A program made the translations under genes and the position numbers. A stretch of DNA of 64,000 bases. It comes from Methylococcaceae bacterium. Its GTDB lineage: Bacteria > Pseudomonadota > Gammaproteobacteria > Methylococcales > Methylococcaceae. Shown piece after piece: positions 1 to 64,000 of this stretch. The DNA is taken from positions 726-64,725 of the forward strand of contig DATIXD010000089.1 in the NCBI GenBank assembly GCA_035518875.1, in the 5' to 3' direction. Position 1 is the first letter of the stretch; each line of letters begins with the position of its first letter. Below the pieces are notes generated by a model. The model saw only the letters and a program-made list of their open reading frames with translations. It ran no database searches and had not been told where the DNA came from.

Positions 1-60
1 AGCCGCCCAGCATCAAGCTTGGCGGCGGTACATTCAGCGTCCTCAAATCGGTTAGGATTG

Positions 61-456
61 TTAGCGATTCTTCAACAGATCGCGGATTTCCATTAGCAAA
101 ACTTCCTGCGCGGGTGGTGGCGGGGGAGGCGCTGCCGCTTCTTTTCTCTTCAGGGCATTCATCACCTTTACGAGCATGAAAATCGCGAAGGCAACAATTA
201 GGAAATCCACCACAGTCTGTACAAAATTACCGTAGTTCAACGTGACCGCCGGAACACCTGCGGCCGCTTCCTTGAGGGTGAATTTCAGATCAGTGAAGTT
301 CACACCGCCGAGAACCAACCCGATGGGTGGCATGATGACGTCCGCCACCACTGAAGACACGATCTTGCCGAATGCGCCGCCGATGATGATACCGACCGCG
401 AGGTCGACCACATTGCCCTTCATTGCAAAGTCTTTGAATTCCTGCATCATGCCCAT
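61..456 (-). CDS. mscL: large-conductance mechanosensitive channel MscL
   Basis: ORF 61..495 trimmed to the ATG at 456. The product starts [35 protein letters not shown] and follows the E. coli MscL TM1 pattern. AAGGGGA sits 5 nt upstream. The C-terminus has the LLxEIRDLL helix. Confidence 0.92.
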
Positions 457-575
457 GGCGTTCCCCTTTCTTAGTTTTTTAGGAGCACGAATCATAGCTT
501 ACCGCTTAATTGGCAGGCAACAGAATCGGGGCGGCGGAGCGGCCTCGCGGACTATGCCTCTTCCGACCGATGGGG

Positions 576-594
576 GATAATGCATATTGTCATC
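576..594. promoter_or_regulatory. putative Fur box (weaker) between divergent mscL and the 657..1487 gene
   Basis: GATAATGCATATTGTCATC matches the 19-bp Fur consensus GATAATGATAATCATTATC at 13 of 19 positions. It lies 62 nt upstream of the ATG at 657. Confidence 0.3.
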
Positions 595-656
595 GGATGA
601 TCGAATCCTTATCCGCTGACCAATCGTCAACCTGTTCGGCTTAAAAAATTTTCACC

Positions 657-1487
657 ATGAAAAACCGTATTATTTCATCCCTCGCCATCAGCGCCAGCCT
701 CCTACTCGTTCCGGCGGCAAAAGCCGACAGCGTCCTAGAATTTCTCGTCAAGGAAACCCGCGATCCAGCCGGCAAGACCCAGCCCGTTCTGGTCAAGGAC
801 GGCCAGATCATGGTCAAGGGCGCGGGCGGCGATGAGAATCTCGATTTCCTGTACAGCCGCGCTCAGGAGAGGCTGGTCATCATCGACCATCACAAGCGCA
901 CCTTCATGCCCGTGGACGAACAGCAGGTCAACCGGATCGCTCAACAGACGGAAGACGTTCAGCCCTTGTTGAAGGGACTTGGGGAACAAATCGGCAAACT
1001 GTCTCCCAAACAGCGCGATAAATGGGAACAGATGCTGGGGGGCAACATATCGCTGGATAAGATCGCTAAGGCGGCAGAGCCACAAAAACCCGGCAGCTTG
1101 GTAAAAACGGGGATGGGGAAAAACGTGGCCGGTATCGCCTGCCAGCAGATGAATCTGATTCAGGGTACGGCGCCCATGGCGGAAGTTTGTCTGGCCGACC
1201 CCGCCAGTATGAACATGTCCGGCGATGATTACGCCACCATCCGCTCACTGTTCAGTTTTTCGGAGCGGCTCGCCACTAAGACCCAGGGACTGGCCGGCCA
1301 GTTCGGCGTTAAGATCCCCAACATCGCCATCCGCGAGGTGGCGGGCATTCCCATCGAGCTGCGGGACTTGTCCGGCGAGGACTTGGGCAGTATGACTTTA
1401 AGCCGTATCCTGAGTACGGCGGTATCGCCCGAACGGATGCAAATTCCCAACGGTTATAGGGCGGAACAACTGACGCTCTGGAAATAA
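657..1487 (+). CDS. secreted protein of unknown function (cleavable signal peptide)
   Basis: The 276-aa ORF has an N-terminal signal peptide, MKNRIISSLAISASLLLVPAAKA|DS. The sequence is soluble-looking and I recognise no catalytic motif. It is convergent with the 1495..2040 gene. Confidence 0.6.
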   Translation: MKNRIISSLAISASLLLVPAAKADSVLEFLVKETRDPAGKTQPVLVKDGQIMVKGAGGDENLDFLYSRAQERLVIIDHHKRTFMPVDEQQVNRIAQQTEDVQPLLKGLGEQIGKLSPKQRDKWEQMLGGNISLDKIAKAAEPQKPGSLVKTGMGKNVAGIACQQMNLIQGTAPMAEVCLADPASMNMSGDDYATIRSLFSFSERLATKTQGLAGQFGVKIPNIAIREVAGIPIELRDLSGEDLGSMTLSRILSTAVSPERMQIPNGYRAEQLTLWK

Positions 1488-1494
1488 CGGGCGA

Positions 1495-2040
1495 TCAGCC
1501 GCGACTGCCTTCGCCGGCAGATGAGGGTACAGTGGCGTCCGCCTGGACGCGCTCCCGTTGCTCGTGGCGCTGGACGATCAGTGAAGCACCCACCAGAATC
1601 AGCAAGGCTGCCAGGCTGAATTCCAGGGTCAGAAACATCCCGATCTTGAACCAGGCAAATGCGGGGTGGACGAAGCGCACCAGCCAGCCGGCCGCTTCAT
1701 CCGCCACCGCGGATCCGAACGTCAACCCGGTCAGCCACACCTTGAAATTCATCGCCAGCGGCGTGAACAGCAGCAAGTGAGTTAGGGTCACCGCCAGCAT
1801 GCCCATCGCGAATAAATGGAAATGCGTCACCTCCAAAAGGCTCTGATAGCTCTTGGGGTGGGTGAAGCGTTCCTCCGAGCCCAGGTAATAGTCGACGACG
1901 GACTGGGGATCGAGCCCCATCTTGTGGAAATACATCATGCCGTTGCTGATCCAGAGTAAGGCGACGTAGGCGAGAAACATCAGAACGATGGTGTTGAGCA
2001 GAGTTTGCCGCCTTTGCTCTCCGGTCACGAAAAATCTCAT
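1495..2040 (-). CDS. integral membrane protein (about 4 TM helices with conserved-looking histidines), function unknown
   Basis: The 181-aa ORF has hydrophobic segments containing EVTHFHLFAMG, TLTHLLLF and RFVHPAF. Its ATG overlaps the stop of the upstream FMN-binding gene (ATGA at 2037..2040). Confidence 0.6.
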   Translation of the reverse strand: MRFFVTGEQRRQTLLNTIVLMFLAYVALLWISNGMMYFHKMGLDPQSVVDYYLGSEERFTHPKSYQSLLEVTHFHLFAMGMLAVTLTHLLLFTPLAMNFKVWLTGLTFGSAVADEAAGWLVRFVHPAFAWFKIGMFLTLEFSLAALLILVGASLIVQRHEQRERVQADATVPSSAGEGSRG

Positions 2041-2594
2041 CGGTTTATCTCCTCTTTGACAGCCAGACGATAAATGGCGAGCACCTTGCGGGCGCCGTCC
2101 ACGGCGGCGCGTGAGCTCAAGGTCGCCCCGCTGATGGCGTCCACACCCTGGTTAAGGCGTAAGTCTTCCAGGGGACGCCGGTATAATTTTTCAAACCATC
2201 TGGCGGGCGGTTGATATTCAGGCGGCTCGTGGAACGCGAGCATCTCGATGCGGCTCAGTTGCCCGTCCGGCGTCAACACGATCATCAAGGTTTCCGGCTG
2301 GGTGCGGACGTTATGCGACTCGATCGCTGCATAGCCCAATATCTCATCGCCCCGCTTGCCGACGTGAAAGGTGAACAGCTTCGACTCCAGTTTGACCTGG
2401 GCGACCTTTTCGACTTCCGCCGCCTGCTCGTCGGTGAGAAAAACCGGCAGGGATTCCACAGTGGCGCCCTGCCCGAACGCTAACTCAAAGGCTTCTTCCT
2501 TGCTGTAATAAACCGTAGCGAAGGTGCTATGCCAAACGGCCAACAAGCTCAGGAATAGGATTTTCCGGAATTTGATCTCGAACATAACGAACAT
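2037..2594 (-). CDS. exported FMN-binding domain protein (ApbE-type covalent flavinylation motif)
   Basis: The N-terminus has a signal or anchor sequence, FRKILFLSLLAVWHSTFA. The C-terminal GVDAISGATLSS fits the Dxx(S/T)GA(T/S) flavinylation motif of NqrC/RnfG-type FMN_bind domains. The start is ambiguous: TTG 2600, ATG 2594 or ATG 2585. Confidence 0.7.
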   Translation of the reverse strand: MFVMFEIKFRKILFLSLLAVWHSTFATVYYSKEEAFELAFGQGATVESLPVFLTDEQAAEVEKVAQVKLESKLFTFHVGKRGDEILGYAAIESHNVRTQPETLMIVLTPDGQLSRIEMLAFHEPPEYQPPARWFEKLYRRPLEDLRLNQGVDAISGATLSSRAAVDGARKVLAIYRLAVKEEINR

Positions 2595-2596
2595 TT

Positions 2597-2633
2597 CCAA
2601 ACAAACACGGCGAGGCCCAGCTTGGGCCCCGCC
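2597..2633 (-). terminator. intercistronic GC-rich hairpin plus T-rich tract between the porin and FMN-binding genes (partial terminator or mRNA stabiliser)
   Basis: The minus strand reads GGCGGGGCCCA-AGC-TGGGCCTCGCC. This forms an 11-bp stem with one G:U pair. It is followed by GTGTTTGTTTGG. Confidence 0.4.
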
Positions 2634-2664
2634 AAAACGATGACTTTCTGTTCTTTGAACACCG

Positions 2665-4155
2665 CTAGTAGATGAACCCCACCCCTAAGTTGAACTCGTC
2701 CGGCGGTTGACCGGCGGCAGAGTGGATATTACGGTAGTCCGCCTTGATCGCGATGTTCGGAATCGGCTTGTAGGTGAGGCCCGCCTGATAGATCCACTGG
2801 TCGTAGAAGCCCCGCGGCTGCAGGCTGGTGTCGAAGCCCTCAGGCACCGAGGCCAGGGTGTTGTAGTGTTCGTAGCGGACGAACGGCGCCAGGTATTGCG
2901 AACTGTCCTTCCAAAGCAAGGGCATCACGTCGTAAGCCGCTTCGGTGTACCAGCCGTAGTTCGAAGATCCTATGGTTTCGCCCTTGGCGGCACTTAGGAC
3001 GTCGGCGTTGCCGATATGGCCGTACGCCCCGAGTGCACGGAACTCCAGCCCCCGGTAGCGCCACTGGACATGCCCCTCGTAAAGCTGGGTGAAGGCAGCG
3101 ATCTTCTTGCCGAGGAAAAGCTGGTTCTGCCCGGCATCGCCCAGATAGGCGGATGCTCCGACCAGGAGGCCGGGCGCCGCGGACGGCACATAATCCACCC
3201 GTCCCGTGAATGCAAAATCCTCGGCGAGCGCTAGACTGCCCTCCTGTCTTCCTTCGGCAATCCCATCGCTCGCGAAACCCTCGGCATTCAGGCCGTTCAC
3301 TGCATACATCCGGTATTGCAAGCCCGGCAGGATTTCGCCGAACAAGCCGCCCCCTAATTCGCTCCAAGTCGTCGGAATAATGATCTGTTCCACGGCCGGA
3401 CGGTGGTTGCCGTGGAAGGTGACCGGTTCGTGGATTTCGTTGATCAAACCCATCGGCATCAGCATCAAGCCCGTACGGATGTTGGCTCTCTTGTCAAGAA
3501 AGAAATCCAGAGTGGAAAATTCCACCGATACTTCCCCTTTTTCTTCGTCGCCTTCTCCGCTGGAGGCGTGCTCCCATTCGAATTCGTTGTTCAGCACGAT
3601 CCAGTCATTGAACTTATAACCCGCATAGAGCACCCCGCGGACGAGATCGATTCGGTCTTTGGTGTCGCCGCTATAGTTGGTGTAAAACATTTCGCCGTAA
3701 CCGCCGATGGAAAGCCCACGGCTGACGCGGTAAACCTCGGAAGCCGCCGGTCCCAGGCCGTACTGGCTCTTGTATTCGCGCTTCTCGGGAATGAAGAGTT
3801 TCGTTTTCAGCTTCTCCACTTCCGAAGCCAGAATGTCAGTCTTACGTTCCACTTCGGTCTTGGCCGTCTTGGCTTTAGCAGTCGGCTGAGGCGTCTCGTT
3901 CGCCTGCGCATTTTGTTGCGGCGTTTTGGCCGCCTCCCGTTGGGCGCTCTGTTTGAGATCTTTCACTTCTTCCTGCAAGGCCTCGCTCTTTGCCGCCTTG
4001 GCCTTCAGAACCTCGATTTCTTTCTGCTGCTGCTGGATGATCTTCCACATCTCTTCCATCGTCGCCGGCATTTTTTCTACCGCCTGGACAACGGGATGAG
4101 CAGCCGTGGCCGTCGCTGCAAAACATAAAGAGGCCCATTTAGCGCCCGATTTCAT
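2665..4155 (-). CDS. outer-membrane porin-like beta-barrel protein with an N-terminal periplasmic coiled coil
   Basis: ORF trimmed to the ATG at 4155, with a GGGAG Shine-Dalgarno 5 nt upstream. Signal peptide MKSGAKWASLCFAATATAAHPVVQA. About 100 aa are rich in E/K/Q/A heptad-like sequence. The rest has alternating beta-strand-like sequence ending GVGFIY, a terminal aromatic typical of OMPs. Confidence 0.65.
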   Translation of the reverse strand: MKSGAKWASLCFAATATAAHPVVQAVEKMPATMEEMWKIIQQQQKEIEVLKAKAAKSEALQEEVKDLKQSAQREAAKTPQQNAQANETPQPTAKAKTAKTEVERKTDILASEVEKLKTKLFIPEKREYKSQYGLGPAASEVYRVSRGLSIGGYGEMFYTNYSGDTKDRIDLVRGVLYAGYKFNDWIVLNNEFEWEHASSGEGDEEKGEVSVEFSTLDFFLDKRANIRTGLMLMPMGLINEIHEPVTFHGNHRPAVEQIIIPTTWSELGGGLFGEILPGLQYRMYAVNGLNAEGFASDGIAEGRQEGSLALAEDFAFTGRVDYVPSAAPGLLVGASAYLGDAGQNQLFLGKKIAAFTQLYEGHVQWRYRGLEFRALGAYGHIGNADVLSAAKGETIGSSNYGWYTEAAYDVMPLLWKDSSQYLAPFVRYEHYNTLASVPEGFDTSLQPRGFYDQWIYQAGLTYKPIPNIAIKADYRNIHSAAGQPPDEFNLGVGFIY

Positions 4156-4192
4156 TTGCACTCCCATTACTCGTTATGAACGCACGGGAGAA

Positions 4193-4221
4193 ATTATACG
4201 CACAACTCTACCTAATGCAAA
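4193..4221 (-). promoter_or_regulatory. sigma70-type promoter of the porin operon
   Basis: On the minus strand the promoter reads TTTGCA (4/6), a 17-nt spacer, then TATAAT (6/6). The -10 lies at 4193..4198, 37 nt upstream of the ATG at 4155. Confidence 0.5.
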
Positions 4222-4229
4222 TCATTATC
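4211..4229. promoter_or_regulatory. Fur box overlapping the -35 of the porin-operon promoter
   Basis: CCTAATGCAAATCATTATC matches the Fur consensus GATAATGATAATCATTATC at 15 of 19 positions, or 14 of 19 read on the other strand. It is embedded in the inverted repeat GCAAAT-N7-ATTTGC. Confidence 0.55.
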
Positions 4230-4285
4230 ATTTGCTAGGTTTGGCGGTCGGGTCTAGTTTGGGGATTTGCGGGAATGGCTGGAAA

Positions 4286-5047
4286 TTAAGGATGCAACAG
4301 GCTTTGGACCCGGCGTAGATCGGCTTCCGTGTCGACACCAGCCTCGGGCGCTCGTTCCACGGGCAAAACGAGGATGCGCTCGCCGTTCCAGAGGATGCGA
4401 AGTTGCTCCAGCGATTCCACGGACTCCAGCGGTGACGCCGGCCAAGCGACATAACGGCGCAGAAAACCGGCGGAGTAGGCGTAAATCCCGATATGGCGGA
4501 GATAGGGAAAACCCTCGGGCAGGCCCTGATCGGTTGCGACGAAGGAATCCCGGTGCCAGGGAATCGGCGCCCGGCTGAAATAAAGCGCGTAGTCGTTCTT
4601 GTCGAGCACGACTTTCACGGCGTTTGGATTGAAAACTTCCGCCCTCTCCCTGATCGGGGCGGCCAGGGTAGCGACCTCAGCCCCGGCCTGCCCGGCCAGC
4701 ACCGCGGCGAGTCGGCGGATCAGCACCGGTTGCATCAAAGGCTCGTCACCTTGGAGGTTGACGATGATCTGCGAATCCGCCCAACCCAGGACTTCCGCGA
4801 CTTCGGCGATCCTTTCCGTGCCGCTGTTGTGCTCCGGTCGGGTCATCACCGCCCTCACGCCGATAAAGGCAACAGCGTCGCGGATGCGTTCGTCGTCGGT
4901 GGCGACCACCACCTCCCCCGCCCCGGCTTCCAAAGCCCTCTCGCAGACATGCGCGATCATCGGCTTGCCGGCAATCGGCAGCAGCGGCTTGCCCGGCAGA
5001 CGGCTCGCCCCGTAACGGGCCGGGATGACGATCTTAAAGGACTGCAT
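4286..5047 (-). CDS. kdsB: 3-deoxy-manno-octulosonate cytidylyltransferase (CMP-KDO synthetase)
   Basis: [34 protein letters not shown] is the hallmark KdsB N-terminus. The start was trimmed to the ATG at 5047. Confidence 0.92.
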
Positions 5048-5264
5048 CGTCGCCGACCAGTCCTGCGGGGTGTTTTTTAGACAGCGCGTCATATTCCTCC
5101 AGACTGAGCCTGCGCGCCTCGGCCTCCAGCATCACCGGGATTTCGTCGCGGATCGGATAAGCCAACCGATCGGCCCGGCAAATCAGTTCCTGTTCCGCCT
5201 TTTTGTAAAGGAGATCGCCTTTGCACAGGGGACATACCAAAATATCAAGCAGCTTTTTGTCCAT
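5034..5264 (-). CDS. ycaR: Trm112/YcaR-family small zinc-ribbon-like protein
   Basis: [18 protein letters not shown]...[16 protein letters not shown] fits the family. It occupies the conserved position between lpxK and kdsB. Confidence 0.8.
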
Positions 5265-6255
5265 CGCATTTCGCCTTCAACAGATTTAACAGTTTCTCGC
5301 CGAATTCGGGCGGCAGGTGTGCGTCGACCGGCACGTACCAATGCCGCTCGCCCGCGATGCTCCGGCATTTGACCGCGTCTTTCTCGGTCATCAAGACTGG
5401 CGCATCGTCGCCGAAGCCGATATCCTCACGGCGGTAGGGATGGTGATCCGGGAACGCCGTCTCCTCGAATTCCAGATCCAGATCCCGAAGGTGGGCGAAA
5501 AAACGCTCCGGGTTGCCGATACCGGCGATGGCCCGCAGCTTCGCGCCGGCGAAATCGGCCAGCGGCTTTTTGAGAGTTTGATCCAAAAGGTTCACCGCAT
5601 GATCGCCCGCCAGGGTCATGCCGAACTCACCCGACTGTGGCCTTCCCTGACACACCACCAGATCCACCTCGCCCAAGCGTTCGAGCGGTTCCCGCAGCGG
5701 ACCTGCGGGCAGACACCGGCCATTACCGAAACGCCGCTCGCCGTCGATCACGGCGATTTCGACATCCCGGGCCAAGGCATAATGTTGCAGGCCGTCATCC
5801 GAGATCACAATATCGCAATCCGTCCGTTCCAAAAGGCTACGCCCGGCGACGGCACGCTCGGGGAAAACCATAACCGGACGACCGGTTCGGCGGGCGATCA
5901 GCAGGGGTTCGTCGCCGACTATGCGCGGATCGCTCTCCGATTCGACCGCCACCGGCCCCTGTAGCGTACTCCCTCCATACCCCCGACTGATAACGCCGGG
6001 CCGGTAACCGGCTTTCCGCAAAAACTCGACGAGCCAAACCACCAGGGGGGTTTTGCCCGTACCGCCCACGCTGAGATTGCCCACCACGATGACGGGGACC
6101 GTAAGGCGATCGGGCTGCTTGAACCCGAACCGATAAGCGGCCCGCCGAACCTTGACCGCTTGCAGAAACAGCGTCGAGAGCGGCCTCAGCAGAATGTTGG
6201 ACGCACTGCCTTCATACCATTGGTGTTGCAGCCAGACGGCCAGGGCCAGTTTCAT
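5245..6255 (-). CDS. lpxK: tetraacyldisaccharide 4'-kinase
   Basis: P-loop [14 protein letters not shown], with LpxK-like length and context. The start is either the ATG at 6255 or the TTG at 6279. Confidence 0.9.
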
Positions 6256-6275
6256 GCCCGTAGCGTGCCGCGCAC

Positions 6276-6698
6276 TCAAGGCTGCTGTTCCGGCGAAGAC
6301 TTGGCGGCGAAGGTGATATGCACAAAACCCAACTGACTCGCCGCGTCCAGGGCGCTCATTACGGCCTGGTGCGGGGTTTTCTGATCGGCGGCGATAATCA
6401 GCAACGGATCCTTGTTCTCGCCTGCCGCCTGCTGCAAGGCCTGTTTCAGCGTATCCACCCGGGTGTTGATCACCTGATGCTGATCGACCACATAACGTCC
6501 TTCCGCATCGATCACGACCTCCAGTCCCTTCTCTTCCGCCTGCTGCTGGGAACTGGCCTCGGGCAGAGAGACTTTCAACGCGGCTTCGCGGCTGAAAGTG
6601 GTGGTCAGCACCAGAAAAATCAGCAGCACGATCAACACGTCGATCATGGGAATGAGGTTCAGGTCGGGCTTGTTCTCCCGTTGCGGTCGGAAATTCAT
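6276..6698 (-). CDS. exbD: ExbD/TolR-family biopolymer transport protein
   Basis: DLNLIPMIDVLIVLLIFLVL is a single TM helix followed by a periplasmic domain. It is paired with an ExbB-like gene. Confidence 0.85.
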   Translation of the reverse strand: MNFRPQRENKPDLNLIPMIDVLIVLLIFLVLTTTFSREAALKVSLPEASSQQQAEEKGLEVVIDAEGRYVVDQHQVINTRVDTLKQALQQAAGENKDPLLIIAADQKTPHQAVMSALDAASQLGFVHITFAAKSSPEQQP

Positions 6699-6710
6699 GG
6701 CGGAGCTCTC

Positions 6711-7325
6711 TTATTCTTCGCGTTCGCCGTGCATCATCTCGATCAGGCGCAGCGCCTCTTCCTCCATGCGCACGGCCAACTCGTCCACCCGCCCCTGGAA
6801 ATAGCGGTGGAACATCAGGCTGGGGATCGCCACCGCCAGCCCGGATGCCGTGGCGATGAGGATTTCCGAAATGCCGCCGGCCAAGTGCGCGGGGTTGCTC
6901 AGCCCGGAAGCCATGGAGAAGGTGGAAAAGACCTTGATCATGCCCAACACGCTGCCGAGCAGGCCGAGATAGGGCGAGATCGATGCGATCGTACCGAGGG
7001 TATTCAAATACTTGCCGAGTTCATGCACCACCTGGCGGCCCGCCTGCTCGAGACTTTCCTTCATCACATCCCGCCCGTGTTTGTAATTCACGAGTCCCGC
7101 CGCGAGAATCGCCCCCAATGGCGAACTCACGCGCAACTGCCGGATATGCACGGCGTCCAGCTGGTTCTTGCGCTGTAATGCCCAGATCTGCGGCACCAGT
7201 TGGCGCGGCAGGATATTGCTGGTCCTCAGCGCCCAAAGGCGTTCGCCGATGATGGCCATTGCGACGATGGAACAGGCGATGATCGGCCACATGACCCAAC
7301 CGCCCGCCTTGATGACTTCAAGCAC
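6711..7325 (-). CDS. exbB: MotA/TolQ/ExbB-family proton channel
   Basis: Three TM segments with LGLLGSVLGMI and the typical C-terminal TM pair. GTG start with GGGGGA upstream. Confidence 0.85.
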   Translation of the reverse strand: MLEVIKAGGWVMWPIIACSIVAMAIIGERLWALRTSNILPRQLVPQIWALQRKNQLDAVHIRQLRVSSPLGAILAAGLVNYKHGRDVMKESLEQAGRQVVHELGKYLNTLGTIASISPYLGLLGSVLGMIKVFSTFSMASGLSNPAHLAGGISEILIATASGLAVAIPSLMFHRYFQGRVDELAVRMEEEALRLIEMMHGEREE

Positions 7326-7367
7326 GATTCATTCCCCCGAAAACCTAGCGATCTATTTCATTTTAAC

Positions 7368-8573
7368 TCAAGGCCGGCGCACGGAGACAGTTAGAATGCG
7401 AGCCCCCGTCCTCCGCTCCCCCGGTTGTTTATCCACCCAGCCCCAAACGATCAGCAACGCGAGCAAGCTGACCCCCGCCGCCGCGCTATAGATCCACACC
7501 GGACCTTGCGAATCCCACAAGGCCCCGCTGTAGTAACTCCCCAGCATGCCGCCGAGTCCGTAGCTGAGGCTGCTGTACAAGGCCTGTCCCTTGCCGTGAT
7601 GGGGCCCGGCAAAATATCGATGCACCAGATGGATCGCCGCCACATGAGAAGCGCCGAAAGTCGCGGCATGGAGAACCTGGGCGAACGCAACCAGGACCAG
7701 CTCTTGCACGAACCAGGCGATGATCAACCAGCGCAGGACGCCCAAGCCGATACTGACCAGCAGAATCCCCCTCAGACTGGAGCGCTGCAACAACCGATGC
7801 AGAAACACGAACAACACGATCTCGGCGAGCACGCCCAAGGCCCAGAGCTGACCGGTCGAACTGCTGTCGAAACCATTTGCCTTCAAGTAAATGGAAAAGA
7901 AGACATAGTAAGGCCCGTGCGCGATCTGGATCAGCATGAAGACCACCAAGAACGCGACCACCCGGGGCTGGCTGAGAATTTTCAGCAGGGACCCGTTGCC
8001 GTTCCCAACGACTCCGATGGAGCGCTCCGGAACCAGAAGGCTCGCCAAGCCCATACCGATGAACAGGATTAAGATCAGGATCGGCAGGCAATCGATCACG
8101 ACGAACGTATCCAGCGCCTTGCCCACGGCCAGCACGGCGACGATGAAGCCGATGGAGCCCCACAGGCGGACGCGGCTGTAACGGTGCGCATCCTGGCCCA
8201 GATGGACCAGCGTCACCGCCTCGAACAGCGGCAGGGGCGCGTTCCAGAAAAAGCCGAAGGCAAACGTAATCAGGGCCAGCCAACGGAAACCGGACAGCCA
8301 GAACACCATGCCGAACCCGACAACGGTCAGGCAGGAGGCCATCCGGATCAACGGCATGCCGCGTCCGCTGCGGTCTGCCAGCCAACCCCACAGATTGGGC
8401 GAGATGAGCTTGGTGCCCGCTAACAGGGCCATTAGCTGGCCGATCTGGGCGGGAGTATACCCTTCGGCCTGGAGATAAAGCGCCCAGTAAGGCAAGAACG
8501 CGCCCAAGGCAGAAAAATAAAAGAAATAAAACCCGGACAGCCGCCAATAAGGAAGCTTCCTCGCAACGGGCAT
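7368..8573 (-). CDS. MFS transporter (MFS_1_like / HcaT-type)
   Basis: 401 aa with a 12-TM hydrophobic pattern. WGWLADRSGRG is an MFS loop 2-3-like motif. Confidence 0.75.
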   Translation of the reverse strand: MPVARKLPYWRLSGFYFFYFSALGAFLPYWALYLQAEGYTPAQIGQLMALLAGTKLISPNLWGWLADRSGRGMPLIRMASCLTVVGFGMVFWLSGFRWLALITFAFGFFWNAPLPLFEAVTLVHLGQDAHRYSRVRLWGSIGFIVAVLAVGKALDTFVVIDCLPILILILFIGMGLASLLVPERSIGVVGNGNGSLLKILSQPRVVAFLVVFMLIQIAHGPYYVFFSIYLKANGFDSSSTGQLWALGVLAEIVLFVFLHRLLQRSSLRGILLVSIGLGVLRWLIIAWFVQELVLVAFAQVLHAATFGASHVAAIHLVHRYFAGPHHGKGQALYSSLSYGLGGMLGSYYSGALWDSQGPVWIYSAAAGVSLLALLIVWGWVDKQPGERRTGARILTVSVRRP

Positions 8574-8601
8574 GGCTAACGTGCGAACAAGGCGAGCGGC
8601 A

Positions 8602-9702
8602 TCACGAAGGGCCCGCCGGAACCGGCTTCAACTCCGTTGTCACATCCTGATTCTGGGCGCGGTGACGCAGATAATGATCCATCAGCACGATCGCCATCAT
8701 CGCCTCGGCGATAGGCGTGGCGCGAATGCCGACGCAGGGATCGTGCCGGCCAGTGGTGATGACTTCCACCGGCTCGCCGCGCACGTTCACGCTCCGGCCC
8801 GGCAGACGCAGACTGGAAGTCGGTTTGAGGGCGATACTGGCGACGATGTCCTGTCCCGAGGAAATGCCACCCAGCACGCCGCCGGCGTGATTGCTGAGGA
8901 AACCTTCCGGACTGATTTCGTCACGGAATTGCGTGCCCCTGGCCTCGATGCAGGCGAAGCCATCGCCGATCTCCACGCCCTTCACCGCATTGATGCTCAT
9001 CAGGGCATAGGCCAGCTCAGCATCCAGCCGGTCGAAGATCGGCTCGCCTAGACCCGGCGGAACGCCGGTCGCCACCACGTTGATTCGCGCCCCGATCGAC
9101 TCGCCTTCCTTCCGCAACGCGTCCATATAAGCCTCCATCTCGGGGACCTTGTCGGGATCCGGGCAGAAGAACGGATTATTGCCGACTTCGTCCCAGACAA
9201 GACGGTGGATTTTAATCGGCCCAAGTTGAGAAAGGTAGCCGCGAATCTCTAAACCTAAGCGCTCTTTCAAATATTTCTTGGCGATGCCCCCCGCCGCGAC
9301 CCGCATCGCCGTCTCCCGCGCAGAGGAGCGTCCGCCGCCCCGGTAATCGCGAAAGCCGTATTTCATGTGATAGGTGTAATCGGCATGGCCGGGACGGAAA
9401 CGCTCGGCGATATTGGAATAATCCTTTGAACGCTGGTCGGTGTTCTCGATCAGCAAGCCGATGGGCGTACCCGTAGTCTTGCCCTCGAACACGCCGGACT
9501 GGATCTTCACCTCGTCCGCTTCTCGCCGCTGGGTAGTGTGCCGCGATGTGCCGGGCTTGCGTCGATCCAGATCTTCCTGGAGATCCGCCTCGCTCAGTTC
9601 AAGCCCCGGCGGACAGCCGTCCACGATGCAGCCGATCGCCGGCCCGTGGCTTTCGCCGAAGGACGTTACCGTGAACAGTTTGCCTAGGGTGTTTCCGGAC
9701 AT
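8602..9702 (-). CDS. aroC: chorismate synthase
   Basis: [33 protein letters not shown] and the downstream conserved AroC blocks are present. Confidence 0.96.
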
Positions 9703-9773
9703 GGTTGTGGATTCAGAATCTCATAAATGGAACTAGCGGCACACGTTGGGTTACGGCTATCGCCTAACCCCAC

Positions 9774-10706
9774 CTACATCAATTGACTGCGACACTCCCG
9801 AAGTTGCTCCGCCGTCAGTAGAAACACCCCGTCGCCGCCGCGTTCGAAATCCAGCCAATAGAAAGGGACTTCCGGATAGGCCTCCTCCAGAGCCTCGGCG
9901 CTGCTGCCGACTTCCACCACCAGAATACCGCCCGGTTTCAGATGGGCCTCCGCGCCCTGCAGGATGCGCCGTACGCAATCTAGACCGGTTTCACCGGACT
10001 CGAGCCCGAGCCTCGGCTCGGCATGGTATTCGAGGGGGAGCCGCCGCCATTCTTCCATATTCACGTAGGGCGGGTTGCTGACGATCAGATCGTAATGCCT
10101 GTCGCCGAGAGCGGCATACAGATCGGACTCCACAGCCCGGACGCTATCTTCAAGTTCGTGTTGGGCGATATTGATACACGTAACTTCGAGCGCTTCCGGC
10201 GAAATGTCGACCGCGTCAACCTCGCAGTTCGGAAAAGCATAGGCACAGGCGATGGCGATGCAGCCGCTGCCGGTGCAAAGATCGAGAATGTCGGTGACCG
10301 TATCCGGTTGACCGAACCACGGGCTGAACTGCTGTTCGATCAGCTCGGCAATGGGCGAGCGCGGCACCAACACGCGCTCATCGACATAGAACGACAAGCC
10401 GGCGAACAGAGCTTCATGGGTCAGATAGGCGGCGGGCTTGCGCTCGGCGATACGGCGCTCGATCAGATTTACCACCCGCACGCGTTCATCCGGCGCGAGC
10501 GTGGCGTTGAAATAACCGCCGGGCAGATCGTGGGGTTGATGGATCGCGTGCAGAACCAGGGCTGCGGCTTCGTCCAGGGCGTTTGCCGTGCCGTGGCCGA
10601 AGAACAGCTTCTCCTGCTTGAAGCGGCTGGCACCCCAGCGGATGTAGTCGCGGATCGTGGTCAGATGGGCCGTTACGGCCTCCGGGTTGTTCATGCCCTC
10701 GCTCAA
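9774..10706 (-). CDS. prmB: 50S ribosomal protein L3 glutamine N5-methyltransferase
   Basis: SAM motif [12 protein letters not shown] and the NPPY motif (VSNPPYV). It is adjacent to aroC, as in E. coli. Confidence 0.9.
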
Positions 10707-11734
10707 GGATAAAGGCCGATGGCCTTCAGGCCAATGGTTTCGTCCAGGCCGAACATCAGGTTCATGTTCTGAACGGCCTGTCCCGCCGCGCCTTTGACCA
10801 GATTATCGATGACCGCCAGAATGACCAGAGTATCGCCGTTCATGGGCCGATGGATGGCGATCTGGCAGCGGTTGACGCCGCGCACGTTGCGGGTGTCGGG
10901 ATGTGCCCCGGCCGGCATCACATCGACGAACGGCTCATCCCGATAACGGGTTTCGTACAACGCTTGCAAATCCGGCGCGGCGCCGTCCAGCTGTGCATAG
11001 ATCGTGGCATGGATGCCCCGGATCATGGGGATCAGGTGCGGCACGAAGGTCAGGCCCACCGGTTGGCCGGCGGCCTTTTCCAATCCCTGGCGAATTTCCG
11101 GCCAGTGGCGATGCCCCTTGACGCTGTAAGCTTTCAAGCTCTCGCCGGCCTCGCTCATGAGCATGGGAATCTCGGCCTTTCGTCCTGCGCCGCTAACACC
11201 CGATTTGACGTCGGCGATCAGGTTATCCAAGCGAATCGCGCCAGTTTCGATCAGCGGCAACAAGCCCAACTGTACCGCAGTGGGATAGCAGCCCGGACAG
11301 GCGATCAGGCGCGCCGAGCGAATCGGCTCGCGGTTGACCTCCGGCAAACCGTAAACCGCCTCTTTCAGCAGATCCGGGCAGGCGTGGGGTTCTCCGTACC
11401 ACTGCTGCCAAACCTCAGCATCCTTGAGCCGAAAATCGGCGGCGAGATCGATGAGTTTCACTCTGCGGGCGAGCAATGCTTCGGCCATACGCATGGCCGT
11501 CCCATTGGGCGTGGCAAAGAACACCACATCGCATTCGGCCAAAATTTCGGCGTCCGGTTCGCTGAATTCGGCATTCACGAAACCGCGCAGATTGGGATAC
11601 AGCTCATCCACCGGCCTGCCGGCGTCGGCACGGGAGGTGACCGCCTTGATGCGGACGCTCGGGTGCAGGGCCAGAATTCTGAGGAGTTCGACGCCCGTGT
11701 AACCGGTGCCGCCAACGATGCCCGCCTGAATCAT
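10703..11734 (-). CDS. argC: N-acetyl-gamma-glutamyl-phosphate reductase
   Basis: Rossmann fold [17 protein letters not shown] and the active-site sequence CPGCYPTA. Confidence 0.96.
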
Positions 11735-11803
11735 GATGTCTGTGTCCTGCCTATTCGACGATGAGGAACACCGAGGTAGCGCCCTTAAGGCCGCTTGTAC
11801 GCG

Positions 11804-12691
11804 TTATTTGACCGCACAGAATATACCGTAACAGCCCAGCCCGTCGCGAAAAATCCGGTACTGATTGAGCGCGGTATAGAAATTCCCGCTTTGGGCCGAC
11901 GTCCGTAGCCGAGACCAGGCCATCAGTTTCTGCATGGGCCAAGTCAGCAGCGCCGTTCGGTACAAGCGCCGGGAAGACGGAATGATATTCATCGTCGCAT
12001 TCCGGAATCGGATATCGTGAAATCCGCATTGTTCCAGGTAGCGGCGGAACTCATCGGGCGTCGCCAGATTCGGTATCTGCCAGCCGTTCAAACAGGTTCT
12101 CACAATCCGCCATTGCGCTTCGGTGAACTGCCGCTTGAGCGCGTAACCGTCCGCACAGACCAGACGGCCGCCCGCTTTCAGGATACGCAGGGCTTCCTGG
12201 ATGAAGGCGCGTTTATCCAAGGCGTGGCAAATGCTCTCGATACCCCAGACCACGTCGAAGGTTTCATCCTCGAATGGTGTCGCGCAGAAATCCGCCCTCT
12301 GAAAATCGGCCAGTTCGCTCAAGCCGCGTTTGGCGGCGTTTTTTCCGGCCAGCTCGACCTGGAATTCGCTCAGGGTGATGCCGGTGACGCGCGCGCCATA
12401 ATGCTCCGCCAGCCAAAGGGAACTGCCGCCGATGCCGCAACCGGCGTCCAGAATCCGGCTGCCGGGCCGAATTTGCGCCATTTCCGCCAATTCCCGGTTC
12501 ATGTTCATCAGGGACTGGCTGTGGCTCTTGGTTTCAGAGTCCCAGAAGCCGTAGTGGATGGCAAGGTTCCGGGCATCCAGCCAGGAAGTCCGGTAATCCC
12601 AGTGGCACTCGTTGTAGTACCGGACGATATCTTCCTTCAACGTTTCGGTCGTGCTGGCGCGATAGTCCTGGCCTGGAACCAATGAGGTCAT
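11804..12691 (-). CDS. class I SAM-dependent methyltransferase (sterol / small-molecule MT-like subfamily)
   Basis: Motif I ILDAGCGIGGSSLWLA. The N-terminal YYNECHWDYRTSW...HYGFW block is typical of SMT, tocopherol-MT and GPP-MT-like enzymes. The substrate is not assignable. Confidence 0.75.
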   Translation of the reverse strand: MTSLVPGQDYRASTTETLKEDIVRYYNECHWDYRTSWLDARNLAIHYGFWDSETKSHSQSLMNMNRELAEMAQIRPGSRILDAGCGIGGSSLWLAEHYGARVTGITLSEFQVELAGKNAAKRGLSELADFQRADFCATPFEDETFDVVWGIESICHALDKRAFIQEALRILKAGGRLVCADGYALKRQFTEAQWRIVRTCLNGWQIPNLATPDEFRRYLEQCGFHDIRFRNATMNIIPSSRRLYRTALLTWPMQKLMAWSRLRTSAQSGNFYTALNQYRIFRDGLGCYGIFCAVK

Positions 12692-12802
12692 GAGAATTTC
12701 GTCCGCATAAGTAACGCATGAATTATGAATTAAGGAGCAACGCGACTTTCTGCGGCCACGGCCGGCTCACTGCAAAACCCGACGCCACACCGCTTGGCAG
12801 GT

Positions 12803-13099
12803 CTATTCCGATGCGCCGTAAGCTTCGACCTTGGACTTCAGCTTCTGCCCGGGCTTGAACGTCACAACACGCCGGGCCGTGATGGGGATTTCCTCACCGG
12901 TTTTCGGATTGCGGCCCGGCCTCTGTTTTTTGTCGCGTAGGTCGAAATTGCCGAACCCCGACAGTTTCACCGGGCTCCCCAGTTCCAGTGCGGTCTTGAT
13001 TTCCTCGAAAAAATGATCCACTAGCAGCTTGGCGTCCCGTTTGTTAAGGCTTAGCTCGTCCAGCAGTTTCTCCACTAAATCGGCTTTGGTCAATGCCAT
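12803..13099 (-). CDS. ihfA: integration host factor subunit alpha
   Basis: [26 protein letters not shown] is the IHF/HU arm. It sits downstream of pheT, as in enterics. Confidence 0.93.
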
Positions 13100-13103
13100 G
13101 AGT

Positions 13104-15485
13104 TCAATCTCTCAGTTTCGCGTCAAATTCTTTCGAGAGGAGAGCCAGCACGTCCGCAATAACCGCATCGACTCTCTCGTCCGTCAGGGTTTCGGCATCG
13201 TCCTGAAGAACCAGCCCAAGAGCGATGCTCTTCTTGCCCGATTCGACGCCCTGCCCCCGGTAAACGTCGAAGATGAGGACTTGCCGGATCAGGGCAGGAT
13301 ATTGGCCTTGTATGGAGGTGGCCAGGCGAGTGGCGTCCACCTGTTCGGCGACGATCACCGCGATGTCGCGACGAACCTGAGGGAATTTCGACAGGCTCTT
13401 GAACGCCGGGATCGCTCTTTGCAGGAGCAGATTCTGATCCACTTCGAATAGATACACGGATGTTTCGAATCCGAATTCTTTTTCCAGGCGCGGATGCAGC
13501 ATGCCCAGCCAGCCTAGCCGCTTCCTCCCTTCGATCAGGACTTCGGCACTCTGCCCCGGATGCAGGGCAGGATGTTGGCCGGCGACGAAGAGGGCATCGG
13601 CTTCATGTCCGGCGAGCCTGAGGATGGCCTCCAGATCGGCCTTCAGATCGAAGAAATCGACCGCGCGCGCGGGCTCGCCCCACTGTTCCGGATGCACGGA
13701 ACCCATTGCCAGGCCGGCCAGAGATTTCTCCTGTGTGATTTCGCCATCACGCCGGCTAAACTTGAGTCCCGCCTCGAACAAGCGAATCCGGGTCTGCTGG
13801 CGATTGCTGTTTCGCTGCGCCGCCTCCAGCAAGCCGCACCAGAGCCCGGTGCGCATCACCGCCAGATCGGAGGCAATCGGGTTCTTCAGCGCAAGACCTT
13901 CGGTGCCGGGTTCGATCAGCGCCTGTTTGGCGCCATCCACGAAGCTGTAGGTGATGGCTTCCTGATAGCCGCGATCGATCAGGACATCCTTGACTCGCTC
14001 CACATCCAGCACGCCTTCGGATTCCGGCTGCAATTCCATGCGCATCGTCGGACGGCGCCTCGGAATCTGATCGTAGCCGTAAACACGGCCGATTTCCTCG
14101 ATCAGGTCGGCCTCGATCGCAATGTCGAAACGGAAACTGGGCGGGATGACCCGCCAGCCTTCGGGATGGGGCTCCAACCTCATGCCGAGACGTACCAACA
14201 ATTCGGCCGTCTCCTCACCGGGGATAGGCACCCCCAACAGTTGGCTGACCCGCTCTTGCCGCAACAGAATGGGAGGGCGCAGGGGAAGATGCGATTCCGC
14301 CACCGCCTCGACGATCGGACCCGCTGCACCCCCGGCGATGGCGAGCAACAGCTCGGTCGCCCGCTCGATCGCGCGCGGTTGTAATTCGGGATCGACGCCG
14401 CGCTCGAAACGGTGGGATGAGTCGGTTGTCAGGCCGAAGCGGCGGGCCTTGCCCAGAATGGCCGCGGGCGCGAAGAAGGCGCATTCGAGAAAAATGTCGA
14501 CGGTGCCTTCGCCCACCGCCGAGTCCTTGCCGCCCATGATGCCCGCCAGCGCCAGGGGGCGCTGTTCGTCGGCGATGACCAGAACCTCCTCGTCCAGGGT
14601 GATTTCCTGATCATTCAGCAGGAAGAGCTTTTCACCGGGGGTTGCGAAGCGTACGCGAACGCCCCCTTCGAGTCTGGCCGCATCGAATGCATGCAAAGGC
14701 TGGCCCAACTCCAATAACACATAGTTGGTGACATCAACGACCGGGCCCAGCGAGCGGATTCCGGAGCGGCGCAAGCGCTCTCGCATCCACAGCGGAGTTT
14801 CGGCTCGCTGGTTGACGCCCGAGATCACCCGGCCGAGATAGCGTGGACAAGCCTCGGGCGCATCCACTTTGACCTGCAGCGTCGAACCGATGATCGCCGC
14901 AGTTGCAGGCGCATTCGGCACACTCCAATCCATCTTATTGAGCAGCGCCACTTCGCGGGCTATACCCTGGACACTGAGACAATCGGCCCGGTTCGGGGTC
15001 AAATCGACCTCAACAATGGCGTCGTCAAGTTGCAGATAGTCGCGCAGGTCGCGACCAACTGGCGCGTCCGCGGGCAAGGCCATCAGGCCGCTCTGGGGAT
15101 CGTCGATGCCGAGTTCCTTGGCCGAGCACAACATACCATGGGAGAGAACGCCGCGCAGTTCGGACGGCTTGATTCCAAGACCGCCCGGCAACATCGCGCC
15201 CTCGATGGCCAGCGGGGCCTTCATGCCCACATGCACGTTGGGCGCGCCGCAAACGATGGTCAGCGGCGATGGGCCGCCGGCCGCGACCCGGCAAATTCTC
15301 AGTCGATCGGCCTGGGGATGGGGCGCAACCTCCAGAATTTCTCCGACCACCACGCCATGGAACGATCCCGCGACCGGCTCGACGCTATCGACTTCCAAGC
15401 CGGCCATAGTCAGTTGCGCGACGAGTCGATCCGTCGCGACGGGCGGATCGACGTATTCTCTCAACCAGTCCTCGCTAAAGCGCAT
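13104..15485 (-). CDS. pheT: phenylalanine--tRNA ligase beta subunit
   Basis: 793 aa. The N-terminal tRNA-binding domain starts [14 protein letters not shown], and B3/4, B5 and FDX-ACB-like regions follow. Confidence 0.97.
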
Positions 15486-15515
15486 GGTGCAACCTTCTCC
15501 CTTTGATTCCGCCGC

Positions 15516-16616
<1,101 letters not shown>

Positions 16617-16619
16617 CTA

Positions 16620-16967
16620 TCAAGCCTGGGCCAATTTGGCCAACTCGGCGAAGGCTTCTTTGTCGTATACGGCCAGATCGGCCAAAACCTTGCGGTCGAG
16701 TTCGATCGATGCCTTTTTGAGTCCGTCCATGAAACGGCTGTAGGACAATCCGCACTCGCGCGCCGCAGCGTTGATGCGAGTGATCCAAAGGGCGCGGAAC
16801 TGACGTTTTCTTTGCTTGCGGTCGCGATAGGCGTATTGACCGGCCTTGATGACCGCCTGTTTGGCGACCCGGAACACGCGGCTGCGGGCGCCATAATAGC
16901 CCCTAGCCTGCTTGAGAACTTTTTTGTGTCTGGCGCGCGCGGTGACGCCACGTTTCACTCTGGGCAT
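16620..16967 (-). CDS. rplT: 50S ribosomal protein L20
   Basis: [39 protein letters not shown]. Confidence 0.97.
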
Positions 16968-17000
16968 GGAATATCCCCTCTCTCGTTAAACCAAAATTAA

Positions 17001-17198
17001 TCAGACGTAGGGCAAAAGCCGGTTCGCGCCCGGCAAATCCGAGGCATGCAGCATGCCGGCATGGCGCAACTGTCTCTTCCGCTTGGTGGTTTTCTTGGTC
17101 AAGATGTGGCGGCGATGGGAATGATTGCACTTCAAACCGCCGGAAGCCGTGCGGCGAAATCTTTTCGCTGCGCCACGATTGCTTTTGATCTTTGGCAT
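17001..17198 (-). CDS. rpmI: 50S ribosomal protein L35
   Basis: [36 protein letters not shown]. Confidence 0.96.
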
Positions 17199-17221
17199 TT
17201 ACGATTACTCCAAATTGGTCT

Positions 17222-17752
17222 TCAGGTTTTTTTCTTTTTCGGCGAAAGGGTCATGCTCAACTGCTTGCCTTCCAGCTTGGGAAATTGCTCGACTGTTGCA
17301 TACTCCTGCAAATCGGTCTCGATCCTTTTCAGCAAATCCATTCCCAACTCCCTGTGGGACAATTCCCGGCCGCGGAACCGAACGGTAATTTTGGCCTTGT
17401 CGCCGTCATTGAGAAACCGGATGAGATTGCGCAGCTTGATCTGGTAATCGCCTTCGTCGGTTCCCGGCCTAAATTTGACTTCCTTGATGTGGATCAGCTT
17501 TTGCTTCTTCTTGGCCGCCTGCAGCTTCTTGCTTTGCTCGAACCGGTACTTACCGTAATCCATGACCCGACAGACCGGCGGTTCGGCGCTGGGCGAAATT
17601 TCCACCAAGTCGAGTTCGGCTTCGAACGCTATTTGCTTCGCTTCACGGCTTGAAACAATCCCTAACTGCTGACCGTCGGGTCCGATCAGCCGGACCTGGG
17701 GCCAAGTGATCTCATCGTTCAGGCGCGGCTCTTTTCTATCGTTCGCAGTGAT
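17222..17752 (-). CDS. infC: translation initiation factor IF-3 (non-AUG start, ATC)
   Basis: The conserved N-domain, [38 protein letters not shown], lies upstream of the first ATG at 17608. An in-frame TAG sits 2 codons before the ATC at 17752..17750. GGAGG lies 8 nt upstream of that ATC. Confidence 0.88.
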
Positions 17753-17775
17753 ACCCTATTCCTCCAACAAAAAAT

Positions 17776-19692
17776 TTAAGCAATGACAGCCCGTCTCGTG
17801 ACTTCGTCGACGAGCTTTTGGACGATATCCGGCAAGCTGAAACTGCCCAGATCGTTCCCTCTTTGCGTGCGCACGGTGACGGTTCCCGCCTCAACTTCCT
17901 TGTCGCCGACAATCAGAAGATAAGGCACCCGTTGCATAGAGTGCTCGCGGATTTTAAAGCCGATCTTCTCATTTCTCAAGTCGCAATTAACCCGGAAGCC
18001 TTTTGCGCTCAACTCTTTAGCCACATTTTCCCCATAATCGGCCTGACGGTCTGTGATATTCAGGACCATCACCTGAACGGGCGCCAGCCACAACGGGAAA
18101 TAACCTGCGTAGTGCTCGATCAGGATGCCGATGAAGCGCTCCATGGAGCCCAGGATCGCACGATGCAACATGACGGGCGTCTGCTTGGAACCGTTTTCGG
18201 CGACATACACCGCACCGAGCCGCTCGGGCATGGAAAAATCCACCTGGACGGTACCGCATTGCCAGACACGGCCAAGGCAGTCCTTCAGCGAAAACTCGAT
18301 CTTGGGCCCGTAAAATGCGCCTTCGCCGGGCTGCAGCTCCCAAACCAGACCTTTGCTGTCCAGCGCGGTTCGCAGCGCCGCCTCGGCTTTGTCCCAAACC
18401 TCATCCGAACCGACCCGCTTGGCCGGACGCGTCGAGAGCTTGACCAGCACCTCGTGGAAGCCGAAGTCGGCGTAGACCCGGTGCAAAAGGTCAATGAACC
18501 GGCACACCTCGTCCTGCACTTGGTCCTCGGTACAGAAAATGTGCGCGTCATCCTGGGTGAAACCACGCACGCGCATGATGCCGTGCAGCACGCCGGAAAG
18601 CTCGTTGCGGTGGCAGGAGCCGAATTCGGCCAGGCGCAGCGGTAAATCCCGATAGCTCTTCAAACCCTGATTGTATACCTGGATGTGGCAAGGGCAATTC
18701 ATGGGTTTGATGGCGAAATCCCGCTCCTCGGAATTCGTGGTGAACATCTCGTCCTGGAACTTCTCCCAGTGACCGGACTTCTCCCACAAGCTGCGGCCAA
18801 CGATCAGCGGCGTCCTGATTTCCTGATAACCGTTGTCGCGGAACACCCGCCGCATGTATTGTTCGACCGTCTGCCACAGCGTCCAACCGGCGGGATGCCA
18901 GAACACCATACCCGGCGCCTCGTCCTGCAAGTGGAACAGTTTCAGTGCTTTGGCGATCTTGCGGTGATCGCGCTTTTCCGCCTCTTCCAGGCGATGCAGG
19001 TATTCCTTCAGATCCTTCTTGTCCGCCCAGGCCGTGCCGTAGATGCGTTGCAGCATCTCATTGCCGGAATCGCCGCGCCAGTAAGCGCCAGCGATCTTCA
19101 TCAGCTTGAAGGCTTTCAGTTTGCCGGTGTCCGGCACATGCGGCCCACGGCACAGATCGGTGAAATCGCCCTGAGAATATAGAGAGACTTCTTGATCCTC
19201 TGGGATATCCTCGATGATCTTCGCCTTGTATTCCTCGCCCAAGCCACGAAAAAACTGGATTGCCTGATCGCGCGGCAAGACGTTGCGACTGACTTCCAAC
19301 TCCTGCCCGGCGAGCTCTTCCATCTTCTTTTCGATGGCTTGGAGATCTTCAGGCGTAAAAGGACGTTCAAAAGCGAAATCGTAGTAGAAACCGTCCTCGA
19401 CCACGGGACCTATGGTGACTTGAGCGGATGGGTACAAGGCCTTGACGGCTTGGGCCAAAAGATGTGCCGTCGAATGACGGATGATTTCCAGACCTTCCGC
19501 ATCGCGACCGGTGACAATCGCGACCCTGGCGTCGCTAGCGATCTCAAAGGAAAGATCGACGAGCCGCCCATTCACTTTCCCGGCCAAGGCCGCCCGCGCC
19601 AAACCGGTGCCGATAGACTCGGCCACCTGGCGCAGCGTGACGGCGCGATCGAATTCGCGCTTGGAGCCATCGGGAAGCGTAATTACGGGCAT
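17776..19692 (-). CDS. thrS: threonine--tRNA ligase
   Basis: [15 protein letters not shown] marks the TGS domain. The editing and class II catalytic domains follow. 638 aa. Confidence 0.97.
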
Positions 19693-19724
19693 CTTGCGGG
19701 CAATCGGATCACAACAACATTAAC

Positions 19725-19750
19725 AAAAAAGCATCGCGTTGCGATGCTTT
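19725..19750 (-). terminator. rho-independent terminator-like hairpin between tRNA-Val and thrS
   Basis: The minus strand reads GCATCGC-AAC-GCGATGC followed by TTTTTT. Confidence 0.55.
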
Positions 19751-19756
19751 CGGAAT

Positions 19757-19833
19757 TGGTAGGCGCGATTGGAGTTGAACCAACGACCCCCACCATGTCA
19801 AGGTGGTGCTCTAACCAACTGAGCTACGCGCCT
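19757..19833 (-). tRNA. tRNA-Val (anticodon GAC)
   Basis: The reverse complement folds as a cloverleaf of 77 nt. Acceptor AGGCGCG/CGCGCCT, D arm GCTC-AGTTGGTTA-GAGC, anticodon arm CCACC-TTGACAT-GGTGG, T arm GTTGG-TTCAACT-CCAAT, and an encoded CCA. Confidence 0.95.
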
Positions 19834-20004
19834 GCGTTAGGCCATCTATTTATTGAAACAATTATAATGGCGTTTGCGGCGAAAAGGAAGATTATTATGG
19901 AATGCCATATTCGCCGGGCGAATTGCTTAATTTGTTGCGGAGTCACTGTACTCTCGAATCGATTCGAGCAAGGGGATGAACATTCGGTCAACCGCGCTTG
20001 AAAA

Positions 20005-21246
20005 TCAGGCGGGCTTATAACTCCAACCCCTAAATCGCAATAACAGCAGCAAGCCTGGAATCGCCATTGCCGAGCAAGCGATGAAAAAAGTCTGCCATCC
20101 CACCAGGCTCGCCAACCAGCCGCTGGGCGCGGCGATCAGCACACGGGGCACGCCCATCAGGCTCGACAGCAGAGCATACTGGGTCGCAGTGAAACGCTTA
20201 TCGGTCTGGCTGGCCATGAAGGCAATGAACGAGGCAGTCCCCATACCGGCGGATAAATTTTCGAAGCTGATAACCGCGATCAGTGCGATCAGGTTGGCGC
20301 CGGTTAGGGTCAGAATCACGAAGGCCGCAGTGGAAAGCGCTTGCAGCAGGCCAAACTGCCATAGCGTGGCGTAAATGCCGTAGCGAAGGATGAGTGCACC
20401 GCCCGACAACCCGCCCAGCACGGTCGCCCAGAAACCGAAAAGTTTCACCACCGCACCGATTTCGGTCTTGCTATAGCCGATGTCCAGATAAAACGGGGTG
20501 GTCATCTGACTCGCCACCGTGTCGCCCATCTTGTAAAGCAGGATAAAAAAAAGTATCCAGAACGCGTCCCGACGTTGAAAAAACTCGAGAAACGGTTGGA
20601 CGACGGCCTCCCCCAAAGAGCGGGGGATATTCGACGCCTCCCGTGGTTCGGGCGCCAACCAACTCACCAGAAGGCCGCTCAGCATGACTGCCGCCATAAG
20701 CAGATAAACTTGCGAAAAACGGATGAAATCGGCGAGGATCAAACCGCCGCCGGACGCCAACAGCATTCCCAGTCGGTAACCGTTGACGTAAAGCGAAGCA
20801 CCGAGTCCCTGCTCCCGATCGGCCAGGCTTTCGCGGCGGTAAGCGTCGATCAGCGTATCCTGGGAGGCGGAAAAGAAAGTCACCAGAAACGCGATGCCGG
20901 CGAGAACGCCGGGATTTTGCACTGGTTCGGCAAACGCTAGCGCGGCAATCGCCATCGCCAGCAAAACTTGCACGATGATAAGCCAACCGCGCCGACGCCC
21001 GATCCGCGACAGCTTGAAACGATCGAACAAAGGCGCCCACAGAAATTTACAGGTGTAGGGCAGGCCGACCAGGGCAAACAGGCCAATGGTGGCCAGATCG
21101 ACACCCTCCTCCGTCATCCAAGCCTGCATCACGGAGCCCGTTAGCAACAAGGGCAAGCCGCCATAAAATCCCATCAGAAAAGCGGTCAACATCCGCCCGC
21201 TGAGGAAAACCCTATAGAGAGGCGTAGAGCTAGAAGGGATAGTCAT
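20005..21246 (-). CDS. ampG: AmpG-family muropeptide MFS permease
   Basis: ORF trimmed to the ATG at 21246 (MTIPSSSTPLYRVFLSGRMLTAFLMGFYGGLPLLLTGSVMQAWM). LPYTCKFLWAPLFDRF is an AmpG signature. It overlaps the end of xthA by 17 nt. Confidence 0.85.
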   Translation of the reverse strand: MTIPSSSTPLYRVFLSGRMLTAFLMGFYGGLPLLLTGSVMQAWMTEEGVDLATIGLFALVGLPYTCKFLWAPLFDRFKLSRIGRRRGWLIIVQVLLAMAIAALAFAEPVQNPGVLAGIAFLVTFFSASQDTLIDAYRRESLADREQGLGASLYVNGYRLGMLLASGGGLILADFIRFSQVYLLMAAVMLSGLLVSWLAPEPREASNIPRSLGEAVVQPFLEFFQRRDAFWILFFILLYKMGDTVASQMTTPFYLDIGYSKTEIGAVVKLFGFWATVLGGLSGGALILRYGIYATLWQFGLLQALSTAAFVILTLTGANLIALIAVISFENLSAGMGTASFIAFMASQTDKRFTATQYALLSSLMGVPRVLIAAPSGWLASLVGWQTFFIACSAMAIPGLLLLLRFRGWSYKPA

Positions 21247-22003
21247 AGTCGATGATAAGCGGGGCGTGGTCGGAAAAACGTTCGTCTTTGTAGATGGCGA
21301 CTGCGCGAATTTTGCCGCGCAAACTGGGACTGACAACTTGGTAGTCAATACGCCAACCGACGTTTTTAGCCCAAGCCTGACCTCGATTCGACCACCAGGT
21401 ATATTGCTCAGGTTCCTGGTTGACCACACGAAACGCGTCCACCCATTTTTCCCGTTCGAAAAGTTCACCCATCCAAGCCCGCTCTTCCGGAAGAAAGCCG
21501 GAGTTTTTCTGGTTCGAACGCCAGTTTTTCAAATCGATGGGTTTATGAGCGATATTCCAGTCGCCGCAAATAATGAAATCCCGTCCCGAAGCCGCAGATT
21601 CGCGCATGATCGGCATGAAACGCCCTAGGAAATCGAATTTGACCGCCTGGCGCTCCTCGCTGGACGAACCGGACGGCACATAAAGTGAAACGACGCTGAG
21701 ATTGCCGAACCGGGCTTCCAGGTAGCGCCCTTCTGCGTCGATGTCGGGCCATCCGAGCCCTTGAATGACCTCGTCCGGCTCCCGGCGCGCATAAAGCGCC
21801 ACGCCACTGTAACCCTTTTTGATGGCGTCCAGATAATAGCATTGGAAGCCTTTCGGCCAAAAAGCGGCATCCTCGAGTTGGCCGATCTGGACTTTGGTTT
21901 CCTGTAAGCAGACGACATCGGCGTATTGTTTGACCAGCCAGCCGAAAAAACCCTTACGCGCGGCCGAACGGACCCCGTTGACGTTAATAGTGATGATACG
22001 CAT
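21230..22003 (-). CDS. xthA: exodeoxyribonuclease III
   Basis: MRIITINVNGVRSAARKG...CLQETK...SDHAPL are the EEP-family ExoIII motifs. The start was trimmed to the ATG at 22003. Confidence 0.92.
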   Translation of the reverse strand: MRIITINVNGVRSAARKGFFGWLVKQYADVVCLQETKVQIGQLEDAAFWPKGFQCYYLDAIKKGYSGVALYARREPDEVIQGLGWPDIDAEGRYLEARFGNLSVVSLYVPSGSSSEERQAVKFDFLGRFMPIMRESAASGRDFIICGDWNIAHKPIDLKNWRSNQKNSGFLPEERAWMGELFEREKWVDAFRVVNQEPEQYTWWSNRGQAWAKNVGWRIDYQVVSPSLRGKIRAVAIYKDERFSDHAPLIIDYDYPF

Positions 22004-22206
22004 CGAGAGTGCGGCGAAAATTAACAAAGCAACCGGATAGCTCGCCTTTCACCAGTCGCGGCCGGTACCTCCATTAGCACGGGTTCCCATTGACCGGAAT
22101 AGAGTTCGTTCGCCGGCGATTGCTCGATCATCATCTTGCGACTAACAGCACGATTGAGTAACATGAAGCGTTTGTTTCAATTGATGTTTGAGGAGAAACG
22201 CCTGTC

Positions 22207-22410
22207 ATGAAGTCGGAAATTCATCCTGAATACAAGACCATCACCGTCAACTGCAGCTGCGGCAATGTTTTCGAAACCAAGTCGACGACCTGCAAAGACT
22301 TGCACGTTGAAGTGTGCGCAGCGTGCCACCCATTTTATACGGGCAAGCAAAGGCTAGTCGACACCGCCGGTCGTGTAGACAAGTTCCGTCGCAAGTACGC
22401 CAGGACCTAA
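22207..22410 (+). CDS. rpmE: 50S ribosomal protein L31 (Zn-ribbon type)
   Basis: [20 protein letters not shown]...[12 protein letters not shown]. Confidence 0.96.
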
Positions 22411-22500
22411 GGTGCTGCCAACGCATGGCCGCCCGTCGATTCGCCGATCCCTGCCGGCCAAAATGCTCACGGCACGCAATCAAACTTCAAGGAGATTACC

Positions 22501-23814
22501 GTGCCTGAAGATACGATTACGGTCGTCGACAACCGCACCGGCAGCAAGGTGGACTTTCCCATCGTCAAGGGCACGATGGGACAGGCAACCGTCGATATCG
22601 GGGCGCTGAACTCGCAGCTCGGTTATTTGAGTTACGATTCTGGGTTTGTGTCGACCGCCAGCTGCAAGAGCTCGATCACGTTCATCGACGGCGATGCCGG
22701 CATTCTGCTTTACCGCGGTTATCCGATCGAACAGCTGGCCGAGCGCAGCACATTCCTCGAAGTCGCCTACCTGCTCATGTATGGCGAATTGCCAACCAGG
22801 CCCCAACTCGAGGAGTTCAATGCCGAGATTGCGAGTAACGCGATGATTCATGAGGCATTGCGGAATTTCTTCAGCGGTTTCCATTATGATGCCCATCCCA
22901 TGGCGATGATGGTCGGTGTTGTGGGCTCGCTTTCAGCCTTCTACCATAGCGAACTCAATATCAAGCGCAGGGAGCACCGAAGGAAGTCCGCCATGCGGCT
23001 ACTGGCCAAAATGCCCACCATCGCGGCTGCCTGTTACCGGCATTCCGTCGGCATGCCTTTTGTGTATCCCCGCAGTGACTTGGGCTACTGTGAGAACTTT
23101 TTGAACATGATGTTCTCGGTACCCGGACAGACTCAGCATGTGGATCCCATCGCGGCCAAGGTGCTGAACCTGCTGTTTATTCTGCATGCGGATCATGAGC
23201 AAAATGCCAGTACCTCGACGGTTCGTTTGGCCAGCAGCACGGGTGCCAATCCGTACGCCTGCATTGCAGGCGGCATCGCTGCATTGTGGGGTCCCGCGCA
23301 CGGCGGTGCCAACGAGGCCGTGATTAGGATGCTGGCGGAAATCGGTGACGTGAGCCGCATTCCGGAGTATATCGCCCGCGCCAAGGACAAGAACGATCCG
23401 TTCAGGCTGATGGGCTTCGGTCACCGCGTCTACAAGAATTTCGACCCGCGCGCGACCATCATCCGCAAAGCCTGTCATGCGGTTCTGGACAAACTGTCCT
23501 GCAAGGATCCGCTGTTCGATTTGGCGCTGGCCCTGGAGGAAATCGCACTTAAAGATGAGTATTTCATTGAGAGGCGACTGTATCCGAACGTGGATTTCTA
23601 CTCGGGCATCATCTACAAGGCTCTGGGCATTCCCATCAACATGTTCACCGTCATGTTTGCCATCGCGCGCACGGCCGGGTGGGTTGCCCACTGGTTGGAA
23701 ATGAAAGCCGACCCCTCCGAGCGTATCGCAAGACCGCGTCAACTGTATGTGGGACCGTCCCCACGCGAGTATTTACCCATGGAGCAACGCCAAGCGGGCC
23801 CGGCAACCGCATAG
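22501..23814 (+). CDS. gltA: citrate synthase (type II)
   Basis: GTG start with AAGGAG 6 nt upstream. [27 protein letters not shown] and [14 protein letters not shown] are present. Confidence 0.96.
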
Positions 23815-23897
23815 CATGCAGAAGGTCGCACCAGGGGTGTTAAAGAACCGGACACGCCGCCTTATGTAACCCAGATCGGTTCTTGTCATTCAATGTT

Positions 23898-24512
23898 TTA
23901 AGTTTCTACATGAGGGGCTTTCTGGGTTGAGCCGATCAAATCCGCCAACTCCTTCAAGGAGCAGCCTGGCAACCGGCCCCCTTTCCTTTTCAGGCTTCTG
24001 CCTTTCAAATCGGGCGGGAACAAAAGCAACTCCATCGGGGTTCCGTCCACATAAAAGACCAGCATAGGATAACCGCCAGACCGGTCGACACCCAGGGGAA
24101 CCATGTGGGATTTCTCCTCAAACGGAATACGGGCATCCAATAACTTTCTGATCACGTCTTCTGGCGCATCGGGGAATAAATGCAAGGTGACCGGAGTGAA
24201 TTTGCCCGCGCTACCGTCCCAAACACCACCCACCAATAGCGGCGAAAATGCTTCGAGAAACTGCATAGCTTCGGCCGCGAGCTTGCGCAGACGAGCGATG
24301 TGCAACGCCTGGGCAGCAGGCCGATAGAGACTGTGGTAATCGATCAGCGCCGCATCGATGTCCTCGACGCGAGGAAGATTCCGGGTTGACTCCGCGCCCA
24401 CTCGCAAAGCGGCTTTTCGCCTCGCAGCCCAGTGGTTGTGGACACCTTCTTCCACCATGATCCGGGCAGCTTCCTGCGCGATCTGCAGCCTGATTTTTTC
24501 TTTCACACTCAT
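23898..24512 (-). CDS. hypothetical protein (about 204 aa), downstream of mrcA
   Basis: ORF 23898..24761 trimmed to the ATG at 24512 (MSVKEKIRLQIAQEAARIM). The upstream extension would overlap mrcA. I recognise no family with confidence. Confidence 0.5.
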   Translation of the reverse strand: MSVKEKIRLQIAQEAARIMVEEGVHNHWAARRKAALRVGAESTRNLPRVEDIDAALIDYHSLYRPAAQALHIARLRKLAAEAMQFLEAFSPLLVGGVWDGSAGKFTPVTLHLFPDAPEDVIRKLLDARIPFEEKSHMVPLGVDRSGGYPMLVFYVDGTPMELLLFPPDLKGRSLKRKGGRLPGCSLKELADLIGSTQKAPHVET

Positions 24513-24534
24513 GAGGCGAAAACCCGCGCCCCAT

Positions 24535-27018
24535 TCAGAACAGTGATTCGATGGTCTTTCCGCCGGCGCCGCCCGGCTCGCGAGGCGGTGCGGCGGGTGG
24601 GGTCGATTCAGGACTCCTTTCGGACGCGCCATCCGCCGGACTCGGGGGCGCGAAAAAATCCGGTGGAGCGGCGTAATACCGCGGCACGCGATCCGAGGGA
24701 AAGATCTCGAACAAACCACGCGGACTGCCCGGCACCGCCAGCATGCCGGTGGCGGGGTCAATTCTGGCGGTGGTCAAGCCGTCCGGCTGGGGGAAAAGGC
24801 GTTCGGGAATATCCTTAAGTGCCTCCTGCATGAAATTGATCCACATGGGCAATGCTGCGTGACCACCCGTTTCCCCATCTCCTAAAGGCTTGGACGAGTC
24901 GAAGCCCAACCAGGCAATGGCTACCAAACCGGGTACGTAGCCGTTGAACCAAGCGTCACGCTGCTCGTTCGTGGTACCCGTCTTACCAGCCAGATCGCTA
25001 CGACCCAACTGAAGTGCACGAGTCGCCGTACCTTCCCGAACGACATCCTGCAACATGGAATTCATCATGTAATGAACCTGCGGTGAAAGCACGCGTGGCG
25101 CCACGTTTTCCTGCTGTCCGGACGCCCCCGCACAGTCCGGGCAAGCAACTGGCGGCGTCGCCTGAAACAGCGTCTCGCCGTCCTGTATCTGGATACGGTC
25201 GATCAAATAAGGGTCGACGCGGAATCCTCCGTTGGCGAACACCGCATAGGCCTGCGCCATTTTTAGGGGCGTCGCGGTTCCGCTGCCCAAGGCCAGCGAA
25301 AGGGACCGCGGCAAGTCTTCCGTGCCGAAACCGAACTGCCGCGCGGCTTCGATGGCCTTCTTCAGGCCTATCTTGCGCAGGAGGCGAATGGAAACGAGAT
25401 TGCGGGACTTCACCAGAGCCACCCGCAGACGCGTCGGTCCATAAAACTTGCCACTATAGTTCTGCGGACGCCATGCTCCGCCCTCCACGGACGGATCATA
25501 ATAAATTATGGGTGCGTCATTGATGACGCTAGCGGGCGTGAAACCCGCATCTAGCGCCGCGGCGTAGAGGATCGGCTTGAAGCCAGAACCCGGCTGGCGT
25601 TGCGCCTGAGTCACCCGGTTAAATTTGCTGCGGGAATATTCGAACCCGCCCGCCAGGGCGACAATGCCGCCTTTTGCGGGATCGAGTGAAACCAACGCGC
25701 CATCGGCTTCCGGCACCTGAGTGAGCTGCCATGTCCCGTCGCCAGTTTCGCGTAACCGCACGATATCGCCGGTTTTCAGAACCTCCTTGACGCTCCGCGG
25801 AACCGGCCCCTGAGCGTCTTCGGTGAGATATTTTCTCGCCCATTTCACCCCATCCCAGCCGAGCTCCAGTCGATTGGCAGCCCCAAGATAAACGTTCGCG
25901 AAGCGCTCGCTGACGGCGAGCACGATCCCGGCCACAGTGTCGCCAATTTGCGGAAAAGCGGCCAATTGTTCATCCCAATTTTTCTCTTCCCTGAACTTTC
26001 TTAGATCGATACGCCGCTGAGGCCCTCGATAACCGTGCCGCTCGTCATAGTCGTGCAAGGCGAGTCGCAGTGACTTCTCCGCGGCGATCTGTAAGCGACT
26101 GTCGATCGTCGTATAGACCTTGTAGCCGTTAATGTAAGCATTGTCGCCATATTGCTGGTACATCTCGGCACGGACCATTTCGGCGACATGCGGCGCGTTC
26201 AACTCGACCATCGGCGTGTGCAGCTTGGCGGTCACCGGTTCGGCTATGGCGGCCTGGTATTGGTTGTCGTCGATATATTGGAGTTTGAGCATGCGCTTGA
26301 GCACGTAATCCCGTCGCGTCAATGCCCGTTCCGGATTTGTGATGGGATTAAAACTGGAGGGTGCTTTCGGCAGACCCGCAATCATCGCCATTTCAGAGAG
26401 GCTGAGTTCGTCAATATGCTTGCCGAAATAGACCTGCGCTGCCGCATCGATCCCATAGGCATGATGGCCGAAATAAATCTTGTTGAGGTAAAGCTCCAAA
26501 ATCTGCTGCTTGGGCAACTTCGATTCGATCTGGATCGCGAGCAAAATCTCGTTGATTTTACGAAAAAAGGTTTTTTCGCTGCTGAGGAAGAAGTTTCGCG
26601 CCACCTGCATGGTAATGGTGCTTCCACCCTGGCGTTTCTCGCCGGTCCTGAGAAACGTGAAAGCCGCCCGCAATAAGCCCTGATAATCCACTCCTGGGTG
26701 TTCGAAAAAACGATCATCCTCCGCCGCCAAGAACGCGTGGATCGCCTGCCGAGGAACGTCGGCAAAACCGACCGGGCTACGTTTCTTCTCGCCGTATTGC
26801 GCCATCAACTTACCGTCCCTGCTATAAATACTCATAGGAATTTGATAGCGCACGTCGCGAAGCACCTCGATATCCGGCAGTTGGGATTCGAGATAGCGGT
26901 ACAATGCGAATGAGGCGAGCCCTCCCAACGCGGCTCCGGCCAAAAGGCCTAGCAGCATGAAACGGACTAATCGTTGGAAAAAGCGGGGGGAATTGCGTTT
27001 GTTTCGGGATCTAGCCAC
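24535..27018 (-). CDS. mrcA: penicillin-binding protein 1A (bifunctional transglycosylase/transpeptidase)
   Basis: GT51 motifs AAEDDRFFEHPGVD and GGSTITMQ. Transpeptidase motifs SGFKP and KTGTTN. Divergent from pilM, as in Pseudomonas. GTG start. Confidence 0.95.
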   Translation of the reverse strand: MARSRNKRNSPRFFQRLVRFMLLGLLAGAALGGLASFALYRYLESQLPDIEVLRDVRYQIPMSIYSRDGKLMAQYGEKKRSPVGFADVPRQAIHAFLAAEDDRFFEHPGVDYQGLLRAAFTFLRTGEKRQGGSTITMQVARNFFLSSEKTFFRKINEILLAIQIESKLPKQQILELYLNKIYFGHHAYGIDAAAQVYFGKHIDELSLSEMAMIAGLPKAPSSFNPITNPERALTRRDYVLKRMLKLQYIDDNQYQAAIAEPVTAKLHTPMVELNAPHVAEMVRAEMYQQYGDNAYINGYKVYTTIDSRLQIAAEKSLRLALHDYDERHGYRGPQRRIDLRKFREEKNWDEQLAAFPQIGDTVAGIVLAVSERFANVYLGAANRLELGWDGVKWARKYLTEDAQGPVPRSVKEVLKTGDIVRLRETGDGTWQLTQVPEADGALVSLDPAKGGIVALAGGFEYSRSKFNRVTQAQRQPGSGFKPILYAAALDAGFTPASVINDAPIIYYDPSVEGGAWRPQNYSGKFYGPTRLRVALVKSRNLVSIRLLRKIGLKKAIEAARQFGFGTEDLPRSLSLALGSGTATPLKMAQAYAVFANGGFRVDPYLIDRIQIQDGETLFQATPPVACPDCAGASGQQENVAPRVLSPQVHYMMNSMLQDVVREGTATRALQLGRSDLAGKTGTTNEQRDAWFNGYVPGLVAIAWLGFDSSKPLGDGETGGHAALPMWINFMQEALKDIPERLFPQPDGLTTARIDPATGMLAVPGSPRGLFEIFPSDRVPRYYAAPPDFFAPPSPADGASERSPESTPPAAPPREPGGAGGKTIESLF

Positions 27019-27217
27019 GCGCTGATCTTTAGGGGTCTTCGACAGAGTGCTAACCGCCTGCCCTCAAGCGCGCCAAGGCTTAACCGCGCGCCTGATTGGC
27101 CATCTTAGGCAAACTAAAAATTGCTACTATACTACAGAACAAGCTTTGGGCGCCGGTTGTTTCGCAATCGAGCTTAACCTAAGTCTTCAGTCGGGGGACG
27201 AGCAAAGGAACTCGGGC

Positions 27218-28279
27218 ATGTTTTTTTTGAAACGCACTAAACCACTATTACTGGGCATCGACATCAGCACAGCCGCGATTAAGCTGCTGGAGCTGAGCAA
27301 GACGGGCGCGCGCTATCGAGTAGAAAGCTATGCGGTTGCGCCGCTGCCGCAAGATGCCGTGGTGGACAAGACCATCGCCAACGTGGAAACAATTGGTAAC
27401 ATCATCAAGACGGTCGTCAACCAATCGGGAACCAAGTTAAAGCATGTGGCCGTGGCGGTCGCCAGCTCCTCGGTCATTACCAAGGTGATTTCCATGCCAG
27501 CTTCGCTGACGAGCGAAGAATTGGAAGCCCAGATCGAACTGGAGGCCGATCAATACATTCCCTACGCCCTCGACGAAGTCAGCCTGGATTTTGAAGTGCT
27601 TGGTCGGAGTGAGAAAAATTCGGAGATGGAAGATGTTTTGTTGGTCGCATCGCGCCGAGAAAACGTGGAGGACCGGGTCGCAGCGTTGGAATTGGCTGGG
27701 TTAAAAGTGGAAATCGTGGACGTGGAATCCTACGCCCTGGAAAACGCATTCAGCCTCGTCCTTGACCAGCTTCCCGAAGCCAATTCCGGCATGACCGTCG
27801 CTATAGCTGATATCGGAGCGACGATGACCACGCTGAATGTACTGCATAGAAACCGCATCATTTATACTCGGGAACAGGGGTTCGGCGGCAAGCAGCTTAC
27901 CGAGGAAATTCAACGCCGCTACGGCCTCTCCTATGAGGAAGCCGGGCTGGCCAAAAAGCATGGCGGATTGCCCGATAACTACACATCTGAGGTTCTGGAG
28001 CCGTTCAAACAAGCGATGGCCCAGCAAATCGGGCGTTCACTTCAGTTTTTTCTGTCTTCAAGCGCCCACAAGGGAGTCGAAAACCTCGTCCTCGCGGGTG
28101 GCTGTGCGTCGATTTCCGGAATCGAGCGCTTCGTCGAGCAAAACCTCGGCATTCCGACTATCGTCGCCAACCCGTTCATCAATATGTCCGTCTCCAGCCG
28201 CGTAAAGCCGCAGAGTCTGAGTAACGACGCGCCCGCCATGATGACGGCCTGCGGGTTGGCGCTGAGGAGTTTTGACTGA
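27218..28279 (+). CDS. pilM: type IV pilus assembly ATPase-fold protein PilM
   Basis: ORF trimmed to the ATG at 27218 (MFFLKRTKPLLLGIDISTAAIKLLELS). Actin-like fold, first gene of pilMNOPQ. Confidence 0.92.
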   Translation: MFFLKRTKPLLLGIDISTAAIKLLELSKTGARYRVESYAVAPLPQDAVVDKTIANVETIGNIIKTVVNQSGTKLKHVAVAVASSSVITKVISMPASLTSEELEAQIELEADQYIPYALDEVSLDFEVLGRSEKNSEMEDVLLVASRRENVEDRVAALELAGLKVEIVDVESYALENAFSLVLDQLPEANSGMTVAIADIGATMTTLNVLHRNRIIYTREQGFGGKQLTEEIQRRYGLSYEEAGLAKKHGGLPDNYTSEVLEPFKQAMAQQIGRSLQFFLSSSAHKGVENLVLAGGCASISGIERFVEQNLGIPTIVANPFINMSVSSRVKPQSLSNDAPAMMTACGLALRSFD

Positions 28280-28863
28280 TGGCTAAAATCAACCTGCTCC
28301 CCTGGCGCGCCGAGTTACGCAAGCAACAGCAAAGGGATTTCCTCGGCGCCATTTTACTCGCGATACTTTCGACCCTGGCGATCTTGTTTTTCGTGCATAC
28401 CCATATCTCGTCGCTGATTGACTACCAAAATCAGCGCAATCAATTCCTTCAGTCTGAAATCTCGCAGCTCGATCAGAAGATCAAGGAAATTCAAGATCTC
28501 GAAAGCAAGAAGAAACGCTTGCTCGCCAAAATGGAAGTGATCCAACAATTGCAATCGAGTCGCCCGGAAATTGTGCACCTCTTCGACGAACTCGCCCGCA
28601 CCATGCCGGACGGCGTTTACCTAACCGATCTCACTCAAGCTGACAAGAACCTGACCGTCAACGGCATCGCGCAATCTAACGCCAGGGTTTCGGCCTACAT
28701 GCGCAATCTGGAATCTTCACCCTGGTTAAAAGAACCGCTGCTCAACATCATCGAGTCCAAAACGGAGAACAAGGAAGCCAAGAAGGAGCGCGGTAGTAAA
28801 TTCACGCTCCAGGTTAAACAGGCCAGCGACAAGCCCGAAAACAACAAGAAAGGCGCGTCATGA
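28279..28863 (+). CDS. pilN: type IV pilus alignment protein PilN
   Basis: INLLPWR motif, a single TM helix, and a coiled coil. TGATG overlap with pilM. Confidence 0.87.
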   Translation: MAKINLLPWRAELRKQQQRDFLGAILLAILSTLAILFFVHTHISSLIDYQNQRNQFLQSEISQLDQKIKEIQDLESKKKRLLAKMEVIQQLQSSRPEIVHLFDELARTMPDGVYLTDLTQADKNLTVNGIAQSNARVSAYMRNLESSPWLKEPLLNIIESKTENKEAKKERGSKFTLQVKQASDKPENNKKGAS

Positions 28864-29495
28864 ATCTTTCGAACATCAATTGGGATATCGAAAACGCGGG
28901 CACTTGGCCCGTACCCGTCAAGGCGGGAATCATTGTGGTGCTTTGCGCTTTGGTCACCGGTCTGTCGTTTTATTTCGACACCCAGCAGCAACTGGCGGAT
29001 CTAGAAAGTCAGGAAGCCAAGGAGCAGGAGCTGAAAAGTTCGTTCGAACTCAAGCAGAAAAAAGCTGCCAACCTTGAAGAATACAAACAACAACTGGACG
29101 AAATCGAAAAATCGTTCGGCGATCTGCTCAGACAATTGCCGGATAAAACGGAAGTGCCCGATCTGCTGGTGGACGTCTCCCAGACAGGCTTGGCCAGCGG
29201 CCTGGAATTCGAACTGTTCAAGCCGGCTGCGGAAATTCCCAAGGACTTTTATGCCGAATTGCCAATCGACATCCGGGTAATCGGGAATTACATGGAATTT
29301 GGCACGTTTATCAGCGGTCTGGCGTCGCTGCCGCGAATCGTCACGATCCATAACGTCAAAATCACCCCTCGGAAAGACGTGGCCGGCGGCAACAAGAGCA
29401 AGATGCTGGTCATGGAAGCGCTAGTTAAAACCTACCGTTACCTGGAGGACGGCGCTCCCCAGCCGGGTCAGGACAAGAAAAACAGGAGACAGTAA
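28860..29495 (+). CDS. pilO: type IV pilus alignment protein PilO
   Basis: TM helix, coiled coil and ferredoxin-like core. 4-nt overlap with pilN. Confidence 0.85.
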   Translation: MNLSNINWDIENAGTWPVPVKAGIIVVLCALVTGLSFYFDTQQQLADLESQEAKEQELKSSFELKQKKAANLEEYKQQLDEIEKSFGDLLRQLPDKTEVPDLLVDVSQTGLASGLEFELFKPAAEIPKDFYAELPIDIRVIGNYMEFGTFISGLASLPRIVTIHNVKITPRKDVAGGNKSKMLVMEALVKTYRYLEDGAPQPGQDKKNRRQ

Positions 29496-29497
29496 CG

Positions 29498-30067
29498 ATG
29501 CTGATCTGCCGGGAGCATCCAAGACGACGTTCATCGTTTAAATGCTTGACTATTCTGTGCGTTGCGGCGGGATTGTCGGCCTGCGCGGGCGATGATCTTG
29601 CTGATTTGAAAAGCTATGTCGCGGAAGTCAAAGCGCGCCAAAAAAGTGCGGTAGAGCCTTTACCGGAAATCAAGACAGTGGAACCCTTCGTGTTCAACGT
29701 CGAAGACATGCGCGATCCCTTCGTTCCCAGTGAAAAGGCCGAACAACAGGAGGAGGTCAAGGCCGAGAACGGAATCCGGCCCGACACAGCGCGCGCCAAG
29801 GAAGAGCTGGAATCCTACGAGCTCGACACCCTTCGCTTCGTAGGCACGGTCAATCTCAACAATGCTCTTTGGGGTCTGATCAGGGCCAGCGACGGCACGA
29901 TCCACAGAGTGCATGCGGGCAACTACATGGGACGCAATTTCGGCAAAATCATTCGGATCAAGGAAGATCAAATCGAATTACTGGAGATCATACCCGACAG
30001 TCCTGGAGCTTGGCGCGAACGCAAAGCATCCCTGGACTTGGCAGAAGCGAGCGGTGAGAAAAGATGA
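29498..30067 (+). CDS. pilP: type IV pilus lipoprotein PilP
   Basis: Lipobox LSAC. A beta-domain of PilP-like length. Position between pilO and pilQ. Confidence 0.8.
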   Translation: MLICREHPRRRSSFKCLTILCVAAGLSACAGDDLADLKSYVAEVKARQKSAVEPLPEIKTVEPFVFNVEDMRDPFVPSEKAEQQEEVKAENGIRPDTARAKEELESYELDTLRFVGTVNLNNALWGLIRASDGTIHRVHAGNYMGRNFGKIIRIKEDQIELLEIIPDSPGAWRERKASLDLAEASGEKR

Positions 30068-32337
30068 AAACAACGATGGACCAGGGCTTAAGACAGAACT
30101 CCCGCAAAGGGGTGGGCGCTTATTATTGGCACGCTATATGGGCGGTCGTGCTCTCGTTTCAATTGGCCCATGTCCAAGCGGCGGGCTTGAAACTGCAGGC
30201 GATCGATTTCACGACCTTACCCGGAGACAACCTGCAACTGCAGCTCTCGCTGAGCGGTCCTGCCTCTTCTCCGCGGATTTTTCACACCGACAATCCTGCC
30301 CGTATCGCACTCGATCTGCCCGGTGTCGGCAACGAGCTGGAAAAGAAGCTGATCCCGATCAACGTCGGCGGAGCGCAAAGCATCCAAGCCTTAGAAGCCT
30401 CTGGCCGGACCCGGGTGGTCATCAACCTGACCGCATTGACGCCTTACACCAGCCGCGTGGAAGGCAACAACATCTATGTCACCTTATTAAAAAACAAAGG
30501 CGGTAGCTTCGCCGAAGCGCCGTCCTATGCGCCGCCGACCCGAGCGCCCTCCGAGTTTGAAGACAAGTGGTCGGGCCGAGAGATTCGGAACGTCGATTTC
30601 AGGCGTGGTGAAAACGGGGCGGGTCGCTTGCTGGTCACACTGGGCGATCCGAAAACCGTCGTGGACATTCGCGAGGAAGGCCGCAAGGTTATCGTCGACT
30701 TTCCGAACACCGCCCTCCCCTCCACGCTGGCACGCAGACTCGACGTGCAGGACTTCGCGACGCCCGTGCAAACGATCGACTCCATGATGGACGGTAACCG
30801 GGCCCGGATGATCATCACGCCCCTGTCGGAAGATTACGACTATTCCTCCTATCAGACGGATAATCTGTTAACCGTGGAATTCCGCCCTCTAACGAAAGTC
30901 GAGAAGGAGGAAATCAAGAAAAAAGCTTTCGCTTTCTCAGGTGAAAAACTTTCGCTGAACTTCCAGGACATTCCGGTTCGTAATGTCTTGCAAATCCTGG
31001 GCGACTTCACCAACCTGAACATCGTGGCCAGCGACACCGTCCAAGGCAACGTCACTTTGCGCCTCAACGAGGTTCCCTGGGATCAGGCGCTGGATCTGGT
31101 GCTGAAAGCCCGCGGTCTGGGCAAGCGCCAGGAAGGCAACATTATCCGGGTCGCCCCGCTGGACGAAATCAACAAGCAGGAGAAGGACGAGCTCGAGGCG
31201 CAAAAGGTCGTCGAGGAACTGGAGCCGCTGAGAACGGAAATCATACAGATCAACTACACCAAGGCCGACGACATTAAGCAGGTACTGGTGGGCACGACCG
31301 AAAAAACCAGCCCGTCCAGCTCTCAGCCCGCCCCCAGCATTACATTCCCAGGATATACCGGCACTTCAAACACCACAACAGGCCAGGAAGTGAGCCAGTC
31401 GATCTTGTCGGGCAGGGGCAATGTAACCACCGATCCCAGGACCAATCAGCTCATCGTCAAGGACACCGCCAGGAATCTGGAGCGGGTGAGAGATCTGATC
31501 AAGAAGTTGGACATCCCGGTACGCCAAGTGCTGATCGAATCCCGCGTCGTGATCGCCAACAACGACTTCACCCGACAATTGGGCAGCCGTTTATCCGTAA
31601 GGGGACCGGAAGACAATCTGGTGATTTCCGGTGGTGGTACTGGTGCTAATGCTGGGAAGGTTACTACGACGACTAATTCGCAACCTGGACCTTTATCCAC
31701 TTTTGGAGCTACGGCAACTGGAACCGCAGGCAGCGCGTTGACTTCTTTGGCTGCCGCCAGCCCCTTTGCTTCGGCAGGAGTCACACTTCTAAAGGCTGGT
31801 GATTTCTTGCTTGATCTGGAATTGTCGGCTGCCCAGACGGAAAACCGGGCCGAGATTATCTCCAATCCCAGATTGGTCACCGCGGATCAGACCAAGGCCG
31901 TGATCAAGCAGGGCGAAGAAATTCCCTATCAAACCACGGTCGTCGCCGGAGGCGGCGCATCGGCCAACATACAGTTCAAGCAAGCGGTCCTGGAACTAAA
32001 TGTCACACCGCATATCACGCCGGACGATCAAATTCTTATGGAACTTTTGATAAAAAAGGACGCAAGAGGCCAGCAAATACAGACCGCATCGGGTACGCAA
32101 TTCGCCATTGACAAGCGTGAAATCGACACGACGGCCTTGGTGAGCAATGGGCAAACGGTTGTATTAGGTGGCGTGTACGAGGCCACGAAACAGAACACCA
32201 CCGACAAGGTGCCCTTTTTCGGCGATTTGCCCGGGGTCGGTTTCATGTTCCGCAGGAACTCCGTCACGGACAACAAGAGGGAACTGCTGATTTTCATCAC
32301 GCCCAAGATACTGAGGCAATTCGTCGGCACGCCATAA
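30064..32337 (+). CDS. pilQ: type IV pilus secretin PilQ
   Basis: Two AMIN-like N-terminal repeats. N0/N1 and secretin domains (VLIESRVVIA..., PFFGDLPGVGFMFR, ELLIFITPKIL). Confidence 0.94.
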   Translation: MKTTMDQGLRQNSRKGVGAYYWHAIWAVVLSFQLAHVQAAGLKLQAIDFTTLPGDNLQLQLSLSGPASSPRIFHTDNPARIALDLPGVGNELEKKLIPINVGGAQSIQALEASGRTRVVINLTALTPYTSRVEGNNIYVTLLKNKGGSFAEAPSYAPPTRAPSEFEDKWSGREIRNVDFRRGENGAGRLLVTLGDPKTVVDIREEGRKVIVDFPNTALPSTLARRLDVQDFATPVQTIDSMMDGNRARMIITPLSEDYDYSSYQTDNLLTVEFRPLTKVEKEEIKKKAFAFSGEKLSLNFQDIPVRNVLQILGDFTNLNIVASDTVQGNVTLRLNEVPWDQALDLVLKARGLGKRQEGNIIRVAPLDEINKQEKDELEAQKVVEELEPLRTEIIQINYTKADDIKQVLVGTTEKTSPSSSQPAPSITFPGYTGTSNTTTGQEVSQSILSGRGNVTTDPRTNQLIVKDTARNLERVRDLIKKLDIPVRQVLIESRVVIANNDFTRQLGSRLSVRGPEDNLVISGGGTGANAGKVTTTTNSQPGPLSTFGATATGTAGSALTSLAAASPFASAGVTLLKAGDFLLDLELSAAQTENRAEIISNPRLVTADQTKAVIKQGEEIPYQTTVVAGGGASANIQFKQAVLELNVTPHITPDDQILMELLIKKDARGQQIQTASGTQFAIDKREIDTTALVSNGQTVVLGGVYEATKQNTTDKVPFFGDLPGVGFMFRRNSVTDNKRELLIFITPKILRQFVGTP

Positions 32338-32357
32338 GGAGTTAATTCCACCCGCAA

Positions 32358-32387
32358 GGCGTCGGGCATCCCCCCGGCGCCTTTTTT
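32358..32387 (+). terminator. rho-independent terminator after pilQ
   Basis: GGCGTCGGG-CATCCC-CCCGGCGCC forms a 9-bp stem with one G:U pair. It is followed by TTTTTT. Confidence 0.6.
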
Positions 32388-32468
32388 GCGCCCGAAGAAA
32401 CCGGCCTCACGCTCCGGACGCACGACAGAACATGGTATGATTGCGCCGCTGATTATTTTTCCCGTCGC

Positions 32469-32996
32469 ATGAAACTCAACGGAAACATCTTTCTGATCGG
32501 CCCGATGGGAGCCGGCAAAACAACCATTGGTCGGCTTCTGGCGAAGGCGCTGGGCGTAGATTTTTTCGACAGCGACAAGGAGATTGAGCAGCGGACGGGC
32601 GTCAGCATTCCGATGATCTTCGAATACGAAGGCGAGGCGGGTTTCAGGAAGCGCGAGTCGGAAGTCTTGAACGTGCTGACACAGCTCGAACCCATCGTGC
32701 TGGCGACCGGGGGCGGTTCGGTGCTGCTGCCGGAAAATCGGGAATTTCTGACTCGACGGGGCTTCGTGGTCTATTTGCAGTGTGGCGTCGGAAAGCAGTT
32801 GGAGCGGACCCACAAGGACCCCAACCGCCCGCTGCTGCATACCGAGAATCCGCGTGCGCGGCTGGAAGAACTCCTGCGCGTCCGCGATCCGATTTACCGG
32901 TCTTTGGCCAATTGCACGGTGGATACGGGCCAATTTTCGAGCCGCAGCGCGGTGCGGCAAATTCTCAGGGCATTAAACCGTGCCCACCAAAAATAA
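32469..32996 (+). CDS. aroK: shikimate kinase
   Basis: [19 protein letters not shown] is the P-loop. LATGGG is also present. Confidence 0.95.
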
Positions 32997-34081
32997 TGAT
33001 GAAAACACTGAACGTCAGTTTGGGGGATCGCAGCTATCCCATTTACATCGGCTCCGGCCTGCTCGATCAGGGCGAGTTGCTGAACCGGCATATCCTTTCC
33101 AGTCAGGTGATGGTCGTCACTAACGAAACGGTTGCGCCGCTCTATCTGGACCGAATCGTAAAGAACCTGTGCACCTCACAGTTGGCCACGGTGATTCTGC
33201 CCGATGGCGAGGCTTTCAAGACCATCGACTCTGCGATGCGCATTTTCGACGAATTGCTCGAGCACAAATTCGCCCGCAATGCCTGTCTCGTCGCCCTCGG
33301 CGGTGGCGTGATCGGCGATCTGGTCGGCTTCGCCGCCGCCTGTTACCAGAGAGGCGTGCCATTCGTGCAAGTGCCGACCACCCTGTTAGCCCAGGTCGAT
33401 TCCTCGGTCGGCGGCAAGACTGCAGTCAACCATCCACTCGGCAAGAACATGATCGGGGCGTTTTACCAACCCCGGTGTGTACTGGCCGACACTTCCGTAT
33501 TAGATACCCTGGCGGATCGCGAGCTCAGTGCGGGCCTCGCCGAAGTCATCAAATACGGCTTGATCCGCGACCTGGAATTTTTTTCTTGGCTGGAAGCCAA
33601 CGTCGAGGCGCTGTTGCGCCGAGAATCCGAAGCCCTCGCCTACGCCATCGAACGCTCCTGCCGCAACAAGGCCGAAGTGGTGGCGGCGGACGAGCGAGAG
33701 TCCGGCGTCCGGGCCACGCTGAATCTCGGCCATACCTTCGGGCACGCCATCGAAACCGGCTGTGGATACGGCACTTATCTGCATGGCGAGGCCATCGCCG
33801 TTGGCATTTGTCAGGCTGCGGATTTGTCCAAGCGGCTGGGTTGGTTGTCGGACGCCGACGTCGCCCGTATCGTCGAATTGCTGCGCCGCGTCCGCCTGCC
33901 TGTGTCCCCGCCACCGGAACTCGACAGCCGGCGCTTTCTGGAATTGATGGCGGTCGATAAGAAAAACCTGGACGGCAGGCTTCGCTTGATCCTCCTGGAA
34001 CGAATCGGGTGCGCCACTCTTCCCCTTAACGTCGATATTAAAACCTTGCAAGCGACCCTGGATGAATACGGCCGGGAATAA
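32996..34081 (+). CDS. aroB: 3-dehydroquinate synthase
   Basis: The start was trimmed to the ATG at 32996 (TAATG overlap with aroK). [34 protein letters not shown] and GHTFGHAIE are present. Confidence 0.95.
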
Positions 34082-35516
34082 TCCTTCCTCGCACCCACTT
34101 TCGGCTACGCCCGCCGCAAACGCGGGCGTACCGCCCTCCCCCTATGGCCGCGGCGGTCGAATACCAAAACTTGATTTATTGCTCCATCTGCTCGCCAATC
34201 TGCACCAACCCATCATGCTCCTGGGGCCGAAAGGCGCTGGCAAAACCGCCCTGCTGCGGCAGATCCAGGGACATGCCCACGATTCTTGGAAGGTCTGTTA
34301 TGTGCTGTCCACGGCAAACCTGAGCTTCGGGCGTATCCTGGACGAAATTTGCCAGTTACTGCAAAAGCCCGGGCAATCCTCGCCTAACGAGGACACCGAA
34401 GCCTGGCTGGAGGAACAACTGACTGCTTTCGCCCGACAAGACCGAAGCTTAGTGCTTTTGCTCGACAATGCCGGCATATTGATGCCGGGCCTGCTCGACG
34501 CGCTGTGCGGGTTTGTTCGGCGGCATCCCGCGCTGCGATTGGCGTTCACCCTGTGCCCAGAAGACATCGGCATCAAAACCGCGACCGATGCGCCGGCTGT
34601 GAACGATTCGCACGTGGTCCATCTTTCTTCTCCCACCGATGCCGACCCCGGGGTCATTCCGAGCCGGCCGACGGTCGAATCGTCCCAGCGTCCGCCACAC
34701 CAGGCTTCTTCGAACGCACCTAAGTTATTGCTCGCCTCCGGAATTCTCCTCGCGATTCTTGCCGCATCGGCCGTCGCCCTATTGCTGCAACGGGGCGAAA
34801 GCGAGCCGCAGTCGGCCGCGATCATCGAGCCGACCTCGGAAGTTATCCGGCCCCCAGCAGCCAACACGGTTGAAATAGGCTCGGGGCCAACATCTGTTGC
34901 TTCTTCCCCCGTGGAGGAAGGAAGTGAAACCGGAGCGTCGATCGTTAATTCAACAACATCGACTTCACCGCCGCCCGCGACCTTAGAAAGCCCTATCCAG
35001 CCAAGTGAGGCCAACACGGCAACCCGACCGCCGGCTGTCGATGCTGCCCCAACGAAGACGCCGGACCCAGGTAAAAACACAAGCGCCGCCTTAGAATCAA
35101 AAGAAAGCATTCAAGAACGCCCGCTCACGCCGGAAGAAAAACCGAAACTTCCGCCGCCGGCGCAATCGGGCGGTAACCTTACCAGCGGTCTGAAGGACGG
35201 GGATTGGCTGATGCAGCAAAACCCGAATGCCTACACCCTGCAGGTGGTCGCGGTTTCGCGGTTCGACGCCCTGGTCAAATTCGCCGAACAGATTCCGGCC
35301 GGAAGCGAGCTCGCAACCTTTCGCTCCCGCAAGGGAAATGGCGCTTTGTATCCGTTGTTCTACGGCCTCTATCCAAATCTTGCCACCGCGAAGGAAGCGA
35401 GCGATCGTTGGCCGCCCACCCTGGGCAGGCCATACCCTAGACAGCTGAAATCCATTCAGTACGAGATCCAAAGAATGGCGCCCAAGAAAGCCGAGCCGAC
35501 TCCCCCTCCACAATAA
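34062..35516 (+). CDS. AAA+ (ExeA-like P-loop) / SPOR-domain protein in the DamX position
   Basis: Walker [13 protein letters not shown] and a Walker B-like [11 protein letters not shown] segment [22 protein letters not shown] long P/S/T-rich linker. A C-terminal SPOR-like block YTLQVVAVS...[17 protein letters not shown]. Confidence 0.7.
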
Positions 35517-35526
35517 AAGCAATCTC

Positions 35527-36597
35527 ATGAACCGACTCAAGAACGACTGTTTCATTCGCGCGCTGTTAAGACGACCGGTTGAGCGTACGCCGGTCTGGAT
35601 GATGCGGCAGGCGGGCCGCTACCTGCCCGAATACCGCCGTGTCCGCGAGCAGGCGGGCAGCTTCATGAAGCTTTGTACCACGCCGGAGTTGGCCTGCGAG
35701 GTGACCATCCAACCCATCGAGCGCTTTCGCCTGGACGCCGCCATCCTGTTTTCCGACATCCTGACGATTCCTGACGCGATGGGGCTCGGACTGCATTTCA
35801 TCGAGGGCGAAGGCCCGAAATTCAGCGATCCCATCCGCAACGCCGAGGATATCCGCAGACTGCCGATACCCGATCCGGAGGTCGATCTGCGTTACGTTCC
35901 CGACGCGGTGCGCCTTATCCAGCGGCATCTGCAAGGTACGGTTCCGCTGCTCGGCTTCTCGGGCAGCCCCTGGACGCTGGCCACCTATATGGTCGAGGGC
36001 GCCAGCAGCCGCGAATTCCGCAAGGTCAAGGGGCTGATGTACGACCAACCCGCTCTGCTGCACGAGCTTCTTGGCAAGCTGGCCGATTCGATCGCCGCCT
36101 ATCTCAATGCCCAGATTGCCGCCGGCGCCGATGCCGTCATGGTGTTCGATACCTGGGGCGGAATGTTGACGACCGAACAATATCAAACGTTTTCCCTCGA
36201 TTACGCCAAGCGCATCCTCGATCGACTCAAGCGCCGCATCGACGGAAGGACTATCCCGTCCATCCTGTTCACCAAGGGCGGGGGGCTCTGGCTGGAAGCG
36301 ATGGCAGAAACCGGCTATGACGCGTTGGGACTGGACTGGCAGACACACATCGGCCAAGCCCGCCGACGCGTCGGCGCAAAGGTGGCCTTGCAGGGCAATC
36401 TGGATCCCGCCGCCCTGTATGCACAACCGGAAACGATCCGCGCCGAGGTGAAAAACATCCTGACCCACTTCGGGCAGGGATCAGGCCATGTCTTCAACCT
36501 GGGCCATGGCGTCCTGCCTGACATTAAGCCCGAACATGTCGGCGCGATGATCGAGGCGGTGCACGAATTCAGCCCGGCCTTCCACCCGGCCGGCTAG
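35527..36597 (+). CDS. hemE: uroporphyrinogen decarboxylase
   Basis: [16 protein letters not shown] and further URO-D blocks. Confidence 0.96.
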
Positions 36598-36599
36598 AC

Positions 36600-37139
36600 A
36601 TGTCAGCCGAAAATCCCTGGAAGCTGCTGCGCCGCCGGGCCGTTTACGACAACCCCTGGATTCATGTCGACGAAGACGAGGTGCTCAACCCCGGCGGGGG
36701 CCTCAGCCTCTACGGCAAGATCCATTTCAAGAACCAGGCGATCGGCATCATCCCGCTGGACGAGCGGGGCAACACCTGGCTAGTCGGCCAGTACCGCTAC
36801 GTACCGGACGCCTATTTCTGGGAAATCCCGATGGGCGGATCCCCCTACGGAGAGGACATCCTGGAAACCGCAAAACGCGAGCTAAAGGAAGAAACCGGAC
36901 TCACCGCCAAGCGCTGGACCCTATTCATGCGCCTGCACACCTCCAATTCGGTCACCGACGAGGAAGGTTTTGTCTTTCTCGCCGAGGAACTCACCGAGGG
37001 AGAAACGGAATTCGAGGACACCGAGGCGATTACGGTGAAAAAGCTCCCGTTGGCAGAGGCAATACGGATGGTGATGGATGGCCAAATCACCGACGCCATC
37101 AGCGCGGCGGGGTTGCTAAAACTCGCCTGCAAAGGCTAA
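36600..37139 (+). CDS. NUDIX hydrolase (ADP-sugar pyrophosphatase-like)
   Basis: Nudix box GGSPYGEDILETAKRELKEETGL. Confidence 0.85.
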   Translation: MSAENPWKLLRRRAVYDNPWIHVDEDEVLNPGGGLSLYGKIHFKNQAIGIIPLDERGNTWLVGQYRYVPDAYFWEIPMGGSPYGEDILETAKRELKEETGLTAKRWTLFMRLHTSNSVTDEEGFVFLAEELTEGETEFEDTEAITVKKLPLAEAIRMVMDGQITDAISAAGLLKLACKG

Positions 37140-39190
37140 CTGGTGGGCTGACCCCTCTTTTCCCTGGCGCAGCTCTCGGGACTAACGCCTTCATTCAAAC
37201 TACCGGCAATAAACATTTCCGCAGCCTCGAGTTGCACCGGATTGCCGATCAGGCCGATGCGATCGCCCATTCGGAACACGGTTTCCGTATCCGGATTTAA
37301 TATGAGCCTACCCTCGCGGGCAATCGCAACGATCGTCGCACCGGTGCGGCTGCGTAGCGCAACCTCCCCTAATGAACGCCTCTCCAACGGGCTCGCGGCA
37401 GGCAATTTGACCCAGGCGATTTCGATGAGATCCTGGGCGTCCAGCAAGTCACGCAAGAGCTTTTCTTCTCCCGTGGATTTGACCAATGCGTCGTAATGCT
37501 CACGCCGAACCGACTCGGCGTAGTGACGCACTTCCTGCAACGGAAATCCCAGTTGTAGCAGGGTGTGTCGAATCACTTGCAAACCGCCCTCCAACTCCGG
37601 ATGGATAACGAGCTGGGCGCCGAGAGCGGACAAGCGTTTGACGCCGGCTCGTGTCGCGGCTCGGGCAATAATGGGCAACTGGGGCGCCAGATCCCGGGCC
37701 GCCGCAACCGTCAATTCCGTGGCCGCTTCCTCCGGCAAGGTAACTACCAGCACACGCGCCCGATTCAAGCCGGCGTGCGTAAGGATCTCGGAGTTGGCGG
37801 TATCGCCCAGTAAGGTTGGTACTCCCGTGTTGACCAGCCTCTGCACCCTATCGATATTCGAATCGATGACCAGGTAGGGGATATGCAGATGCCCCAATAC
37901 GTCGACGATATGCTTGCCGACTCGACCGCAGCCGACGATCACCACGTGATCGGCAGTCGACTCCTCGGCGGGGAGCGTTTGCGCCGAACCATAACGGTCA
38001 AGCCATTTCCACAGGGGGCGGATACGCCGTAGGCAGCGCTCGGAAACATCAACGCTGCGGAGCATCAGCGGATTGACCGTGATGGACATCAAAGCCCCTG
38101 CCAGAATCAGCGAGTACTGCGCTTTCTCAAGAAGCCCCAAGGCGAGCCCGGTCTGACCCAGGATAAAGGAAAACTCGCCGATTTGACTGGATCCGGCGGC
38201 TACGATTAGCGCAGTGCGCGCCGGCCGCCGAAACAGGAAAGCCCACAGCGCCGTGACCAGCGATTTTCCGAACACGATCAACCCCGTCATGGCGAGAACC
38301 GGTCCCACGTTATCCAGCAGGTAGTGGGGGTCAAGCAGCATGCCTATGGAAACGAAGAAGAGCACGGAAAATGCTTCGCGAAATGGAAAAAGATCGGATG
38401 CGATGCGATGACTGAGGGGCGATTCGCTGACGACCGCCCCGGCTACAAAGGCACCAAGCGCAAGGGAGACCCCGAATAATTCCGATGCGGCGAGTGCAAC
38501 GCCGAGAGACAGGGTGAGAATCGCCAGGATGAAAAGCTCACGCGAACGAGTATGGGCCACACGCAACAACAACCAAGGGATAAAGCGCACGCCGGCATAT
38601 AACATGAAGCCCAGAAAACCCAGGGCGGCTAAGATCGTGAGGCCCAACGCCCGCCAATCGATTGCGTTTCCGGTATTACCCAGGCTCGGCATCGCCAGCA
38701 AAATCAGGACGGTGGCGATATCCTGAACCACCAACCAGCCGACGGCAACCTGTCCATGAGGCGTGTTGAGCAAACCGTGATCCATCAACCCGCGCAACAG
38801 CACGATGGTACTGGCGATGGCAACCGCCAGGCCCAGAACGAGCCCGGAAATCGGCGACCATCCCCAATACTGGCTCAGGCCGAATCCCAGCGCGACCGTC
38901 GCGGCCATCTGCCCAAGCGCGCCCATGATGGCAACGTCGCGGACTTTCCAGAGGTCGCTGAAGGAGAAATGCAGCCCGACACCGAACATCAGAAATACGA
39001 TGCCCAATTCGGCTAACTGGCTGATGGTATTGCCGTCTCCCACAAACCCCGGCGTGAACGGACCAATGGCGACCCCGGCCAAGAGATAGCCGATAATGGC
39101 GGGAAGCCCGATGCGCTGAACGATCAATCCGCCGATAAAGGCCGCGCCTAACGCCGTGGCGATATTGACGAGTAGCGACAGGCTCTGCAT
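37136..39190 (-). CDS. CPA2-family cation:proton antiporter with RCK (TrkA-N/TrkA-C) domains (YbaL/Kef-type)
   Basis: About 13 TM helices of the Na_H_exchanger type. A Rossmann motif VVIVGCGRVGKHI. A C-terminal TrkA-C-like beta domain. Confidence 0.88.
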   Translation of the reverse strand: MQSLSLLVNIATALGAAFIGGLIVQRIGLPAIIGYLLAGVAIGPFTPGFVGDGNTISQLAELGIVFLMFGVGLHFSFSDLWKVRDVAIMGALGQMAATVALGFGLSQYWGWSPISGLVLGLAVAIASTIVLLRGLMDHGLLNTPHGQVAVGWLVVQDIATVLILLAMPSLGNTGNAIDWRALGLTILAALGFLGFMLYAGVRFIPWLLLRVAHTRSRELFILAILTLSLGVALAASELFGVSLALGAFVAGAVVSESPLSHRIASDLFPFREAFSVLFFVSIGMLLDPHYLLDNVGPVLAMTGLIVFGKSLVTALWAFLFRRPARTALIVAAGSSQIGEFSFILGQTGLALGLLEKAQYSLILAGALMSITVNPLMLRSVDVSERCLRRIRPLWKWLDRYGSAQTLPAEESTADHVVIVGCGRVGKHIVDVLGHLHIPYLVIDSNIDRVQRLVNTGVPTLLGDTANSEILTHAGLNRARVLVVTLPEEAATELTVAAARDLAPQLPIIARAATRAGVKRLSALGAQLVIHPELEGGLQVIRHTLLQLGFPLQEVRHYAESVRREHYDALVKSTGEEKLLRDLLDAQDLIEIAWVKLPAASPLERRSLGEVALRSRTGATIVAIAREGRLILNPDTETVFRMGDRIGLIGNPVQLEAAEMFIAGSLNEGVSPESCAREKRGQPTS

Positions 39191-39296
39191 CGATTAGTCT
39201 GCCTGCACGGGTTCTCGCGGAAGTTCCGCAGGACGGTGCACCCCTGTTTGGCGTTCTCTCTTCGACTTCAGCCGTTCTCGTCCGACAACGCCATGC

Positions 39297-42200
39297 TCAA
39301 GCCGCATGTTGTCCCAACAAGTAGTCCAACCACAACGCCGACAGCTTCTCCTGCACGGAATTCTGCCGCAGGCGCGCGTGGAGGTTGGGAAAGTCCACCC
39401 GATCCAGCTCCTGATCCTGGTTGTTGCAGGAATAGACAAAGGACTCCTTGCCGGTTCCGGGATCGATGTGCTTGCACAGACACTGGGCGCAGACGCCCTT
39501 CATCATGCACTGCATCGGCGAGTTGATCGAGCCGATGGCCTCATGGTGCGCCTTGAGGTAAGGCTTAAGCACACCGTAGCGGGCTTCCTTCACCGCCGCC
39601 ATCATGCGGTCGGAGCCGATCACGATCATGTGATCGACATCATCCAGATGAATCGGCGTATCGCCCAGCTCGCCCCTGGCATAGGCCAGCATGGCCTCCA
39701 CCATGTTGCCGACGAAGGTCTTGTCCTGCGGACGGGTGGGCTCAATCGCCGTGTTGCCGGGACGTTTGTCCACCGCCCAGACGATGAGGTCCGATGCGGC
39801 TTCGATTTCTTCCGTCTTGAACACGTCCTCGCGGTTGCGGTAGCCGGCGAAATAAATCACCTGGTTGCCGGCGGTGCGCAACACCTTGCCGATGGAGAAC
39901 AATACGGCATTGCCCAAGCCTCCGCCGAGCAGAAGCACGGTCTGGCCGGAGGGTATATGGGTCGGTGTACCGGTCACCCCCATCACCACGATGGGATCGC
40001 CCGGCTTCCAGGTTGCACACAGACGGGAGGAACTGCCCATCTCCAGAGCAATGAGGGAAATCAGTCCGTGCTGTTTGTCCACCCAGGCGCCGGTCAGGGC
40101 CAAACCTTCCGTTGATAGCACGGTACCGTCCACCACCGGTGCAACCGCCTCGAAGTTCTGCACTCGGTAGAATTGTCCCGGGCAGAAGTGCTTAGCTGCC
40201 AGCGGCGCCTTGACAACGACTTCGATGATGGTGGGCGTGAGCCGCCGAATTTCGATTATCCGCGCCAGCAAGGCGTGATCCAGCCGGGACTGGAACTCGG
40301 CCAAATCCCGTTCTCTCTCGACCTGCCGCGATGGATCGAGGGCGGCCAGTTCCCCGGCGAATAGTTTGAGGATATACGGATAACCGTCCTTGGCGCTGGC
40401 CATGGCCTTTACCACATTACCGGCGTAAACGGGATGGTTGTCGCCGTAGAAAGTGATGTAACGGCCGCCCCCCCGATGATAGGAGGTAAAAGGCGCGGGC
40501 TTGCCGATCTTGGGCCAGGCGGTGTCCGCGACGGGCTTGAGTTGAGGATCGCCATTTGCCCATTCCGGCTCGAAGCGCTGGTAGAACTTCTTGTCCATCT
40601 CGAAGGTGTCCGGATGCTCGGATTCGTAGATGGTATTGGGCGAAGTGCCGGCTGCGATGAATAGGCTGCGCAGAGGCACTTCCAGCTCACCTGACTTGCG
40701 CCAGCGCCCTTCCTGTTCTTCCAGCTTCTCGAACCGCACCGCCCGAAGATGGCCGTATCGATCGTCCAACGCTTCCAGCGGGCTCATGCCTTCCGCCAGC
40801 CAAATGCCTTCGTCGAGAGCCTCGGCGATTTCCTCGTGATTCTGCCGGTAGGCGGGAGAATCCTTGATGCCTTTCCGATAGAACAGCGTCACGCCGCCCC
40901 ATTTCTCCAATAAAGGATAAAAATGCGGTTTTTCGCCGGCGGCCTCGGCACGTTTGCGTTCCGCCGCAATCGCCCGGCCGTGCGCCAGGAACTCTTCCAG
41001 AATCCGGATTTCCTCCCCGTCGTAGCGGGCGCGGACGTTGGCCTCGCCATGAATCGCCGCGAGTTTCTCGTAACGGTTGAGGATCTTTTCCACCTGCATC
41101 GGATAATAGGCCAGCAGTTCCGTTGCCGTGTCGATGGCCGTCAACCCGCCGCCGATCACCCCCGCCGGTAGTCGGACCTGGAGATTGGCCAGCGACGATT
41201 CCTTGGCCGCGCCGGTCAGCTGCAAGGCCATGAGAAAATCCGAAGCCTTGCGGATACCGCGGGTCAGGTTGTTCTTGAGATCGATGACGGTGGGCTTGCC
41301 CGCACCCGAGGCGATGGCGATATGGTCGAAACCCAGATCCCACGCCTCATTGACGGTCAAGGTACCGCCGAAGCGCACCCCGCCGTAGCAGCGGAAGGCT
41401 TGACGTCTCAGCAGATTCAGGTAGATCACCTTGAGGAAATTCTTGTCCCAGCGAACAGTGATGCCGTATTCGGCCACGCCGCCGAAGCCGAGCATGACGC
41501 GCTTGTCCAGGTCTTCGTAAAGCCCGTTGAAATCGCGGATGGGGCGGGGCGGGACTTGCGCGTCGCCGGTCAGTTCCTTCGGCAGGGGTTCGATTTTCAA
41601 GCCATCGATGCCGACCACGCCGAAACCTTCGTTCAAAAGGTAATGGGACAGAGTGTAACCGGCCGGCCCCATGCCGGCGATCAGCACCTTCTTGCCGTTG
41701 TACGGTAATGCACACGGGCGCTTGACGTTGAGGGGATTCCAACGGGTCAAAAGGCTATAAATCTCGAAACCCCAAGGCATGAACAAGACGGAGGTCAAGA
41801 CGTTAGTCTCGATCTGCGGAATGTCGACCGGCTCGGTCTTCTGGTAGATGCAGCCCTTCATGCAGTCGTTGCAGATGCGATGGCCGGTACCGGGACACAT
41901 GGGGTTGTCGATGGTCACCAGAGCCAGCGCGCCGATGTCATCGCCCTGGCGCTTGAGCACGTGCATCTCGGAAATCTTTTCTTCCAGCGGGCAGCCGGTG
42001 ATGGTGACGCCTAGCGGATTGGTCTTGTAGCTGCCGTCCTTCTTGTTGCGCATACCCTTGGAGCAAGAATCGGTATCGCGGTCGTGGCAATAAATGCAAT
42101 GGTCGACCTCGTACAGGACCCGCCGCTCGCCGAAGCGCGGGTCGGTGAGGCCGAAGCCGTCGCGGCGGCGATGGTGCTCCGGCGCGACCGCCCAGGCCTT

Positions 42201-43010
42201 GTAGCCATTGCGCTCGATCGTCTCGTGTTCCACCAGGTGGTTGAAATCGGTCTTATCCGGCACCTTGAAGCTGACCCAGTCCACCACTTCGGCTTTCAGC
42301 TCCAGGATCTTAGTGGCGGCAAAACTCCAGCGACGCACCAGATCGAGAAGACTTTCGACGAGCCCGGCATCGTCGCGATCGAGCAGATCGGTCAGGGTCG
42401 TGACGTTCTGCAATTGTCCGCGCAAGGCCGAAACCTGTGCATCGGCATCGGCCAAGCTGGTCGATTTGCCTGCGGCAAGCGCCGCATAGTGTTCCGATAG
42501 GCGCCACAAGCCCACGGCCGCCCGGCTGACCGCCTTTTCAAGATCGGCCCGCCGTTCCGCGCTCGGCGTCGTAGCCTCCAGGAGCGCATCGAAGCGGGCG
42601 CGCAGCGATCCGATATCCCAGGCTTCGACCGTTTCGCCCTTGAACCGGGTGGCCAGTTTGCCGACGACCTCATCGCGATAAATGAAGACCTGATGGAATT
42701 CATCCGTGATCGCTTGCATTTGGGTGGTGCGACGGTCGTTCACGTTGAACAGCCGGGCGATGAATTCGCCCACATGGGGCGCCATTTTCACCAGAAGCTC
42801 TGAAATCCGCTCCGGCACCATCCCTTCTCCCTGACAATTGCGATACGCTTCGAACTCTGAGAACAACACCGCGTCCCCTTCGCGCGCCGTCCGGTCGAAA
42901 ACGGCCAGCAAATCACCCAGCCGGGCCGGATCGTGGAGATCGGCGTAATCGAAGCCGGGTATGCCCAGCGCCAGTTCGGCGGTCTCTTGCATTTCGAAAT
43001 TGCCTGTCAT
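39297..43010 (-). CDS. 1237-aa multidomain Fe-S flavoprotein: unknown N-domain + GltD/NfnB-like + PyrK/NfnA-like
   Basis: Cys clusters CIYCHDRDTDSC...GCP and MCPGTGHRICNDCMKGC. FAD dinucleotide motif KKVLIAGMGPAGYTLSHYL. A C-terminal ferredoxin-reductase fold with the [2Fe-2S] pattern CMMKGVCAQC...C. Confidence 0.8.
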   Translation of the reverse strand: MTGNFEMQETAELALGIPGFDYADLHDPARLGDLLAVFDRTAREGDAVLFSEFEAYRNCQGEGMVPERISELLVKMAPHVGEFIARLFNVNDRRTTQMQAITDEFHQVFIYRDEVVGKLATRFKGETVEAWDIGSLRARFDALLEATTPSAERRADLEKAVSRAAVGLWRLSEHYAALAAGKSTSLADADAQVSALRGQLQNVTTLTDLLDRDDAGLVESLLDLVRRWSFAATKILELKAEVVDWVSFKVPDKTDFNHLVEHETIERNGYKAWAVAPEHHRRRDGFGLTDPRFGERRVLYEVDHCIYCHDRDTDSCSKGMRNKKDGSYKTNPLGVTITGCPLEEKISEMHVLKRQGDDIGALALVTIDNPMCPGTGHRICNDCMKGCIYQKTEPVDIPQIETNVLTSVLFMPWGFEIYSLLTRWNPLNVKRPCALPYNGKKVLIAGMGPAGYTLSHYLLNEGFGVVGIDGLKIEPLPKELTGDAQVPPRPIRDFNGLYEDLDKRVMLGFGGVAEYGITVRWDKNFLKVIYLNLLRRQAFRCYGGVRFGGTLTVNEAWDLGFDHIAIASGAGKPTVIDLKNNLTRGIRKASDFLMALQLTGAAKESSLANLQVRLPAGVIGGGLTAIDTATELLAYYPMQVEKILNRYEKLAAIHGEANVRARYDGEEIRILEEFLAHGRAIAAERKRAEAAGEKPHFYPLLEKWGGVTLFYRKGIKDSPAYRQNHEEIAEALDEGIWLAEGMSPLEALDDRYGHLRAVRFEKLEEQEGRWRKSGELEVPLRSLFIAAGTSPNTIYESEHPDTFEMDKKFYQRFEPEWANGDPQLKPVADTAWPKIGKPAPFTSYHRGGGRYITFYGDNHPVYAGNVVKAMASAKDGYPYILKLFAGELAALDPSRQVERERDLAEFQSRLDHALLARIIEIRRLTPTIIEVVVKAPLAAKHFCPGQFYRVQNFEAVAPVVDGTVLSTEGLALTGAWVDKQHGLISLIALEMGSSSRLCATWKPGDPIVVMGVTGTPTHIPSGQTVLLLGGGLGNAVLFSIGKVLRTAGNQVIYFAGYRNREDVFKTEEIEAASDLIVWAVDKRPGNTAIEPTRPQDKTFVGNMVEAMLAYARGELGDTPIHLDDVDHMIVIGSDRMMAAVKEARYGVLKPYLKAHHEAIGSINSPMQCMMKGVCAQCLCKHIDPGTGKESFVYSCNNQDQELDRVDFPNLHARLRQNSVQEKLSALWLDYLLGQHAA

Positions 43011-43213
43011 GAATCCCCTATCTCCTCACTGAAAATTTGAGTTTGATTGTCCGCCCGTAATGGCGCTGCGTATTTTGTTAGTGTATCGATCTTGGCGCGC
43101 TTAATCGAGCCGCGCAAGGGGGAAAGGTCCGGCGGCCCCGTGTCCTTCTTCGAAGTTGCGAATCGCGGATTCGAGCCCTTGTTTCCCCACCACGGTCTGG
43201 TTTACCTTAAACC

Positions 43214-47560
<4,347 letters not shown>

Positions 47561-47570
47561 CGAGCGGGGA

Positions 47571-48326
47571 TCAGGACCTAACTAGGCTATCCGCCTGTTT
47601 TTTCTGAATTTCGAGTTCATACATGAATTTCTGCATGTGCATCTCGAAATTCCGGCTGATTCCGTGGAACGCAAAGCCGAGCCTCAGGCCGGTATGATGA
47701 ACATCCGCTGCAGTTTCCAGCTTGTTGCGCAGTTCCAGGGCGAACTGCTCGGCGCCGAATATAGGCAGATCGAGCCGACAATTCTGAAAGACATGGCCGA
47801 TCTCGATGCTGCGACCGATCCGGTCCGAGCGGTCTATCAGCGCGAGACCACGCAGACTGAGGTTCGATACGCCGAATTCGCCGATCTCCCCGCCTTCTAG
47901 TGGGATCTGGCATTTGACGATCATCGAATAGGGAATGGGCACCCGGTAGAACCGCCGGCGCTGCAGCCAGAACAAGGACTCCGGAATCGGGACCGCGAAA
48001 ACGGATTGACCATTCAGCGTCGCTTCACCGATCTTGCTCACCGAAAACCGCGAGGTGACGCCATTCACCTGAGCAGTGAAACTCACCCCGTCGGCTCCCA
48101 GTAGCCGGTTGTTGAGACTCTTGTTCGCGCTCGGATCCAGCGCCAACAAACCTTTTTCCGGGCAGACCTTGACGATGGTCGTGAGAAACCCGCTGCTTTC
48201 CCCGCTGGCCAACGCGGTCAGAAGGATTTTATGCTTCTCGATCATCCTAAGCTTTTCGAGAATTTCGCCCTTGCCCGTCAAGGTATAGGTATCGAAGAGC
48301 TGTTCTTTCTGATCGGTCTGGGTCAT
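47571..48326 (-). CDS. YcgR-like PilZ-domain c-di-GMP receptor
   Basis: PilZ motifs RRRFYRV (RxxxR) and VSNLSLRGLAL (D/NxSxxG), preceded by a PilZN-like N-domain. Confidence 0.8.
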   Translation of the reverse strand: MTQTDQKEQLFDTYTLTGKGEILEKLRMIEKHKILLTALASGESSGFLTTIVKVCPEKGLLALDPSANKSLNNRLLGADGVSFTAQVNGVTSRFSVSKIGEATLNGQSVFAVPIPESLFWLQRRRFYRVPIPYSMIVKCQIPLEGGEIGEFGVSNLSLRGLALIDRSDRIGRSIEIGHVFQNCRLDLPIFGAEQFALELRNKLETAADVHHTGLRLGFAFHGISRNFEMHMQKFMYELEIQKKQADSLVRS

Positions 48327-48445
48327 TTGCGTGATCTGTTCGTTCTCGGCCGGGAACCCGAATACCCGTCAATAATAGTCGATTTGGCGTCGGTTATTCG
48401 ACGCGAGGCCTGCCTTGGCTACCCGCGCTGGCCTTAGGACACCCC

Positions 48446-49948
48446 TTACGGTTCATCCCCGTTTTCCGAGCGACTTTGTCCAAACCTGCGGCTTTCGTCC
48501 CGAGGCATATCGAAAACCATGTTTTCTGCGCCGTTCAATACCAGGAAGTGCCGGCCCTTGGCGCGCGAGATCATCGTCACGCCGGCCTGTCGCGCCAGCT
48601 CGAGGCCCATCTGGGTCGCGCCGGAACGGGACAGCAGCACCGGGATGCCCATTTGGGTCACCTTGATCACCATCTCCGAGGTCAAACGGCCGGTGGTGTA
48701 AAAAACCTTGTCCGCGCCGTCGATGTCGTTCAGCCACATATAGCCGGCGATGGCGTCGACGGCGTTGTGCCGACCCACGTCTTCGACGAATACCTCGATC
48801 TCCCTGCCCCGGCATAGCGCACAGCCGTGCACCGCCCCGGCGCGCTTGTAGACTTCGTTGTATTCACGCAAGGCATTCAGCAGTTCGTAAATGCCGGATT
48901 GACGGAGCTTGACTTGCGGCACACGGATTTCCCTGAGCTGATCCAGCAAGCGCCCGAAGACGGTGCCCTGCCCGCAGCCGGTGGTGACGGTCCGGTTGCC
49001 CAGTTTCTCCAGGAAACCGTGTTCGGCCTGGCGGGTGACCACCGCCGCGGCTTCGGTTTCCCAATCCACCTGCACGGAGAGGATATCGTCGATGTTCCCG
49101 ATGAACCCCTGGTTGCGCAGATAGCCCAACACCAGCAGTTCCGGATGCGCGCCGATCGTCATGAGCGTCACGATCTCGTACTTGTCCACATAAATCGTTA
49201 GCGCGCGCTCGCCCGCCAGTTCTATCTCGCGGACTTCGCCGTTTTCATCCAGCGCATTGACGCGATGACAGGCGGCCAGACCGGCGTTGCTCATCAGGAT
49301 GGGGTGGCGATGCGGCCGCGCCAGCGCCGCAACTGCTTCATCCGCTGTCGTCATCGGCTTGCCCCTTTCCAGCGCGGCCAGTTCTTCCGGCGTATTGACG
49401 TTAGCGAACAGTTCCGGATGATCGCTATAATCGGCCAGCGCCAGCTTGTGCCGCTTCAGCCACAGATCGATCTTGCGTTGTCCCGTGGCCAAATAGGCCT
49501 CAAGGCTCGGCGCCAAACGCCGCTCGGCGATCAGAAACACCGGATGCAGGCGCTCCCCATCGTGGGCCGCGCAAATCTCGGCGTTTTCCGCCTGCAGGGT
49601 GCGGTATAGCCGCTCCAGCAGTGCGCCGTCGATCAAGGGTGAATCGCAAGGAACCGTCATGACATAAGGCGTATCGGCATGCTGCATGGCGCTGAAGAGA
49701 CCCGCCAACGGACCATCGAAGGCGCCGGTCGCATCGGCAATGACGGGATAGCCGAACACTGCATATTCCTTCTGATTCCGATTGGCGTTGATCAGAATGG
49801 AGCCAACCACCGCTTTCAGTGCATCCAGTGCGTAAGCGGCCAGCGGCCTACCTTTGAACGGCAACAGTCCCTTGTCAGCCCCGCCCATGCGCCTGGCGCG
49901 GCCTCCAGCCAGCACCACGCCGGTAATTTTTGCCCGCTCGGCAATCAT
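48446..49948 (-). CDS. mobA-fdhD: fusion protein: molybdenum cofactor guanylyltransferase MobA (N) + FdhD sulfurtransferase-like (C)
   Basis: The N-terminal part, GVVLAGGRARRMGG-DKGLL...TVPCDSP, is MobA. The C-terminal part, VGRHNAVDAIAG...TTGRLTSEMVIKVTQMGIPVLLSRSGAT...A, is FdhD. Confidence 0.85.
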   Translation of the reverse strand: MIAERAKITGVVLAGGRARRMGGADKGLLPFKGRPLAAYALDALKAVVGSILINANRNQKEYAVFGYPVIADATGAFDGPLAGLFSAMQHADTPYVMTVPCDSPLIDGALLERLYRTLQAENAEICAAHDGERLHPVFLIAERRLAPSLEAYLATGQRKIDLWLKRHKLALADYSDHPELFANVNTPEELAALERGKPMTTADEAVAALARPHRHPILMSNAGLAACHRVNALDENGEVREIELAGERALTIYVDKYEIVTLMTIGAHPELLVLGYLRNQGFIGNIDDILSVQVDWETEAAAVVTRQAEHGFLEKLGNRTVTTGCGQGTVFGRLLDQLREIRVPQVKLRQSGIYELLNALREYNEVYKRAGAVHGCALCRGREIEVFVEDVGRHNAVDAIAGYMWLNDIDGADKVFYTTGRLTSEMVIKVTQMGIPVLLSRSGATQMGLELARQAGVTMISRAKGRHFLVLNGAENMVFDMPRDESRRFGQSRSENGDEP

Positions 49949-50071
49949 GATGTTAACCTAAGAACGATTGCATCAACTCGTTGATTTGCTTATTGGAGAA
50001 GCCTTCTGGCCTGTCCTGATCGCCGGAAAATCGTACCGGGGCAGCGCGCCCGCTCATCGATCCAAAACGCC

Positions 50072-50533
50072 ATGCCTACCATCGGCCTCCTGATTTTCGC
50101 ATTATTGCTCGTTTTCCTGCCAGCGTGCGCCGTGCAAAATGCCGCCGCTCCGCTGCAGTATTATCAGGCCGAAACAACCAAGCCCTACGATGACGTACTG
50201 GCGGAGCTCGAGCTGGCCATCACCGAGCAGAATTTCCGCATCACCGGGCACAATCATATCGGCAGCGTCATCCGAAGCCGGGAAAACATCGACTTCCCGG
50301 ATTATGACACCATCCAATTCTGCAACCTCACCCTGGCTCGGCAGATGCTGGAGATATCGCCCGCCGCCGTGATCCACATGCCCTGCAACATCGCCGTGCG
50401 CTCCGAAGGCGGCCGGGTCATCGTCACCACGCATTTGCTTCCGGTCGATACGACCGATGAAAAACTCAACGCATTCTTCCGCGCCATGAACGACAAGCTG
50501 AAACGGATCGTCGACTTCGCGGTCGAACGATGA
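50072..50533 (+). CDS. DUF302-domain lipoprotein
   Basis: Lipobox FLPAC. A DUF302-like core: YDTIQFCNLTLARQML...IHMPCNIAVR. Confidence 0.6.
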   Translation: MPTIGLLIFALLLVFLPACAVQNAAAPLQYYQAETTKPYDDVLAELELAITEQNFRITGHNHIGSVIRSRENIDFPDYDTIQFCNLTLARQMLEISPAAVIHMPCNIAVRSEGGRVIVTTHLLPVDTTDEKLNAFFRAMNDKLKRIVDFAVER

Positions 50534-50617
50534 CTCTGCGCCGAATTGCGCCGCCCCTCGCCTGTGCTCTATCATCGGCGCACCGGATTTTGGCCAATCT
50601 TAAGAGAAAAAACCCAG

Positions 50618-51049
50618 ATGAAAAATGTCCTAGTACCCAACCAAGCGGGAATGGCCTGCGTGGCGCTCGCCCTGTCCTTGCTGAGCGCTTGCGACCGTAC
50701 CGCAACCCCGCCGCCCGCAGGGGAAGCGGCCAAGGCGGACAATGATTTTCCCACCCTGGCCCGGGTCGAATATGTGATGCAGTGCATGCAGGAACACGGT
50801 GGTCAGAATTACGACAGTCTTTATCACTGTGTCTGCAGTGCGGACAAAATCGCCAGCCAGATGCCGTATGAGGAGTTCGCCCAGGCGCAGACCTTCACCT
50901 ATCTGTTCGACACGCCTGGCGAGCGCGGCGGCGAATTCCGCGACCCGCCGCAGTCTGCACAATTGCGCAACCGGTTGAAGGAGATCAAGGCGCAAGCGGC
51001 GCAAACCTGCTTCCCGAAAACCGTCAAAAACCCCGAGGCCGGAAATTGA
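50618..51049 (+). CDS. Cys-containing lipoprotein of unknown function
   Basis: ORF trimmed to the ATG at 50618 (MKNVLVPNQAGMACVALALSLLSAC lipobox). The mature part has 4 Cys. Confidence 0.55.
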   Translation: MKNVLVPNQAGMACVALALSLLSACDRTATPPPAGEAAKADNDFPTLARVEYVMQCMQEHGGQNYDSLYHCVCSADKIASQMPYEEFAQAQTFTYLFDTPGERGGEFRDPPQSAQLRNRLKEIKAQAAQTCFPKTVKNPEAGN

Positions 51050-51123
51050 GTTCGCGCCGATCCCTGTGACCGGAGCGCCTTTATTCCACCTTTTCTCCTA
51101 AGCTCACGAAAAAGAGGACGACC

Positions 51124-52047
51124 ATGTGGGATTTCAGCCTGTTAGCGGCCACCCGTTCCATCGAAACATCCATGCCTTTCGTGCTCTACCGGCTATTGGT
51201 CTATCTGGGGGTCGGTCTGGCTTATTTGCTCGGCACCCTGGCGGGCGCGGGTACGCTGATCGCCTTCGCCTCCTTCAGCGCCAACCCGATCGCTGTAGCG
51301 AACTTCGGCGGGATATTGAGCTTCATCGGGATAGCGCTCCTGGTTCATCAACTGCGCGGCTTACTATTTTTTGGGGTCAAAGCCGGCAATCTCGCCCTGC
51401 TCGCGGAACAAGCCAGAGGCGTCAAACTGGCCGAAGGCTGGGCGCAGGTCGACTACGCGAAACAGGCCGCCGCGCAAGCATTTCCCTCTCCTGCCCTGTT
51501 CTTCGAAGTGAGCCGCTCGACCGGCCAGGCGCTCCAGGCGCTGCCTTCGACTCATTGGCGCGCACTAGCTGGGCTCAAGCCCCCCGCGCTGGCGCGGGTC
51601 GCGGATTTTCTGGCCGGCTGTCTCGTGCGGTCGGGCGCTCACGCGAGCCTGATCCTGCATTTCCTGAAGAATCGGGAGAACCCCTGGCAGTCCGCCCAGA
51701 CTGCCCTCGTTTTCCAGGCCCGCTATTTTGCGGAGCTGCTGAAGTACCGTCTTTATACGCTGCTGTTCGAATACCTCGGCCTCTTGGCGGCCATTGTCCT
51801 CATGCTGTATCCCATCAACGCGGCTGCTTCGGCGTTGCCGGCAGCCGTAGGTGCTTGGCGTTTCGTCTTCGCTCTCGTTTTCGGTTGGAGTCTGAAGGCC
51901 GCGTTCTTCGAACCCATCGCCACGGCGGCCATGGCCGGTCTTTACCTGAAGCTTGCCGAGCGGGAACCGCCGGCCACCGAGGCGGAAATCGGGACGCTCG
52001 CGGAACAGTCGCCAGCGTTTCGGAGCATTCGCGAGAAGGCGGTTTGA
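51124..52047 (+). CDS. integral membrane protein of unknown function
   Basis: 307 aa with several hydrophobic helices. I prefer it over the overlapping Arg-rich frame 51126..52133. Confidence 0.55.
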   Translation: MWDFSLLAATRSIETSMPFVLYRLLVYLGVGLAYLLGTLAGAGTLIAFASFSANPIAVANFGGILSFIGIALLVHQLRGLLFFGVKAGNLALLAEQARGVKLAEGWAQVDYAKQAAAQAFPSPALFFEVSRSTGQALQALPSTHWRALAGLKPPALARVADFLAGCLVRSGAHASLILHFLKNRENPWQSAQTALVFQARYFAELLKYRLYTLLFEYLGLLAAIVLMLYPINAAASALPAAVGAWRFVFALVFGWSLKAAFFEPIATAAMAGLYLKLAEREPPATEAEIGTLAEQSPAFRSIREKAV

Positions 52048-52120
52048 AACCCGCCGAGGCCGATTTACAGCAAGGGCGGAAAACGCGTAAGATTCAACGA
52101 TTTTCAGTCGGCTGGAATGA

Positions 52121-53587
<1,467 letters not shown>

Positions 53588-53607
53588 CGACCCGCCACAA
53601 ACGCATC

Positions 53608-55197
53608 ATGAGTCTGAGCAAAGCAGGCGACATCCATTCGCACAAGATCCTGATCCTGGATTTTGGCTCCCAGTACACCCAGTTGATCGCACGGCGGATC
53701 CGCGAGATCGGCGTGTATTGCGAAATCCATCCCTGGGACTGCGAAGCGAAGTATATCCGTGACTTTGCACCGCGCGGAATCGTCCTCTCCGGCGGCCCCG
53801 AGACGGTCACCGCCGTGGACGCTCCCCGCGCTCCGCAACTGGTGTTCGAACTGGGGGTGCCGGTACTCGGCATCTGCTACGGCATGCAGACCATGGCGGA
53901 ACAGCTCGGCGGAAAGGTCGAGGCCGCAGTGCATCGTGAGTTCGGCTACGCTCAGGTGCGTGCCCGGGGGCATTCTTCTTTGCTGCGCAACATCGAGGAT
54001 CACACCACGGCGGAAGGTTTCGGCATTTTGGATGTGTGGATGAGCCACGGCGATCGGGTCACGGTCCTGCCTCCCGGCTTCAAGCTGATCGCCGGTACCG
54101 AGAGCGCGCCCATCGCCGGGATCGCCGACGAAGACCGCCGTTTCTACGGACTGCAGTTCCATCCGGAAGTCACCCACACCCGCCAGGGCAGGCGAATTCT
54201 CGAGCGATTCGTCCGGGGGATTTGCGATTGTGCCACCCTGTGGACGGCGCGCAACATCATCGAGGACAGCATCACGCAGGTGCGCGAGAAAGTCGCCGAC
54301 GAAGCGGTGATCCTGGGCCTATCCGGCGGCGTCGATTCATCGGTCGTCGCCGCTTTGCTGCACAAGGCCATCGGCGACCAACTCACCTGCGTGTTCGTGG
54401 ACACCGGCCTGCTGCGCCTGCACGAGGGCGATCAGGTCATGGCCACCTTCGCGGAACACATCGGGGTGCATGTCATTCGCGTCAACGCCGAGGAGCGCTA
54501 TCTGGCAGCCTTGAAGGGCGTGGGCGACCCCGAGGAAAAGCGCAAGATCATCGGCAAACTGTTCGTCGAGATCTTCGACGACGAGGCGGGCAAACTCACC
54601 GATGCGCGCTGGCTGGCGCAGGGCACCATCTACCCGGACGTGATCGAGTCGGCCGGCTCCACAACCGGCAAGGCGCATGTGATCAAGTCGCATCACAATG
54701 TCGGCGGCCTGCCGGAGAACATGCAACTCAAGCTGATCGAACCCTTGCGGGAACTGTTCAAGGACGAGGTCCGGGAAATCGGCCTGGAGCTTGGCTTGCC
54801 GTCCGAGATGGTGTATCGCCACCCCTTCCCCGGACCGGGCCTGGCTGTGCGCATCCTCGGCGAAGTCAGAAAGGAATACGCCGATCTCCTGCGCCGGGCC
54901 GACGCCGTCTTCATCGAAGAGCTTTATCGCCACGGCCTCTATGAAAAAACCAGCCAGGCTTTCGCCGTATTTCTGCCGGTGCGATCGGTTGGTGTCATGG
55001 GTGACGGCCGCCGTTATGACTACGTCATTGCCCTGCGCGCCGTCGAAACGGTCGACTTCATGACCGCCCATTGGGCCCACCTGCCCTACGAGTTCCTGGA
55101 TCTGGTCTCGCGGCGCATTATCAACGAGATACCCGGCATTTCCCGCGTCACTTACGACATCTCAGGCAAGCCGCCCGCCACCATCGAGTGGGAGTAA
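53608..55197 (+). CDS. guaA: GMP synthase (glutamine-hydrolysing)
   Basis: [17 protein letters not shown], the GATase Cys in GICYGMQ, the PP-loop [10 protein letters not shown], and the C-terminal TIEWE. Confidence 0.97.
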
Positions 55198-55239
55198 GGG
55201 CGACCAACGACCCGCCTTTGAGCGCGTGATCTCGTTCCT

Positions 55240-55740
55240 ATGGCGGACTTATACCGCTTAACCCATCTGACAACCATGGGCGATCGCAAGGCATCAAGCG
55301 ACGAACACTGGATGCTCCATGCCCTGCAACTGGCCTGCAAGGCGAAGGAAGCCGGCGAGGTTCCGGTGGGGGCGGTTTTGGTCAAGGATGGAGTCTGCAT
55401 CGCCGAGGGCTGGAACTGTCCGATCGGCACCAACGACCCCAGCGCCCACGCGGAAATGATGGCGCTACGTACCGGCGGCTTGGTGTTGGGAAATTACCGA
55501 CTGGTCGATACCACGCTCTTCGTCACTCTGGAACCTTGCCTGATGTGCATGGGCGCCATCGTGCACGCCCGCATCCAGCGACTGGTGTTCGGCGCGCCCG
55601 ATCCCAAACGCGGCGCGGTTTGCAGCGCCCTGCAACTGGCCGATGCGGCGTTCCTCAACCACCGGATCGACTATACCGGCGGCGTGCTGGCCGAAGACTG
55701 TTCCGCCCTGCTCAAGGATTTTTTTCAACGGCGGCGTTAG
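55240..55740 (+). CDS. tadA: tRNA adenosine(34) deaminase
   Basis: HAEMMALR and the PCLMCMGA zinc motifs. Confidence 0.92.
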   Translation: MADLYRLTHLTTMGDRKASSDEHWMLHALQLACKAKEAGEVPVGAVLVKDGVCIAEGWNCPIGTNDPSAHAEMMALRTGGLVLGNYRLVDTTLFVTLEPCLMCMGAIVHARIQRLVFGAPDPKRGAVCSALQLADAAFLNHRIDYTGGVLAEDCSALLKDFFQRRR

Positions 55741-55792
55741 CACCGTTCCCGCGTTTTCCGACTTCGATAGCCAGAGGATTAAGATCCTAGCC

Positions 55793-57403
55793 TCATGACG
55801 CCCCGCTCGCTTTCACCTTGCCAGGCCCCATCGCCAACTTGCGGTTCTCCTCTTCCTCGCTGAGCCAAACCAGCAGATCGTAAAAGCGGCGGATGCTGTT
55901 GACGTATTGCACCGCCAAGGCTCCCCGCGCACGGCCATGCCGAGTCTTGCGATACCAGGACTTCTTGCCTAACAGCGGCAGCACACCCTTCACATCGATC
56001 CATTTGTCCGGGTCGCCGCCACGCTCCCGTACCAGGCGCCTGGCATCCTCGACGTGGCCATAGCCGACGTTGTAAGCCGCCAGCGCCAGCCAAGTGCGGT
56101 CGGGTTCTTGAATATGCTCCGGAATGTTCGCCAATGTCTCCTTCAAATAGGAGGCGCCGCCACGTATGCTCTGACCAGGATCGAAGCGGTCGTTCACTTT
56201 GAGCTCTCTCGCCGTGACGCCGGTCAATTGCATCATGCCCTGCACACCATCGGCTGAAATCGCCCTGCCTTCCCAATGGGACTCCTGATAGGCCTGTGCA
56301 GCCAACAAGCGCCAGTCGATCCCGTGCTCCTTCCCGGCTCTCTGGAACAGCTTCTTGTATTTGGGGAGACGCTGGCGGTAATGCACACGCAGCGAGCTGT
56401 CCAACGCAGCATCGTAAGAAGCAGCGTGGCCGTAATAACGATCAATCAACTGATCGAGGAGCTTATTTTGCTTGATTTCGTCAAAAAAGCTGACAGCCTC
56501 GTCGTAAAGGCTGGAATCCTCGCCCAGAGCGAACGCCCAAGCCAGATCGCGCGGTTTGCCGACATCGAAGGCGACCTGCAGATTGGGATAGAAGCGCCGC
56601 ATGCGCAGCATCTGATCGGATTGGACGATGGTGTAATCGAGCAGCCCTTCACTGACCAGGAACAACAAGCCCTCGGCATCCTGTTCGAAGTTCAAGTTCC
56701 AGCTCAAATCGGGATAACGCTTGCGCAGGGATTTCAGGGTCTCGGTATGACTGGCGCCTGCCCCCACCTCGAGAATGCCCCCGGACAAATCGTTCACGTA
56801 ACGCGGCCTGGGTTGATCGCCCCGATAAATCACTTGTTCGGTGACGCGACGGTATGCGGGAGCAAAGCGCATCTTGCGCTTGCGTGCCTCGGTCACCATA
56901 AGGCCGGCGGCGGCGAAATCAGCCTGTTGGGCCTCGGCCAGTTTGGTCATCTGCCGGAACGAATTCGGCACGATGAACCTTGCCTTGACACCCAAGCGCT
57001 TTGCGAAAAGCTGAGCCAGATCGTATTCCAAGCCGGCGAAACCGCCCGGTCCTTCATAGTATGAGGAGGGACTATAGCGGGTGACGATCTTGAGTACGCC
57101 CGCCTGTTTGACCCGATCGAGGTGAGAGAGCTTGTGCTCGTCCGGATGCTTGACCGGTTGGACGTGAGAAAGCGGTTTGACCGGTTTGGTCGGCTTATCC
57201 CCGCAACCGCCTAGCGGGAGGGCTAAACAAAGAAAGAATAGAAACCGCAGCGAAGCTGCTTTGGGCGGCGTATCTGACGTATCTTTATCAATGTAACCGG
57301 TTCTTTTTCGCCTTACTCTTTCTGTTCTAAGGATGGAATCAACAGTTTTGCGTTCTGCAAAAAGGCCGTCCGGCATGATTTTTTTAGGATACATGTCTCG
57401 CAC
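55793..57403 (-). CDS. mltF: membrane-bound lytic murein transglycosylase F
   Basis: Lipobox LPLGGC. An SBP_bac_3-like N-domain. An SLT domain with AQAYQESHW and AYNVGYGH. The start is uncertain. Confidence 0.9.
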   Translation of the reverse strand: MRDMYPKKIMPDGLFAERKTVDSILRTERVRRKRTGYIDKDTSDTPPKAASLRFLFFLCLALPLGGCGDKPTKPVKPLSHVQPVKHPDEHKLSHLDRVKQAGVLKIVTRYSPSSYYEGPGGFAGLEYDLAQLFAKRLGVKARFIVPNSFRQMTKLAEAQQADFAAAGLMVTEARKRKMRFAPAYRRVTEQVIYRGDQPRPRYVNDLSGGILEVGAGASHTETLKSLRKRYPDLSWNLNFEQDAEGLLFLVSEGLLDYTIVQSDQMLRMRRFYPNLQVAFDVGKPRDLAWAFALGEDSSLYDEAVSFFDEIKQNKLLDQLIDRYYGHAASYDAALDSSLRVHYRQRLPKYKKLFQRAGKEHGIDWRLLAAQAYQESHWEGRAISADGVQGMMQLTGVTARELKVNDRFDPGQSIRGGASYLKETLANIPEHIQEPDRTWLALAAYNVGYGHVEDARRLVRERGGDPDKWIDVKGVLPLLGKKSWYRKTRHGRARGALAVQYVNSIRRFYDLLVWLSEEEENRKLAMGPGKVKASGAS

Positions 57404-57491
57404 CGTTTATCTTATGACAGCGACATCGTATCATAACAGCCTCGCCACAAGATGGAAGCCTTAACTGACTTTCCTGTCAGCGAGGACGTAC

Positions 57492-57584
57492 GGAGAGGTA
57501 CCGAAGCGGTCACAACGGCGCCGACTCGAAATCGGATGGGGGACTAACATCCCCACGAGGGTTCGAATCCCTCCCTCTCCGCCA
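57492..57584 (+). tRNA. tRNA-Ser (anticodon CGA)
   Basis: GGAGAGG...CCTCTCC acceptor stem. Anticodon loop CTCGAAA. Long variable arm GGGGGACTAACATCCCC. T loop GGTTCGAATCC. Encoded CCA. 93 nt. Confidence 0.93.
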
Positions 57585-57617
57585 AATCAATGTCTTACAA
57601 GATTGTGAGCATGCTTA

Positions 57618-58667
57618 CTACGTCTGTCTCGGGGTTTCAGATTCGGCGCGGGCAAAATGATCGCCCCGGAAAGCCTGTTCGAACTGCCGCCGCAACTCCC
57701 CTTCTCGGTCGTGGTAGATGAGCGAAAAATGGAAAGGGATGGCGAACTTGGCACCGGCAAGACGGGCCAGAGTCCCGGACTGAGGGGCTGTCAGGTGATA
57801 TTTCTGCGCCGCTCGTTCAGTCAGTTCCTCTCCAAAGACAGCCTCGATGAATAGCTGATCTGCACCCCTGGCCAACTCGACGATCCGTTCGGCGTTGGCC
57901 TCGTGGTACACGGCGTCGGTGACATAGGCTACCTTTTGGCCGGTCGAAATATTGGCGATGCTAGCCGCTAATTCATCGAGCCGCAGCACCACCTCCTGTA
58001 GCGCGCCGCCCTCTTGGCGTGTTGCAGTGATGGGGCTATCGCCGGGTTCTCCTCGGAGCAGGGCGCGTTTGAAGACTTGAAGCCATGGGCCCGGTTCAAG
58101 TCCCAGTTGATCCAGGCGGTTCTTCCAGATATTGACGTGTTGGTTTTCCCGCAAGGCAAAGGCCAGGCAGGGGATCTTGTGATCCAGGAAGGTGAAACGA
58201 ACCGTAAAATTCTCCTCCCTCAAAAGGGTCCGGTTCGAGAGGGCAAACTCTCGTTCGGCCTCTCGCTGGAACCCGGTTCGACACCGGAAGCAGGCCGATC
58301 GGGCATTCGTTTCCGTCAGAATCTCGGTCACATCCAGGGTAAAATCGGTATCGTAGTTCTCCACCAGATTCCAGGTGTATGCGGCGAGTTTGGCTTCCAC
58401 CTGTCGCAGAAACCCCGGCGGGCCGAACAGCCGAACGCGCATATCGCGCCCCAGACAAAGGCGGAGCATCCAGTCGAAGCCAAAAAAGTGATCCATGTGC
58501 GCATGAGAGACAAATATGTCCCGAAGGCGCAGGATCTTGCGCGTGGCGAGATGGGAAAGATCGCCTAGGTCGAATAACAGGGCATACTTTTCGAACAAGA
58601 AGTCCACATAGACTGCAGGATCGCCGAAAACGTCATTGACCAGCGACGGGTGATAGACGGGTTTCAT
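57618..58667 (-). CDS. MBL-fold metallo-hydrolase (RNase Z-like)
   Basis: ORF trimmed to the ATG at 58667 (MKPVYHPSLVND). HxHxDH motif VSHAHMDH. Confidence 0.8.
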   Translation of the reverse strand: MKPVYHPSLVNDVFGDPAVYVDFLFEKYALLFDLGDLSHLATRKILRLRDIFVSHAHMDHFFGFDWMLRLCLGRDMRVRLFGPPGFLRQVEAKLAAYTWNLVENYDTDFTLDVTEILTETNARSACFRCRTGFQREAEREFALSNRTLLREENFTVRFTFLDHKIPCLAFALRENQHVNIWKNRLDQLGLEPGPWLQVFKRALLRGEPGDSPITATRQEGGALQEVVLRLDELAASIANISTGQKVAYVTDAVYHEANAERIVELARGADQLFIEAVFGEELTERAAQKYHLTAPQSGTLARLAGAKFAIPFHFSLIYHDREGELRRQFEQAFRGDHFARAESETPRQT

Positions 58668-58872
58668 GGGGGCTGCGTGGTTGGCGGTGCGGAGCCCAAT
58701 TGCGGGCAGCACAAAAAAAGCTAGATATTCTTGCTCGCCTCTGTTGCCTCGTGTCAACTGTAGCGGCGAATTTGCAATATCATGTGGTTCTTTGACCTCG
58801 AACACTTGGCAATGATCGGTTGATCGAACCAGAGATTATCTGCCCTGACGCCGACGGTTCTTCCTGATAAGG

Positions 58873-59385
58873 ATGAGCTCGATTCTCTCCCATGCCATCG
58901 TCCCCCTCGCGATCAGTCCGCTCTTTCCGGCGGATGCCCTTCCGCCCTTTATCGTTTTGGCAGGCACGGTTTGCACCACCGCGCCTGATGTGAACGTGGT
59001 CGGCTTCCTGTTCGATGTGCGATACGGCGACCTGCTGGGGCACCGCGGCTTGACCCATTCCGTTTTCTTTGCCGCCGCCTTGAGCGCCGTGTTGACCTAC
59101 CTGTTATGGCCGATGCATCTTGGCGTGGCATTTCTGTTCCTTTTTCTTTCAACGCTGTCCCATCCCTTGCTCGACGCGATGACAGATGGTGGTCTCGGTA
59201 TCGCGTTCTTTTCACCCTTCAGCAACCGGCGCTATTTCTTTCCGGTGCGCCCCATCGCCGTTCCTCCTATCGGCATCCGCGCTTTCTTTTCGAAACGAGG
59301 CTGGCAGGGCATGAAAAGCGAAGCCTGCTGGATCTGGCTGCCGTCGATCGGCTTATACGCCTTGGCGAAGATGCTGACCACTTAG
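58873..59385 (+). CDS. YdjM/DUF457-family membrane-bound metal-dependent hydrolase
   Basis: MSSILSHAIVPLAI...LGHRGLTHS with about 4 TM segments, typical of YdjM. Confidence 0.75.
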   Translation: MSSILSHAIVPLAISPLFPADALPPFIVLAGTVCTTAPDVNVVGFLFDVRYGDLLGHRGLTHSVFFAAALSAVLTYLLWPMHLGVAFLFLFLSTLSHPLLDAMTDGGLGIAFFSPFSNRRYFFPVRPIAVPPIGIRAFFSKRGWQGMKSEACWIWLPSIGLYALAKMLTT

Positions 59386-59558
59386 CCCGCTCGTAACCAT
59401 GGCGTTGCCGCGGAAAATCCAATCTTCGCTAAACACGGAAATCAATTCCGCACCCTTCCTGAACCGGCGGTGCCTGATTTCCGCCGTCCCCGCGTGTTTG
59501 GCAGGTACTGATTTTGCCCGCTTGTCCGACAGCACCATCCTCCCGCACGAACTTGTGA

Positions 59559-59903
59559 CTATTCTCGATCCGCCGCGACACCGCATCGAAGGAGGTCTTT
59601 TTTGCGCGCCCCCATCAACCCGACTCCGACACCGCCGAAACGGAGTACACGAATGGCTTTATGATTAATAGCCAAAAGAACCAGCAAGCAAATTAACGGG
59701 ACGAATATCAGTAACATAAAGACTATTATGACGGAAGCATCGAGTCTGAGCGCCCTTGCTAATTTATAAACGCAATAAAGTTGGAATGGGATGGTTATGA
59801 ACATGGCCGGAGGAAAGAAGCCAACAAACCATGCCAAGATTGCCCAGACCATTAACCGTTGAGATAATCCAACCTCTCTAAGGTCAAGAGGCGTTTGTTT
59901 CAT
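59559..59903 (-). CDS. small membrane protein (about 3 TM), unknown function, in a low-GC patch
   Basis: The 114-aa ORF has hydrophobic helices. Its ATG overlaps the TGA of the upstream TraR-like reading frame. Two hand-counted 60-nt lines in 59641..59760 gave about 42-43% G+C. Confidence 0.45.
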   Translation of the reverse strand: MKQTPLDLREVGLSQRLMVWAILAWFVGFFPPAMFITIPFQLYCVYKLARALRLDASVIIVFMLLIFVPLICLLVLLAINHKAIRVLRFGGVGVGLMGARKKDLLRCGVAADRE

Positions 59904-60119
59904 ACGCTGTTACACCAACCTCTGAGGTATCGGACTGTCTTCGGTACTAGTTCGGCCCGTTTCAGCGGGATAAGCTCGTCGCAATCGAAGCAGATTCGGT
60001 CCCCAACATCATTGGATACCGGCTCCTCCTTCAGCTCCTGTCGGTTCAAGACCGGCCGAATCGCTGAGGTGTCCGATCTCGGTCTGTTGCAAGGCTAAAT
60101 CAAAAATAATTTCGTCCAT
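59900..60119 (-). pseudogene. degenerate, frameshifted TraR/DksA-type zinc-finger ORF
   Basis: Frame A reads MDEIIFDLALQQTEIGHL.... Frame B reads ...SAIRPVLNRQELKEEPVSNDVGDRICFDCDELIPLKRAELVPKTVRYLRGWCNSV*. The first CxxC-x-E-x-IP-x2-R-x4-P matches the TraR family. The second Cys pair is replaced by Y and G. Confidence 0.3.
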
Positions 60120-60228
60120 AATCAGCGTCTTTAACGTAACCAGCAGCTCGAATAAGCCCCGTAGATGGGATTCGCACCGCAGAGTTCCACGCAGGAGCGA
60201 CGCATGCCTAAAACCTATCACGGTCCGC

Positions 60229-60735
60229 TCAAGACCGAACAGCCGGGGCTGTGCGCCTGCAGGCAGCGCAGAAATAGATGTCCTTGCGGTCGGTATCCCG
60301 CAGGGAGTTACTGAAATGCATCACGCAGTCAGGTTGCGGACAGTGGTTCAGCCCCAGGGTGTGACCAAGTTCGTGCACGGCCTCTTTAACGATCCGTTGC
60401 CGATAGACCTTCGCATCGACGTCGCTCTGTAAACGGTAAAGGGAAATCACGGCCGCCTTACCGGGCCGTTCCGCGAGACCGAACACAAAGTTCAGAGGCT
60501 CTACGAAGAGATCGTCCTTGGCAATCCCCAGCAAGCGCGCACCGGGGAACTCGCGCACGGCGGCAAGAAATGCCTCAGCGTCATACTGACGGCGCTGGGG
60601 ATTGTAAGACCTTTCGGGAATCTCGATAGGTGATGCCACAGAAGCGGCGAAGCCGAGGCTATTGAGGTCTCGGACCAAGTGACTTACGACATCCGGATCG
60701 ACACCCCGGAAAGGAATCAAGGTGACAGATAGCAT
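60229..60735 (-). CDS. amzA: archaemetzincin-family zinc metalloprotease (peptidase M54)
   Basis: ORF trimmed to the ATG at 60735 (MLSVTLIPFRGVD). HELGHTLGLNHCPQPDCVMHFSNS...FCAAC fits the HExxHxxGx3Cx4CxM...CxxC signature. Confidence 0.82.
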   Translation of the reverse strand: MLSVTLIPFRGVDPDVVSHLVRDLNSLGFAASVASPIEIPERSYNPQRRQYDAEAFLAAVREFPGARLLGIAKDDLFVEPLNFVFGLAERPGKAAVISLYRLQSDVDAKVYRQRIVKEAVHELGHTLGLNHCPQPDCVMHFSNSLRDTDRKDIYFCAACRRTAPAVRS

Positions 60736-61002
60736 CGTTTCCTCGAATAAATCCAAATCACTGCGCAGACTGGGCAATGGTCTGTGGCCGATCATACGCC
60801 ACACGGCGGAGCAACGAAAAATCCGGCGCGCGAAGCGAACCCAGCGGCGAAGACGAACCCCCCACTTCAGTTGATGGTTGCCCATCGCAAGCGCTAGGGA
60901 AAAAGCGGACAATTTATTTACTACATAGCCCGACAAATCTAATTGTTGCTAACATTTCAGCCGACAAAAGTCGGTGGAAATAACTTGTGCGAGGAATGAC
61001 TC

Positions 61003-62121
61003 ATGCAGATCGGTGTTCCGAAAGAAATCAAGGATCATGAATATCGTGTGGGCATCACGCCATCGGGCGTGCAAGCGCTGGTGAGGGCCGGGCACTACGT
61101 TCGGGTCCAAGCCGGGGCGGGCGCGCGGATCGGATTTTCTGACGAAACCTTTCGCGCGGCAGGGGCATCGATCGCAGCCGACGCCGCGGCGACTTATGAC
61201 GGCGATTTAGTCGTAAAAGTCAAAGAGCCCCAACCTTCCGAATATGCCTTCCTGAAAAGCGGGCTGACCCTTTTCTGCTATCTGCATCTCGCCGCCCTTC
61301 CTGAGCTGGCGCGGGAACTCATGAGCCGCGGCGTGCAAGCCATTGCCTATGAAACCGTTACCGATGACGCCGGAGGCCACCCCCTGCTCACGCCCATGTC
61401 GGAAGTGGCCGGGCGACTTGCACTCCAGGTGGGTGCCCAAGCATTGACACTACCCTACGGCGGGAATGGGACCCTAATCTCAGGGGTGCCTGGAGTCGCT
61501 CCCGCCCGCGTCGCCATCATCGGCAGCGGCACAGTTGGCAGCAATGCCGCACATATAGCGGTTGGGCTGGGTGCAGACGTCACTCTGATAGGCCGCAGTG
61601 TCGAAAAATTGCGGTATTGGGAGACCGTTTTTGCGGGGCGCTTGAAAACCCAGTTCTCTTCGCCCGACAACATCGCATGCATCGTTCAGGAGTCCGACTT
61701 GCTGATTGGCGCCGTGTACGTGCCAGGAAAACAGCCCCCTAAACTACTCTCTCGGGACTTGTTAGCGAGCATGCGCCCCGGTTCGGCCCTAGTGGATGTG
61801 TCCATCGACCAGGGTGGGATCGCCGGAACATCCCGTCCCACCACCCACTCGGACCCCTTTTATGTGGAGGCCGGCATCGTCCATTACTGCGTCACCAACA
61901 TGCCGTCGGCCACGGCAAGAACCTCGACCCTCGCCCTCACCCACGTGACCCTACCCTACGTGCTGCGCCTGGCGAATCTGGGTTGGCGTGCGGCTTTGAT
62001 TGGGGAAGTGGGGCTGCGAGCCGGACTCAATGTCGCAGAAGGCCAAATAACCCATGACGGACTGGCGGAGGATTTAGGCCTCTCCGCAGTCAGCGCGGAC
62101 ACGATATTGCAGACGGCCTGA
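61003..62121 (+). CDS. ald: alanine dehydrogenase
   Basis: MQIGVPKEIKDHEYRVGITPSGV, an NAD motif VAIIGSGTVGSNAA, and 372 aa. Confidence 0.95.
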   Translation: MQIGVPKEIKDHEYRVGITPSGVQALVRAGHYVRVQAGAGARIGFSDETFRAAGASIAADAAATYDGDLVVKVKEPQPSEYAFLKSGLTLFCYLHLAALPELARELMSRGVQAIAYETVTDDAGGHPLLTPMSEVAGRLALQVGAQALTLPYGGNGTLISGVPGVAPARVAIIGSGTVGSNAAHIAVGLGADVTLIGRSVEKLRYWETVFAGRLKTQFSSPDNIACIVQESDLLIGAVYVPGKQPPKLLSRDLLASMRPGSALVDVSIDQGGIAGTSRPTTHSDPFYVEAGIVHYCVTNMPSATARTSTLALTHVTLPYVLRLANLGWRAALIGEVGLRAGLNVAEGQITHDGLAEDLGLSAVSADTILQTA

Positions 62122-62302
62122 GGCGTTGTACGGGCTGAGACAAAGCGAAGTCTGATCCCAAGCGAAAGTAATGCTCCGCAGCCTTGCGTCGGTGGCATAG
62201 TAACTTTGATTACCCGCGGTAGGGTAGTCCGTCACAATGGCGGCAAAACCGCTATGCCAGTTGGTTTCCTTTGGTTATTGAACATAGAGGTTGTTGCTGC
62301 GC

Positions 62303-62470
62303 ATGCACGATCCTATCCGAGTCGCGGTCCTCGGAACCGAGCAAATGGGCTCGGGAATTGTCAGCCTGTTGCTCGATAAGCCGGGGCCAACGCTGGTCGG
62401 CGCTTACGCAAGACGAAAGAAGCGCTGCGGAATAGCTCTTGGTACAGCGATTGGGCTGGGCCGTGTGTTT
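62303..62470 (+). pseudogene. 5' fragment of a DapB-fold NAD(P)-dependent (amine) dehydrogenase-like gene, truncated at the IS110 junction
   Basis: MHDPIRVAVLGTEQMGSGIVSLLLDKPGPTLVGAYARR... is only the N-terminal Rossmann start. The reading frame ends where IS110-type sequence begins. Confidence 0.45.
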
Positions 62471-63544
62471 GGTCTCAAGGACAGGGGGTAAGACCGACGT
62501 CAATGACGCCCAATGGCTCCAGCAGCTTCACGCCTACGGTCTCTTGCGAGGCAGCTTCCACCCGCCGGCCGACATCGCGGCTTTGCGGGCCTATCTGCGC
62601 CACCGGGAGCGGTTGCTGGATTACGCCGCCGCCCACATTCAGCATATGCAGAAGGCCCTGATGCAGATGAACCTGCAGTTACACCACGTGGTGTCTGATA
62701 TCACCGGCCAGACCGGGATGCGCATCCTCCGGGCCATTCTCAGTGGAGTACGGGATCCGGCCGTCCTTGTCAGTTACCGCGACCATCGCTGCAAAGCCTC
62801 TACCGAGACCCTGTTCCAGGCGTTGTCCGGCCACTACCGCCCCCGAACAGGTGTTTGCCCTGCGTCAGGCCGTGGGACTTTATGACACGTATCAACAGTA
62901 TGTCGCCGAGTGTGACCGAGAGATCGAGGCGTTGTTGGCGCGCCTCCAGGCCCCACTGCCGCCGGCGGAACCCTTGCCCAAGACGAGACACCGGACGCGG
63001 CAGCCCAATGACTTGAGCTTCGATGTTCGGACCGCCTTGTATGCGGTGACCGGGATGGATCTGACCCAGATTCATGGTCTCGGACCGTATCTGGCCCTGA
63101 GATTGGTCAGCGAATGTGGTACCGATCTATCGCGCTGGCCCAGCGCTCAGCATTTCACCTCCTGGCTGTGCCTGGCGCCGGGCAATAAGATTTCCGGAGG
63201 CAAGCTGCTCTCTGCCCATACTCGGCGCTCGAAGAACCGGGCCAGTGCGTTGCTTCGCCTAGCGGCAGTGAGTGTCGGTAAGACTTCGACTGCCCTGGGG
63301 GCTTTTTACCGACGCCTGGCGGCGAGGATCGGCAAGGCCAAAGCGGTGACCGCCACTGCCCGCAAATTAGCTGTGCTGTTCTACAACGCATTGCGCTACG
63401 GAATGGCTTACCGTGACGCCGGGCACCGAGCAATACGAGCAATACGAGCAACGTTACCGTGAGCGGGTACTGAGAAATCTGACCCGCCGTGCCAAGGAAC
63501 TCGGCTATCACCTCGAACCGGCGCCCGCGTCCGGAGTTTCTTAG
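62471..63544 (+). mobile_element. IS110-family transposase remnant (5'-truncated, at least 2 frameshifts)
   Basis: GKTDVNDAQWLQQLHAYGLLRGSF...LTQIHGLGPYLALRLVSECG...FTSWLCLAPGNKISGGK.. is split over three frames. The N-terminal DEDD domain is absent. The reconstructed C-terminus ends ...RRAKELGYHLEPAPASGVS*, with the stop at 63542..63544. Confidence 0.8.
63431..63448 (+). repeat. 9-bp tandem duplication (caatacgag x2) inside the IS110 transposase remnant
   Basis: Read directly: gag-caatacgag-caatacgag-caa. It encodes EQY-EQY in the reconstructed frame. Confidence 0.8.
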
Positions 63545-64000
63545 GAAGGCGACGGCGTACTTTGCTAGGGAGTCGCTGCAAAGGTACGCGTTCATGAAGC
63601 AATGGCGACTTGAATACCCCGTGGAAGCCATGGCGCGGGTTCTGGAGGTGTCCCGTAGTGGATTCTACGCCTGGCTGGAGCGTCCGCCGTCCGCGCGTGC
63701 CCTGGAGGATGAGCGACTGAAGGTGGGAATCTCGGCGGCGCACGTGAAAACCCGCGAGAGCTATGGCGCGGCGCGCTTGCAGGCCGAACTCCGGAGCGAG
63801 GGCTTTGCCGCCGGACGGGATCGGATCGCCCGGTTACGGCGGGATCTGGGGATTCGTTGCCGCCAGAAGCGCAAGTTCAAGGCGACCACACACTCGAATC
63901 ATGACTTGCCCGTGGCGGAGAACCTGTTGCAACAGCACTTCACGGCACAGGCCCCCAACGAGGTTTGGCACACGGATATCACCTATATCCCGACCGGGGA
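63545..64000 (+). mobile_element. IS3-family element fragment: tail of orfA plus the 5' part of orfB (transposase, runs off the window)
   Basis: ...RKATAYFARES is an IS3 orfA-tail signature. It is followed by MKQWRLEYPVEAMARVLEVSRSGFYAWLERPPS...RLQAELR...NEVWHTDITYIPTG (HTH_21 and the start of the rve domain). The orfB ATG is at 63594. No orfA body or left end is present. Confidence 0.8.

Follow-up and report, generated by a model that had tools for sequence, protein, structure and literature searches.

Layout of the operon and its promoter

ORF calling on the window (the whole 64-kb stretch of DNA analysed) identified three co-oriented genes on the minus strand, encoding a porin-like protein, an FMN_bind protein and a protein with four transmembrane helices (4-TM; Table 1); all of the sequence features listed in an earlier, sequence-only reading of this DNA were found. 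The porin-like ORF comprises 500 aa from 4167 or 496 aa from 4155, with the ATG at 4155, which lies 5 bases 3′ of GGGAG, as the probable start. The FMN_bind ORF comprises 187 aa from TTG 2600 or 182 aa from ATG 2585, the latter being the choice of gene callers. Its stop codon overlaps the 4-TM start as ATGA (2040–2037), a coupling that suggests co-translation of both genes, and a GAGGAG Shine-Dalgarno sequence lies 8 nt upstream of the 4-TM start. The hairpin that follows the porin gene has 12 pairs, nine of them G–C (−29.8 kcal/mol, z = −3.1), and 35% of loci, versus 15% of background, have a hairpin of −18 kcal/mol or lower 3′ of the porin gene's stop codon. The hairpin may act as a partial terminator or attenuator, which fits the declining fold-changes from MCA1905 to MCA1902 in the M. 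capsulatus operon described below.

Table 1. Positions of the operon's genes and sequence features in the window
Feature	Position	Strand	Details
Fur-type operator TAGCAAATGATAATGATTTGCAT	4215..4237	(-)	overlaps -35; matches of 15/19 (4211-4229) and 14/19 (4217-4235)
sigma-70-like promoter	4193..4221	(-)	-35 TTTGCA (4221-4216), spacer 17 nt, -10 TATAAT (4198-4193)
porin	2665..4155	(-)	outer membrane; signal peptide, coiled-coil stalk and beta-barrel; orthologue of M. capsulatus MopI (MCA1905)
coiled-coil region, aa 37-123	3799..4059	(-)	two helices with a Pro/Ala/Gln/Lys-rich linker between them
G+C-rich hairpin then TGTTTGTTTG	2608..2634	(-)	between porin and FMN_bind genes
FMN_bind protein	2037..2585	(-)	exported, RnfG/NqrC-like; PF04205
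flavinylation motif DAISGAT	2121..2141	(-)	aa 154-160 (187-aa numbering)
4-TM protein	1495..2040	(-)	inner membrane, 181 aa, family PF27139 (Aq_1264_TM)
TM2, aa 65-90	1771..1848	(-)	family signature E70, H73, H75, H88

The sigma-70-like promoter matches at 10 of 12 positions. When scored against the E. coli Fur consensus, only the site at 4211–4229 reaches 15/19 anywhere in the 64 kb, and two additional 14/19 matches overlap it; composition-preserving shuffles yield 0.033 matches of at least 15/19 on average, with at least one in 3% of shuffles. Of 61 Methylococcales loci, 54 carry the motif (T/C)AAAT(A/G)A(G/T)AAT(C/G)ATTTGCAT 45–82 nt ahead of the estimated porin start, compared with 9.5% of background segments. 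In these orthologous promoters its position is fixed over the −35 element, and a TATAAT-, TATACT- or TACAAT-like hexamer follows 3′ of it at the same spacing. A position weight matrix of the operator scores 29.8 bits at the window site, and no other site in the window exceeds 12 bits, except for the same palindrome on the opposite strand (13.2 bits). The Fur box previously noted over the operon promoter is, then, a phylogenetically conserved Fur-type operator.

Conservation and genomic neighbourhood

The order porin, FMN_bind, 4-TM is kept in nearly all Methylococcales loci with enough flanking sequence (80 loci), and the cassette recurs in distant lineages (L083, L084, L087, L095/96 and L098), where the porins are 28–52% identical. 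This supports the trio as a conserved functional unit, as had been proposed. In seven of eight distant loci apbE adjoins the 4-TM gene or is fused to it (fusions P0244, P0246, P0247 and P0301). A fur gene (PF01475) adjoins the module in L085 and L087, an FTR1 gene lies in the L087 cluster, a FeoB-associated gene lies alongside the module in L097, and the 4-TM protein carries a cytoplasmic DtxR-C plus FeoA domain in P0273 and a C-terminal PilZ domain in P0264. The fur, FTR1, FeoB-associated and DtxR-C plus FeoA associations, together with the conservation of the operator over the −35 element, link the operon to iron. The 64-kb window itself contains no apbE, fur or FTR1 gene.

We compared this arrangement with FtrABCD, P19/FTR1 with an FMN-binding protein, and EfeUOB, which are likewise iron-regulated envelope systems joining periplasmic redox chemistry to uptake; the L087 cluster combines FTR1 with porin, 4-TM, FMN_bind and ApbE. 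The window operon differs from FTR1-type systems in lacking FTR1, P19, cupredoxin and peroxidase, and, as noted in the sequence-only reading, genes for a TonB receptor, FTR1/P19, Efe or Feo are all missing from the operon. Nor does the operon encode an electron donor or a permease.

PF01475 also covers PerR-type regulators, and a CCP_MauG gene is embedded in or adjoins the module in a subset of loci. Both points would suit a peroxide or oxidative-stress system, in which a PerR-like Fur paralogue acts at the operator while the flavoprotein and its membrane partner feed a periplasmic di-haem peroxidase. We give this explanation very little credence: (i) of 61 Methylococcales loci about 10 have the di-haem gene within the operon, and it is absent from the window and from most loci, (ii) it is nearest to the MbnH/MauG type and not to classical BCCP, and (iii) the FTR1, FeoA and FeoB-associated neighbours point to iron.

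The three proteins

The coiled-coil porin with a terminal aromatic residue envisaged in the sequence-only reading was recovered: the protein ends in GVGFIY, and its AlphaFold2 model places helices at aa 37–77 and 105–123 ahead of a beta-barrel. Confidence in the model is only moderate (pLDDT 62 overall, >80 in the C-terminal barrel). Foldseek matched it to OmpC, OmpU, OmpM1, OprO and OprP (E 1e-11 to 1e-8), and the Pfam matches (OMP_b-brl and TonB-barrel) were all sub-threshold. Among 25 orthologues W41, I44, Q47, Q48, I51, L54, K109, T110, L113, E116 and K119 of the coiled coil are invariant; the distant partners in L083 and L095 likewise start with a coiled coil, and the L095 porin shares the complete coiled-coil plus barrel architecture. 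The porin resembles OmpM of Veillonella, whose OmpM1 (8bys) ranks among the best structural hits, and SlpA of Deinococcus, both beta-barrel porins with an N-terminal coiled-coil stalk, but it has no SLH domain, and its stalk, instead of tethering the protein to peptidoglycan, is encoded together with a redox pair. It is not wholly anonymous, having a named counterpart in the M. capsulatus outer-membrane protein MopI (63% identity).

The middle protein was assigned to FMN_bind (PF04205) at 32.6 bits against a cut-off of 22 (E 1.3e-7), as had been predicted. Sequence matches to RnfG are weak; aa 49–178 align to the RnfG structures 9eri_G and 7zc6_G, a resemblance that spans the full length of the protein, and DAISGAT falls on the AITGST and AITGAT segments near their C-termini, where RnfG/NqrC proteins attach FMN. 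The motif D[GA][IV][SAT]GAT is retained in about 118 of 120 homologues. Together with the proximity of apbE in distant loci, this upholds the proposed tie to ApbE flavinylation, and the protein probably carries covalent FMN on Thr160 (Thr155 in the 182-aa form).

The 4-TM protein belongs to PF27139 (Aq_1264_TM) by precomputed Pfam assignment; the literature searched gave no publication on this family, and no solved structure of a relative was found. AlphaFold2 models it as four long helices (pLDDT 94.4), and its relatives fall into 458 clusters at 50% identity (E up to 1e-3). Histidines within its hydrophobic segments (THFH, THLL and FVHP) had previously been read as possible bis-His haem b ligands. 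Those of THFH (H73, H75) and THLL (H88) are indeed conserved among 45 relatives (E70 in 41, H73 in 39, H75 in 43 and H88 in 42), whereas the FVHP histidine is found in only 16. The haem assignment itself is not supported: Pfam searches matched the family to none of DUF4405, PepSY_TM, FRD and the cytochrome b families, the fold search gave no match to known flavinylation-associated cytochromes, and all conserved histidines lie on a single helix. In 17 tandem proteins H73 is retained solely in the N-half, and H75 and H88 solely in the C-half; these natural fusions keep exactly three histidines per unit, which makes a classical four-His di-haem unlikely for them. The existence of tandem and two-gene forms suggests that Aq_1264_TM is a dimer.

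In this respect it resembles FezC, whose haem sites are built through homodimerising (PMC10979944). Like the DUF4405, FezC, FoxB (PepSY_TM) and MsrQ cytochromes b (PMC10979944), Aq_1264_TM is small and apbE-associated, its intramembrane histidines are most conserved, and the H75-x12-H88 spacing recalls di-haem motifs. It differs from them in lacking any sequence or fold match, in having four helices instead of six, and in its conserved histidines, which lie on one helix and number three rather than four per pseudo-dimer. In NqrD/NqrE–NqrC and RnfA/RnfE–RnfG an intramembrane Fe–S centre feeds a periplasmic covalent-FMN subunit, offering a works-like analogy for the electron route to FMN: in both cases a flavoprotein of the RnfG/NqrC type partners a membrane (pseudo)dimer that has its conserved ligands on one helix per protomer. 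Here, however, the ligands are His/Glu and not Cys, each protomer has four helices and not six, the cytoplasmic NADH/ferredoxin module is missing, and the membrane partner shows no homology.

Alternatively, the Aq_1264_TM dimer could be an inner-membrane metal permease, for Fe(II) for example, with a Glu/His ion path along TM2 and a flavoprotein that reduces Fe(III) with electrons from elsewhere. The operon encodes no other permease, E70, H73, H75 and H88 are typical metal ligands, the C-terminal cytoplasmic regulatory fusions (P0273, P0264) are of a kind common in gated transporters, and both the FeoB-associated neighbour and the tandem and two-gene forms, which recall the evolution of small dimeric transporters, would fit. 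We nevertheless consider a permease unlikely, given that the L087 cluster has its own FTR1 permease, the conserved polar residues are limited to one helix, so tight a coupling to FMN_bind and ApbE would be more usual for a redox partner, and a source of electrons for the flavoprotein would still be required.

The 4-TM–ApbE fusions and the adjacency of apbE in most distant loci could also indicate that the 4-TM protein delivers flavin (FAD) to ApbE by moving it through the inner membrane, much as the ECF-type FmnA/EetB components provide extracytosolic flavin in Listeria; flavin-provisioning transporters do occur in apbE clusters (PMC10979944). This is highly improbable in our estimation. In Methylococcales apbE lies outside the locus; the 4-TM gene is nevertheless coupled in every case to this one FMN_bind gene behind a starvation operator, and comparison of the protein with known flavin transporters showed no similarity. 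The M. capsulatus genome also encodes Na+-NQR (nqrA–E), an enzyme whose NqrB and NqrC subunits bear covalent FMN (PMC4348036), so that a flavin exporter made only under starvation would make little sense.

Expression in M. capsulatus and proposed function

The orthologous locus of M. capsulatus Bath, MCA1902–1906, encodes FMN_bind and 4-TM proteins 62% and 71% identical to those of the window (tblastn; 67–69% for the latter in alignments), and differs in having two additional genes, one for a lipoprotein of 232 aa (MCA1904) and the other a divergent di-haem gene of the MauG family (MCA1906). The expression data found cover this locus only, and compare copper-free, sMMO-expressing growth with copper-replete growth. 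In copper-free, sMMO-expressing cells MCA1905 (mopI) is 22.8-, MCA1904 6.6-, MCA1903 3.7- and MCA1902 2.8-fold up, with co-induction of feoAB, bfd and a haemin-degradation gene (PMC4831470 Table S1), and MCA1906 is 14.7-fold up (PMC4831470). The 23-fold rise of mopI relative to copper-replete cells compares with only ~2-fold for classical Fur markers (PMC4831470). As the data stem from copper-free sMMO growth, with only mild co-induction of feoAB and bfd, specificity for iron is our inference.

The induction of mopI and MCA1906 is comparable to that of mopE (+16.4) and MCA2590 (+12.0), and parallels with these genes would support a copper-acquisition or copper-switch system that reduces Cu(II) or services a surface di-haem MauG/MbnH-like enzyme at low copper. 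MCA1906 was detected in the surface fraction, a gene of this type lies within the operon in some loci, and His/Glu ligands bind copper as well as iron. We judge this reading improbable, as the conserved operator is of the Fur type (GATAAT-hexamer), the cassette far outside Methylococcales adjoins fur, FTR1, DtxR-C/FeoA and FeoB-associated genes, and the di-haem gene is mostly missing; that experiment also shows a rise of feoAB and bfd, which a higher iron demand of sMMO growth could explain.

Based on the observed gene conservation, motifs, operator footprint and linkage to ApbE, FUR and FTR1, we lean, with some reserve, towards a Fur-type-repressed metal-starvation operon encoding a three-layer envelope redox module; the interpretation offered by the sequence-only reading is partly supported. 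A Fur-type regulator would repress the operon until metal starvation. The MopI-type porin, trimeric by analogy and with a periplasmic coiled-coil stalk, would admit or present the substrate, and the RnfG-like exported protein would receive FMN from an ApbE encoded elsewhere in the genome. The Aq_1264_TM dimer would be its inner-membrane partner, with E70, H73 and H75 near the periplasmic face and H88 near the cytoplasmic face, forming a putative redox centre or quinol site that passes electrons to the flavin. Fe(III), and perhaps Cu(II) as well, would be reduced by the flavin, either in the periplasm or at the porin, after which a permease encoded at another locus, for example FeoB, could import the metal; we infer both the direction of electron flow and the substrate.

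An assimilatory role in iron reduction has been proposed for Fur-repressed flavinylated systems of the PepSY-like, DUF2271 and MsrQ-like types (PMC8238504). The flavinylation-associated systems described by Meheust et al. 2021 (PMC8238504) are PepSY-like/DUF2271, MsrQ-like, NapH-like, DsbD and NQR/RNF-like systems, with which the present operon shares an exported ApbE substrate beside a small inner-membrane partner and, outside Methylococcales, beside apbE; with the PepSY-like and MsrQ-like systems it also shares Fur-type control and nearby iron-transport genes. Its membrane partner, of family PF27139, belongs to none of these five classes, its core includes a dedicated coiled-coil porin, and the operon lacks an NAD-binding domain, VIT1 and a TonB receptor. 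Nor is its architecture of the DUF4405 class of Huang et al. 2024 (PMC10979944). The operon is a real, uncharacterised form of flavinylation-based extracytosolic electron transfer, and appears to represent a class of flavin-based envelope redox system that has yet to be described, serving the acquisition of metal, most likely iron.

The flavoprotein, the porin and their neighborhood

As the sequence-only reading had predicted, the middle gene of the operon encodes an FMN_bind protein, matching PF04205 over residues 104–174 with 32.6 bits against a gathering cut-off of 22. Its N-terminus, MFEIKFRKILFLSLLAVWHSTFA|TV, looks by inspection like a Sec signal peptide with n-, h- and c-regions, and DAISGAT at residues 154–160 fits the flavinylation motif Dxx(s/t)gA(T/S). 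Residues 49–178 align with the RnfG chains 9eri_G and 7zc6_G, where SGAT falls on their TGST/TGAT. The pattern D[GA][IV][SAT]GAT is conserved in about 118 of 120 homologues, and [ST]G[AS]T is present in six of seven distant partners, the exception being L083 with MGST (L-numbers denote loci with relatives of the 4-TM protein). Judged by its sequence, the protein is of the standard ApbE-substrate type and probably carries covalent FMN on the motif threonine. No apbE was found in the 64-kb window by tblastn; M. capsulatus has nqrA–E, and an ApbE is therefore implied there.

Features of the operon (minus strand)
Feature	Position	Strand	Remarks
Fur-type operator TAGCAAATGATAATGATTTGCAT	4237–4215	minus	overlaps −35
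Sigma-70-like promoter	−35 TTTGCA 4221–4216; −10 TATAAT 4198–4193	minus	17-nt spacer
Porin gene	4155..2665 (alternative start 4167)	minus	GGGAG five bases before ATG at 4155
Hairpin, then TGTTTGTTTG	2634–2608	minus	−29.8 kcal/mol, z = −3.1; between porin and FMN_bind genes
FMN_bind gene	2585..2037	minus	PF04205
4-TM gene	2040..1495	minus	starts in ATGA overlap; four long helices, AlphaFold2 pLDDT 94.4

The porin gene product consists of a signal peptide, predicted helices at residues 37–77 and 105–123, and a beta-barrel ending in GVGFIY. Its AlphaFold2 model is of moderate confidence (pLDDT 62 overall, above 80 in the C-terminal barrel), and Foldseek matches it to OmpC, OmpU, OmpM1 and OprO/OprP at E-values of 1e-11 to 1e-8 with probability 1.0. 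The model thus points to a porin-type beta-barrel, and the chain ends in an aromatic residue. The assignment to a porin holds at the level of fold, to classical and OmpM porins, and not at that of a Pfam porin family: nothing in Pfam or NCBIfam exceeded threshold (OMP_b-brl, 22.8 bits, cut-off 28.7; TonB barrel, 21.2, cut-off 27), the Pfam scan gave neither an SLH domain nor a Porin_O_P match, and a PDB sequence search returned no relative. Stalked porins are a known architecture, represented by OmpM and SlpA, with which the operon's porin shares stalk and barrel but not the SLH domain. Residues of the coiled coil are invariant across orthologues, and a coiled coil also opens distant partners (L083 and L095). 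A dedicated coiled-coil porin as part of a redox module is unusual.

A one-genome-per-species scan with closer alignment gave 570 relatives, the best 80 of which are nearly all labeled Methylococcales. The order porin, FMN_bind, 4-TM recurs in nearly all of these best 80 loci with enough flank, which bears out the co-conservation of the trio. The same association extends to eight distant loci, in seven of which apbE is adjacent or fused, and in seven of which FMN_bind is adjacent. In Methylomagnum ishizawai (L088), no porin gene adjoins the FMN_bind and 4-TM genes, and the Fur-like site upstream of them is only weak; linkage to the porin is thus not obligatory.

Gene content of the distant loci (percentages are porin identities)
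Locus	Genes
L083	porin (52%), FMN_bind, 4-TM–ApbE fusion
L084	porin (37%), FMN_bind, tandem 4-TM, ApbE
L085	ApbE, FMN_bind, 4-TM–DtxR-C–FeoA fusion, then FUR-family gene
L086	FMN_bind, two 4-TM paralogues, ApbE
L087	FTR1, porin (28%), 4-TM, FUR, FMN_bind, ApbE
L095/96	coiled-coil barrel protein, FMN_bind, 4-TM, ApbE
L097	two 4-TM genes and FeoB-associated gene
L098	porin (38%), FMN_bind, 4-TM, ApbE

The earlier claim that the operon carries no known iron-uptake signature (TonB-dependent receptor, FTR1/P19, EfeUOB or Feo) agrees with the outcome of scanning the three operon proteins, together with the convergent 276-aa neighbor, against Pfam and NCBIfam, and tblastn of the window with FTR1, ApbE and Fur queries gave nothing. 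That neighbor, an exported protein of unknown function (657–1487, plus strand), is conserved in M. capsulatus (40% identity; the homologue is weakly DUF4412-like) and its probable counterpart in Methylomagnum is a 273-aa gene in the equivalent position; in most other Methylococcales it is not a conserved neighbor. Just past the left edge of the window in the same organism (L093:11343–13874), genes for MscL, a CDF transporter (Cation_efflux and ZT_dimer) and an HbpS-like protein follow it. In both M. capsulatus and Methylomagnum, the CDF gene is likewise next to the module. Upstream of the operon lies a housekeeping cluster (4286–9702, minus strand; kdsB, trm112-like, lpxK, exbD, exbB, MFS transporter, aroC). 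Two L087 genes, of 148 aa and 161 aa, matched no known family. About ten Methylococcales loci (L003, L004, L007, L012, L038, L064, L065, L071, L080, L081) contain a MauG/MbnH-like di-haem cytochrome c gene between porin and FMN_bind; its score against the MbnH model, 146 bits, is under the cut-off.

Operator, promoter and copper response

The proposed Fur box over the operon promoter was confirmed: positions 4211–4229 agree with the E. coli Fur consensus at 15 of 19 bases. It is the sole match of at least 15/19 in the 64 kb (0.033 expected from shuffles, 3% of which have any), and two 14/19 matches also overlap this site and the −35 element. A motif, (T/C)AAAT(A/G)A(G/T)AAT(C/G)ATTTGCAT, was seen in 54 of the 61 non-redundant loci from Methylococcales, where it precedes the estimated start of the porin by 45–82 nt and is followed at fixed spacing by a −10-like hexamer; for the core motif, the share among background segments is only 9.5%. 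When these sites are turned into a weight matrix, 4215–4237 scores 29.8 bits, and the whole window has no second site except the opposite-strand reading of the same palindrome; exbBD has no associated operator match. The core is of the Fur GATAAT-hexamer type, and a Fur-family regulator would be expected to bind this putative operator.

Across roughly 1 Mb of loci, extra operator sites were seen in L064 only, a Crenothrix MAG with two more strong matrix matches (2022–2041 and 3023–3042); one fronts a 351-aa exported protein without a family match, directly upstream of the porin gene. Two weaker boxes in the window were set aside: a 14/19 Fur-like box at 576–594, before the 276-aa gene, has no conserved counterpart in either M. 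capsulatus or Methylomagnum and was dropped from the system, and a 14/19 match at 16121–16139 (13–14/19 matches over 16121–16145) lies inside the pheS coding sequence and was taken as chance. An Rfam scan of positions 1–5000 gave no riboswitch and no other RNA.

Expression data exist for the orthologous locus of M. capsulatus Bath, L001, which was identified as MCA1902–1906 since two MCA1906 segments shown in PMC4831470 (Fig. S1) occur in its di-haem gene; MCA1903 carries an FMN-binding InterPro signature, and the accessions run consecutively in GenBank from AAU91819 to AAU91823. In this microarray comparison of copper-free sMMO cells with copper-replete pMMO cells, MCA1905 (mopI) rises 22.8-fold, MCA1904 6.6-fold, MCA1903 3.7-fold and MCA1902 2.8-fold, and the divergent MauG-family MCA1906 14.7-fold (PMC4831470). 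The same table lists feoA and feoB as 2.1-fold, bfd as 2.3-fold and a haemin-degradation-type gene as 6.8-fold up (PMC4831470). The MopI locus, MopI being the orthologue of the operon's porin, is among the more strongly copper-responsive loci of this model methanotroph. Induction by copper omission makes the module experimentally starvation-inducible. Because copper omission was the stimulus tested, we infer the iron response from the operator and from the neighboring genes in other phyla. That the operon is a copper-acquisition module is an alternative we consider improbable.

The gradient of fold changes along the M. capsulatus operon is compatible with partial termination at the post-porin hairpin. 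Hairpins of −18 kcal/mol or lower follow the porin gene in 35% of orthologous loci, against 15% of background. In the window, the terminator-like hairpin at 2608–2634 may set a high porin-to-partner ratio.

MCA1906 (L001:5676–6848) is reported in the surface fraction, and the additional M. capsulatus gene MCA1904 encodes a 232-aa lipoprotein with no family match; it did not match MbnP when tested as such. The papers searched contained nothing on MopI and only the one microarray paper on MCA1902–1906; a Methylobacter porin-cytochrome paper describes an MtrAB-type cluster unrelated to the operon.

The 4-TM protein and its histidines

The 181-aa 4-TM protein belongs with PF27139 (Aq_1264_TM), a family precomputed on the 99%-identical relative P0001, on all 120 listed homologues and on the genes in the loci; our Pfam/NCBIfam scan of the protein itself gave no family above threshold. 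An exhaustive HMMER search with it returned 458 clusters at 50% identity (E up to 1e-3), and nothing on Aq_1264_TM or aq_1264 was found in the papers searched. None of 45 family members matches PF03929, PF16357, PF01794, PF14358 or cytochrome b families (E up to 10), so the suggested comparison with DUF4405, PepSY_TM and cytochrome-b-like families gave no match. Foldseek of the model against the PDB gave nothing at E < 1, the best hits being MAPEG four-helix bundles at TM-score < 0.5, and a PDB sequence search with the family profile gave nothing meaningful. With neither a cytochrome family nor a solved fold to match, the bis-His haem b proposed from the sequence did not find support.

In ApbE fusions, TM4 is followed by a linker that is strongly basic and by a fifth hydrophobic stretch, whereas DtxR-C/FeoA and PilZ fusions come straight after TM4; these layouts place the C-terminus in the cytoplasm and loops 1 and 3 in the periplasm. 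The cytoplasmic end of the domain is fused to an HTH-less DtxR metal-binding domain and FeoA in P0273 (L085:1477–2730; a single contig) and to a PilZ domain in P0264 (a protein record). From their domain composition, these two relatives suggest gating by cytoplasmic metal or c-di-GMP.

The family signature comprises Y52 and G54 in periplasmic loop 1 and E70, H73, H75 and H88 on TM2. Only three histidines are conserved, all on TM2; thus H73, H75 and H88, noted earlier as histidines within hydrophobic segments, stand, and that of FVHP does not. In 17 natural tandem proteins (P0257, P0278, P0287 and 14 other tandem Aq_1264_TM proteins), the N-terminal half retains H73 (17/17), E70 (14/17) and D/E71 (12/17) and never H75 or H88; the C-terminal half retains H75 and H88 (17/17), and H73 in 2/17. 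Two-gene forms (L086:501–1539) display the same split. The functional unit is therefore a dimer needing only three histidines, which speaks against a four-His di-haem of the classical kind seen in FoxB, MsrQ and DUF4405: four conserved central histidines for two bis-His haem sites are not found in the family. Homodimers of the single-gene form could still supply six. As read from these sequences, the split implies an asymmetric three-His center per dimer.

We consider three options for this dimer: (i) one bis-His haem shared between protomers close to the periplasmic face (H73 and H75′), H88 having another role; (ii) a non-haem iron center, for which the intramembrane center of NqrD/E and RnfA/E that feeds NqrC/RnfG provides a working analogy; and (iii) a metal-translocation path through the dimer. 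That the 4-TM protein is an Fe(II) permease seems unlikely to us. Export of flavin by the 4-TM protein to ApbE is a still weaker candidate, since in Methylococcales its gene is tied to one substrate and a starvation promoter, while other covalent-FMN proteins such as Na+-NQR, also present in M. capsulatus, would need flavin regardless.

Mechanism and relation to known systems

Based on these observations, the best-supported reading, which we moderately favor, is that the operon, behind its Fur-type operator, encodes a flavin-based metal reductase of the envelope; a peroxide-defence system is very improbable. In the reductase, the Aq_1264_TM dimer would pass electrons to the flavinylated RnfG-like protein, which would reduce Fe(III), perhaps Cu(II), and the stalked porin would admit the metal or present it to the flavoprotein. 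After reduction, uptake would proceed via a permease encoded elsewhere.

More tentatively, we raise the possibility that Aq_1264_TM dimers constitute a minimal, previously unknown redox entry from the quinol pool to a flavinylated RnfG-like protein and, with the stalked porin, a trans-envelope metal reductase that is on under iron or copper scarcity in methanotrophs and many other bacteria. The asymmetric center near the periplasmic face would then comprise H73 of one protomer, H75 (with H88) of the other, and E70, and could be a single haem b or non-haem iron.

Flavinylated extracytosolic electron transfer is widespread, and its membrane entry points have been catalogued only in part. The 4-TM family fails the sequence, four-His and fold tests of the PepSY_TM/FoxB, MsrQ/FRD and DUF4405/FezC cytochromes b, and the module lies outside the five classes described in 2021 and outside the DUF4405 class. 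It would work like the Fur-repressed PepSY-like, DUF2271 and MsrQ-like systems, which are proposed assimilatory iron reductases (PMC8238504), and the logic by which DUF4405/FezC was identified (PMC10979944) applies to the module as well. The module would add a new flavinylation class whose membrane partner is of a new kind and which has its own outer-membrane porin, and it offers a testable function for PF27139, a family of unknown function, and for the orphan M. capsulatus MopI.

How methanotrophs grow, and whether they use pMMO or sMMO, depends on the supply of copper and iron, so a metal reductase in the envelope would matter for the physiology of methane oxidation. If the more tentative reading is true, the methanotroph copper switch would be linked to flavin-based metal reduction.
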